DNA of 64,000 nucleotides from Syncephalis fuscata S228 (taxonomy: Eukaryota > Fungi > Zoopagomycota). The notes under the pieces were generated by a model. The model made no database searches, was not told the DNA's origin, and saw nothing but the letters and a program-made list of their open reading frames with translations. Every line of letters starts with the position of its first letter. Within the stretch, counting starts at the first letter, position 1. The stretch is from assembly GCA_025786725.1 (NCBI GenBank), contig JAHLTZ010000037.1, positions 1-64,000 of the forward strand. The letters run 5' to 3'. Shown one piece after another: positions 1 to 64,000 of the stretch. A program made the translations under genes and the position numbers.

Positions 1-820
1 CAGATTTATACAAAGCTATTTTTAACGTTTATACTGGTTATAAGCAACATAGATCATCTTTTTAAGTATTAAATGGATGATCTAATAATAAAATAGATTC
101 TAAAAATATAGCAATTTAGCAATAATAAGCAAGTGTATTTCAATACTCTTGTCATTATAGAATATATAATATTTAGTGTAGGACACACACAAAAGCCAAG
201 GAAGCGATTTGCTTGAGCCAAGTTGATGTTTCACTATGTACCCATCAGTTTACTTCCTACACATCACGTTGCCACAAATGAGTAAGCCTTGTAGTTTGTC
301 TAATGGAAGCTGTTTCTATTTTTATTTAATCCGTAAATGTGACGATACTTAAGTTTAAGAACGTGCATGTCACTATTATACGCAGCATACCGATAAAAAT
401 ACATCACATCGTAATGCCCAACGCCTTTGGTATTTGCTGTATCATGCCATCAAGCCATTGTGCATTAAGTACGATAACCAGAGTTCTATTTTCAGAAGAG
501 CCATTGGTGCCTGTACCCAGTGTCGAGCGATAAAAAAACACCCAGCTTATGCGCAAAGTTCGCGTTTATCATCATTTTTAACGGATTTTCGTCATAAAGA
601 ATATTCTTTTGACACACTCAAAATTTTCGGCCAAGTTTGTCACATAGTCACGTTTCTTTTCCAAAATATTGGCAATAATCTTGTTACACGTGCAAGCTCC
701 GTATGATGCCGATATACAAGCAAAATAAAATAAAAGAACGGCGTTTTTATACCGTTTTTACTTCAGTATTGCATTTCAGTTCTATCTCCGATTCACCACT
801 TACCTGCATCTTTTGTAACA

Positions 821-1306
821 ATGAAGGGCTTGTTCCAACAATCAATTTTTACACGTATTTCCGTGCTATTCTTTGTGCTCTTTGCACTCTTCCAGCATTC
901 GGTTGATGCCGCATATCCCGCTTGCAATTATCAAGCTCTCAGCGTTACTGCGCCCGCACAAGTAGCAGAAGGAAATAACACAATCGAATGGACCGTACGG
1001 GAGGATTTGCGCAACGCTTATTTTGTGTTTAATGTTGAGTTGTGGTCATCCTCAGGATCTGGTGGTCAGCCGGCCGTGCAACGTAAGGAAGTCAGCATAG
1101 GCCAGGCAAGAACTGGTGCCAACACTGGACCGGATGGCAAATACTCTCTTACTGGAAAAGTGCCAAAACAAACTCCTGGTCCAAAAACAACCTATTTTAT
1201 TGCGGTTTATGGTCACCAATACATTAATGGACCGGCGTTTACTTCGATCCACCCATGGGATCCCGTCTACTATGGTACCAAGGATGTAACACTTCAAAAA
1301 GCTTAA
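821..1306 (+). CDS. Small secreted protein of unknown function (paralog 1 of tandem pair)
   Basis: Intronless 161-aa ORF; hydrophobic signal peptide ending VDA; C-terminal two thirds align closely with the 1725..2216 ORF (VELWSxSSGxGGQP...AVYGxQYINGPAFTxIHPWDPxYYG). Confidence 0.85.
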   Translation: MKGLFQQSIFTRISVLFFVLFALFQHSVDAAYPACNYQALSVTAPAQVAEGNNTIEWTVREDLRNAYFVFNVELWSSSGSGGQPAVQRKEVSIGQARTGANTGPDGKYSLTGKVPKQTPGPKTTYFIAVYGHQYINGPAFTSIHPWDPVYYGTKDVTLQKA

Positions 1307-1724
1307 GGCTTTGATTGAAATTGAGGCAATTGACCGTAAAACAAAGCGAAATAAGATTTATACTGTTTTGAATAAACAACATATTCCTGTTGGTACAAAC
1401 AATCAAAACAAAATGATTAAAAGTGATAAAAAAAGTTAATTACTATATATTACTGTGCTGCTTTTTGTATCAACAAAATATGTAATGCTTATTTGTTTGT
1501 TATTAATATTATTGAGGAAACAATATTTCTAATGTGTTTAAAACTTAGCACGCTATATGGTGTGTAGTGTCTCTTCAGTAAAACTAATTGCTGCAGTTTT
1601 ATTTGTATCATAAAACTCATCAGCAACAAACATATAATAAAAACAATAGTTTGATACATTTTTACCAGCAAAGCGTATTCTAATTTTTACTATCGGTTTT
1701 CAAATAATACTTTTGCTTGTCAAT

Positions 1725-2216
1725 ATGAGGAGTGTACGTTATCAATTTGTTTTTGCGCGTGCTTTTGTAGTGTTTTTTGTGCTATCCACATTTGTTCAGC
1801 AGTTTATCGATGTTGTGAATGCTTTTTGCGAAAATAGTGTTATTGAAATCACCAATCCTAACCTTTTGGCAATGGGCACAAATGAAGTTGAATGGGTAGT
1901 ACCTGAAGAGTTGCGCAGTGCGTATATGATATTTGATGTCGAGCTATGGTCGATTTCATCAGGACCTGGTGGCCAACCAGGCGTAGAGCGTAAAGAAGCT
2001 AGCTTTGGCCAGGCAAAAACCGATACTAACTCTGACTCAAATGGCAGATACCATCTCATCGTGACTGTTCCACCTTTATTCCCTGGCCCAACTACTAGTT
2101 ATTTCTATGCAGTTTACGGACGCCAATACATCAATGGACCAGCATTCACTACGATACATCCATGGGATCCCATTTACTATGGTCTTAAACCTGTTCCTCT
2201 TGCTGCAAGGAGATAA
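1725..2216 (+). CDS. Small secreted protein of unknown function (paralog 2 of tandem pair)
   Basis: First in-frame ATG at 1725 (ORF track starts at TTG 1713); signal peptide ending VVNA; clear homology to 821..1306. Confidence 0.85.
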   Translation: MRSVRYQFVFARAFVVFFVLSTFVQQFIDVVNAFCENSVIEITNPNLLAMGTNEVEWVVPEELRSAYMIFDVELWSISSGPGGQPGVERKEASFGQAKTDTNSDSNGRYHLIVTVPPLFPGPTTSYFYAVYGRQYINGPAFTTIHPWDPIYYGLKPVPLAARR

Positions 2217-2510
2217 TTTTACAAGTTAGTCTTAAAATGTCGTCTAGCTATAATAGCTATCTAACTTGTTGAAATAAATCTAACAATTATGACGCACAAC
2301 ATTTCAATGAGCTTATTATTTGATAAAAATATACGTTACAAAGCTAAAACATCTTATTGTAGCTGTAAGCTATTTGATTCCAATTTTAAAAGATCAGCTG
2401 AAACATTAATGTGCAACTGATAAGCTATAAGTAATAGAAATGCAATTTGTTTATAAAACTGAATGAAAGAATGCGAAGACAAATACTAAATAAAATACAA
2501 AATCCTATTA

Positions 2511-4031
2511 CTAACGACTTCCCTCTTGCAAATAATAAGTCGGCGTTACGTTTGTTTCATAAGAACTATAACAACTAGAAGACTCCTGTGATGAGTGCGT
2601 TGATAATGGAACCGATCCAGATATCCACGAGCTAGCGTAGGATTCACGATATGATGGATTTGTTTGGACAGATGGTGCTTCTTCCATATCCATTACATAG
2701 TCTGCTATCGGTTCGGAAACATAAAATAAATCGTCTCGATGATAAAAAGCCAATGTGCGATGCTGTAGCATTTGTATATTACCTAGCTCTACCGCATGTG
2801 TACCCAAGCGGGCCTCAAGCGCGTTCATACGCTGAATAATTGTGCTTGGATGATTAGTACTAGTATTGGATGCAAGGGCGGTCCTTTGTGATGTAGTAAC
2901 ACGTGGTTGGTTTATATATAGCGGCGCTGTACTTCTGACGTGCTTTTTGGGCAGAATCCTAAATGGTGGAATAGCCACGCGTGCATTACTAGGTAGACGA
3001 TGAAGAATATTCTTGCGCAAAATATATCGCTGCATCAATCCCCATGGGCGAAGGCGGAAGTGTCCAAATAGAAAAACATAAAAAGCAAATAGTACAATGG
3101 CACTTATAACAATTCGTGTAATTAGATCGAGCCAGCGCATTTCTGGTCCATATTCGTGCACTTTGAACAGCCAGCCATCTTTACTAAACGCATTTTTGGG
3201 TATAATTCGAATACTAATCCCAGAAGTAATGCTACCAACCAAAGGAGAAACCGTCATAGAAAAGCTAACTCGTTCCTTAGCGTTGTTTGCACTTTTGAAT
3301 GTAGCCGATTTTCTGATTGCTTGCGTAAATGATACTGAATAGCTATTTCCCCAGCGAATATTTGCTTCAGTTATCGACGAAGCTTGGTCTATATCAGCCA
3401 ATGTAATATCAGATGATACACGCGGATTCATAATAAGTTTGATGTTTTCTTGGTTTAAAATGTCTGGAATACCGCTATTTCTGTTGGGTGTAATCAGCAA
3501 ATCAATGGCTGTAAGGACTGGCGATAGACTATTTTTATCGCTGCGGCCATAAGTCCAAATATAGTCTGGCGTTGTTCGTATTGCTGTAAGTGGCCGTGTA
3601 ACAAGTCTCAATCCATTTTTGGAATCATTATCCATCGTGGCGATATTCAATGGAAGTAATTGCTGGCGTCCTGTTGCATCTTCACGCACAAACTGCTTAC
3701 CCTCTTCGAAATAAACAATGGGATGCAAATTAGTATCGCTTGAAAATTGCCATCCAATTAATGAAACGTTGCTATTTTCTAGTAATGCTGTAGGTATGTA
3801 TAATGCTATTTCTGGAGCTATCAGCGGCCGCTCCTCGTAATATATACGCTCTGCGTATGTGTATATAAAATCGGTTACTTGATAGCAACCGTATGCAGCA
3901 AATGCACCTAGAAAAAGGGATATTGTCACAAAGCGTAGGATGATCAAAATCCGTGGCTCGTGTTCTTGCCCTATAAATGCAGGTAATCGTACTGCCGATA
4001 CACTATCGCCCCTAATGCTTTTCTCGCTCAT
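2511..4031 (-). CDS. Two-transmembrane protein with large central loop and LFGxxxLRPWG motif, unknown function
   Basis: Intronless 506-aa ORF; hydrophobic segments at about aa 28-50 and 303-323; FLFGHFRLRPWGLMQ follows TM2; short coiled coil (RMNALEARL) in the tail. Confidence 0.8.
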   Translation of the reverse strand: MSEKSIRGDSVSAVRLPAFIGQEHEPRILIILRFVTISLFLGAFAAYGCYQVTDFIYTYAERIYYEERPLIAPEIALYIPTALLENSNVSLIGWQFSSDTNLHPIVYFEEGKQFVREDATGRQQLLPLNIATMDNDSKNGLRLVTRPLTAIRTTPDYIWTYGRSDKNSLSPVLTAIDLLITPNRNSGIPDILNQENIKLIMNPRVSSDITLADIDQASSITEANIRWGNSYSVSFTQAIRKSATFKSANNAKERVSFSMTVSPLVGSITSGISIRIIPKNAFSKDGWLFKVHEYGPEMRWLDLITRIVISAIVLFAFYVFLFGHFRLRPWGLMQRYILRKNILHRLPSNARVAIPPFRILPKKHVRSTAPLYINQPRVTTSQRTALASNTSTNHPSTIIQRMNALEARLGTHAVELGNIQMLQHRTLAFYHRDDLFYVSEPIADYVMDMEEAPSVQTNPSYRESYASSWISGSVPLSTHSSQESSSCYSSYETNVTPTYYLQEGSR

Positions 4032-5877
4032 AGTAGCGAGTAATTTTAAAATACCAATAAAAATTAAAACGAAAGAAAAGTGAAATAAATGGAATCAAAA
4101 AATAGCTTCGTTGTATTGGGTATATATTCTCTGTTTTTTTCCTTGACCAAGAACAAAGAAGCTTTTAGATGTGATTTTACAGAAAAGTGAAAGAAGCTAG
4201 TACAGACAAAGTCTGAGCCTATGCGAACAAAGAAACACACAGTTGTACACACCTAGAAATTGCTACGAATAATACATATGGTGAATTGATCAAGGGCGCA
4301 AGTACAAAGGTGTCGTTTATAAGTTTTTTTTACACCAGTTTAATACTTGGCACGAGTTGTAGTCCGTTGGCCAACAAAATGTAAATCACACTATACAAAA
4401 AGTATTTAGCCAGTATCAACGTATAAACAATCAAATATATCTCCTATAATTAAAATTATAACTAATGCCACATGTAGCATGCCATCAAACCTACACCAAC
4501 TCTGCCAGTCACTTGGTAACTCAGCATCTCTATAATGTAGTTATTGAAGCATGATAGCTTTAAAAACCGATTATCTTACACAATTGATTAACTATATATC
4601 GGCACATTGTGTCCTAAACAGCAATAATGGTTCGATTATACATGGTTAAAGCCGCTACACGTTTGTCGCGTTTATGAAATGGTGCCCAGGTGCTTTTTAA
4701 GCTGTTTTGCCATTTGGTTAGTTTATTACAAAACCCCTTCAGTCTAATCCAGCAGTAAAGACTATAGCATCTTCTGGCTGATATTTCTCGGCAATAGCGC
4801 GCTTATACAGCCAATAATTAATAAAAAATAAAACAGCTATACCTTTGGTACTGTCTGCGCAATAGCTATTTATATACACAAGTCACGTTCAATATAATAA
4901 TAGACTTGAGACGTTGCTATCGTCTTGTGGCCAGGCTAAATATAACTGATCAGCAATTGACCTCAGAAAATTAGCTGTAACATATTTATTTCAATATGGA
5001 CTTGTACTTTGCATGCTATACTGTTGATGAAACAAAGGTGCTGGTGGTAAATGTATCAAAGTCAGGATGTTAACCGGAAATGCATGGATTGTCATGGTGC
5101 CAGGTCAGTCTTACCATCTGCACTATGCAGCATGCGCATCACACAGAATTCAGTTGCATGCGCAGCAGTACTGATGACTACCACAGAAAATTGCACGTGG
5201 ACGACATTTACCATACGATGCAGGTTGGCGCTTCATATCAAGATGCAGCTGGCTACCTTGTAAAAACCAACGTGTGTATATCATGATTCGACTCATCGCT
5301 GGCACCACTCCACTTGTAAAAATCACTTTCAAACTCTCTATCTACATCGGCTTTCTTTATGAAATACTTTCTAATAATAATTGCTTGGTAAAGTCTTATG
5401 TATATGTGCGAGTGGATGAACCTATTCTGCCATCGCTCGTAGCTTTGCTAAACAACAAGTCACATATTTGAATGTTTATACACTTACACTAATATTCAAA
5501 CGATTCCGCTAATCATTCTTTCAAGCTATCATTTTTACGTTAATTTTGTTTGTTACTTACCTATTTGCTGATATCGATTGTCGATTTCTCTCCTTTCAGT
5601 AATCGGGGACTAATACTTGCCTCGATATTTATTTGTTTCCAAGTGGTATGTTTATTTGTTGTTTTCCTATTTTTGTAACCAAGTTTAACGCTTTAACCTG
5701 TAGCGCGGTGCATTTCTAGCCATATACAATATACAGTCTACATCACATTATCTTTTGCTATTATTCAGTAAACTCATTCAGATACGATAGCAAGTTATAC
5801 ATTTATTTTTTTCTTTTCATACTTAGATTTATCTTCATTTATTATTTTACATCTATTACGCGACGGTATCGACTATC

Positions 5878-7879
5878 ATGATATCTAATTTGCTTTTTCT
5901 TCTTTTTTCTTTATTTTTTGCATATATTTACTTACAAAGACAGCATATAAACCAGCAGGGAAGATACAGCGCCACTAGATATCGTAGTCAGCGAAATTCA
6001 GTGTCATCAAAAGCGACAAAAATAAAGATAGTTGAAGATTTATCTGCTGTAAAACAAAGCAACAAGGCAGTACTAAACCTCAAGATCATACCGATTCGCG
6101 TCATACAAATGACTGGCAGCAGAAGCATCAATTAGAAAAAATGACAGTTGAAAACTCGACTACCGTCTCTTATAAACCTGCTTTTGATAAAATAGAAGTA
6201 TCAAGCCCACCAGGTAAAATTATAGCTAGAGTTTTGGTGCATCGTGGTTACATTAAAGGCTAATGGTTTATGTTTATAATTAGATGAATTTAAGGTTGAA
6301 AATGCAGCACCAAGACTCGGTTCTTTGAAACGCCAAAATAATAGATGGGCAAATCGACGAAGGCTTCGTTAATTGTTGCAACCAACATTAATGATGCCAA
6401 AACTACTCGGCAGAATAAATCGAATAATATGATAACGGCAAAGCTTTGTTGGGATAACAATGATTGCTCAAGCCTTCCTTTGAAGCTACAAGCAAATGAC
6501 TATAAAGTCGATCAACGATGCATTTTAATAGATAATGCAGTTACCATGCGTCAGCGCTTAGAAGTGCAGTCAAACGAGTCAGCAAATGATTGCTCTAATT
6601 TTAATCAGATTAAAATCAACAATCAAATTGCTGAAAGTATTCGACAAGTTATCGAGCTTGAACAGCAAATACATATTCATCAGGCTTGTTCGCCTTCAAG
6701 CAGTCCTAAAACGGTCGTTGAACCACTTGAATCAGCGTATTGCCATACATCATCCAAGTTTCAAACTCAATATAAACAAAAAATTCAGCATTCCTCCATC
6801 AGTAATGGCCAATCGTTTAAATTAGAACAAAGTAATAACGGCGATGCAACAGAGCTGAGTTCTTCGATCCTACAAGAGAAGAATCAATTAAAGGTAGGTT
6901 TTAACAAAAGTAATCGGAAATAATCATTAAACAAAGTGTTGTAATTATCATTTTATTATAGCGAAATTCGCTTATTCGCAGAAGCTCTATACGTAGCCCA
7001 AGACAAAACTCCTGGCGTAACTCTCGAACAAAGCATCCTTTTAGCGAATTTGCTACATTGGATAACATAATGGCCGAAGTTGCCGATGAAGAACAGCTGG
7101 CTAATAATGTTAGCCTACAAAACGATTGTAACTCAAATGCATTGCCATCGGTTGAGAACTCATTGACGGAATTATTTATTCTCGGTGCACGTAATGACCA
7201 TTATGAATATCAAACAGCCGTGATGCGTGAGGATAGTCAGTATATTTTACCATCGCCACGGCTATTCATGGATAGAAGAAAGGCGCAGCACTTATCGCTA
7301 AAGGCAACTGTCAAAGATCATAGTACAAATGATTATTTTCAAGCAAAAAGACGCCCGTTAACCTATCATCCAAGTAACAAATACAGCGACAATAGCGGTG
7401 ATGATGATGATGATGACAATCACCGATTTAATCGTTTATCATCAGTGGTTCAGCTACAAACACCATGTGATAGCGGTATTGCAAATATTCCTGTAACACC
7501 TACTACATCCAGATCTATTAGCTTTCCATTAACTTTGCCTACAAGTCCTATCGCTTCGCCTCGATCGGTTCATCGCGCGAATCTAATTAGCGCCGATGCT
7601 GGTACAATCAGGCCTTCGTCGCTATTTTACGACGATAGCGATAATGACGAGCCAAATCCAAGTAATGTGCAATCTGATGTACAGCTAAAAACTAAGATCA
7701 ATACTTTGTCTAATTCCAATGCTACTACAACTACAGCCGATCACGCAAATACAACTCATTTAAAGCATTCGAAGGTGGCCGCATACCTGCCCAGTATTGT
7801 ACATGGCCATTCCAGTCCTATACTATCTATGGAACCTAATTATATTATACTTAAGAAGAATACATCATACATTAATTAA
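5878..7879 (+). CDS. Multi-exon low-complexity (Ser/Asn/Pro-rich) hypothetical protein; 5' end uncertain
   Basis: GT-AG introns at 6214..6283 and 6894..6961; the second joins the 6345 and 7058 ORFs in frame; the 5' part needs frameshift corrections; no recognisable domain. Confidence 0.45.
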
Positions 7880-8384
7880 TTAAATATTTTTAATCAACAA
7901 TTGCTATTTATTTAATGATGCATCACCAATAGTGATTAATTTAACCTTATTTATTAACAATTAAATATTAAAAATCTATCTAAAAATATTACATTATCGT
8001 TACTATGATTAACACGCTCTACAATTTGCTAATTGGTAAGTAACTGAAAACCAAATACAGAATATTTGTATTTCATTTTTACTTTTTATTTTATGGGCAA
8101 TTAATTAATTTAACAGTCTTTTCTATTCTATTTAGTGTTCTTATAAATATATATCTAGTTAATATACAATTCTTGTCTTTTAAAAGCTAACATAATAGCA
8201 ACTAACTATATTTAATCAATTTATATATATGGACAATAGATAGACGTCAAACAAGTTAATTAATGCAAGATAATTATATTAAACGATATTTTTCAAAAAC
8301 AAATAAACATCACTATACGTCGGTATTGCGTAGAATGTTACAAAGAAAACAACAAAGCTATCTGTTCAACAGAGCTGGAAAAAT

Positions 8385-8401
8385 AGAGAGAGAGAGAGAG
8401 A
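8385..8401. repeat. (AG)n microsatellite
   Basis: agagagagagagagaga just 3' of the MIT gene stop. Confidence 0.9.
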
Positions 8402-8463
8402 TGAATGGATAGATAGAGAGACGATACGTGAATAGATAATGGTAAAGCGGCAATAATTCACGG

Positions 8464-11400
8464 CTAATCAATCATCCATTCGTGGATACGTTTCGCGTAT
8501 TTATCGTAAAGAGAACCAAGATCTCGCATTACAAAAGCACAGATCACACCGCGCATAAAATCGGATGCACGATGTAGTCGTTGTAGTGCGTGATCTCGAT
8601 CTTTACCTGAAGACCGTCCGGTATAGTAGCGTAGCCAGTGATCAAGTAGCTGACAAGCACGGAATAACTTGGTTAGCGCATCCATATATTCACCGGAATC
8701 ATCACTAAATGAAATAGATTACAATTGTTAAGGCTAAAAACAATAACTTTTCTTCTATCCAGCTTACACTTTATCTTTAGTCATATTAGCATGCATACGT
8801 TCCATTGATTTTAATCCCAAGCCTAGTGATTTTAAACCAAGACCCGATTGCTATAGAACATGGCAGCAAGTAAATAAAAGTACTTTATCATTAACGAAAT
8901 TATATTTACCTTGGGTCGCTTCGATTCTTTAATAAAATCAAGTTTACGTGCCAATTGATTCTGAATAGAATGTAATTCATCATCAAGTTCGTCCAATACC
9001 TATATATATTATTATTATTATTAAATAATATATAAAATAACGTTTGTTTCGTACAATACAGCGTTGTCAGAGTCTTCAAGATCAACGGCTGCCATTTTTT
9101 CTAAACGATCACGTAGTCGTTCACAGGCTTGTATCTTTGTGTCAAGTGCCGTCAATTTAACACCTTTAGTCATCCTAACACATCAATTACAAAAAGTATT
9201 AAGCATAATAGTAATAATAATAATAATAGTCAAAATATAGTTACCAAATACTACGAGGAATGTAAAGACGAGATGTTAGGTAGCCACCTGAAGTAATTGA
9301 TCGTTCAAAGCATCGCATCAGCCAAAATGATCGCAATTCAACCGCTTGAGGAGGTGTTTCTAATGCAATATTCTAAATACAAATTATTAATAATATCAAT
9401 AATAGTAATAATAATAGCTAATTACCGAATCTGGTTCCTCTCGCATAACATCAAACAAAGTAAAGTTGTTTGTAGCATTTTGATTAGTATTTGAAGAAAC
9501 AGAAAACTTGGCACGTGTTCCTTGGCCACCCGTAATAGTGTTACGTGTCGCTTGAAGTGCCGTTGTTAGTGAAGGTCTACCATGACTATGGGTACGTCGT
9601 GGTACAGCCGATGACGTGATAACAACACGGCGATTTGTTTCTTCAGAAGTGACACTACCACGCGTCGGTAACGTAGCAAAGTGTTGCGGTAAACGACCTG
9701 CACCACCCGCATTATCGGCTGATTGTTGGGCCATACGGTTCTTTCTACGACCAACAGCGATAGTATTAGCCAATAGTGATGTTGATGCAGTAGCTGTACT
9801 ATGTATTGAATTGGCTGGACTATGGCTCGGATAGAAGCCTAGAGTCTGTGCAGTGCTAGTGGCATTGGATGGTGGTGGTGACATAGTATTCATGTCATCA
9901 GGTGATTTACTTAATAGCTGAGGATCAATGTTATTACCGCTACTTTGTTTACGTCTATGGAATAGTTGAGCCAGTGATCGTTTTCGTTGTGGTCCACGTT
10001 CATAGGCCATTGGATCCAGTGATCCATCATCTTCATAACCATCATCTAGGCCATATTCATGGCGTGGCAGTTGTTGTTCACCATCTGTTTTAGCTGATGA
10101 AGTACTGGCTGATCGACTTAGTTGTAACTGTGAATATCCACTATTGATAGGTGATGGCGCAGAGGGAGCAGACTGTAGAACATTTAGTCGATTAGATTCT
10201 AATCCTGTTGTATTGCTGCCTGGTGGTGCTGGCGATGGTGATTGTAATTTACGTAATAGTTTTCCTTTAGTATCTGCGCCCATGTCAACACTGGGTCTTG
10301 ATTTACGTCCCCGTACCACTACAATCTCTGCTGAACTATCACGATGACTACTGCCAAGTTCATCAAACATAAATGGTGCTACATCGGCCAATGGCGGTCT
10401 AGTCATTTCATCAATCGGAACAATAACTGATGGTCGTCTAACTGCTGGCAACATTGGACGAATTTCACTTTCTGGTGCCAAATGAGTTGTCGTACTTTTA
10501 TCGTCTAATTGGTCAATATTAATTGTTGAATTACGATTAGAGACAGATTCAGGCATGGCATAAGCCAATGATGGTTCGGTATCGGCTCGAGCTCTTCCCT
10601 GTGTTTCTTCTTCTTCTGACTCCACGTCTTCATCAATATCGGGGATACTATCAAACCTTGGACTAGGACTACTATCTTTATACTGATTTGTGTGTTGACC
10701 AAATCGAGCTGGTGAACTTAATGGTGGCATAGGAGTAAGTGTATTCCCACTACTAGTACTATGTCCAGAATAGAACGTTTCAATCGAGGGATATGATAAT
10801 TTACGACGTTCATTTCTTGGATTGGTATTAATTGACGTTGTTGTTGTTGTTGTTGTTGTTGAAATAGTCAATAAACCCGCATTGTCTGGTGCCCCTAATA
10901 AAGATACATCATTTGATGACCGTGCTGCTCGTCCATAAGCAATACTTTGCAGTGAAGATGCCGTTCGATGTCCTTGTGATATACTACGTCCTTGTGAAGA
11001 GGAACGATGCGAGAAAGTACCAGATATTCTAGGACCGTAATCTGATGACGATAATGAATTTGATTCATTTCGAGTACCATTAGAATCAGCTAATAAATTT
11101 GAAGAGAAAGTAGAACGAGCAGATTCAGAACTGGACCGACGATGAGTACCAAGAACATCAACGCCACTTTCATTATTGTTCATATAAATAGAGGATAGCT
11201 CGTTATTGTTGCTATTATCAGTCCGTATTCTTCCATGGTTGTGGAATTCGTCAATACTAACTGGTGACGTTACAGCAATGCTACTATTGCTTAATGGACT
11301 ATTTACACTATCAATGGAACGTAGTGATGGTGTGCCCGATTTATTACGTCGATGAGCTGGCGAAAATGACCGCGATAATACACCAGCCGCTCTTGACGTA

Positions 11401-13103
11401 ACCGCACCGCCACTATGATTAATGCTCGCCGTTGAAGGTGGTCTGGCATTTGTACCTGATGAAATTGGTGCTAATGCTGGTTGTTGAATATTAAGTGTGG
11501 CACGCATCGTCTGCTTATTACGCGATGAAAGTCGAAATGGCATACCATCATCATTATTATTATTATTATTATTATTATTAGTATTATTGTTGTTGTTGTT
11601 GTTATTGCTATTATTAGATCCATTAGATGGCGATGGTGGTGCTTGATGCGATGCAGAATAATTAGACAGCATATGCCTCATAGATGCAGAGTCGTTGAGT
11701 GAAGGCATAGAACGTTGTTTTGATAAAGTAGTTTTTGGCAGTGGCTTTCTAGACAATAAATCGCTACTACCATTATTAGAATACGGCGATGAATGTACAT
11801 GGTGCGAATATGTATAAGAAGTAAAAGTAGCAGATGGATTGGTGCTATTCTCAGTATCTGTGTTATAAATGCCGTCTTGTGTTGTTGTTGTTGTTGTTGT
11901 TGTTGTTACACCTTGTGTAGGTATTGACGAGACCGATGAAGCACTGCGTGAATAAACCATACGAGCAGATTTAGAAGAAGATGTAAATGATGCATTGGTC
12001 GGCATGTCATAATGTGACGAGGATATACTATGACTAAGTGTAGGTCGAATAGGGGGTGGATAGTCTGGTGGTGGTGGTGGTGGTGAAGAAGCTCTACGTT
12101 CTCGAACCCGTGGTAATTGCGTTGGATGGAATGTCGAGACAGAAGAGTCGAGTGGCGATACACCTAACCGTGTATCATCTAATAAACTATGTGAATTAGA
12201 TATATTAAGACTGTTATCATCATCGCCACTAGTTATTATTTCACTCTTCTTAGAGAATACCATTGTAGTTGAATGGTAGGCTGAATCATTTGTATTAATC
12301 CTATTTGGTTTAGATGGTGGATACAACTCATTTGATGAGTATTGACTATCATCGTGACTATGTTGATTGCTAGTACTGGTACTATACCGAGATTCTGATA
12401 TCGATGAAGGCTGTGGTGATCGACGAGGGATTGGTGACCGGCTTGGTGAACGTAATGAATCCATAGAAGACACAAGATTATCTTGTTCTTTTTTTGGCTG
12501 TAATGTCAATGATGTCTATTAATTAATTAATTAATTAGTTAGTTAGTTAATTAGTTAGTTAGTTATTTTACGTAATTGTAATCTATTGAAATATGCTTAC
12601 TTGATGACTGGGTGTAGGACGATGGATAGAATGCGAATTAGATCCACTTATATATGGTGAACCAGAAGGTGTAGTAGGTGTATTTGGTGTAGTGGGCTGT
12701 TGTAACTGCTCCAATGCTGTAATACGTTCTTCATACGTTGTACGCTAATTATAACAGTATTCATTGGCATAATAGGAATTATCATATTGTTAGTGTATAG
12801 TTATTACATGTTAATGCTGCCTCAATAAACACTTACAATATCTCGTAGTCGCTGTACATCATGGACACCACTCATACGTTCCATGGCCATGCTAAGTAGG
12901 CGAACTGCGTCACGATAAGCCTCAAGTGCCGCATCAAGGTTCTGCGCACCATCCATTAGTACAGCCGTATTAGCACGTGCTCGAGCTGCTGCTAACATGG
13001 CTTGTGCCGTAGGTGGATGCGAAGGTGGACCCGGTACGGCGGCGACCGGCGACGCCGATGTAGACATGGCCGAAGAGACGGTGGTTGTTGGGCGATAAGT
13101 CAT
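8464..13103 (-). CDS. MIT-domain-containing protein (N-terminal MIT, long disordered middle, conserved helical C-terminal domain)
   Basis: Exon 1 AQAMLAAARARANTAVLMDGAQNLDAALEAYRDAVRLL...LRDI|RTTYEERI fits an MIT three-helix bundle; ~1000-aa S/T/N-rich exon; C-terminal exons RSFWLMRCFERSITSGGYLTSRLYIPRSIW...VICAFVMRDLGSLYDKY joined by GT-AG introns. Confidence 0.8.
12519..12563. repeat. (TTAA)n/(TTAG)n tetranucleotide run inside an intron of the MIT gene
   Basis: ttaattaattaattaattagttagttagttaattagttagttagt. Confidence 0.85.
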
Positions 13104-13934
13104 AGATGGGACTGGATCCCTTTAAAGGAATTCGTCCACAATTGATTTGATGATATTTTTGCCGCTATTACTGTCAATATGCTTGTACACTTAATAACTA
13201 TTACAGTAGAACAGAGCAATCATTAGAATCAACAAGAGAGAAAAGCTAATGAAGAAGAGAGAGAGAAAGAAAGAAAGAAAGAGATGAGGTAGTGGCAGGT
13301 ATGAGTAAACGGTGTACAAGGTGTGATCATATTAAATATTCGCACTTTTGCATACATAAGTGTGTGATCGTGTGGCGAGGATACCAATAAAAATAATAGT
13401 ATATTAATAATAGTAATCAAGCTACTAATAATAGTAACGGTTATAGTAAAGCTTTTGTTCTTATTATTATTGTTATTATTTTATTGCTATTACTATAGTG
13501 ACAATAGTGATTATTTCTGCTGTAACAGTATTTCTTGGGACTTGTCAAATGGCAATAGAAAACAAGGTATGCTTAGAGTCACGCGGTGTCACGATATAAT
13601 TACAGTTATGCGATAGTAGAAGCAACAGCACGCACGTCTACTTAATCCTAGCCAATTAATTAGTACGACGACAATTGGGTAAATAAAAGCCGAAATTGTC
13701 TCTTTTACTCTACTTTTACTATAGCTGTAGATATAAACCATCGGTTATAATAAATATCGTATTGTAATTATTTGACCGTAGTTAATGTTCAGCCAATAAG
13801 AAAGATATGGAATAAAAGGCTTTTTATATAAAACTAGATAGGAATGAGTTTTGGATGGAAAATATGCCGTTTATTGAGTAATGCACCAATAAATACTTGT
13901 AATGAAGACAAACGATAATGGTGTGATACATTGA

Positions 13935-14170
13935 TCATGTATGTATGCCTTAAACGAAACATATTCCATTACAAGTTTTTATAATTAGCACATTTATTGT
14001 GATTTGTGGTTAAAATGACTAACATCTAATAACAACCAATCTATTAAACATGATGATGGGCGGTGAGTGACATCAATCATCAAATACTCATCATTATAGA
14101 TTGATTATCCAGTATGCATATATTCAGTACATATATATCCTATATTCATCTATATCATTTCTATTCCATT
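13935..14170 (+). repeat. Dispersed repeat family B, copy 1 (left arm of a long imperfect inverted repeat)
   Basis: Aligns by eye with the reverse complement of 14632..14853 (atcaaatactcatcattatagattgattatccagtatgcat vs atcaaaatactcatcattatatatttattatccaatatgcat) and with 27629..27763. Ends approximate. Confidence 0.8.
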
Positions 14171-14575
14171 ACACACTACTATATAACATTTTGTAATATA
14201 CTAGGCACATTTTATTGTTTATATACTTTAGTATATTTCACTCTTTCCCCTCATTGCGTTATATGCACTATAACTTTAACGTCGTTTATATGCTTTCTTG
14301 TCGTATATTTATCATTTTATATATCATTGTATACTCGCCTAGCCTTCCTCTATCCAAAACTGTTTTTATCTTTGTTCTAGCTTTTTTATTAATAAATGTC
14401 GACTAATGTCGGTCATTGCTCATTTATATATATACCCAATAACTTCAACATGGCTAATCGTCGCTTAATACTGTATATTCATCATATTGTATAATAGCAA
14501 CGTGTTATCTAGCGCAGTCGTCTTTTTGGTTTTGGCACTGTTGTAATAAAGTTTTATTATTTGTGCTCATTAAAC

Positions 14576-14600
14576 TATATATATATATATATATATATAT
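14576..14600. repeat. (AT)n microsatellite
   Basis: About 12 AT units between the inverted arms. Confidence 0.9.
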
Positions 14601-14631
14601 GGTAGTTTTAACAAATAGGATGTGTCCAATA

Positions 14632-14853
14632 TAACATAGAATGGGAATAGTATAAATGAATAGTGGATATATGCATATTGGATAATAAATATATAATGAT
14701 GAGTATTTTGATCGTTAGTATTTTTCACCTTCCGTCCATATATTCACTAGAAATGATGTTATTAAATATAGCTATTTGACCCCAAATGATAATAAATGGC
14801 TACAAGTTACTCATAAACAATAGTTGTATAATGAATCTTAAACATACAGCATG
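14632..14853 (-). repeat. Dispersed repeat family B, copy 2 (right arm, inverted)
   Basis: Reverse complement matches 13935..14170 over ~220 bp with indels. Ends approximate. Confidence 0.8.
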
Positions 14854-15815
14854 TTTGTGTTAAATACATTTATTTAACAAATACAAAAGCTTAAAATTTT
14901 ATTCATATTTATTTCTTGTTTTTAAATAATTTAATTAATTAGATACGGTGACCAATACCAATTTAGAAAAAGTAACCACATTAGTATGACCACTCTATGA
15001 TTATTATAATGACTGCTGTTACAGTCCTTGTCCAAACTTTTAGCCTGTATAGTGGCCCTATAAACAATACTTTTTTTTCCTACTGTTTCATCCAAGAAAT
15101 TGCCCTTTGATTGTATTTATTTGCCATCGTGGCGTTATCCATCTTTTGATCTTTATCTTTGATCAAACATCTTTATTATTAACTAATTTATACGGATGCT
15201 AGAGGTCCTTACCAGCCTAAGCTATTTTCACTTACCATTCACTTATTTGCATACTCGTTTTAATCTCCATTTCGAGAAAACCCCGCTATAGCTTTCCCGG
15301 CTTGTTTGATTCGTGCAACGTCTAAGGCATTTTACCACGCGGTACGCCACGTGCTACTATTTCTCTTCGGTTTCATCTAAGACTTCTGATGAGCACTTGG
15401 CCAGTACTTATAAACTCAGCACTTCGGCGATAGTCGCCCGTTATGCTACTTTCTATTCTCTATTCAACCTTTTCCCTTTCAACCTCCATCCCTACTACCT
15501 TCTATTCACACCTTTGATCTAACGAAAATCTTGATATTCACAACAATATAAACACTTGTTGTATTGTTGTACTGTTGTTACGCTAGGTTTTTTAAAACTT
15601 TATTCAATATTCATTATTGCTTGTTTTTGTACACGGGAACTCGCCTCTACATTAACTTATCATTGTCTGCTTGATATAAAACAGCGTAGTAACAGCCTTA
15701 CTATTTACGCTTAACAGCTACTATTTTATTGCAATAGTCTCCTTTTATACTACTGGTACCTTTACTATACTTTCTCCTGCTTTCCGGCCCTTATTATCGC
15801 GTGCATCGCTATAAT

Positions 15816-17271
15816 ATGCCTCGTAAGTACAGCAATATCAGATTATTGGCAATTGTAGCAGATTTGGCCGTTTTACCATCCATCTGAATATACACGCGTA
15901 TTAATGCCTGACATAGACTCGCCCGACATTGGTGTGACCTCCGCATTAAGCGGTAAAACACATGACGGTCCTGTAGAAAAAGTATCAATCAAAGACGTTA
16001 ACGACGATGGCCTTGAACGAGAGGCGTCTGACTCGTCTGAGCATCAGGCGAGAACCGGTTCGAGCATTGGCGCCTATTTTAATATTATTTGTGTCATTGC
16101 GGGAACGGGTACACTTCAATTGCCACTTGCCATGCATCAAAGTGGTTGGATAGGACTATTTCTTATTGTCCTATCAGCACTTATGGCCATCTACACGGGT
16201 AACCTACTTATCCGCTGTCTCTATGTCTTCCCTGGTCGCCGCCTTACAGGCTATGGCGATGTAGGTGAGGCAGCATTTGGCAAAATAGGTCGCTGGGTCG
16301 TAATGTTCTTCAACTATGCTATTTTGCTGGGTGTTGGCTGTCTTTACATTATACTTATCGGATCAAATACCTTCAAACTACTGGATGCTTCCAGTCATGG
16401 CAGTCCACTAAGCGAACGGGCCTGGATTGCTGTAGCCGGTGCCATTGTACTTTTACCAGTCATTGCCGTCAAAACACTAAAAGAAGCCGCTGTTTTATCA
16501 GCATTTGGCACCATTGCCACGGTAGTGGTGGTAGTCGTTTCAGCAGCATTATCCGGTATTGAATTGGGAAAGGCTGATTATGTTGCCACACATCACACCT
16601 TTGTTAATCCATCACAGCTGGCCATTGCTCTGGCATCGATTTCATTTTCATTTGGTGGCAATGTGGTGTACCCACACGTTGAAGCCACTATGCGCCATCC
16701 TAAAGCATGGTCCCGTGTTTTGACTGCAGCCATTACAACCACCTGTATGATCTACTTTGTTATTTGCGTACCTGGTTATCTAGCATATGGGGACCAAACC
16801 AAATCGCCTATTTTTGATAATCTTCCAAAAGGTGCCGCAAATACCAGCGCAGTTATTCTAATTACTCTCCATGTTTTGTTGGCTGCACCTATTCTTATTA
16901 CATCGTTCTCACTTGATGTTGAGAACTTTTTAGGCGTTAAAGCAGCGAAAATAGGTAAAGTTAAGGAAATTATTTACCGAGCAGCCATCCGAACAACTAC
17001 TGTATCCGTACTTACTGTTGTGGCCATGGTCGTGCCATTCTTTGGTAATTTTATGGCACTATTGGGCGCATTCGCCAATTGTATGATTGTCTTTGTACTG
17101 CCAATCTTTTGTTACCTTCGTCTATTTGGCTGGTGGTCCGTATCTAAACCAACACTTGTGTGGTGCGCTCTTGTAGTGGCCGTCGGCTTGTTTGGTTGTG
17201 TGCTTGGAGCAATCGATGCTGTTAAGGCATTACACAAAGACTTTACCACCAACCCCACTATACTCCAGTAA
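15816..17271 (+). CDS. Transmembrane amino acid transporter (Aa_trans/AAAP, AVT-like)
   Basis: AYFNIICVIAGTGTLQLPLA, SFSFGGNVVYPHVEATMRHPK, GYLAYGD, VPFFGNFMALLGAF motifs; about 11 TMs. Probable 7-nt first exon ATGCCTC (15816..15822) plus GTAAGT...ACATAG intron (15823..15916) in frame; alternative start 15904. Confidence 0.93.
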
Positions 17272-17662
17272 AGCATAAAAGCAATACTGAACTATTTACT
17301 CGCAATAAATTATTTTTTGTTTTGAAAGTGTTAAAGATTGCTTATTATTAAATTTGTATTTATAATGTTATAAAGAGAATACAGTAACAACAACAATAAA
17401 CATATATATATATTCGTGTGAAGTAATCTTAGTAGGCTGGGTTTAAAAGCGTCAATTTTATTATTAGTAGCAACGTGGTCGGTCATATAGAATAATTTAG
17501 TGCTATTCTCTGCATAAAGATGTGAAAATGACTGCATACTAAATATTGTTAAATATAGTGGCAGTAATTAGTGTTTATAACAATTGTTTATTATGATGCA
17601 ATGTACAAAATGCTTAAAATATTTGTTTCCGTGACTATTAATACGGTTATTTTTAGCAATGA

Positions 17663-20399
17663 TTAGAGGTTATACGTTTGTAATACTTCATTTACAGCCT
17701 CGGCCACACTAAAGTGCACTAGTTTTTGTCCTTGACCAACGATGGGTTTGGCAATTGAAATGTTGGAGTTACTAGATGGTTCGTAAGTGCTGTCTGTCTC
17801 GGGGGCGTGACATTTTGACGTGGACTGTGCTTCAGTATCGTATTGATCGTCTGAATAGCTATTCTTTCTACTTATAACATGATGCGAAATGGCTTGGTCA
17901 TCGTCACGAGTAGCGTTATACTGGTCAACAGTGTCTTCTCGTCTTTCATCTTCAAGCACCGGCACTACTGTTTTCGTAATGCCTGATAGTTCAAGTACAC
18001 GTAGTATTTTTCGTTTCACCGATACAAAATGCAGTTGGAATTGGTGTTCTGGTCCACCGGCAAAGTTGCTAAGTTCTGATTTAATATCAAGTATTGTTTG
18101 CAGTCCACTGGCATCAATATTATTGACAGCACCAAAATCCATAATAACTGCCTTGATTGGAGGCCGCTCGGTTAATCCAATCGTAACGTCCCTATAATCT
18201 CCTGTATCTTCCTTTGATGTCATATTGATTGGCACACTTTTACCAAGCTCATCTTGATTTTGTAAAACAATCTTGGTACAATTACTAAATGCTCTACGTT
18301 TCTTTTCTTCGCTTTGTTCCTCTTCTTCGACGTTTATAATACTAAGTGAATTTCGGACTACTGTTGCATGACGTGTATTATCCGCTTCTACAGCTACTTT
18401 TTCGTCATATTGCTGGTGATCAGTATTTTCATTATTACCATGGCTAGGCTGCTGTTGATGGCCTCGACGAAAGATATTATTTATAAATGCAAATCGGCCT
18501 GTTGCTATACTTGAAGTAGCAGAATCGGCACTTCCATTAGAAGTATCTTTTTTACTGGTGGTCAGTGCCGCCACATTGCACCAAAGCTCGTCTTCCGGTG
18601 CCACAGGTGGTTTCCCCGATTTGCATCGCTGCTTTACAGCGTTTAATAATTGCTGACGAATATAATAGGCATTGGGAAAAATAATTGCCTCTTCAACACG
18701 GAAAACAACAATACCCGGCGGCGGTGATACTGTGACCACATCGGGCAACGATGGATCGACGTAAATGTTTGGATTATCAACACGTGGCTCCAATAGAATA
18801 CAGTCAGGACGGGCGACTTTGTAGAGCATCAGTATAATTGACAGACCAACGGCAGCACCAATACCAATCTATTTTAAACTATTAGATTATTTGTTAAATT
18901 GTATTAACGTTACTTACAGCAATGTCGAATGCGACAGTGAAAATAAAGGCGACCAGACATGTGATCATATCAATAGCTATTAAAGTATTATTTAATATTA
19001 GATATTGTTATAATTTTAACTAGTCACTTACGATTAATGTGCCACAATTTAATAAATGTTTTTGGGCCACGCATCAATCCAAAAACACTTGTTATAATAA
19101 TACCCGCCAGACATGCATCTGGTATATAGTAGAAGGCAGGCGGTAGAAATAGTAGTGCACAGCATATGACAATGGATGAAATTGCACCGTTTAACGGCGT
19201 CTTTGAACCAACTTGTGCCACCATTAATGAACGAGACATGGCACCTGTTACGCCAAATCCAGAGAAAAATGACGTTGAAATGTTGGACATGCCCACGGCA
19301 ACCAGCTCTTGACTACTATCTGCGTTATAATGTCCCATGCGACCTATAAGGCAATAAGATAAAATAAAATATTAATTACTTAATCAACTATAATCATAAT
19401 CATTTACAACTAAATAAATAAAAGACTATTTACCTAGTGCCTTTGAAATAGTTACATGTTCAATGACTGTTTGTAACAGTGGCAGTAAAGAAGCAGCAAG
19501 TAATTGCTGTAAAAGACTGATACTAAGAGGTGGCACAGAGGCAGCGGGTAGACCACGAGGCACTTTACGTAGGATATTTAATGGATGGCGACGACCAGCG
19601 CTTTCATCATCACCATGACCAGCAACTGCAATCAAAAACGATACAAGCGTGTAAAACACAACCGTAATGGCAATGCGGGCCGTACCAATGATACGGGCTG
19701 CCTTTGATCGATGGCCAAAGCGGTCACGTACTGCTTTGAGGGCAAGAAGCATTACTACCGCAGTAAGACCAACGCCCAGATTTGGTAAGGATGCCGTTTT
19801 CAATCGCATCACCAATTGATCTAATAGGCCAAAGGTTCCTTCATTTGTATTCACACCGGCTACGCCCAATAGCTTAGGAATTTGTGTAAGCATAATATCA
19901 ATAGCGGCACCAAAGGTAAAGCCAACAATAACCGGGGCCGATATAAAATCAAGTATAATACCGGCCCGCAACAGTCCAAGTAGGGTAGTAATACAGCCAA
20001 TCATAAATGCCATGGCGGCGGCAATACCGGCCATATGAGGTGTATCGGCAAATTCCTTGTTGCTGCTGACTACCCTATGCAGACCTTGACCAATATAGAG
20101 GGAAAGTACGGCAGTAGCTCCAACATTGACATCCTTTGATGTGCCAAATATTCCGTAGACGGCGACACTTACTAGCGAAGCGTATAATCCATATTCGACA
20201 GGTAGACCAACAAGATGAGTATAGGCAATACTTTGCGGCACAATCATAACACCAATGGTAAGACCGGCCGATAAATCGCTTGTAAACCAGCGCCGATTAT
20301 AATAGGGTAGCCATCCAATAATAGGAAACAATCGTTGGATGTATCTTTCGTTGCCAAACCTGCACGCCTCGACAGCAATTTTGCATTGGCCGATACCAT
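17663..20399 (-). CDS. SulP/SLC26 sulfate/anion permease with C-terminal STAS domain
   Basis: FPIIGWLPYY..DLSAGLTIGVMIVPQSIAY..LPVEYGLY..FGTSKDVNVG; QELVAVG..GAMSRS; STAS VIMDFGAVNNIDASG; 3 GT-AG introns; ATG 20399 joins the frame if one A is added at 20346-20348 (KRYIQRLFP). Confidence 0.93.
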
Positions 20400-21413
20400 G
20401 ACTATGTCACAAGTTGATATTAATGCTTTTATTGAGTATGAGGAAATGGTCACTGATAATATAATGGTGCACAATAAACGTGTGATAGTTGTTAAGAGGA
20501 TATGTAATTATTGAATGAATAGTTCAAAGGGGTGGGCTATTTAAGTATGGCCAGTGTGATCAATGTCGTAGCTATTACTATTATTATTCCTATTGTTACC
20601 GTGGCTGTTGAGGTAATAGCAATTGCAAAGGGAATGAAATCGGATTGCACCTCGTGCTAAAACAGGTATGATATGCACACAGGATACCAATTGATAGAAT
20701 TTACTGGCAGCCGTGTTATCGTTACTGGGATGTGTGTTCAATATCGACTCAAGTACTATGACACTTTGCACAAGGAGTCATCAATACGTTTTAAAAAGGG
20801 GTAACACAACATTGACTGCCAAACGAGGTATTGTAATATAAAAGTCTTGTATCATTATGGTTACTATTAATAACACCGTCTTTATTAATATGGTATTATT
20901 ATTAGTACGATTTACTGTAACACATTCGCACATTTATTTGTTATTTTCATTTATAATGTGATACATTGATTAACCTGTGACAACGGAGCTTATTAATGCC
21001 ATTAATACTCGTCCCTAAAACGTTAGCGATCTGCTATCTACTATCAGCTGACCCTGGTTCACCCGTAATCTACACTTACACAGACTAACAACGACATATC
21101 ACACGACCTTTGATGTTACGAATGGTTTCATCGGCCATGTAGATAGTTGTGATCAAACTGTGATGTATAATGGCCATCTACCTTTACCAACAGTTCGGAT
21201 TAATTATTTACCGTCGCATAAACAAGGCTTAAATGCCGTAATAAGCTAATAACAGGATACACAGAAGAGGAGAGGAGAGAAACTTGGGCCATGTTAATAA
21301 ATCGTTGGTAATATTTAGTTTTATTTAATTGCTATGTTTAATCAAAATAAGCAGGTCTTTATGAGAATAAAGACCGGGCCGTCCATGGGGCGTGTCCAAG
21401 GTTACAAAGAGTA

Positions 21414-22691
21414 TCAGGATTTGTTCATCGTCTTCAATAGTTCATTAAAAAGTTTTTCCAAGCGCTGATCTCGTTCATCGAGTGCTTGCCACCAGCGAGT
21501 TTCACGCTCTTGCTCTTTACTTCGATACTCATCGTCACGGACCTTTTGCTCGTCGCGATAAGTTTCTTCGCGTGTGCGAAGTTCATTTGTAAACTGTGTT
21601 TGTAGCTGCATGATGTCACGTAAATGATCACGGTGTGTACGCTGCAGCTCATCTATATCTGTACGCTGTTGGGTCATCAACGACTTTACAAGTTCCTGCT
21701 CGCGTTGAAGTGCCTCCGACAACAGTTGGTGTCCCTGGCAGGACGATGTGGATGGTGGCATTAAGGTTTGTCCGGTTTTACCATTATTTCTGTGATCAAA
21801 TTCGCCATTACAACAGAAAAAGGCCGTGTCTCTGCCGGTTTTGACGTTGGACAGTAGGCACATTCGCGACAATCTATGCCAGAAAGCGAGTTACGTCGAG
21901 AGGCGGTTTGTTGATAAGGTCGCTTGCCATTTGCGTTTTCCTGATCTGCGTAGCGTTCCTCTGTATAGATTATTGGTGCGTAGTGACGTTGTCGACCTGG
22001 TGCCGTTTGTGCATTGGTCTCGTGCGGCTCAATGACCATGCCTGTGTTTTTGGCCCATTCCGTAACACGTTGATGTTTACTCTTAGGCGCCATTAGTACG
22101 TTTCTAGAGTTACCGTGCCTGTGTGGTGTAGCAGGCAGGTGACTAATGGCAGTTATGCCAAGAATTGCAGAAATAAATTAGTTTACCTGGCCTTATCTAT
22201 CAATAAATCTTAGCCTTACCTTTGATGACTTGATCGTGGTAATGGGCTTTCCTCGCCGCTTGTTTGGCTATTGCTATCGTGTAGACTGCGTGCTTCTCGT
22301 GCAGCATTAGGCTCGGACATTGCAACGTCCGAGTTTCTAAAAACTGTTGGATACTCAGCATCCGATGAGTGCTGCGCATCGTTCCTACCCATCACAGGTG
22401 TTAATTTACACATAAAACTTTCATTTTGCACCTTCGTCGGCTTGCTTACCTGGCCGCCTCTTTGTTGGCCTGAATCTCTTGCATGCGAACCCATTTGTTG
22501 TAGCATTGTTTACGGGAACGCGGCTGCTGGCTCACTTCAAGTAGCGCGAGTCTTCGGGCAACTTCATTCCACCGGCCTCCAGGAATGGCGCGGTCTGACT
22601 CAAATTCGGCCCATATTTCTGCCTGTAAGCGAACAAGCGCATTGGTTTCCTCCTCTAGCCAGATACTGGGTGGTTGTCTTAGGGCACTCAT
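21414..22691 (-). CDS. Trihelix/Myb-SANT-like DNA-binding protein with C-terminal coiled coil
   Basis: WLEEETNALVRL..RWNEVARRL..RSRKQCYNKW; in-phase introns 22385..22449 and 22104..22219; one frameshift needed in exon 3 to reach the coiled coil (LQREQELVKSLMTQQR...WWQALDERDQRLEKL). Confidence 0.8.
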
Positions 22692-25600
22692 AGCTATCCG
22701 TCAAGATTTAGTAAAAGAAAGAAATGGAAATACGCAAATTTAATATGATGGCGGGAATTACTTGGGCTGGGCTATGAAAAGTCGGGCCATGCGGCCGGTA
22801 CAAGCCGAGTCCTTACCCCTCCTTTCTTCTTTGTGCAAAAGTCGATAGTCGTTGAATCGACCAATCGTTATTTTGCTTGGTCGACCGTTTACATCGTCGC
22901 CCCGTTCCATATGCCAGGCCTTTATAATAGTAATAATCGGATTATGATCGACAAGCCTTAATCTAAAGTAGATACTAGAGCCCGTCTTGATTTAGATAAA
23001 TAAAGACAAGTGGATAGTTTAGTTTTTATTGACCAGTCAAAATGCTAGGAGAAAATTAATCTTTAAGCTATAATTGTTATTGTTATGCCGATTACGGTCA
23101 TCACTATTTTTACTATTATATAATAGAAATAGGTCATCTTTAACTGAGTTATTTCACTGCAATATGATCGATCATATAACCATGCAATTTCAATGGCGTG
23201 ACCAATCATTGTATAGTAACAATGTGCGTATGTTTTAAAAATCGAATTGAATTTCGCAAGCGATATAGCTAATTGCAAAGGACAAGATTTACTAATAAAG
23301 TGCAGTTTATACTACGACTCAATACATGAAACAATTCAAAACTTACAATGCGTAAGGTTAGTTTCAAACAAGCAACAGTTTTAAACAGAAAAATGCCAAT
23401 TAAGCGTATAATAATATAATGTAAAATAAATTAAAAACAAATAATGTTTAAATAGTAATATCGAGGTTATAGTATGTACGCTACATGACAAATAAGCAAA
23501 ATTAGTTTAAACTTATAGATAATATAGCTAGCAATAAAGGAAAAATAGTTTTAAACAGCGCATGATCATTATATGCTAAAACAATATTCAATATAATTAC
23601 TATACAATGGAAAGTGTATAAGTAGTGGCACTAAAGTTATAGTATATATAATTTAATGAATGGGCTTAGTAAAGTGTGCTGAAAGCTATAGGAGATAGAA
23701 TGTGGCTAACAGATGATAGAATAGTAAACAGTAGCATGGTTATACAACGGTAACAATAATAAATATTGTTTGAGTAAATATTATGCTCACTTAATTAGTA
23801 ACGTAAATGTCTAACTATAGAAATAAGGTTACAAGTGATATGTTTAAATTAGTGTAACTAATCATGTGTGATGTTTAGATTTATACAAATATAATTTATT
23901 GATAATAACACTAATGTAGTAATAATGATAAACATGTTTAATTTAAAATAGTGTTACAAGTTTGCATAGCTGAATAAGCACAACTAAATAAAAGCTTGTT
24001 AGCGATATAATAGCATCATTGATTAAATGGCAAATAAATCGCAACATTCGCTGAAGTTTGGTATACGAACGGAATAGACAACTGTCAGATGGTCTTGATT
24101 CTTGTTGAATATATATACCAAGAATATATAGAATTAATGGTTTAATTATACTACCAATATCAGTGTCTCGAGAATTCCAGCTATTCTATGTTATATATAC
24201 ACTCTATACCATATGCTTAATATATGAATCAATAATATGCAATGCCACTTGTACTCTACTAATGTATGCTCAGCCATTAGTATTTTCTATTTAATATTTA
24301 ATTTGCATATTTATTATAACCACAACATACCACGACAAGCTAGAAATGGCTTGGCATCTATTATGGCTGCGCTGGCTACAAAGCCACGATTAGGATACAT
24401 ACGACGGCAATAGAAGATTTCATGCTGATATCTAATTGTTAAAGCAAACAAATAGAATGGATAATACAATGCGTTTAGAACAAAGTAAGTAGTAGTGAGT
24501 AGTTGGCAGAAAGTAGCGTGTAATGATGATGTCAATAATTGGCTGTGTGCGTTTTGTAGGCTATTTAAGCTGTGACCATGCTGGGATACCAACACGCTAT
24601 ATCGTATGAGCTGACCATTGATGTGCAATATAACCAGTAACAGCATGTTCGCATGATGACTTAAAGGACGCGTATACCAACAGCTTGACAGTGTGCTAAT
24701 ATGCAATAAGTCTTTGCCGCAATCTGATCAGTATTTGCATAGATGATGTGGCAATATCACTGTATAGCCCATCTGTGGTAGAACTGCATCTATTAATTTT
24801 TGTTATGCTGCCACACAGCCAAGCCATGCGACGCAAACCAAATCGATTGATTCTAAAGAAGCAGTGGCAATGTATTACTGTGCCTTTGCTATTACTTTTA
24901 CCAAACAAATTCAATTAACAATGCGTACATACATGTCAAAGTGTGGATAGCATCGACACAACAGTAATAATTCAGTTTAACGCTGCATTTTGGCTACAAA
25001 ACAAGCTATCTATTTTAGTGCATGCTACTAACTATTAGCATAAGTACTATTTTTAACAACCAATTGCTTATATTAATTATTTTCTATTGCATAACAGTAT
25101 TTTTGATAATAAAGCATTAAACTTGAGTAATAATATTGGCGATTGTTTGATTTAAATTAATCCAAAAACACCAAAATATATTTATTAGATTGTCTCAAGC
25201 ATATGTAATCAATCTTGAATGCATAGCAATAAGATATAATATTTCAACCAGTGGCAATTTTGATATAAAAATGTTTAGTTCAATTGCGTATGTTGTTCAA
25301 TGTAGTTATTTAAAACTAAATCGCGCTAAATAATTAATTATTTTTCAAAACAATAATGGAAATAAATAGTCTATCAAATAATGTAAACGATGTACGTAGC
25401 TATTCAATAGATAGACACAGGCCAATAATACAATGTGCATATAATTTATTAGCTACTTTAGTGCAGCTTGTACTGAATGCTTAGTTATGTCAATTCATTA
25501 GTATAACATCCTTGAGGAGGTGATATATAGTGCAGTAATATCTTTACTAGTATGCTAATACCGGTGTTTACAGCAGCGGCGATAGTACATTTATTTGATT

Positions 25601-26337
25601 GCCAATATTGGAAAATATTGGGTATTTCCGACCTAACTGAGCTTCATGGTTGTACATGAGCCATCTAGTAAATGATGAACTTTCGTCACACCAATTTACC
25701 TACCATTCTGAAACACTAACCAGATATTTCTTTTGAAGTTGTCGCCAAGCTCCCGCTTATCATGACCGCGTGTAATAAAGCAGCGTTGAGATTAATGAGC
25801 AGCCCATAAACACATGATAGCAATGCATATGGACGTCGATACTACTGTTACAGGCAGTGTTACAGAAAGGGGTCACAGCAGACATGATTATAATTAAGGA
25901 TGAGTCTCGGCTGTTAAATCCTTTAGTTTAAGCTGCACTCCGTATGCAAGTGTCGGCATGTGACAACTGCCGCTGCCATGCCATTTGCCTGCCTAGTGTA
26001 ACTGCAATGAAACGCCATTGCATCTAACCTGACACTGTGCCAATTACATCACACTAACAAACAGTTTAAAAGGCGCGACTTACTTGCCATCTTCATGATA
26101 CGACACATCCCGACGTTGACCGTTGTACTCTTCTACTGATTTTAACATCTTAACAATTGATAGCGTGATATCCTTGTTTTATTTTCACTTTCTATCTAAC
26201 AGTCTTTCTTCTTCTTTCTCTCTTTCTATCCAACTACCAACTGTATCTTTTGTTCAAGTGCCGGCCACTTGTTATACTGCTTATACACCATTGATTAGCT
26301 ATCAGTGCTTTTGTCTATTCTGTTTTATTCAAAAAAA

Positions 26338-27477
26338 ATGTACTCAATTACACGCAAACTTCTTACACCAACTGCCTTCCTCGTGATGGCAGTGGCCATA
26401 CTAGCGACAAGTCCAGTCAGAGCCCATATGGAAATGTGCCAACCACCGCCACGCGGTTCCAAATTCTCACCTGATAAATCAAACATCGATTACAACAATA
26501 AAAGCCCAACGCAAGCCATTTGCCAAGGCAAGCCGGCCGGTGCTATTGTCGGCACGTATAAGGCAGGCGGCTCAGTTGATGTCGCTTTTGATGGTTCGGC
26601 CGTACACAATGGTGGTCACTGTCAATTCTCGCTTTCGTATGATGGCGGCAAAACATTTGTCGTTATTAAAGATGTGATGAACGATTGTTTAGTGGGCGCA
26701 AAGAATTATAATATTCCATTGCCTGCAACAGCACCAGCCTCAAAGAACGCTATCTTTGCCTGGTCCTGGATTAACGCAAGCGGTAATCGCGAATATTATA
26801 TGAATTGTGCGGATGTTGCTATCGAAGGTCCGGCAGACGGTAAAGTTTCCGGTCCAAAGATGCTTGTAGCCAATATTCTTGGTGGCCCAACCGTTCCAGA
26901 ATGGGGTGGTGGTGTCGATAAAGTCGGTGCTGGTCTATTTGCTCAACGCCCAACCATTAGCGTAACAGCTAATGGTGCTAGCACGGGTGGTAGCTACGGA
27001 AAACCATCGGCTTATCCCTCCAATCCGCCCGCTTATCCTTCCAGTCCATCGGCCCATCGACTCCTGAGCCATCTAAGCCAGCTTATCCTTCAAATTCAAC
27101 AGCTCCATCAGATGCCGCACCATCTACACCAGCTTACCCTGCAAAACCTGCGACTCCATCGGCTCCGGAACCAGCTCCGTCTTCATCATCCACCAGCTCC
27201 ATCTAATGGATCGGGCTATCCAACGACCCAGCCTCCTGCTTCAACACCACCACCAGCCAGTTATCCATCTCCATCAGCTCCTCTACCAGCTGCTGGCTGC
27301 AAGTCTGACAAACTTCTATGTGTTGATTCTACACATTTCACTACCTGCGCTCCTTCTGGCCCAGTAAAAATGAGTTGTGCACCTGGCACAGTATGTATAC
27401 CCAATGGAAGTGATAATATGACCTGTGGTTATCCAACGAATGTCGAGCCAACGAAGCCGAAATCTTCCTACTATTAA
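26338..27477 (+). CDS. Secreted AA11-like lytic polysaccharide monooxygenase with P/S/A linker and C-terminal CBM19-like module
   Basis: Signal peptide ends VRA then His1 (HMEMCQPPPR); SAVHNGGHCQFSLSYDGG; WSWINASGNREYYMNCADVAI; C-terminal CVDSTHFTTC...MSCAPGTVC. Confidence 0.88.
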   Translation: MYSITRKLLTPTAFLVMAVAILATSPVRAHMEMCQPPPRGSKFSPDKSNIDYNNKSPTQAICQGKPAGAIVGTYKAGGSVDVAFDGSAVHNGGHCQFSLSYDGGKTFVVIKDVMNDCLVGAKNYNIPLPATAPASKNAIFAWSWINASGNREYYMNCADVAIEGPADGKVSGPKMLVANILGGPTVPEWGGGVDKVGAGLFAQRPTISVTANGASTGGSYGKPSAYPSNPPAYPSSPSAHRLLSHLSQLILQIQQLHQMPHHLHQLTLQNLRLHRLRNQLRLHHPPAPSNGSGYPTTQPPASTPPPASYPSPSAPLPAAGCKSDKLLCVDSTHFTTCAPSGPVKMSCAPGTVCIPNGSDNMTCGYPTNVEPTKPKSSYY

Positions 27478-27628
27478 TTATGATACTCACCGTGCAACAA
27501 TGTCGTATTTGACGGTGAATGACATTTAACGATAATAAAACATTTTGTTATGCTGTAATGATAGTGCCTAACCAATAATTAATTGACATGATCATCATTC
27601 CAAATATAAATATTTATTGTAACATGTT

Positions 27629-27763
27629 ATTTATTGTGATTTGGTGTCAAATAACTAAATCTAATAACATTTACGCAATTGAACTAGACATTCGTTTTAT
27701 TGAACATAAGTTGGATGGTGAGTGACATTACTCATTAAAATCATAACATATTCAATTATGCAT
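27629..27763 (+). repeat. Dispersed repeat family B, copy 3 (partial)
   Basis: atttattgtgatttggtgtcaaataactaaatctaataaca...ggtgagtgacatt matches 13992..14075. Confidence 0.7.
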
Positions 27764-27898
27764 CTATGCTCGAATCAATGGCAGCCAATTTATTTTTAAA
27801 TGTAATCACAATTCAATACCAAATAAATGACAATCTAACAATGTATTAAAGTGGAATGGAATTTTCATTGGCCGTGTTAGTAGTAGAAGCAGCAGTAT

Positions 27899-27933
<35 letters not shown>
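27899..27933. repeat. (CAT)n microsatellite
   Basis: About 11 CAT units 3' of the Arb2-like gene. Confidence 0.9.
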
Positions 27934-27990
27934 AGCTATTTGTATCGTCAATAGAAGTCAGACTTGCAGTTGGCACTACTTGATCGCTTG

Positions 27991-29738
27991 CTATAATCTA
28001 GTAGCCATTGAATAGTCATCGTCACTGATGTCTTCATCGCTACTATCATTAAACGCTATATTCTCAACTATAACGTCTTCTCCTTCTTCGTCATCGTCAT
28101 CTTCTTCCGGTTCAAGTGGTGTTAACTCTCCTGCCAAGGATTGGAATACCATTTGACGCTGTTCCTCATCATATATCTTTTTATTATCCGGGCCTAATAT
28201 AGCACACAGATTAGTATAATATCATTTTAAACTGATAAATACCCACCGACGGACAGACAACAACTGCCAAATCGCACATCATTAATCCCCGTGGCTCGTT
28301 TTTTGCTCGAAGCAACCCAGCTAACCGTATGCTAAATCAAAGTTACTACATCTATCGTCATTTATACGCATCTCCTCTACTCACCTCCCTTAACCATACT
28401 TTACTTCTTGCAGTCGGCAATGAATCAATAGCATGTGTAGACATAATGGTATTAATACGTGTTACTCGTTTCTCGAACACATCCACTTGTAAGGATTAAT
28501 ATAAATACATAAAAACAATAATTACTTACACAATTCTCCTATAGCCTCTACAATGCACACACCACCATAGCCCATAGTAACTATATTGACCGTTTTGGCA
28601 GGTGAAAGACTAATTCATCGTTAGTTAGTTATTCTATTATTCTATTATTCTATTATTCCATTATTAATATCGCACTTACGGTAGAATGTCTTTAAACACT
28701 GTTTTAATATGCTCAAAGCCATTTGCATTATCTATACGTCATAATAAGTAATTTTAATAGACATCATGCTCATCTTACCAGGTATCTCTTTAAATCGTTT
28801 ACCATTCGGCATATACACCTTTAATAAGGGTCAATATTCGTATTCATATCCATATTTATATTACATAATTTATAAACACTTACTAATCCCTGTCCTTTGC
28901 GCCAGTAATTAGTATTTGGATTGGTAACCAGTACAGCATATCCTTCATTGAATGCCTGTTGGATATATCCAAACATAGATCCATCCTATCAATTGCCATA
29001 CAGCAATATATCAAATAACATTAGTTATTATATAAATTCTATGTATAACTATTCAACTCACCTGGATACTAACATCAAACAAATGTCGACGATCCCACTG
29101 TCCAACACTGTATAACATTTACAATTAGCATCGATACTGTTGTACTTTATATATTATTTAATTACCGATTATTTCTATCAGAGACTAATACCAATAGTTT
29201 GTCGGCATTGGTCATATAATCATTACTATCACCTAAATTAGTATTCTTTATTTACGCTGTATTGATCACTGTACCTATAATAGATATAAGAATGCGGTTC
29301 GTGGTCAGGCGTATTTAAAGGTAAATTGATCTTTTGAAACTGATAGTGTCCAACTAAATGTTGTTCAACTTCTTTGCCCACAACCTCTGTAAGGTGTCAA
29401 CCGGTTTGACGCATTTAGGTAAGTAGAGAATAAGTAAATAGGTCAGTTCTGCCTTGGCTAATCCCACCCCACTATAACAACTTACCAGCCACCGCGATCA
29501 TATGACATTCATTGTAGACCTTATCGTTGTGTTTAACATGAAAGTTAAAACGTTTACCTGGTAGAATATAGTAGACGGTAGTAAATACCGTTATGTATCG
29601 TTTATTATAAAAACCAACTGACTTACCTTTAAGAGTGCGCAACGGTTTATCCTCGTCAGCAAATTGATATCCCAATTCAACAAGTGTATTTGGAAATGTC
29701 GGTAATTGCTCGACTGGCTTCACTTTACGACGAAACAT
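27991..29738 (-). CDS. ARB2: Arb2/FAM172A-like protein (Arb2 domain, acidic tail), about 10 exons
   Basis: Spliced by hand: FPNTLVELGYQF..FNFHVK..SNDYMTNADKLLVLVSDRNNRVGQWDRRHLFDVSIQDGSMFGYIQQAFNEGYAVLVTNPN..EHIKTVF..VNIVTMGYGG..SWVAS..CLSVG; the GQW-RR, GS-xxYI, NPN and (HS)YGG motifs are typical of this family. Confidence 0.8.
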
Positions 29739-30003
29739 ACTGTAAAGAGTACAATAAACAAATAGAGAAGGAAATGAAAATAGAAAATGAACAAACGGAA
29801 AGAGACGAATAAAACGGGTAAACGAGTGAACAAACGAAAGCTTTTTTATTCCAAGTGCAACAACAACAACAAGAACAAGAACAACAAGAACAAAGACAAT
29901 AACAAGAAGGGTCGTAGTAATAGTAATAGTATCAACGCCAATAGCAATAACAGTAACAGGAATAGTAACAATAGTTATAACAATAGCTAAAATAACCAAA
30001 GTA

Positions 30004-30573
30004 ATGACGCAACCAGATTCACAAAGCTTCTTTCACCAAATATTAGACAGTGAATTGAATGCAGTATTTGACGCACATATTCGTGCAGTATACGCACTTT
30101 CTACAACTGTAACACTGCCTAAAACATCCAGTATAAAATCATTTACAGATTGTGAATATCATACATTTCATATATCCACTCGAAATACAGCAGGTTCAAA
30201 TAACGATGAAATAACAACTATTGTATATTGCTTTGATCGCAATACTACGGTCGCTCCATCAACATTATCACTTGGTGCAGTGCATCTTAGTGGATCTGCC
30301 ACTGCTTTACGTCATTTGTCATTGCCTCGTGGCATTCAACTATCATGGACGGGTAAAGAGATCGTCGAGGTGTTAGGAGAACCAGAACGTAAAGGTGGTG
30401 GTGCATCGGCAACTACCATTGCTATGACATCAACATCGGGTATCTGGCTTGCTTGGGACACGCTTGGTGTGCAAGTAGAGTTAATGGCCATGGATTGGGA
30501 CAGTCCTAATGCTTTAATACGTGAGATTACTATCTATAAGCCACAGATGGCAGTAGCAGCACTAAATAAATAG
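30004..30573 (+). CDS. Hypothetical protein (LPxG..EIVEVLGEPERKGGG..WLAW motif)
   Basis: Intronless 189-aa ORF with ATG start and globular composition; head-to-head with the Arb2-like gene. Confidence 0.7.
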   Translation: MTQPDSQSFFHQILDSELNAVFDAHIRAVYALSTTVTLPKTSSIKSFTDCEYHTFHISTRNTAGSNNDEITTIVYCFDRNTTVAPSTLSLGAVHLSGSATALRHLSLPRGIQLSWTGKEIVEVLGEPERKGGGASATTIAMTSTSGIWLAWDTLGVQVELMAMDWDSPNALIREITIYKPQMAVAALNK

Positions 30574-30774
30574 TAATAGTTTGATTACTCTAGTTAGTAT
30601 TACACTATTTATTTCTTTAATAATTATTAGATTAGTTAGTTAAGCAAATACATGTTATCTACTACAATCACTGAATCATTTAATAAGTTATTTTGACTAT
30701 CATTCCATTGTCTTAATAATAATAATTCAATATCATTGTTTGAAAAAACATTTGATTATTTGTATATTCAATAA

Positions 30775-31920
30775 TTACGAAGTATCCATCTGATCTCCTT
30801 CGACGACGGTCACTAGACTGCGGACCGATGTTTCCAATACCTCTGTAATAGTGGATATAGTGTAAGTTAAATCTATATAAATGACATTTATGACAAATGA
30901 CATACCGGTAGCGCCACGTTGGAACTTGTAGCTTTGTTCTTTTTGTCCACGCTCGTTTGGTTTGGCATAGTTGCGTAGCATTTCGTGTGTACCATGTTCA
31001 ATTACGCAAATATCAACATTGGAACCGGAACCAAGATCGTTGAAAATACCCGATTCAATGGCTGCTTGTACAAGATCAATTGCCTCTTGTCTCTGCCATC
31101 AAATAGATATATTAATGCTTAATTACTAATTACTAGTATAATTTACTTACTTCCATATCCCTCTTCCACCCTGCTTCAAAAACAGCCATAGCAGCCAATG
31201 AACCACTACCCATAGTGACATAGGGAAGCTTATCAGTACTGCCGTGTGGGTAGATAGTAAACAGTTGAGGACCGGTACAGTCGAAACCACCAAGGACGAG
31301 TGCAGCACCAATATGACCTTGATATCTAATAGTAGCCACAAATTGTTTGCTCGTTATTAGCAAAATAAAACATATAGCTTATTGGTCTATTTACTTGAAC
31401 AGCATCTGTTTAAGCATCGTCATGGCGGTAACTACTCGTGATTCACGGCCTGTAGTAAGACGATGCAGCTCCAACTGACTCGAGATAAGTGCAGTGGTAA
31501 ATTCGGTATCAGCAGCAGTACCGGCACCACAGCAGTACATGTTGGGTGCAAGATAGTGAATCTTCTCGCAGTTCTTGTCTGCTACAATCGGTCCTTCAGT
31601 TGCTCGTGTATCGGCACCAAGAACAATACCATCCTATATAGTATTATTGTTATTGTTACTAGTAAGCAACAATTATCGCTATATCTATATGCTCAATACA
31701 CCTACCTTGAACAATACACCGGCAATAGTTGTACCGGTCTTCACTGCTTTGGGCAGTGCCAATCCTTTCTGTTGCAATGCGGTGTTACTATCCATAGCAC
31801 GATTAGTGACTCAGTATTGCATCATCGCTTTTGTAGATCAAGTATATAGATAGCCTGTAAGGCATATACTTACCGCACATGATTATCAAACGAAAAGCCA
31901 CCGGCAATCTTGGACGACAT
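30775..31920 (-). CDS. PUP1: 20S proteasome subunit beta-2
   Basis: Propeptide [17 protein letters not shown]; [21 protein letters not shown]; [11 protein letters not shown]; [13 protein letters not shown]; [13 protein letters not shown]; [13 protein letters not shown]; 4 GT-AG introns. Confidence 0.97.
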
Positions 31921-32059
31921 GATGTGAATTGGAAGGCAAGTGTAAAAACGATGAATAAAATAAAGAAAGTAGATATTGGATGACGTGTGCACTCTTGTAT
32001 GCATATAGACACACCAATAATAAATACTACACTTGGCGTCAAATTTACAATTTATTAAA

Positions 32060-33002
32060 CTATTGCTTGTAAAGTGCCTTCATTTGTGTTAATCGATGGT
32101 TCATTAACCGCTGTTCTTGTTCTAGTTGCTGCTGGGCCTTTTCTTCTTTATTGCGTTCGGCACGACGTTGATTAGCTCGTTGTCGTTTCGTCAAACCGTC
32201 GTCGTCCTCAGGCTGTTGCACTACTGGTCGAGTGGTGCGTGGAAGAGAAGCTAGATCAATCAAGTATTGTGTTAATTGTTTGTATAATATTCTTGAGTGG
32301 CCTACTTACATTCTGCTACAGTCTTGACGGTATACCAGCCATCGGGACCAGCTATGGCGCGTTGACGTCTTGCACCAGCAATTGGTTCCTTTTTCTCCTT
32401 TTCAGGAGGAGTAATTCGAAGTACACGAGCATAAACTGGTCCCTTCTCTTCTGGAAGCATATCATTGTTTTCTTGATGTGTCTTTTGCGTTTCTGGCAAA
32501 GTAGGAAAGTCGGTATCAAATTGCTGTTGCTGTTGTTTAGTACCTCGTTTTCGTTGACCGTTATTGCTATTGTTGTTGTATTTGATTTGTTTTTACGCAA
32601 ACTATTAGATACTCCTACTTTATCGAATTTCGTATTTATTTCTCCTTCATCTTGTTGAATCTTATTCTCGGTAGTGGTGCTAGTAGTGTCCTCTGATACA
32701 ACTAGTAAAGATGAGTCTTTCTTGGTAGGTTTTGTTGTTTGATAACTAGTGGAAGTATTTGCTATTACTTTTGCTTCAACCGTTTGTTTGTGCTTTTTAG
32801 CAGCTTTATTATTCTCTGGCTTGTTGTTGTTTTCTACGTCGGCTGGCTTCTCCTCAAGCGCTTCTATCGTCTGCTTCTTACCATGCCGCTTCTTCTTCTT
32901 CTTTTTACCTCCTGCGGTGGCTGCCTTCTTCCGTCCATGATAAAAGTAGACAAAATAGACCACAGTACCTACAAAAAGTAGGAATACTATACGGACATCC
33001 AT
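32060..33002 (-). CDS. Single-pass membrane-anchored Lys-rich hypothetical protein
   Basis: N-terminal TM (IVFLLFVGTVVYFVYF), poly-Lys, then after a frameshift near 32520-32560 YARVLRITP..DGWYTV, an intron, and LTKRQRANQRRAERNKEEK...RL. Confidence 0.7.
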
Positions 33003-34010
33003 GACTACTGGCCTAAACTTGCTAATAAAGTAAAATGCTATATGATGACTACTTGATGGTGAAGTGTGTGATGAGAGCAAGGAGCAGTTATGGAAACAAT
33101 GTTACAACGAAACTACCATTACATTATAGTCGTAAAAATTTAATGTTACATCTTTTTTACACGAGTAAATATTTAAATTAAGATTGATAATAGATTACAA
33201 TAAGCAATTGTAATATCACCATTGCAATTCTACCATATAACCAGCATTCGCCCCTGTATTACATTCATGAATTAAAGTTGTATTCGTATAAACAGGTTAC
33301 TTTATTATAATGATACCTAAATGAAAAATTATAGTATTACTAGAATGCACATCAATTAAAACTAATTATATATGGCTTTGTAGTTATATTATTGTTTATC
33401 AATACTTATATTAAATGCATTATTAGCTAGTTACATCATTGGAGATGAAGAATGCAAATTATAATCTGCCAACTTTAATAATGTTATTCCCGTAGGAAAT
33501 GGCTCTATTGACATTGAAAAAAAGGGTTTTAAACACTTTAGAAAACTTGATAGTAAGATACAAATTGCATTTGCAATTGGATTTAAGCATGATGTATATT
33601 TATTCCAATCATAGTGTGGAACAATCTTTTTTAAATGTTATATTTATTGTATTTCTAATTAGTAGCAGATAAATCAACTTATGCTTACAATTTTATGCCA
33701 TTGATATTTACTATATTTATAATAAAATACAGATAGACATACGAGTTAAAACAACAAATGTTACTTATTGGATTTACAAATATAAATAACTATAACTAGT
33801 ATCATCTTGGTTTACAGGTTGATATGCAGTTTATTATTAAAACCCAATTTATAATTACATTTCATCTGTATGCATGTCATCGTATAGAGCGAATAAGACA
33901 ACGATAATCAAACATCCAAATTGTAATATTGATTTGTCAAACATTTATTTATGATTTATGCATAGTAAAAACAGTAATGAATAGTGATGAAGATATAGTC
34001 ATTTAAAAGC

Positions 34011-35761
34011 TTAGGCACGCGATGGCTCCACTACAAACTTTCTACCTCTTGGGGATACGGGATCTCGGTAAAGAGGTGCCATGTCATTCTTGGGTGATGC
34101 AACAAACGTGAAGCGACGTACCAGCTCAACAAGTGTCACGCGAAGCTCCATCCAGGCCAAACTAATCAATATATCATTAATGTATAGCTTGTGTAATTTG
34201 ATCATATTACTTACTTGCGGCCAAGACAGGCATGAGGGCCAACAGAGAATGGTGCAAAGTGCTGCTTCATCACAGTTAGCTGCTCAGGCGACGCATCAAG
34301 CCAGCGTTCGGGCGGAACACGTGTGGTTCAGGGAAAACATCTTTGTTCATTTGCATAACGCCAATGGACACCATCACGGTAGTCTATATTGTAAAATGTA
34401 AGGATGCTAACAATATTATAGCTAATCATTAACTTACACCACCGGGAACAAAGTAGCCATCTAACGTGGTGCCTCCTTCAGGAACAATGCGTGGCATGCC
34501 ATGTGGAGCAATAGGTCGAATGCGCATCGATTCGTGAAGCACAGCATCCAAGTAGGTCATGGTCAGAGTGTCTTTATGGCTAGCACGGGTATTTGGATCA
34601 GGATATACACTTTTGATTTCATCAGCAAGTCGTTGATAGTACTCGGGATTTGAGATTAAGAAATACATGGTCCTAAAAGTGAATATGTTAAAATTGAACA
34701 AGCTAACATAAGCGTATTGCTTACCATGTGATAGTAAGAGCTGTGGTATCTGTACCAGCAATCCTAAATAGCAGTATCCATTAGATGACTATAAAGTTAA
34801 AATGCCTATGACCTACATCAGTAGAATTACTTCAGCCATAATATTCTCAGTCGATAATCTGGTGCCAGTTTCAGCATCGAAAGCTTCGATCAACTGTTGC
34901 AATGTATCTTTTCTTCCACTATCGCCCATTTGTCTTCTTTTTTCAATAGCTTCTACCGCATACTAAATGAAGTGTTAATCTACAGTAAATAAAGCGCAGA
35001 TTTCTGATACTTACATCATCTAGTGCTTTGATATCCCTCTTAAGACTAGGGAACAAATCGGAAATAAAAAATCTTCCAAAAACGGCTCTCTATTGCTGAT
35101 TAGTAAATAGTAACAAGCGATAAATTAGTACCTACCGTAACAGCAAATAGAATTCTGTTACCCATCCAATCTATAATCGGATGGCGCTCTTGCTTCTCTT
35201 CAAGAAGTCCAAAGCTTTTACCAAAGCCAACTTCGCCAATGGTATCCTGGATATAATGTAAGAAATCGACAATTATAATTGCAGTTACTTACAAAAGTCA
35301 TGTTCTTTAATAGATTCATCAAATCAACGGAATGTCCAGCATCGGCGTGCTCATTGAGTCTTTCAATAAGACGAGCAATACCGATTTCGTAAATCAGTGG
35401 CTCCAGTTCGTTAGTGCATTGGGTGTATAAGCTGGCATCATCAATCGTTTCTAATAATAAATCAGTTTATTGAAACCATCAGCACATTTACTCACTTGAA
35501 TTCGATGGTAATCAACATCTCTGGTACTGAACACGTTTTCACCACCAATACGATTTGTGGCATAATCAGTACCTTTGACATACTGATGCGAGCCGTTGAC
35601 CTTTCGAATGGATGCAGCACTTGCCACCCAAAGTGTATTGGGCCCTGAATAGTAATTTATAGTTAATTGCGAAGTTCCAGATGTAGCTTTATGGTTGCTT
35701 ACCCGTGCGAACTATAGGGCCATAACGTTCATGAACTTCTGGAAAGTCTGAACGTTGAAGT
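34011..35761 (-). CDS. Cytochrome P450 (N-terminal anchor exon not located)
   Basis: [14 protein letters not shown]; I-helix IAGTDTT; K-helix ESMR; PERW (restored by +1 base at 34310-34312); heme loop [10 protein letters not shown]; about 9 GT-AG introns; second single-base loss near 35410. Confidence 0.9.
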
Positions 35762-36301
35762 CTATAGGCTCGCTTCAAGTTTAGGCATTTTCGACAATGA
35801 GCTTACATGTTTTGATTTGATCATCACTATAAATATGTTTTAACATAAATTGTGTGTTTGACTTCATGTTATTGCGCTATACCTTTTATTTCCATTATAA
35901 ATATAAATATAAACCATATACAAGTGTTATAATTGCATTCAAATTACATCACCATAATAGAAATTTATTATATGAAAGCTATTTTACTTGACTCCCTAGC
36001 TTCAAATAGGACAAAAAGATCCACAACTTGAATAGTAAATCGTCAAGCAGTTTGTTGCAGTGGCAAATCAACTCCGATTGAAATAACCAAAGCCTTAATT
36101 AATCTGCACTATTTTTCAATATCCGATATAGTGTTAATAAATGTTAAATAATATTTCATGCTACTTGCAATAAAATGTTACATTTGCTTCATCAATAGTC
36201 GACAACTAATCTGCGCCTACCAAGTTAATACTAAGAATGCTCAAAAAATGGTGAACATCAGAAATGCAAGTTGTCCTACCTTTTTATTACCATAGACGAG
36301 T

Positions 36302-36723
36302 ATCTTAGATTACAAATATGCCCAAATGCAACAGTAGAATATTAGAAAATAAAAAGACCATTTAGATGCAATAATCCACACTGTACGTAGATATAACAAC
36401 AACAAACGCGGAGCGATATGGAATTGCAATCGTATGGCTTTTATTAATTGAATATTAATCTTTCTACACATAACCAACAACAATGATCAGCCTTTAATGT
36501 CTCAAATAGATCAAGTAGTATGTTACATTGTTTATTGAAATGTTTAAAATGGCAACTACTAATACAATGTCCTATTACATTTAATTTTATTTTATAGAAA
36601 TGATACTGTTATTACATTATACTAATGTTTATTGTGGATGATGATATTACATTAATGTTTATTGTAAATGATCATTTAAACACAATTCAATTAATCCAAT
36701 CAACTCGTCAACTATTCAAATCA
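36302..36723 (+). repeat. Dispersed repeat family A, copy 1
   Basis: Colinear with 62469..62837 (acaaatatgccc..agtagaatattagaaaata..atggcttttattaat..aatctttctacacat..tagtatgttacatt..aaatgtttaaaat..caactattcaaatca). Confidence 0.9.
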
Positions 36724-36857
36724 TTTAGTATTTTCCAGCTCATCTAAAATTTAATGGCGTCATCCCCAAATTGGCATTCTCTTGTACAAACAACTGTCTC
36801 TTTCTACGCAATCGCTTACTTGCATTCATCTGATTCTGTTTAAAGCCTTTTCGTACA

Positions 36858-37652
36858 ATGGTAACACGCGCTCTACCTTATCGTATTAGTTATAGCCAGC
36901 TAACGTATACTATTTAGACTACCTGCGAACTTAGCCCACAAGTGCTGGAGCGTTTAAAGGAATTTCGCTTTATGCGCACTGACAAGACATGCGCACTTAT
37001 TTGTAAGTATATCTACGCCGTCCACCATTGATACTCTTATAATTTATTCATTAGTCAAGATCAATCCTACGGAACTACTTATTGTTGAAGAACAATTCTT
37101 AGAAGATATAACACTTGAAGAATTGGTCGATGAATTACCCGAGAACCAGCCTAGATATCCTTGTTATTTTCAAAAAACTCTTGCTAATGCAGATGCATAT
37201 AATTATTCCTGTTGTTATGACTTTGATTCATTAGTGTGCGTCTTGACCGATTGAATGAATACATATGTATTTTTAAGCTTCCAGGTACACAGCATACTCT
37301 AAGCCATATACTCTATCTCTAACGACACCTGTCCTTGCTGCTTCATAGCTAACGTTAAAGGACAACCGAGTTATCAATCCATTGGTGTTTATTTACTACA
37401 ATCGACTAGGTAGATAGAAACGAATAGAGATAACTGAAATGCCATTAACGTTTTAATAGCATCCTCTCGGTTGAACATGCTCTACGCCAGTTCCAAAACT
37501 CATTTGGAACGAGAAGCAAACGTCGCAAAAGTAAACACACGCTTTAATACACACAAAACTACAAGGCTAACTTATTCTTATTATAGGTAATCGAGTTACG
37601 CGAAGCAGAGCTGTTGACCATGGACTGGCTACGCAGTGAGCTCGCCCTTTAG
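36858..37652 (+). CDS. GMF1: Glia maturation factor (ADF-H domain; GMF/Aim7)
   Basis: Spliced: M|TTCELSPQVLERLKEFRF..IFKINP..TLEELVDELPENQPR|YVFLSFQ|LTLKDNRVINPLVFIYY..NMLYASSKTHL..KVIELREAELLTMDWLRSEL; 6 introns, one AT-AC. Missed by the ORF track. Confidence 0.92.
37155..37262 (+). other. U12-type (minor spliceosome) AT-AC intron
   Basis: 5' ATATCCTT, branch TCTTGAC at 37241-37247, 3' TAC; removal restores PR|YV in GMF; retention gives an in-frame TGA. Confidence 0.88.
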
Positions 37653-37740
37653 GTCAACAAAAAAGACCATACATAAGAGAATAAAGTAAATGGAATGGAG
37701 CGATGGTCCTTTTGCGCAGTTATTTTAAAAAACAATGCCA

Positions 37741-38392
37741 TTAACCTTCGTTAATCAATCCCAAAATCATTCTATATGTAGTAATAACAGACCAATTAAT
37801 AGTAATAGTTAGTCAATAGTCATACATTTCTAATAGTATTATATCTATCGTTCAACTATTCAGACTATCTAAACTTACCGATAAAGATAGTAGAAAAAGC
37901 AGAGTAAATAGAAACCTAGTTTAATAAAAGATTCTCGTTTATGCATTGGCAATGTACGGAAAATATCGGTGGCATCATACATGTGTCGTTTGTTGGTCAG
38001 TCTATAAATGGCAATATTATTAATTATAATAGTCAATTAGTTAATAACTATTAATATTAATTACGCTTACTTTTGAATATTCCATGCAGTAACTGGCAAG
38101 TTAATTATTAAAGCAATCCAACTTCCAGTGAACAAGAATAGAAGAAATAGAACACCTTGAACCAACATTTCTGGTACAACAAACTATAGCATAATACCGC
38201 GCCAATTAATAATCAATTCTGTTATTAGTGCAATTCATGGTAACCTACCTGATTCAGTCGATTGCAAAGATCAATTGGGTTAATATAGTCGCATTCCAAG
38301 TCGGAGAACATGATGATGTAGAACACCATGCCAAATAGAAGCAGTGCGGCGATAATGATCGCTAAAAGAAAAAGCAACGCTTCACCAGACAT
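37741..38392 (-). CDS. ERV14: Cornichon-family ER cargo receptor
   Basis: [67 protein letters not shown]; 3 GT-AG introns. Missed by the ORF track. Confidence 0.96.
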
Positions 38393-38640
38393 GTTGGAAT
38401 ACTTAAAAGACAGCGGCTACTTTATAACAAACGATGATAACTACTGATTAGTACGTGAAACGCGTCTGTCTAACGATAAATACGTCATCTTACCTGTGGC
38501 TTACAGATACGGTGTGTTAACTACAGTCGGAGAGTAACAGTAGTAAAAGACGGAGACAATGAAGTAAGGGATAGATCCACAAAACGTAACTGCACGTATA
38601 TAGCGCGAAGAAAACAAAAGGAAAGGAGAGGAGAGAAGTG

Positions 38641-38643
<3 letters not shown>

Positions 38644-38677
<34 letters not shown>
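38644..38677. repeat. (GT)n microsatellite in the ERV14/RCC1-like divergent promoter
   Basis: About 17 GT units. Confidence 0.92.
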
Positions 38678-38679
<2 letters not shown>

Positions 38680-38784
38680 ATCAATAGACCATAATAGACA
38701 CACGTATTTAATAAATAGTGGTTACATATAGAACTATATTACCACGTGATAACATGTTTTTTACTTACTTTATTATTTTATATC

Positions 38785-40786
38785 ATGTTGACGACCACTT
38801 CGTTTAAAGTCGCGTTATTTAGAATGCCGACTATAGTTGGATCACGCCGAGGTTGTAGGCTATTTTATTTACCACAATATATATCAACTCGCCTTTACTT
38901 ACAATCGTCGCGACTTTTATGTCATTCATTTTCAACTAATAGTATCAATCGTGAATTGGTATTGAATAGACCACTAATATCCTCTTCAACAAACGTTAGT
39001 TCTACTACTATTGATGACATTAGTGGTGGTAGCGATAGTCAGCGACATTTATATGGATGGGGTCATGGTTTATATGGAATTACGCGTATCAAGTCACTAT
39101 CTGAACTACAGCTATCATCGCCTCATCATTTAACAACACTAGAAACAATAATGCGAAAGGTAAATACCAATATAAATACCAATATAAATATATAATAGAT
39201 ATCAATTACTAAAGACAGTATGATATACTCAATAATAAAGGATGCACCACTTATGGCTTGTGGATGGAGACATTCTCTTATGGCATTGAATAACGATGAT
39301 GGTGTTTATGGTTTTGGATTGAATCAAAGTGGACAACTTGGTAATAATATAAATACAATTAATATTAACGTAATTAATTAATTAATTAATTAACTAACTA
39401 ATTCTATCACTTTATTTAGGTATGGGTAAATGTACAAGTCGTACAGAAGGCAAAGTGTTTGGTTTACCTGTAGGTAGAATTAAGGCATTGGCAGCAGGTC
39501 GTGAACATTCTATTGTGGTGATCACTCCTAATGACAAGTCTAAATCCACACTATTATCTGATAAAAGTAAGTATTTTCTTATTTATAATGCTTGCGTATT
39601 TAATAGCTATAGTATTTGCTTTTGGCAGTTCAACTTATGGGCAACTCGGTATTGGAGCGAGTAAATGGCGTCAGAATGCTCAAATAGATTTCCGTTTAAG
39701 AAGATCAAATGAGCGACCACCGCTTGTATTTACTATGCCACAACTAGTTGAGTTACCTTCAAGTGGACAACCCATTGAAATACGTCAAGTAGTATGTGGT
39801 ATGGATCATACAGTATTTCTTACCGGTAGGATGGACTCTATTAAGTAATTATACATAATTATACTTATTAAGCGATAGAATCGGGCAGTATTTATACTTG
39901 TGGATGGGGTGCCGATGGTCAACTAGGCCTACCAAATTCTACTGTTGATCATGATACACCTATGCTTATTTCTCTACTAATTCCTAATCGTGTTATGAAA
40001 TTGGCTGCTTCAACCGATTTTACTTTAGCACTTACCGGTAAGTGGTGCATACTTGTAAGAGTCCATTAACCGCCACTGTATCTATCTAGACAATAATGAA
40101 TTGTATGCCTGGGGTAATGGAGAATACGGTCAATGTATGACTGGAAAGAAAATAGATAGAGTAAGCCTAACTACATTACTAATAGTATTATAGCGTTATA
40201 GTATTGTAACGTTAATTGATAGATTATGGCTCCAACTCATGTTACCACAATACCTACTAATAAATATGGCCGTATTGTAGATATGGCAGCAGGGGATCGT
40301 TTGCCTTAGTTCTAACTGGTAATGCCTATTGATATATTCAAATAGAATAAATAGTAACTAATGCAATGCTATTTATTAGAACATGGACATGTATTCAGTT
40401 GTGGCTATGCCGTACTTGGACAAGCCTCATCATCAGCATCTTTACTTTCTTCGACGAAACCATTACTAGTTCCTAATCTACCACCTATTCGTCAGCTAGC
40501 CTGTTCAACTAACTATGCCATGGTTATTGACGGTAACGCTATAACCACTATTTAATATTACTCTAATCTTTAACAACACTTTGATTATTTAGAACAAGGA
40601 CAACTCTATACATGGGGACTTGCCGGTAGATCTGGTGCACTTGGACAAGGCAATCTAAATAATATAGCTCAGCCGACACGTATTACATTTCCGTCTATTA
40701 ATAACACATCTGCTTCAGTGCCCGTAGTATCATCTATTGTATGTGGTGGATGCCATGTACTGGCCGTTATTGATGAACACTCATAA
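38785..40786 (+). CDS. RCC1-repeat beta-propeller protein with mitochondrial-presequence-like N-terminus (RCC1L/Fmp25-like)
   Basis: Repeated ACGWRHSL..VYGFGLNQSGQLG, AAGREHS, VCGMDHTVFLT..YTCGWGADGQLG, YAWGNGEYGQ, YTWG; Arg/Ser-rich N-terminus; 8 introns; +1 G needed at 40292-40295; start 38785 or 38824. Confidence 0.88.
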
Positions 40787-40849
40787 TTAATACGTGAAAT
40801 AAACATTTATTATTATTATATCACATAGCATTGACAATAACTGTGTCGT

Positions 40850-42289
40850 CTAGTCTGTTTCATCGACTACAGTTAATGAACCTAGACTATCTGCATAATA
40901 TTCTGGTATAATGGTTTGATTTCTTGGTGTATTTCTTGTTCAGTAGTCACACCTAATTAATAGAATTAGTATACTTAATTAAATAGCTATTATATAGACT
41001 ACCTGTCAACACTAAAAGCGTACTCATGCCACCTTGTATACCAAATTGTATATCTGTATTCAAACTAGTAATATATGGCGAATTAAAATAAATAACGAAG
41101 TAAATAAGCTAATACTTACCGATCACCAACCATACAAGTTTTTGATCGATCCAAATGATATCTATCAATTATTATTATTATTATGATAGTTGTATTACAT
41201 CTATTATATAGAATAAGGATTGGCATTACTTACTTGGCCACAATACAATCTAACATGGTCTGTGTTGGTTTGCCCAATACACGTGGTTCTCGGCCTGTAC
41301 TCTCTTTTATTGCTGCAACCATTGTTCCCGTTCCTAATTGAATGAGTCAGTTATAATTAGTAAATAATTATACTATTTAATTAATAGTAGATAATTACCA
41401 GGAAATGAGCCATTAAGGTGTGGAAATGTCGAGTCCGTATTAGTTGCCAAGAATAAACAATCAGGATTTGATTTCAAATAAACATAAGCTTTGGCCAATT
41501 TACGATAATTGATTTGCATATCAAATCCTACTAATACCGCACCAACCTATACATTTATTATCAATTAATACAAATATTATGTTATTGCTATTGTTATTTA
41601 TATGACTACCTACAGTTGGATCTGGTTTAATCTGTTCTACTTGTTCCCAGTCGACATCAGTGGCATCATCCTATATTAACAAATATATCAATGAGTATAG
41701 CTATCTTTTTACTTTTAATTATCGAGTTACCTGTGGATTATTATGTTGAATCGATTCATTATCTAACTCATCACATATACCGGATTGGCCAATAACATAG
41801 ACTTTTTTATCAGCAGGAAAGTCGATGACAGTTCGTAGATAGACGGCTGCTGCATAGGCTGATCCAAATATTTCCTCCTAAATAGATTTATTCCAGCTAA
41901 TGATGCTAGTGTACAGCTATAGTATTTATCGTACCTTGTGGGCCGCTAGTCCAAGTTTTTCAAACTTTTTTGTATAATTTTGACGAGATTGCGTACTGTT
42001 ATTAGTGACAAACAAAATACGCTTTTCTATAACATGAATACTATTAGCTATTGAATACTCGTAGTCTAATTCTACAGCTATAGCACTTGCCTCGCTTTCT
42101 TAGAATTTCTAATGCTTTACTGGCTCCAGGGATAAGGTGCTGTCCATGCCATAAAACACCTAAAATAGCAACGGTTAAGCAGAAATACAGATATCAATAC
42201 GCTAAAATACCATCACAGTCGAATAGAAAGGTGTCGAAGCGGTCGATAAACGTATCAAACGCCTTTTTAGTGATGAGTTTAGTGGACAT
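40850..42289 (-). CDS. PHO13: HAD-IIA 4-nitrophenylphosphatase / phosphoglycolate phosphatase
   Basis: [56 protein letters not shown]; about 10 introns including GC-AG 42027..42090; +1 A needed at 40920-40922. Missed by the ORF track. Confidence 0.93.
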
Positions 42290-42936
42290 GACTACACGTT
42301 GAATGGCTATCCGTAAGAGAAAGAAGACTTGGAACGTGAGTCAAGTCAGTGGGAACTGTATAAATATAAGTTTTATTGTATTCTAGTGTGACAATTATTA
42401 ATATAGATTAATAATCAACTAGAAGAAGCTATTTATAGTTTTTATTGACTTAACTAGACTGACTTGCCTATTTATTGCTATTAATTCTATGGATATACAA
42501 TGCTTAGTATTAAATACTAATATACTATTTATAGTTCATGATTGTAGTGCTCTATCGGTGCATGATATTCATTTTTTAAATAATAAACGTGGGCAGGCTA
42601 TATTTGAATTCAATACGCAAATAAATCAGTTAAATCAACGAAGCAAACAAAACAAAATCCATCCATGCTATCTAGCAAAGTAGCATATTACTTTGGCAAA
42701 TAACGGCAGACGAATACACTGGAATGCTAACGCTGAATATAATGGTTTTACGCATCAATGAAACGTCAGAGCGAAAAGTCAAATAATATAAATGCTCAAA
42801 CAACGAGATCAAACTAATAAGTAGAATCCCGAGTTTAATCAAATAATTAATTCGCTATAATACTATATTTGAAAAGCAGCACGTTCAAATGTGTTGTTTA
42901 AACACGTCATCATTTTGCAGAAATGGAATGGTTTAA

Positions 42937-43483
42937 TCAGACAGATTCGTCCAATAACCGCTCAATCTCCGGAATGGAGAAAGGCTCTTCGTTGGGTGCA
43001 TACCGTTTTACAGGTTCACCATTACGATTAATAAGGAACTATATGACAATGTTAAGTTATATAGATAGTAGGTAACAATCATGCTTGCCTTGGTAAAGTT
43101 CCACTTGATTGCGTCAAACATAAAGCCTTTCTGCTTCTGCTTCAGGTAAACATAAAGCGGATGTGCATTAGAGCCGTTAACATCGATCTTGTCGAACATA
43201 TCGAATTCCACGCCAAAGCCGGCGGCGAATTCTTTAATCTCTTCGTTGGTGCCCAATTCTTGACTGCCGAACTGGTTGCAGGGAAAGCAGAGGATGCGCA
43301 AACCACGCTCGCGATAGCGCTGATCGAGCTGAACTATCTGGTGTAGTTTAGCTTTGTAAAACCGCACTTGGAGGCTACATTGACGACAAGGACAACCTGG
43401 CCACGGTATTGCTCCATGGACACCTCATTGCCGTCAATGTCAAGGGCGGTAAAGTCGTAGAAATTCTTCGACGAATCTGCCAT
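42937..43483 (-). CDS. GPX: Cys-type glutathione peroxidase (PHGPx/Hyr1-like)
   Basis: [27 protein letters not shown]|FLINRNG; +1 C at 43340-43341 joins the two ORFs; GC-AG intron 43039..43088. Confidence 0.94.
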
Positions 43484-43743
43484 TGTTTCGTTGTCGTTGC
43501 CAGTCTTTCCTGGACTGATATTGGGCGCGTTCTGTTGCTGTGAAGTGGAATATACAGCTTTGTCAGTTGCAAACAAACAAATACTTGAGATAGATAGGTC
43601 GGGAGAAAGAAGTTTATAATATTCATATTTAACAATTATCAAGATTGTTTAAATAATTTGTCTGTTGCATAGAATCGGTGATACAAAATATATTGCGTAT
43701 TTGTTTGGTGTTTATCCATTTTGGTTGGTTATTTCTTTCATCA

Positions 43744-44722
43744 ATGTCGGATAGTGTTAATTATAGTGATGTTGGCGATAATCGCCACTCTTACCGACAT
43801 CGTCGCGGTGGAAGTAAAAGTCCAGATCGCTATGAACAGAGTCGGTCACCACCGCCATCCTCTTCTGTGTCGGCTCGGTATGATCGACGCGATAATAACA
43901 ATAGTAATGAGAGACGACATGGCGGTAGAGCACGTTCGCGGTCTCGGTCGCCGGGCTATCGACGACGCTCTCGTACGCCTGATCGATACCGCCGACACCA
44001 CTCTCGTTCCCGTTCTCGCTCGCTAGACCGACGAGGAGGTACTGATAATAGTACGCAATGAGGCGCCACTAATAAATATCATCGAGTAGATAGTTATGGG
44101 CGTGAGGATCGTGGTCGGCGCGACTATCGTAGGCGAGATGTTGATAGGCGAGGCAAGTCTACAGTATTTGCAGGCTATAATATAATTAATCAATCGATGA
44201 AATTTGATCCTAATCACTAATAGATACAAGACGTAGATCGCGCTCAAGATCACGTTCAAAAACAAGAGGACATCGATCACAGAATCGTTCACGTTCTAGA
44301 AGGTAGTGACTAGTCTAACAATATTCTATTATTCTATTACTAACTATTTATAGTACGGGTCGAACTATACGTTATGGTAGGCGATGACGGGCAATTAAAG
44401 TAACCATAGGTACAATAGGTAGCTAATGACCGATAAGTAGGAGATGAAGAGGAAGGAGCTATTGTGGATGAAAATGCAGCATCAGCTGATCCAGCTGACA
44501 CCGATGAAGCTGCTATGATGGCACTTATGGGCTTTAGTGGATTTACCACCACCAAGGTGTGTTTGGCTATCTTCTAATTGCTGCCAAGCTTATACTATAT
44601 TGTAGGGAGCTCATGTGCCAGGCACCGATGTGAGTGGATCAGATGTGAGAAAAGCCAGAACCTATCGACAGTATATGAATCGACGAGGCGGATTCAATCG
44701 TCCATTAGATAAAGTAACTTAG
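43744..44722 (+). CDS. SNRNP27: U4/U6.U5 tri-snRNP 27 kDa protein (RS domain + DUF1777)
   Basis: RS-rich N-terminus; C-terminal MMALMGFSGFTTTK|GAHVPG..RTYRQYMNRRGGFNRPLD; introns include 44039..44089 and GC-AG 44153..44223. Confidence 0.93.
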
Positions 44723-45275
44723 CACAGCAGACATATTTATTATAATAGTGCTACAATAAATATAGATGGTTTAAACTAAAGATACATTAATGTAAATAAA
44801 GAAATAATGCTAATAATGTTTAAAGGCTAGTGAATATTTATGTAATAAAATTCAATTGATCACGTAATACTATTATAAATATTAGTATAATTACTTGTTC
44901 AACATTTGTCATTAATTGCCATTGTTTGATTTAAATAAACTAAATAATATTTACAACAATTGGATGCAATAAAATAAATAGATTAACTATCAGGCTTTAA
45001 TAGAATGGTGATACGATAACTGCTTATCGCTTTTACAAGTTGCTAAATGTTTTAATTTATGTCCTTACGCATCTATTTGTTTTATTAATATTGTTTTTAT
45101 GTTGTATTCGCGATTTGTATAATAACAATGGCCAATTACACTATTTTAATTTCGGACTAACTTAATAATAATAATAATAATAATAAATATTATAATATTA
45201 TATGGCGGAAACGGTCTGTTAACGGTTTATTAATTTTATTTTTAGATTATAATAATTTAGAAGACTGCCTATTGA

Positions 45276-45694
45276 TTAGATAGACTGTAATCTATGAGGT
45301 TTTCTCTTTTCAGCAGCTTCGTCGGCATCGTGTTTTTTAATTGCTTCATCTATGGCTTTCTTGGCTCCGACGGCAGCGATGGTACCGGCTACACCAGCGG
45401 CAATAGGTAAAACGATTGGTGCTGCAGCACCAAGTGCTACACCAGCCCCAACGGCGGCAAGACCTGCTGACGTTGCCATGCCAGTGCCCGTGCCTACAAT
45501 AGAACCAGCGACAGGTGATGCCAATTCTTTAGATATCTTAGAGGCGCCATTCTTAACGTTGTCACCAAACTTTTGGAATTGTTCGTTTATACGATTCTCC
45601 TCTCTAGGCATGGGAACGGCATCCACACACATTAAAGTCATTTGAGTGGCGACGATAGCGATGGCCAAAAACTGGGTATAAGAGAAGAAACCAT
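45276..45694 (-). CDS. Small secreted glycine-zipper protein (cluster member 1)
   Basis: ATG 45694 enters the frame with +1 T (MVFFSYTQFLAIAIV..VDA/VPMP); amphipathic helix, then LASPVAGSIVGTGTGMATSAGLAAVGAGVALG hydrophobic hairpin; homologous to 46486..47000. Confidence 0.8.
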
Positions 45695-46485
45695 GTTGGT
45701 AATAGGTGGTAGTTATTGTAAGAGTAAAGCTTGCGTATTGTTCGTTAGTCGATTAGAAGTCCGGCTTCGGCGGCTTAGCTTGCGTGATATGAAGTGTAAG
45801 TAGTAAGCGGGATGTTGTGTTAGAACTAAAAGTTGCTGGTGAAGAATATTGCCAATTGCTTGTCATTTGACACATATTTATATTGGTATTTCCTAAGTTT
45901 CTAACGGAAATGTAGTTGCCGAGCTATTGAGCAGATACTAAAATTTGAAATGTCCAGAAAACGAAGTTTGGATGTGTCGCGTGATATTGTTACTTAAACA
46001 CGTGTCACAATAACAAAGTAGCTAACTTTTTTGGATGGATTATCGTTTTGTTTCTTAAACTGGTGACATTGATTATAAATAGATAAAACGTGCCATTGCT
46101 GTTTCCAATGTATTGCTGGTATTGGCTCTTAGCACAAACCAAACACAAAGGCACCAACTACATATAATTCGTTTTACTAGCACCTGTTTTACAATTTGGG
46201 CTTCTTTTTGTTTATCAATGGTTAGCCAGTGAGCAAGGCCTGTATTATAGCTGCAATTGTCCATGGATTGCTACTATTATCAAGTAACATGGTCTAAAAA
46301 GCAATTCTAAAGCGTGTTTTTTGAAACACTACATGTTTAATGATGCCAATAATAGTATCAACAAATTTACAAGTGTATATTTTGTGTAATAAGTTTATTT
46401 ATTTTACGGCTATTATATGGTATAATTAAACCGCTGATATTAGAATAGTCGTAAACTAAATATATATTGCTCACAATTATATATA

Positions 46486-47000
46486 TTATTTGGTAGCTGG
46501 CAAAGCATTTGGTGGCTTGCTGCTTAGTCCACCTGCCCTTCTTTGCTCTCTTTCTTCTTTGCGCTTTTTGTGTGCATCCAATAGGTGTTGAGTGCCGTCC
46601 TTAGCCGCCCCGTTTGCGGCAGTACTGACCGCACTGCTAACAACTGGTATGATCAAAGTGCTAGCCACTGATCCCGCGGCAAAACCTGCTGGGCCGGCCA
46701 GCGCTGTAAGTCCTGCAGTAACTCCAATACCGGCGGCCGTTCCAACGACGGCGCCAGCTACGGGAGAAGCCAATTGGTCACGTAAATGTTTGGCTTCCGC
46801 CTTAATCTTTTGGCCGATACGATGCAACCGCTCGTGCTTGGGCTTATCGGCTGGGTTTGCACCATTCGTGGAGTTGTGGGTTTTGGTGTATCTTTACTAG
46901 ACGATCCGTGTGGTATAGGAGTTGCTTCAATGACAGAAATAGTGACCAGTAAGGACACCACAATAAATACCAGCAGTTGAAGACGAGAGAAAGCAACCAT
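46486..47000 (-). CDS. Small secreted glycine-zipper protein (cluster member 2)
   Basis: Signal peptide MVAFSRLQLLVFIVV..IEA/TPIP (ORF 46758..47000) joins ORF 46486..46827 with +1 base near 46880; LASPVAGAVVGTAAGIGVTAGLTALAG. Confidence 0.8.
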
Positions 47001-48658
47001 TATAGATAATAGGTAGATGATTCTTTAAAAGTCGATAATAAAATGTTGGCGTTAAATAGCTACTGGAAGACCAGCTTCAGTAGGCAGTGGATTGTACGTA
47101 GATTGAAATAGATATGGGCGATTAGGAGCAGTAAGCTGCAATTCGTTCCGAGGCGTGAGTGATGGACGTTAAATCAAAGATATTTAGTTGTGATATTTAC
47201 AATAAAATAGCGTACATTTATACTAATATTTATTGATGCATGATTTTAATGATCAGGGTGTTACCTGGTCTTTGGTAAAGGCAAGGAGAACATTGTACTT
47301 GTGATGCCTAAACGTCGGATAGGGCCGCCCATTATACACAAGCACAGACAAAAGTCCGCTGATATTATTTATTATAAAGTACACAGCTTTTTTGCATACA
47401 AAAGTACGTAGCAATTAATTCTATTAAATCTATTACACTTTACTTGTGACGTCAAATTTGTATGGAGTACAAATGCTTGCTCTTTTGGTTTCTCATTTAA
47501 CAACATATGATTGGCGCTCTGCGAGTTGAGAAATATCACATGAAAACAGAGGCCTATTGTTTATGAACACAGAGTTCCATTAGTATGAGTTTTGAGGCAA
47601 ACGTAGTACAATTGTACTAAATGCCTTAGGTCGCTGGCAAAAGATAGGAACTAACCAAGAAGATATGAACATCGAAACAATGTATTAAGTGCAGCTTTTA
47701 AAATCGAATAAAAGTATTCTACTTTCACCTCATCAACAAACCATCTATCTGTTACTATATATGTGATTCACGCAGTTATAAAGCCTTAGCTATGTGTAAC
47801 ACTGCAATAATTGACATGAACAAATTCCAGTTTTTTGTTAAACCATCCAACTAAATTTGGTTCATAATCACGCTCTTTCGTAAAAAGATGGCGTGTTCTA
47901 TAACAACAACAGCTGAGTTGTATTAATTCCGGAGATTGAACGGGTTTTTTCAGAAAAATTGTAAAATGGAATAATAGAACAAAACATTTCAATTGCCGGG
48001 ATAAAAAAACTCCGATTGCCAATTTATTGGGAATTTATCGCCATGGCAAACCAACAAAGTGCTAACTATTTCGCTACTAAGGTCAACCAATGTTGCGCTA
48101 ATAGACTAAAGCTTGTGTCTATGGTATAATTGTATTACATACACCTGTGAAATGGCCAACATTTACCAAGTCATTATTTTAACAGAAACATTTCAAATAA
48201 CACAGTTGTCATTTTCAAGCAATATTGTTTGCTGATGACAACCAGATTAATCACACATGCCAGATTATCTATCATTTAATGCCCATTACCATATTTAGTA
48301 TAACAACGTGTACATTTCTCTGGATTTAGTTGTTAGTAGGTCGGTCATGTGAGTAATACAAAAATGTACAATACAAATAAAGCCACAGGCTCGACAAGCA
48401 GCTTTGCGCCCATTAATTACGATTTTCACATTTGCCATCAGTCTATTCCTTCTTACCTCAACCAAACATATCTACGCTAGTCATATTACTTTTACTTCAG
48501 TTATACGTAACGCAAATTATTTAAATAACCAACCAACCATTAAAATAACGATTTTCATTAAGTTATTATTCACTCAAATCAGCGCGATCCAACCATTCAA
48601 CGAGTGCGTTTTATTTCTCAAAGTTTTATTTAAGTAGCGCTAAATTGCTACATCTTTT

Positions 48659-49921
48659 ATGAGTGCCACCGGTGGTTCTACAAACATACATGGTCGTCGG
48701 CCTAGTAAGGTGACTGCGCAATGCGTCAATCTTTCCTTTCATGCTTTAAGTTTAGTTGTCATCTTGATGATGACCTGTTTGTTTAGTACCATTTCAGTTG
48801 CTCTTCCCATCATTATTGATCAGCCCAGTTCTGACCACAACAACAGTAACAGTAAAAACAATACCGTTAGCCTATCCCACTCCAATTCATCCGATACTTT
48901 GTTAATATCTGCGACCGATTCAAACAATTTATTAAACAGCACAACTCAGTCCCTCAACACGACCTCTTTGTTACCGCTGACTGAGTCGGAATTAAATAAG
49001 CACAATGGATCAAGTCTAGCTGGCATTGCAAAGACAGAAGTAAAGAATGCTGCCAAACATCTTGGAGTTAGTCTAGTAAGCGGATTGGTTGGCAGCAGTT
49101 TCGCTCAGGGTCTTTACAAAGGCCAATGGAGCCCAGCCACGGCCGAAACTGGAGGTGGAGGCTTAGGCACAACAACCAAAGTCACAACCTTGACAGCATT
49201 GGATAAATCTGGCTTAAACAATACAATGTCCATTGATCCTGCATCTAATGCCACTATTATTGACCAAGGACATCCAAAGTTTGATAAAAAGAAATTGGCG
49301 AAGACAGTGGTTCCTGCACTGGTAGCTGGCAGTGCAGCTTCATTAGCAGCATTTGGTGTTATTACTGCTATGGGCGGACCACGCGTTGACTCATTTATGG
49401 CGGCCAATGCAGTTGCTTCCGTAGTCTGGAACCGCACACAAACGGAAATCAACCGCAAAGTATTTGGCGTTGGCCTACGAAACAAGACTGCCGATACACG
49501 TACTCGACTTGAGCGCATCAAGGATACAGCTATCGGACTAGTACCCAATATAGTTGGTGGTGCAATGAATGGCATGGTTGGTGGTGCAATTGTTGGAAAG
49601 ATTGGTGCCAATGCAGCACTCAACGTACTTGGCGATAGGGGTAGAACCATATTAGGCGAAACCTTAAGTAGTGGATTTGGCGGTATGACTCAAGAAGAAA
49701 CTGTACGCGCTGTTCGTGCAGCGGCTAATCACATTGACTCGCCAATCACATCTATTATGCGTGGAGACACGACACGAAATTTTACCATGTCTGCTTCAGA
49801 CAATACCGCTTCATTTGATCCTCTATTTGCTGGTGGCACATCGGGCGCAGTTAGCAAAAGTTCAGCAGGATCGTCTACAGGACGTAGCGGGTTTGCTGGT
49901 TCTGGCAATGGTGGCAAATGA
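48659..49921 (+). CDS. Secreted protein with S/N/T-rich region and three basic-helix + glycine-zipper units (cluster member 3)
   Basis: Intronless 420 aa; hydrophobic leader ending SVA/LP; VKNAAKHLGVSLVSGLVG, KKLAKTVVPALVAGSAASLAAFG, RIKDTAIGLVPNIVGGAMNGMVGGAIVG. Confidence 0.78.
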   Translation: MSATGGSTNIHGRRPSKVTAQCVNLSFHALSLVVILMMTCLFSTISVALPIIIDQPSSDHNNSNSKNNTVSLSHSNSSDTLLISATDSNNLLNSTTQSLNTTSLLPLTESELNKHNGSSLAGIAKTEVKNAAKHLGVSLVSGLVGSSFAQGLYKGQWSPATAETGGGGLGTTTKVTTLTALDKSGLNNTMSIDPASNATIIDQGHPKFDKKKLAKTVVPALVAGSAASLAAFGVITAMGGPRVDSFMAANAVASVVWNRTQTEINRKVFGVGLRNKTADTRTRLERIKDTAIGLVPNIVGGAMNGMVGGAIVGKIGANAALNVLGDRGRTILGETLSSGFGGMTQEETVRAVRAAANHIDSPITSIMRGDTTRNFTMSASDNTASFDPLFAGGTSGAVSKSSAGSSTGRSGFAGSGNGGK

Positions 49922-50151
49922 TAATATTATTTCCTTTCTTTTCAGCGATTTACGAAAATAAACATATAAAATTAACTAAAAGTGCATGTTTATATTAATG
50001 CTTTTGTACCATTATCATTGCAAAAGTATTCTACAAAATTAGCAATTAGTGAATGCACACGTCTTGCATTAAAACAAAATAGCATATGTATTTTATCTAG
50101 TATATAAATATTATCGCTTAAGACTATTTATTATAACATATTTTAAAATAA

Positions 50152-52128
50152 TTATTGTTGATTGCACTCTTGTTGTCGAGCTGTTCTCACTTGATCTCTC
50201 TGTACTCTTATTTGTTTAGGTGGTGGTGGTAATGACTTATTGTTACTATTATTAGATGATGATGGTATTGCTGTCAAAGGAGATAGTGGTTTTAATATAG
50301 GTGATGAATGAACGGGTATAGGTACATCAGTTGTAGACTCCTTAGTTATTGAGATATTTTTTGGCAATAATGGCTGTTGTAGACGATTTAATACAGATAC
50401 TAAAGAGTTATATGCCTCGAATGCTGCTTTATCTTCCGGTATTACAAATGATGAATTATATCGCATCCATTGTTGACCATATAGATTAATCTCCTCAATG
50501 ACTAATTGCAACCGAGTATTTTCAGCTGTTACTCGGCGTAGCTGTGATGCCGTCTCGTTAAGCTGAGTAGTAATTGAGCGTACTTTTTCGCTTTCTGCCG
50601 CTTGCAGTAGTCGTGTAGTACGTAATTCATGTCGAGCTACATCTATTTCTTCGGATAGTTGATTGACACGTAACTGTAACCAATGCACTAGTTCACTGTC
50701 CACAGCAACTGATCCACTATTTATACTTGTATCAGCGGAGAAAGCAAAATCGGCTGAATGTAGTTTTGGTGGACAAAGTCGTGGCTGTCGCTCAAGTCGG
50801 GCCACTTTTGCTTGTAGCTGTTGATTTTCACTCTGTGACTGGCCAAGTGCTTGTTCTAGTCGGCGTAAACGCTCCTCTTGGTCTGCCGTCTGTGCCATTT
50901 GTGTTAGACGAGAAATATGGCTACGCATACGTCCTTGTTGCTGTAACATCGCATCGTGGGCTCGTTTTAATCCACGATGATTTTCCGCCAACTGTTCATG
51001 ATTTTCTTCAAGCCGTTTTCGCCGGTCATCTACTTGTGCAAATAGTGTAACACCTGTGGCCATGCCTTCAGTTGATGCCGGTGTAATAAGTGATAGTTGA
51101 TCGTTTAACGCCTGTAATTGCACTTCGGCTGCTTCTAACTCACGCTCTTTTTCATGAAAACGACGTTTCCACTGCATATGCTGTTGATGGCGCTGTTCAT
51201 TCTCACGTAATAGATTTTGCGCCTCACCAAGTTGCTCGGTCAATCGAGTACGCTCTTCTCGTTCACCGGCTAACTGTTCCTCCAAAGCATTTCGTGATTT
51301 GCGTATTTGGTCTAATTGCTGTTCCAACTGCTGATTACGTTCACGTTCCGTTTGTAATGCCTCATCACTACCACGTGCATTTTGAGCTTCACGTAATAAA
51401 TTTGTTCGTTCTTGGGCCAATCGACACTTATCGTTGGCTAGTTCGGTCGATTGAATCTGTACTAAAGCAAGTGATTTTTGTGCTTTCTCCAGTTCTTCAC
51501 GTAATCGTATAACTTCTCGTGCATTACGTTCTTCCTGTTCTCTACGAAGAGCATGCGCTGATTCAAGCTGCGTTGAAAGATCGGATTGCGCACTTTCTAA
51601 ATCGAATACAAGTTGCGATAATTCCTCAACGCGTTCAATGGCTCGTCGGTGTACATCGCGCTGTAGGTTCATCGCTTCCTCGTCATCCTCGCCATCCTCA
51701 TCGTATTTTTTATTATCTTTTGTATTTATATTATTTAACGTATTAGATTGAGTATTTTCATCATTATTAGACGATTCGGATGAGTTTGACGTATTGCTTT
51801 GCACTAGCTGCTGCTCCAATGCCTTTTGCTTCTCATAGGCTTGCTTTAATGTCTTTTCATATTCTTCCTTCATTGTTGTATTTGATATTAACAGCTCCTG
51901 ACCCAGCTCTGCCGCCAGCTGAAGATTAGCATTACTTTCCCCCAACTGCCGATAGGCCGCACGCAAACGCTCACGCAATTCATCATTGGTAAGTCGTAGA
52001 ATACGCGGTGTAGGTAGTATACTATCTAAAGGCTCCGCTGTTTCCGGTGTGTTTGAGCCGGATACTGGCAATAGCGTAGCCTGACCCACTTTCTTAGACT
52101 TTGACTTAGTAGGTGTTTCCAACTCCAT
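50152..52128 (-). CDS. SPDL1: Spindly-like kinetochore dynein adaptor
   Basis: Long coiled coil; CC1 box LQLAAELGQELL; Spindly motif variant GVTLFAQVDDRR; C-terminal CAAX ECNQQ*; first ATG at 52128. Confidence 0.82.
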   Translation of the reverse strand: MELETPTKSKSKKVGQATLLPVSGSNTPETAEPLDSILPTPRILRLTNDELRERLRAAYRQLGESNANLQLAAELGQELLISNTTMKEEYEKTLKQAYEKQKALEQQLVQSNTSNSSESSNNDENTQSNTLNNINTKDNKKYDEDGEDDEEAMNLQRDVHRRAIERVEELSQLVFDLESAQSDLSTQLESAHALRREQEERNAREVIRLREELEKAQKSLALVQIQSTELANDKCRLAQERTNLLREAQNARGSDEALQTERERNQQLEQQLDQIRKSRNALEEQLAGEREERTRLTEQLGEAQNLLRENEQRHQQHMQWKRRFHEKERELEAAEVQLQALNDQLSLITPASTEGMATGVTLFAQVDDRRKRLEENHEQLAENHRGLKRAHDAMLQQQGRMRSHISRLTQMAQTADQEERLRRLEQALGQSQSENQQLQAKVARLERQPRLCPPKLHSADFAFSADTSINSGSVAVDSELVHWLQLRVNQLSEEIDVARHELRTTRLLQAAESEKVRSITTQLNETASQLRRVTAENTRLQLVIEEINLYGQQWMRYNSSFVIPEDKAAFEAYNSLVSVLNRLQQPLLPKNISITKESTTDVPIPVHSSPILKPLSPLTAIPSSSNNSNNKSLPPPPKQIRVQRDQVRTARQQECNQQ

Positions 52129-52533
52129 TAATAAAGCAATTTGAAAAAGAAAGCACAATATTGAATTTTAGTTGAGACAATACTAATGCTGTAACAAAAA
52201 CAGCCTTTTCACGCCATTTATTGCTGCCATATTTGGTGCTATCATCATATTTCTATTAATATTTTCATTTTAACGTTATTTTATTGAATTATATGCAAAT
52301 ATGATGTACCAGTATAGTACATGGAGAAGTAGTAAAATTACTTGTAACTTGCGCTGTCATGTAACATACTATAATAAGAATAATTCGTCAAAATAATATT
52401 TGTTTCAATATGCTGTTTATTATGATTTACATAGTATACTACTAAACTAGTCACCACAAGTAAATAGTGATTTATACGGCTGTTCTCTAGTCATATTTTA
52501 ATATACTGCTTAATCAAAATAATAAAGAGCAGC

Positions 52534-53536
52534 TTAATGCATTAGTCCAGACTTTGCAGTAACAATTTGAGATAAATTAAGAATATTATCGGTTTTTGGA
52601 TGATGATTGATCTTTGAATTTTTGCCAAATTTTTGGCAATGATTGATTAATATTGTTGTGACGACCACACTAACTATGTATAAGCTATATATATATATAT
52701 ATATAAGTATTTAACTGTTGTCACTTACCTATCTATAACAAAAAATGTATCAGCATTAACTTTGTGCGCATATACAATAACAAAAATGGAACAAACAATG
52801 TTGCATGTTGTGGCGAAAAACATTGTTTGTATTTATCGCGCACTAACCGTTTCCATGCTTCCGATCCAAATAGGCGATACTGCTTTAAAGCAACGTGGCA
52901 AAATATGGTTGAAAATAGTACGTTGATTGGAACATTAATTACAAACCAGTACCATAAAATAAACTGAGGATAATAAACTGCGCAAGCAACTTCTTTTTCT
53001 AAAATAATAAAACTATAATAAATTAAAATGAAGGGGAATGCGAGTTGCGTTATTATAACTGGAATGCTAATATAAAGTATCCATTTTTGTCGACAAAGTA
53101 CTAGATGGGCCTTCTGAAGCAGTATCAAGCTATTGCCAATCATCGTGAATGATATACTGAAGCCAAAAATCCATACCAAAATTCGGCAATTGATGGGTGA
53201 GTTGATGTACATAGATATAACTGCCAAAAGAATCATGCTGCCTAAAGCCGAAGGAATCAAACAGTACCATGACACTATGCTACAAGGCCGTGATATAACC
53301 ATTCTGCTGGCAATAACAAGGTTGCGGCCAAACATACAAAACATTACAACATCCACTACAAGCAGAACTTGTATACCAAACAACCGAAGGCGCTGTTCGA
53401 CAGTGTCGCCGGTGGCTTCCATAAAAAAGTCAAATATGTTCATTTCGCCAAGTGGATGAAGACGAGCACCCAATTGTTTTGTATTACTATTCATCCATTC
53501 ATTGTAATCTGGACTAGTATAGTTAATGAATGGCAT
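52534..53536 (-). CDS. Putative 7-TM (GPCR-like) membrane protein
   Basis: Five hydrophobic helices in ORF 52733..53536; +1 A at 52832-52834 adds IQTMFFATTCNIVCSIFVIVY, then a GTAAGT intron and VVVTTILINHC..., giving 7 TMs; Cys before TM3 (INCR) and in loop 2 (ACAVYYP). Confidence 0.7.
52687..52704. repeat. (AT)n microsatellite inside the intron of the 7-TM gene
   Basis: tatatatatatatatata. Confidence 0.85.
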
Positions 53537-54899
53537 TATGTACCGATAGTATTTATATCAATAACAAAGCATATAATAGCGAACGGGTTAGCACAAAATA
53601 AAAACATTGGCAAAACAACTAAAAGGCTATATGGAACCTTGTAGCATCTTTGTGGCTATCAAATTTTGATTATGGTATTAACGAACCAGTGAGCTATTAC
53701 AGTAAACCTGTTATTCATGTCAGAACCTGCTCCATAAGTTACACTGATACTAAACTGAGTAGAAGCATGTAGGGTGCCCGGTTCAAAAGCATAGAACAAT
53801 AAACGTACCCATGCATTTTAATAAAGCATAGGCCTCGTCGATTAAATAGCGTTAAAATGAAATACAATAGCATTACAAAGCGATGAAATAATTTGGTATT
53901 ATAAAGCTAATAGAATTAAGCCAAAGGTAAGCATATCAGCTGATATTTGTGGAATATACAAATATATTATATAGTAATTTATAATCAAGGGAAATAACAG
54001 TGTGATAGAAATATCATGCGGCTGTAACATGCAGCAATAGTAAAAGTGGGTGGAAATAACAAATGGCAATTTAAACATAAATCGATTTAATCGACTTTTT
54101 AATTTAGCGAATCAAGTTTGTAACAGATGTAAAAAGAGCATTAGAAAATATGACAACTATCGAATCAAAGCGTAAAATAAATAACGCACTCAATGCCAAT
54201 CCTGTGGTATAATGTGGAATCGCGATATAATGGCTGCTAAGAACATACATGCTGTTTTTATATACAGCAAGAAGTGATGATGATAGTCCAATTGAATTCA
54301 GACGTAAAATCAACCAACCATCAGGTTCTTAATAATGCGACTGATATGGCTCTTTTGCATCCCTCCTGGTTAACTCCAGTAAGTAGAATTCAAGTTATTC
54401 AAGTATTTGACTAACGTCTTGTTTATATTTGTTGCTATTTGGCAAGCATAGAGGTGACATGTAACAATCTAAAATATAATCTAAAATATAACTCAACTTC
54501 GATCTATTCAATATCTAATTATTAAACCATGTATACACGCTGGTGTATAATATCACGAGCAGTCAATTTCGTCAAAGAAATTTATATGTATTGCGTGGTA
54601 GCTGATTAAAAAGGGAAATAACAACACATGATAGTTACTAGAATTGAAGTTTTGATTGAGCAAAAATCGAATTACTAGTGACTTCTGTTTACTTATCACT
54701 TTTTCATAGTACTATTTTGAAAATCTTTCTTAGATATCCTGCTTGACAATCTAAAATGGCATCTAATGCATGCCAGTACCACCAAGTACTTATTCGAAAT
54801 GTTTTATCTTATATACGGTATCGCATTTTTTATTTGCTTTCTATCGACACTTTCTATACAATTGAGCTATACAGTATTTTCAACACGGCAGTTAATTAA

Positions 54900-56744
54900 A
54901 TGATGATAGCAAAACAAGCACAACAATTGGCAACCGCCACGCTGTTGTTATTTTGTTTAACACAGTACTTTGGCGTAGACAGTGCCAAAACACATAAAAA
55001 TGATTTTCATACAAAACCTCACTCCCACCATCCCTATATTAACTCTAAAATCACCGGCAAACCATTTTATGTAACACCTTATTATGCGCTTACCGGTGTT
55101 AAAGTATTTCACGCCAAGGGCTTCAAAGGAAAAGGCGTGAAACTTGGAATTATCGATAGTGGTATTAATTTGCACGCTGATGCATTTAAAGGAAACTATA
55201 ACTACACTCGCAAGCTTGTGTCTATGAGTTATAAACAAGTTGAACGTCCATCTGAATGCAATAATCGTGGTATAGGTTTAGCTGGTATTGCCGTTGCGAA
55301 ATCCAGATACTTTACTGGAGTTGCGCCCGAGGCAACACTTGGCACTTATCGTGTATTTAGCTGCACAGGTCCAACCTCAAGCTCAATAGTGCTGAAAGCT
55401 TTGAAAACTGCAGTATATAATGATGAAATGAAAATTATTGTATTACCGGAAATTGCTATCGTTGATGAAAGAAGCATCGAACTGAGTAAAACAATAGAAT
55501 ATGCTGCAAAACGAGGTGTGATTATGATTGTTGCAGCAACAGTCAATAATTTTGTAAATCAGAAATATTTTTCATATCAAGGTCTTCCTGTATTAAGGGT
55601 CGGTGGCGCTAAACAAAAGTATCGGCTATCACATTGGTTTGAAGAAAAAACAACCGGTCGTCGTATTGAGTTTACGTCTTCATGTTCAAACATGAAATAT
55701 AACTTTAACAAAGAAGTGGATATTATTCCTAAAAAAATCAAGGGCAAATTAAGCGAACATCCTACTGGGCTTAAAAGAGGAGACATTGCACTTGTGTGGT
55801 ATGATAAATCAAAAATGTCTTATTTGTTAAAGTATGCCAAAGCAATAGGAATGGCTGGACTTATCATTGTAAACGGCCCTTCTAAGGAAAAAAAGAATGT
55901 GGTGTACCCTTATTCGATATTAATGAAAGCGATGCTTTATTTATAAAAACTGGTTACAAAGACAATCTTGGATACAAATACATTTTTGCAGAAAAGTATG
56001 GCTACATTAAGGATGGTAGCATTACTGTCGATACGGCTGGACCGCAAAGCAACCATTTATACTGCCATTCTATCCTGACATCTTGGCACCAAGTTACAAA
56101 ATATACACTGCTACTCATAGCAGAAAAATGGCTGATCCTTATTTTAGCGATATATCAGCTGCCGTTGCTTATGTTGCCGGTGCAGCTGCATTGATAGTTG
56201 GATTTAATCAAGATAGTTCGATTGACGTTAACTCTATGAAGACTATATTACAAAACAACGCAATTCCAGTCAAAGATGACAATTCAAATGGTTATGTTTC
56301 TGTAGAATATCAAGGTGCCGGCATGATTAAGCTTACCAAATTAATAGAAGCTAAAAACATCCATGTTGAACCATTGGCAATTGATATGGGAGAAAATACT
56401 TCTGGCTACATAGTGGACGTACCAATCAAAATCTCATCTCTTTCTGGCACTGCACTTTCTTACAAGATCTCGCATATTCCAACTGCTGGAGTTCGAAAGT
56501 CAGCATTTAAGAGCTATATATCGAAATCACCCGTAACTGCAGCCGTTTCCTTTCCAGGATCTATTAATCTACAACCAAAGCAAAAAGGCGAGATTATGAT
56601 ACAAATTAGTGCGCCGACGAATATACTACAAAATGAAACATGGTCATATTCCGGGTGTATTGTACTTGATCCTAATCCAAGATTCGATAAGCCACCATCA
56701 ACCGTGCTGTTTTTATTCCATACTATGGAACAGTTAGAGGTTAA
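54900..56744 (+). CDS. Secreted subtilisin-like (S8) protein with PA and Fn3-like domains, catalytic His lost
   Basis: Signal peptide; GKGVKLGIIDSG; GVAPEATLGTYRVFSC; PDILAPS; SAAVAYVAGAAAL; SVEYQGAGMI; YSGCIVL..IPYYG; three frameshifts (~55890, ~56060, ~56712). Confidence 0.82.
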
Positions 56745-57098
56745 ACAGCTTAGATATAAATGATATTTAACACTGTTCTGTTATTTTATTAGCATTATTG
56801 TTTTCATAATAAATTAGCTAATAAAACATATTAAAACTTACTTCTACTTTTTGACTATTGTATTTAACACAGTGTATTTTCTGTATATATATATATTTAA
56901 ATATTTTAAAAATCTTTAGACCTTTATTCTATGGATTAAATAAAATATACCAATTGCTTAGTATGTTGCGTACCATTTAACATATTATCCTGTACACATA
57001 TATTTTATGCATACAAAATAATGGTAAATTTAAACTAAAATATTTTAACATATAAACATAAAAAACCACTACACATTGCACTTCAAACTATTTTACTC

Positions 57099-58992
57099 AT
57101 GGAAACTGTTCAGGAGACTAGCGACGTGTCCTCCGATCAGCGAGACAGTCTACTGAGGGAAATACAGCACATAGCGTGCAATCTAACACCCTGTATAAAC
57201 GAGATTTCCACTGGTAGGTTCCCACTGAAGAGTGGAGAAAGATAGTTATAGCTCAATGGCATTGTAATAGAAATAGAGACATATTGGACGAAGCTTATTC
57301 AGGCAGCAGATCGCTTCTTTCAAGTAAGCAGCATATTGTAAATGGTTTTTATTAATATAAGGTAATTTAATGACTATAGTGTAGCTTAGTCGATGACAAG
57401 GATACAGCATCCGCTATAGTCGATATCATCTATCTATGTGCAGCTTATCAAGATGATACTAAGCCATGGGCCAATTTATTTACCAAGGAGAAATCGCACT
57501 GTAGGTCAATAAAGTCATAGCAATAGTAAACACCAATAACTTATAGTAATGTATAGTATTATTAAATAGCATATCTCAAGTAATGACTACTCAATCTACC
57601 GAATCTACTATTACGCCATTACATCAGCTTATTCGCTGCTATGCCATTCGCTTGGTTAATGCTAGATTACAACAGTATTTTACCACATCAAAGCCATTAA
57701 ATAATTGGGATGATCTGGATGGGCCAGCATGGAAATCAACGGCACCAGAGTGCATACCAGTTATTGACTGGCTATTAGTGAATCTGAGTAATGTAAGTAG
57801 TATTTACATGTTTACTGGTCATCTATTCTAAAGCTGGCATTAGACGGATACAACTGCTAGTGGCAATCAAAGGGAACTGGATGACATTCTAAGACGTATT
57901 CTACCTTTGATACTTACTATTATGAATGATAGTGATTTACATACTATAAAGCATGGCTTAGATATGCTAGTACGAATAATGCACTCCACTAGTCCTAGTA
58001 TGATATTGCGCACAGGTCTTGTTGAGGTTTTATACGAGGTAAGCTCTGAAATAACCACTTTGTTTTACAAATACTTAGTACCAAATAGACTATCCAACAA
58101 AAACTTTTGTATCGCGGACATGAACCCGACGAATTAGCGCTAATGATGGCCGCCATTGGTGCTATGCTAATCTGGTCACAGATGTATCAATCATGTAATG
58201 ACAATCCATCTGGAATAAGTGTAGCCATCATTAGCGGTCGTCTTGAAATGGCAATGCGAAATGGGCCATTACTGGCTATTCGTTTTCATGGTGAACGTAA
58301 AGATGTAGCTGCATCGGTGTTTTCTACAGCCACACCATTAATACAACAGTTAGATTTATTAAGTGTAAAATTTCTTGAGGTAAATATAGTAGTGTTTGCT
58401 CTTGTCATTTCGCACAGCAAGATACTGATCAAATATAGGCATTAATACCATTTACTTGTGACTGGATAAAAGCACCACCAGTAGGTGTAAGCAGATCGGC
58501 ACTTGATATACAATTGATGGCAGTCAAGTTTGCATGTACTCTAATAGATACATGCGAACCAAGGTAAGAAATAGCTAACGATGGTATTGCTATTCACTAA
58601 TAGTGTATATTTAGAATTGTTTATTATCACGGCCAGTTATTAGTAGCAATGGCAACTGCATGGCAACAGTTGGAAAAGAGCTCCCAGGGTGCTTCAGATA
58701 CTCTAGCAGGTATATAATTACTTAACAGTGATGTTATATAATATTTATCAATTGAATAGATAAGACACCATTGCGTACAAATCTACAAGCCGCAGTCAAA
58801 TTGCTATATACCGCTTGTAAAGCAGATTCACAGGCTACGGTAGGCAACAATAATAATAGCCATGTCCATACAATTATATATTAATCCTATCAATACATCT
58901 TATAGGCTGATCGTACCGCTATTGCTGCTCTAGATGATAATCCGACAACAAATGCTCAATTTCGTACTTTACTTTCAGATACAAGTGTATAG
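57099..58992 (+). CDS. TTI2: TEL2-interacting protein 2 (TTT complex, ARM-like repeats)
   Basis: Spliced: KPWAN..AWKSTAPECIPVIDWLL..ILPLILTIMNDSD..KHGLDML..LRTGLVEVLYE..KFLE..CEPRIVYYHGQLLVAMATAW; about 9 exons. Confidence 0.75.
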
Positions 58993-59067
58993 CATTTAAC
59001 AACTAAATTTGACTTATTGCCATAATGTAACACTGGGCTATTTACATATTGTTAGTACATTTTAATG

Positions 59068-59095
59068 ATTTTAGTGATTTTAGTGATTTTAGTGT
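59068..59095. repeat. Short tandem repeat (GATTTTAGT)x3
   Basis: gattttagtgattttagtgattttagt upstream of the F-box gene. Confidence 0.85.
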
Positions 59096-59171
59096 AATTG
59101 ACATCAAATAATTTATAGTAAAAAAAGACGCGCTAAACTTAATTGCATTTTATTAATTTATTCTTCTTATC

Positions 59172-60716
59172 ATGTCACAACTAAGTACATTACCAGTTGA
59201 GCTTATTGAGCTTATTTTGCACAATTCCTCAGTGGAAGCGATAGAAGCATTAGCGGCAACCTGTCGCTCTATCCGCCGTATTGTTCTAAATTATGACGTG
59301 GAATGGCAACGGCTTTATCATAGCTTATTTGCTACGGATACTGAACAAGGAGAAGAGGCCATTTGGCTGACTCAGACACGTAATCAGCTACAATCGCAAA
59401 AGGTAACATCTTTCTGGTGGTGTCTACTATTGAGACGGCACCGACTTGAAGCCTGTTGGCACGGCCAGGTCGGTAAAGGTTTAACGAGCCAACTGAAGCG
59501 GAATCTCCCATTAAAACGCCCACCCAAAGTTAGGGTATTTACACGGCCTGATTGGACCTTAGTCACAAATGGACGCAAAACATGCTTAGTCAACTCGGTA
59601 TCGTCAAAACTATACTGGTTACCTGCAAGTGCAGCAGTTGTTGATACAAGTAATACGGCAACTAGAAACAGTCTGAAAACTGCTAAACGATTAGAAAGAG
59701 TGGCCGAAGATGACGATAACAATTTGGCCAATATGTGTATTCGAGCCATAGCACTTACCGATAAATATGCTGCCGTTAAAGTAAGCTCAATTAAAGGTGG
59801 ACATGGTCGACTACGTGTATGGCGTATCGCAGATCGTAAAATCATTATTGATCAAACAAGTTGGAGCTATTACGACACGATGGAAATACGTGGCCGATGG
59901 CTTAATTACGCAGAGGATTTAAATACCGCCACTCAAGGTCGAGATAGACTTGTCGTTTTAGACTTGGAGGCATCGTCTACGTCAAAACAAATGTATCGAC
60001 ATCGATCGCCAGCCATGGGCATGGAAGCACATTTACAACGAGTTAATTCAACAGATGCATTGTTATTTCATAATTACTATTTGGGCCGTACGCATTATTG
60101 GTGTACCTATTATATAATAGCCGGTGATAAAAGTACTACTAAACATACGATGCCCTTGCCGCATACACAAATATATCCAGGACACGCCACTTGTATTCGT
60201 GTAGAGCAACATGCTAATGATGATAGCCATGACGATGGCCGTGTTCTAGTATATGGTCGAGGTGATCATCGATTTGGCTTTACTACGTGGGTATCAGTAC
60301 TACAACTAGCTGATAACAAACTGCTATGGGAGCAAGATGTAGGATTTACACCCTCAATAGAAGGCATTGATATTCAACAAGTAGGCGGTAATCGTCTAGT
60401 ATGGCCATTTGGACAACAAGCTGTCAAGATATTGGATTTAAATAATGGCAATATATTATACCACACTATGCTGAGTAATCGATCTATTATCTCTATGATA
60501 GGACACCCTGTAACTGGATCGTTAATGCTGCTTGCTTTAATGAACGCACCCAATGACAAAGATCAATGTTTAATGTTAAATGTTCAGAATGGACAACTTA
60601 TAGAAGGGCCTACAATAGATCATACAATATCTAATAGGAGAACCATTCTGGCTGCCACTACTACACATTTAATTAATTGGGATGGTAAACAGTTAGAAAT
60701 GTACAGATTATCATAA
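59172..60716 (+). CDS. F-box protein with beta-rich (propeller-like) C-terminal region
   Basis: LSTLPVELIELILHN..IEALAATCRSIRRIV..WQRLY; LRVWRIADRK, LVVLDLE, VKILDLNNG blade-like motifs; intronless. Confidence 0.85.
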   Translation: MSQLSTLPVELIELILHNSSVEAIEALAATCRSIRRIVLNYDVEWQRLYHSLFATDTEQGEEAIWLTQTRNQLQSQKVTSFWWCLLLRRHRLEACWHGQVGKGLTSQLKRNLPLKRPPKVRVFTRPDWTLVTNGRKTCLVNSVSSKLYWLPASAAVVDTSNTATRNSLKTAKRLERVAEDDDNNLANMCIRAIALTDKYAAVKVSSIKGGHGRLRVWRIADRKIIIDQTSWSYYDTMEIRGRWLNYAEDLNTATQGRDRLVVLDLEASSTSKQMYRHRSPAMGMEAHLQRVNSTDALLFHNYYLGRTHYWCTYYIIAGDKSTTKHTMPLPHTQIYPGHATCIRVEQHANDDSHDDGRVLVYGRGDHRFGFTTWVSVLQLADNKLLWEQDVGFTPSIEGIDIQQVGGNRLVWPFGQQAVKILDLNNGNILYHTMLSNRSIISMIGHPVTGSLMLLALMNAPNDKDQCLMLNVQNGQLIEGPTIDHTISNRRTILAATTTHLINWDGKQLEMYRLS

Positions 60717-60830
60717 ATAAACAGTAATGCTAGACTTGTGTTATCTTATTCGAGTTAGATACATCGATTTATTAACCTGAACTATCACTCATTTAACACC
60801 GTGCAGTAACACGTAAGTCATTGAGCAAGA

Positions 60831-61991
<1,161 letters not shown>

Positions 61992-62468
61992 GGTTGAGGT
62001 GTAAATGTAGCAAGATTTGGAAGGTAGTGTGATAAAAGGAAGATTGAAGTGTGATGAGTGCAATGACGTGCATCTCAACTAAAATAGTGTGATTCATACT
62101 AAATAACATTAATAACACTGACACTAGCACTGGCAATATTAACAACATTAAACATTAATAACAATTATTATTGAATAGAAGCTACTGTACCTTGACTCTT
62201 ACATTTCTATTTATCCATTTCATTCCTTCACTTGTAAATACAACTAAACATTCATTTATCACTATAACATGCATAATATTACATCCAACACTAATTGATT
62301 CATGTGTAATTATCAATATAATGATGTAATTAGTTGTCTTTATTATTGCTTTAATATATATATTGTCATTATGATATTAATTGTTCAAAATGCCATTTAT
62401 TTAGTCAGATTGGCTATAGGAAAATGTCTGTTTAATAAACAACTTTTATAATAATTATATTAATATTG

Positions 62469-62837
62469 ATCTTACATCACAAATATGCCCAAAATACAAT
62501 AGTAGAATATTAGAAAATAGAAAAGGCTATTCAGATGCAACAGTCCATGTTGTACATAGATGCAATAGCAACAAATGCAAAATGACATGAAATCAATCAT
62601 ATGGCTTTTATTAATATTCGATCAATCTTTCTACACATGGCCAACAACAACAATGATCAACCTCAAATATTTCAATGGAATCAAATAGTATGTTACATTA
62701 TTTATTTAAATGTTTAAAATAGCAGCTACTGATACGATGCTCCGTTACATTTTATTTTATGAAAATAATAATGTTACTATATTGCATTAGTGTTTATTGT
62801 AAATGATGATTTAAACATAATTCAACTATTCAAATCA
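62469..62837 (+). repeat. Dispersed repeat family A, copy 2
   Basis: Colinear direct copy of 36302..36723. Confidence 0.9.
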
Positions 62838-63110
62838 CTACAATTGATTGCGTAAAATGATTTGCTGTTTTGGTAGATTAGATATTAACCAAAATGTTTA
62901 ATGTTTGAAACACAATCGCATTAACGCGCATAATGCACGCCTAAACACTGACAGGCGTGTGTGTAAACCTTTCTGTTTCCATCTCAGAAACACAACTACT
63001 TGTCGTATTACTGTTATTAGCCAAGTTCACTTACTGGTTAACACCACTTGAATACGCTTTTCCTTGTTCTTCTTCTTCTTCTACTCTATCTTGCGGCTTT
63101 GTTTAGAATA

Positions 63111-64000
63111 ATGAGCCGTCGTCACTACGACCGAGCAAGTCCGACTCAACAACAACAACAACAACAACAACAAATACAGCGCAGCACAGCAACGCAGAAC
63201 AGCAACTACTTAGAACGAAAATCACGGCTTCCGTTAGAGATGTCGGCTCAGGCACCTTCTTTCTTCGATCCTGCCGAATTTACTATTCATTCAACCAATG
63301 AACCTTCCGGTTTAGTGTCATGCCAGTTGCGCACTGATAAATCAGCCACCAATACAGCGGCTAACCACAATAACAGCGAATTTGGAACTGCCAAGGCAGC
63401 TACAAGTACAACAACCGGTCAGAACAAGCGTCAATCTGCGACACCTCCTATTACTTCCTTGGACTATTCACAGAAAAATATACTATCCGAAATATTCAGT
63501 TCACGTAGTGCAAATACCACACCACCTGGTCGTACCAGTAGTGCTTATCGCGACGATAGATCAACTAATACAGCATTAGTCACCCCGGCTACTGCACGCA
63601 CTAATAAAACAGGATTATTTACAGGTGGCTCTAGTGCGGATCAAACGACAAACGGACCTTCACTGCCTGTCTACACTCGACTGCCACGGCATTTCCACGA
63701 TTTGGAATACGACGGCGAGAGTAGTGTTCATTATCGACCACCGTCATCAAATGACGACAAATACTTGACATCTATGCCAATGACACTGATACAGCTTCTA
63801 TTATGGCTCAAACACATCAAAATGCCGAGACTGGTTCATCGGCAAATGTACCACGTACACCAGCAGCAGGTAATATCACCACATTGACAGGAGTGCCAGC
63901 CACGCCTTCATTTATGAAATCGAGTCATATGAGTGCTGGTATGGCCTGGTTAACCAATAACTCAACTGCTGACAATCAGAGTAATTCAAGTGGTGTATCG
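63111..64000 (+). CDS. N-terminal low-complexity (Q/S/T-rich) part of a gene that probably runs off the window
   Basis: ATG 63111, poly-Gln (CAA)n, S/T-rich; the translation looks off-frame after ~63765 and the alternative frame stays open to the window end. Confidence 0.6.

Follow-up and report, generated by a model that had tools for sequence, protein, structure and literature searches.

Do three neighbouring genes in the mycoparasitic fungus Syncephalis fuscata S228 encode a set of secreted proteins that act on membranes? An earlier note on this DNA had proposed so, describing two tandem minus-strand genes (here m1 and m2) and a divergent third (m3) as signal-peptide-bearing, glycine-zipper proteins of an effector or toxin system. 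The question matters since, to our knowledge, almost nothing is known of the means by which Syncephalis and other obligate haustorial mycoparasites penetrate their Mucorales and Mortierella hosts and draw food from them, and we know of no Syncephalis-type mycoparasite effector that has been characterised. Here we examine the cluster, which lies in a window of 64,000 nucleotides (assembly GCA_025786725.1, contig JAHLTZ010000037.1, positions 1 to 64,000), and compare it with its relatives, among them the corresponding locus of S. plumigaleata (GCA_025201365.1).

An orphan gene family and its conserved neighbour

The proposed layout was borne out, with ORFs for all three genes in the arrangement described (Table 1), and the absence of introns fits, both small S. 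plumigaleata genes being single ORFs.

Table 1. Coordinates of the genes and their parts, numbered along the window
Feature	Position	Strand	Description and basis
m1	45276-45694	-	In tandem with m2
m1 start codon and leader (signal peptide)	45618..45694	-	Predicted cleavage after V-D-A, before V-P-M-P; hydropathy, leader homology
m1 mature protein and stop	45276..45617	-	Short linker, basic amphipathic helix, L-A-S-P, Gly/Ala-rich core, Lys/Glu-rich tail
GC-rich 19-mer	45754..45772	-	About 60-80 nt upstream of the m1 ATG; also upstream of the S. plumigaleata ortholog
m2	46486-47000	-	In tandem with m1
m2 start codon and 26-residue leader	46923..47000	-	Predicted cleavage after I-E-A, before T-P-I-P
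m2 Pro/Thr/Ser-rich linker	46840..46922	-	Contains the frame break
m2 conserved module, basic tail and stop	46486..46839	-	ORF, paralogy to m1, ortholog P0004
m2-m3 intergenic region	47001..48658	.	1.66 kb separating the divergent genes
m3	48659..49921	+	420 aa with 12 N-x-S/T sequons; N-terminal signal anchor or long-n-region signal peptide (to ~48802), sequon-rich region, conserved C-terminal half
Three module-like blocks of m3	~49016-49123, 49271-49438, 49505-49693	+	Internal comparison

An alignment of 101 aa at 34% identity (E 7e-13) establishes the products of m1 and m2 as paralogs, and each has its own ortholog in S. plumigaleata: P0003 for m1 (38% identity by tblastn) and P0004 for m2 (41%, E 3e-13). 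Alignments define a module that recurs in the relatives, consisting of a basic amphipathic helix, a proline hinge (L-A-x-P), a Gly/Ala/Ser/Thr-rich core (~55 residues in m1 and m2, 35-55 across the family) that contains a G-P turn and a single invariant proline, and a charged tail rich in Lys, Glu and Arg. A variable low-complexity linker separates this module from the leader, and the mature proteins measure 85-200 aa.

In S. plumigaleata the m3 ortholog stands divergently beside the m2 ortholog, across a gap of 1.8 kb, and the m1 ortholog follows, in the same order and orientation as here; beyond m3, the two fungi differ in the outer flank. Comparison of the two loci shows the m1/m2 pair to be older than the split of the S228 species from S. 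plumigaleata, with its adjacency kept in both. The S. plumigaleata proteins are deposited as hypothetical, unannotated and unstudied (KAI8054417.1, KAI8054416.1 and BDF22DRAFT_678999 for m1, m2 and m3, respectively, with identities of 38-65%). For the m1 ortholog the deposited model begins too far upstream, and for the m3 ortholog it omits 16 residues at a change of ORF frame. Upstream of m1, the 19-mer matches its S. plumigaleata counterpart at 18 of 19 positions (E 6e-4, blastn of the upstream regions), and two further short matches are collinear with it (E 0.007 and 0.08). The m2-m3 intergenic region contains no significant conserved non-coding block when compared with S. plumigaleata, and no repeats above chance were seen in 44800-48800. 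Elsewhere in the S228 genome, a profile search recovered three further loci of the family, and contig C112 carries a second pair of m3-like and m2-like genes, 7.5 kb apart, with which a metagenome contig (L018) is syntenic.

In a set of 1.84 billion representative proteins the small family has only five matches, and the adjacent S. plumigaleata genes account for two of these. Searches of Pfam, NCBIfam and PDB returned no match at threshold for the families of m1, m2 or m3, PDB profile searches staying at chance level (E at least 0.25). A word-based protein search found nothing with m1 and only already known members with the family profile, whilst scans of metagenome contigs for the m3 family and the m2-like group gave no confirmed relatives. 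Exact look-up of m3 found no record and the ESM Atlas no usable match to it; with m2, the leads that the Atlas offered all scored below 0.9 and pointed to glycine-zipper clusters and small phage proteins, and we do not count them as evidence. The statement that no described family matches these proteins stands for Pfam, NCBIfam and PDB as well as for the 1.8 billion representative proteins. Nor did the matches named beforehand as evidence against the proposal appear: LEA, YtxH, oleosin/lipid-droplet and other ordinary membrane families were absent from the Pfam and NCBIfam results up to E 1. Judged from these comparisons, m1 and m2 belong to a small orphan family, so far found only in Syncephalis-like zoopagomycete mycoparasites.

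The place of m3 is a different one. It is well conserved, with 48-50% identity to its orthologs in S. plumigaleata (P0009) and a metagenome (P0008), rising to 65% in the C-terminal half, and it carries 10-12 N-x-S/T N-glycosylation sequons. The earlier note counted it as a third family member, a claim for which we find no demonstrable homology: BLASTP against m1 and m2 gave no significant similarity (E 0.03-2.4), hhalign of the two family profiles gave P 0.026 and a probability of 1.9%, and the module HMM scored at most 5.5 bits on m3, a value matched by 4 of 500 block-shuffles (37 and 48 of 500 for its orthologs). The three blocks of m3 are weakly alike among themselves, in register (P 0.0009-0.016), and compare with the module at P 0.004-0.085; no Kex2-type dibasic sites bracket them. 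The module said to be common to three genes is confirmed for m1, m2 and their relatives, which m3 resembles in design and in its A|L-P leader end only. As far as these alignments go, m3 is a conserved neighbour of the m1/m2 pair and a separate orphan family.

Predicted Sec-type leaders and frame offsets

A signal peptide was taken to need an N-terminal n-region, a hydrophobic h-region of 10-16 residues and, at -3 and -1, small residues, the whole reading into the body without a change of frame. By inspection and hydropathy, the leaders look to be of the eukaryotic Sec type, divided into n, h and c regions and closing on A|x-P, with Sec signal-peptide features visible in m2, C280, C79, P0003 and P0004. 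The proposed mutual alignment of the m1 and m2 leaders was confirmed and extends to the in-frame leaders of S. plumigaleata: those of m1, m2, P0003 and P0004 are homologous, each closing on (V/I)-x-A with x-P directly after it. The paralog C79 is an intact 161-aa ORF whose leader ends A-A-A|L-P. The claim of a signal peptide ending A-[VTL]-P in all three genes holds as a prediction for m1 and m2; m3 does have an A|L-P end, yet a conserved stretch of ~25 residues precedes its hydrophobic N-terminal segment, which makes an uncleaved signal anchor as likely as a cleaved signal peptide.

Leader and body are in frame in P0003, P0004 and C79, whereas in m1 and m2 of this assembly they are not. In m1, the ATG at 45694-45692 lies one base off the frame of the hydrophobic leader and body, with the break within codons 2-4. 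In m2, one base is missing somewhere in 46840-46893, an interval bounded by body-frame stops upstream of 46893 and by homology to relatives from ~46840. The leader and body pieces were searched separately. These offsets are most likely single-base deletions introduced in assembly, as had been suspected, a reading drawn from three comparisons. At the corresponding place the S. plumigaleata orthologs read through from leader to body as single ORFs, that of P0004 beginning at the leader ATG and P0003 having an in-frame Met and leader. In the related m3 paralog, the duplicate contig C94 has one base more than C112 at C112:983996, a position inside the narrow stretch where leader and body frames can join. 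Finally, differences between near-identical contigs are mainly single-base deletions: the C94 and C112 show 55 gaps against 17 mismatches over 8.8 kb, and C361 has 34 single-base deletions over 3.2 kb relative to C79, which has 2 gaps.

Could the offsets instead be biological, arising from very short introns, programmed -1 frameshifting or pseudogenisation in this strain? The breaks fall in or soon after the leader in every copy of this assembly but one, always in the same direction, whilst nearby long ORFs are intact, and frame-restoring GT..AG spans of 20, 32, 26 and 38 nt can be drawn in m1, m2, C280 and the m3 paralog. Against this, in addition to the single-ORF orthologs, the extra base in C94 and the many demonstrated deletions, the body ORFs are still open and conserved, and we regard a biological origin as very improbable. 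The short-intron version was set aside, since a length of 20-38 nt would put such introns at, or under, the smallest size known in fungi, the orthologs are single ORFs and the assembly is prone to deletions. It is worth recording that random error alone poorly explains so nearly universal a break in or near the leader. Overall, the evidence supports real genes with predicted Sec-type leaders.

Core composition and predicted structure

The GxxxG glycine zipper that the earlier note saw is strong in this genome's copies, with four to five (G/A/S)xxxGxxx(G/A/S) matches per core in m1, m2 and C280, and weak in the relatives, whether from S. plumigaleata or from metagenomes (zero or one in P0001-P0005); Gly is kept at two or three aligned positions in five to six of eight members. 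The cores of P0004 and P0005 contain Arg, Glu, Lys or Asp, and those of the short members C79 and C246 are too short for a two-helix transmembrane hairpin. Kyte-Doolittle averages of 1.6-2.0 (m1, m2, C280) and 1.8-2.0 (one m3 segment) reach the value commonly taken as the transmembrane cut-off. Apparent insertion energies are ~-0.4 to -3 kcal/mol for the leaders (~-0.4 for a 19-residue window of the m2 leader) against ~+2.5 to +8 kcal/mol for core windows. The amphipathic helices have hydrophobic moments of 0.42-0.70, and no GPI signal or Cys pattern was seen. AlphaFold2 models are of low confidence, insufficient for searches by fold, all-helical for the small family (8 sequences, pLDDT 54) and at pLDDT 35 for m3 (5 sequences); a predicted m1 + m2 complex scored 0.00, which carries no weight for or against binding.

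Discussion

What, then, might these proteins do? The leading reading, which we would place a little short of an even chance, is that m1 and m2 are secreted, membrane-active effectors. Entry into the ER would be followed by loss of the leader, and an X-Pro dipeptidyl peptidase might then trim the N-terminus so exposed. With a core too weakly hydrophobic to be integrated efficiently during translation, the helical proteins could leave the cell in a marginally soluble state. Their target would most plausibly be the membrane of the Mucorales or Mortierella host where the two fungi meet or at the haustorium; there the basic helix may bind the surface, and the small-residue-rich helices could insert, pack via GxxxG-like faces and perturb or permeabilise the bilayer. 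Positive core energies, charged core residues in P0004 and P0005 and the sequons of m3 speak for secretion over integration. Fast evolution, typical of effectors, is also counted in favour, as estimated from identities to S. plumigaleata of 38-41% for m1 and m2, 50-65% for m3 and ~60-95% for neighbouring housekeeping genes. Amphipathic helices, the all-helical prediction and the kinds of family among the sub-threshold database leads point to a membrane-active design. On the other side stand low-pLDDT models, a zipper that is at best partly conserved, the short cores of C79 and C246, and the finding of no homology to known toxins or pore formers in any search.

Within such a scheme m3, anchored or else secreted and presumably glycosylated, with three similarly designed segments, could be a partner, a carrier or a self-protection factor. 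The fuller version, in which two small, secreted and co-evolving hairpin proteins attack the membrane of the host fungus and a three-module, anchored or glycosylated m3 delivers them or protects the producer, so making up a new multi-component α-helical permeabilising system, we consider rather doubtful.

Resident proteins of the parasite's own ER, plasma or haustorial membrane are a possible though rather unlikely alternative, in which the Gly/Ala-rich region would, once the leader is cleaved, span the bilayer as a hairpin of helices whose two ends face the lumen or the outside; a structural, scaffolding or small regulatory role, with m3 as a multi-segment relative in function, is similarly tentative. 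The central invariant proline and the G-P turn would suit a hairpin, hydropathy at the transmembrane threshold agrees with it, and the strongly hydrophobic segment of m3, behind its conserved n-region of ~25 residues, suits a signal anchor. However, the positive insertion energies, the charged cores and the short ones tell against membrane residence, and fast evolution, lineage restriction and varying copy number would be unusual for housekeeping membrane components.

Unlikely too is a secreted but non-lytic role, perhaps as a coat or adhesive on the wall or surface of the spore, appressorium or haustorium, or as an exchangeable lipid carrier of apolipoprotein or LEA type, scavenging or shielding lipids where parasite and host meet. 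Leaders, an all-helical prediction, amphipathic helices, Pro/Ser/Thr/Asn-containing linkers and a sequon-heavy m3 all fit it, and cores that tolerate charge are as expected of soluble amphipathic bundles; yet apolipoprotein, hydrophobin, repellent and adhesin families, like LEA, found no match up to E 1, and a GPI signal and Cys pattern are lacking. A lipid-droplet hairpin was rejected, because a cleaved leader places the protein luminally.

Returning to the effector reading, several known systems are similar in design. The bacterial glycine-zipper toxins (Caulobacter CdzC/CdzD, class IIb bacteriocins, Pseudomonas Tse4) are alike in their small Gly/Ala-rich GxxxG helices, an adjacent paralogous gene pair and an exported product, export here being predicted. 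They differ in using double-glycine leaders and type I or type VI delivery, where m1 and m2 have a predicted eukaryotic Sec leader. Class IIb bacteriocins and CdzC/CdzD are defined by a double-glycine or type I secretion leader, a neighbouring immunity gene and activity that needs both peptides; neither such a leader nor an immunity-like gene was recognised in the present cluster. The length of the mature m1/m2 proteins, their partly conserved zipper and scores below Pfam gathering level also set them apart: PF13488 (Gly-zipper_Omp), PF13441 (Gly-zipper_YMGG) and PF05433 (Rick_17kDa_Anti) gave no match to m1, m2 or m3 at the gathering cut-off, with PF13488 at E 0.011 in one of eight small-family members and PF13441 at E 0.33 in one. 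The sub-threshold leads in the databases belonged only to glycine-zipper, translocon and α-pore-former families.

Cecropins and melittin, a lead only, share a signal peptide followed by X-Pro dipeptides (removed there by a dipeptidyl peptidase), and a basic amphipathic helix, Pro/Gly hinge and Ala/Gly/Val-rich hydrophobic helix; melittin also has a basic tail behind its hydrophobic part. In contrast, m1 and m2 are 3-5 times longer, fungal rather than animal, and have a hydrophobic part long enough for a two-helix hairpin. Membership of the Cecropin family asks for an HMM match and 31-39 mature residues; PF00272 gave no match up to E 1, and the mature proteins here have at least 85 aa. Among fungal toxins, yeast killer toxin K1, zygocin and candidalysin (from Ece1) are likewise secretory-pathway proteins whose hydrophobic or amphipathic helices attack membranes, and for K1 a need for self-protection is known. 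The likeness is one of design, with no sequence similarity found in any search, and m1-m3 are chromosomal and specific to Zoopagomycota.

Two implications follow. Single-base deletions in this long-read assembly probably detach leaders from genes, so that ORF-based counts of secretomes and effectors would be too low until the genome is polished. And lineage restriction, fast evolution, conserved gene order, export leaders and a membrane-active design together make this a concrete candidate effector cluster; if the multi-component permeabilising system should prove true, it would give the Zoopagomycota their first described effector family of this kind.

Results

A conserved pair beside a larger neighbour

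The paired minus-strand genes m1 and m2 encode real leader-bearing small helical proteins, lineage-restricted and fast-evolving, which stay beside the conserved larger gene m3 in two species and are partly duplicated in the S. fuscata genome. The three ORF sets lie where the earlier note had placed them (table), and the proposed kinship of m1 and m2 as paralogs is clear (E 7e-13, 34% identity across 101 residues). In both, a basic amphipathic helix leads through L-A-S-P into a core of ~55 residues in which Gly, Ala, Ser and Thr abound. This core makes a G-P or G-A turn and, further along, contains a Pro, the sole invariant residue across the wider family. Behind the core come a conserved A-K-(D/K) helix and a Lys/Glu/Arg-rich tail.

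Location of the cluster genes, their further copies and neighbouring features
Feature	Location	Strand	Remark
m1 body ORF	window 45276-45668	minus	ATG at 45694
m2 body ORF	window 46486-46827	minus	
m2 ATG-led ORF with leader	window 46758-47000	minus	separate from body ORF
m3	window 48659-49921	plus	420 aa, uninterrupted; divergent to m2
SR-protein-like Arg/Ser-rich gene	window 43678-44743		adjoins m1
Second m3-like gene	C112:982951-984091		
13-A run in m3-paralog coding region	L013:5689-5701 (C112 ~983688-983700)	minus	
Glycoside-hydrolase-like secreted ORF	L013:7927-8763 (C112 ~985926-986762)		intact, 278 aa
83-nt tandem array	L014:1565-2575 (C112 ~989564-990574)		12 copies, 86% matches
m2-like gene	C112:991401-991990		
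Conserved ORF upstream of m2-like gene	L014:5537-5881 (C112); L018:160-456		~100-114 aa
Deposited S. plumigaleata m3-ortholog model	L017:5480-6761 (JAIXMF010000005.1)		403 aa

A three-paralog profile, run exhaustively with HMMER against 1.84 billion representative proteins (E up to 0.001), matched six proteins, five of them convincing: two are adjacent S. plumigaleata genes (KAI8054416.1 and KAI8054417.1), and three come from short metagenome contigs. By tblastn, m1 pairs with KAI8054417 (P0003; 38% identity) and m2 with KAI8054416 (P0004; 41%, E 3e-13), whilst the m3 ortholog is a divergently oriented gene beside P0004 (65% identical over 181 residues, E 1e-70); the two species thus share gene order and orientation. 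Relatives of m3 number only two among 5.8 billion clustered proteins. The window's organism and S. plumigaleata are thus relatives; housekeeping genes near the cluster are ~60-95% identical between them. The flank on the m1 side is syntenic with S. plumigaleata into the SR-protein-like gene and is then rearranged; on the m3 side, no synteny is shared with this species. The S. plumigaleata ortholog of the SR-protein-like gene likewise adjoins the m1 ortholog, and a UDP-glycosyltransferase gene near that ortholog is missing from the window. The deposited m3-ortholog model skips 16 residues present in the DNA, where the ORFs change frame, and seems to contain an artificial intron bridging a frameshift; the m1-ortholog model (253 aa) starts too early, ~56 residues before the probable leader Met.

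m3 shares a design with the pair

The earlier note had also counted m3 as a third family member, a claim that found no support: m3 lacks significant similarity to m1 or m2 (BLASTP E 2.4 and 0.03), and its profile-profile comparison with the small family gave P 0.026 and a probability of 1.9%, over just the 37 columns that the note had spotted. An HMM of the module (the amphipathic helix, L-A-x-P and core) scored at most 5.5 bits on m3, a level that 4 of 500 composition-preserving block shuffles also attained; comparable counts for two m3 orthologs were 37 and 48 of 500. Three m3 segments (~residues 120-155, 205-260 and 283-345) are weakly alike, in register, and also resemble the small module (P 0.0009 to 0.085). 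From these comparisons we would read m3 and m1/m2 as sharing a design, with common descent unproven. Two of the 12 N-x-S/T sequons in m3 fall within its most conserved block, which fits a protein facing the secretory lumen or the outside.

Further copies in the genome

On contig C112, a second m3-like gene and an m2-like gene lie 7.5 kb apart, and a metagenome contig, L018, is syntenic with this second locus. The two have in common an ORF upstream of the m2-like gene, showing that the second locus, too, is conserved in a relative. A profile search of the genome found more distant m1/m2-family members on C79, C361 and C246. Between the two C112 genes sits a glycoside-hydrolase-like ORF resembling family 16 by eye; the 83-nt array lies ~0.8 kb downstream of the m2-like stop codon, and contig C280 begins with part of the same array.

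Leaders detached from their bodies

Leader and body (module plus tail) were searched separately, as found in the assembly. The m1 ATG lies one base off the body frame, which itself runs straight into the hydrophobic leader; in m2, the ATG and 26-residue leader occupy one frame and the conserved module another, with the break between ~46840 and 46893. A one-missing-base offset recurs in the m2-like copy on C112 and near-identical contig C280, in the C246 member and in the C112 m3 paralog. The C79 paralog is an intact 161-aa ORF, its leader ending A-A-A before L-P; against it, the C361 copy lacks bases at three places within the leader, and its 400-nt body has no deletion.

We argue that these offsets probably reflect bases lost in assembly rather than introns, for three reasons. 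First, the S. plumigaleata orthologs of m1 and m2 each form one ORF that takes in the leader: P0004 begins at the leader Met, and P0003 likewise carries a Met and leader in frame. Second, the duplicate contig C94 carries one base more than C112 at C112:983996, inside the few bases over which the m3-paralog leader and body frames can join, and this base would bring the leader into frame. Third, where near-identical contigs differ, they do so mainly by single-base gaps: across 8.8 kb, there are 55 gaps and 17 mismatches between C94 and C112:978000-986830 (L015/L016 against L013), and 36 gap openings (34 single-base deletions in C361, two gaps in C79) and 45 mismatches over 3.2 kb between C361:458913-462098 and C79:157934-161188 (L022 against L024). 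On the same three counts, we consider it very improbable that the offsets are biological, for example short introns, or that the genes are pseudogenes, even though each break could be bridged by a GT..AG stretch that restores the frame (20, 32, 26 and 38 nt) and the breaks are concentrated in the leader or shortly behind it, which random error alone explains poorly. Speculatively, this clustering could arise where haplotypes or paralogs diverge most and the consensus errs, or from basecalling errors near gene 5' ends that depend on base modification.

The gaps between contig pairs are strongly one-sided. They concentrate at contig ends as well as in upstream and leader regions, and none falls within the coding body of the C79/C361 gene. 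The 13-A run in the m3 paralog sits exactly at the frame change between its halves and has the same length in the C112 and C94 copies. The assembly seems to derive from long reads and to be only partly polished, and ORF-based gene calls will thus miss or truncate many genes.

Leader, core and fold

In the leaders, a short n-region precedes an h-region of 12-16 residues, and (V/I)-x-A occupies -3 to -1; x-P invariably comes next, usually as x-P-x-P. The central hydrophobic stretch of the m1, m2 and C280 cores holds no charged residue; over a fixed core window, the count is zero for m2 and two each for m1 and C280, all at the window edges. Kyte-Doolittle averages of 1.6-2.0 make these cores borderline for membrane integration, as do summed apparent insertion energies of about +2.5 to +8 kcal/mol, the leaders scoring -0.4 to -3; these energies are rough estimates. 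The glycine zipper of the earlier note fits these three close S. fuscata copies, with four to five GxxxG-type patterns per core, better than it fits the family, whose S. plumigaleata and metagenome members have only 0-1. AlphaFold2 predicted four helices for m2 (pLDDT 54) and nothing usable for m3 (pLDDT 35). In Pfam, NCBIfam and PDB nothing reached threshold; the sub-threshold leads (glycine-zipper, C19orf12, HlyE, and SseC and SctB translocon families) reflect composition and carry no evidential weight.

Discussion

What might such proteins do? The m1 and m2 products may be secreted and act on membranes, and we tentatively regard them as secreted membrane-active effectors, a reading we place somewhat short of probable. 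Their design strings together a basic amphipathic helix, a Pro hinge, hydrophobic helices rich in small residues, and a basic tail. In this it resembles both bacterial glycine-zipper toxins and antimicrobial peptides of the helix-hinge-helix type, and the X-Pro motif that follows the leader is reminiscent of the pro-regions of such molecules. That they are instead resident hairpin membrane proteins seems unlikely: whilst the m1, m2 and C280 cores are borderline for integration, Arg, Glu, Lys or Asp occur inside the cores of P0004 and P0005 (another database relative), and the C79 and C246 cores span just ~35-40 residues, which argues against an obligatory transmembrane hairpin and favours amphipathic helices, possibly with conditional membrane association. 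Secreted non-lytic surface or lipid-binding proteins are a slightly more doubtful alternative still.

To our knowledge, there are no characterised effectors in Zoopagomycota, the fungal group of Syncephalis. None of the family-membership tests run placed the cluster proteins in a known family. The m1/m2 family is an undescribed orphan family; at best, its members belong to a known kind, that of small secreted helical membrane-active proteins.
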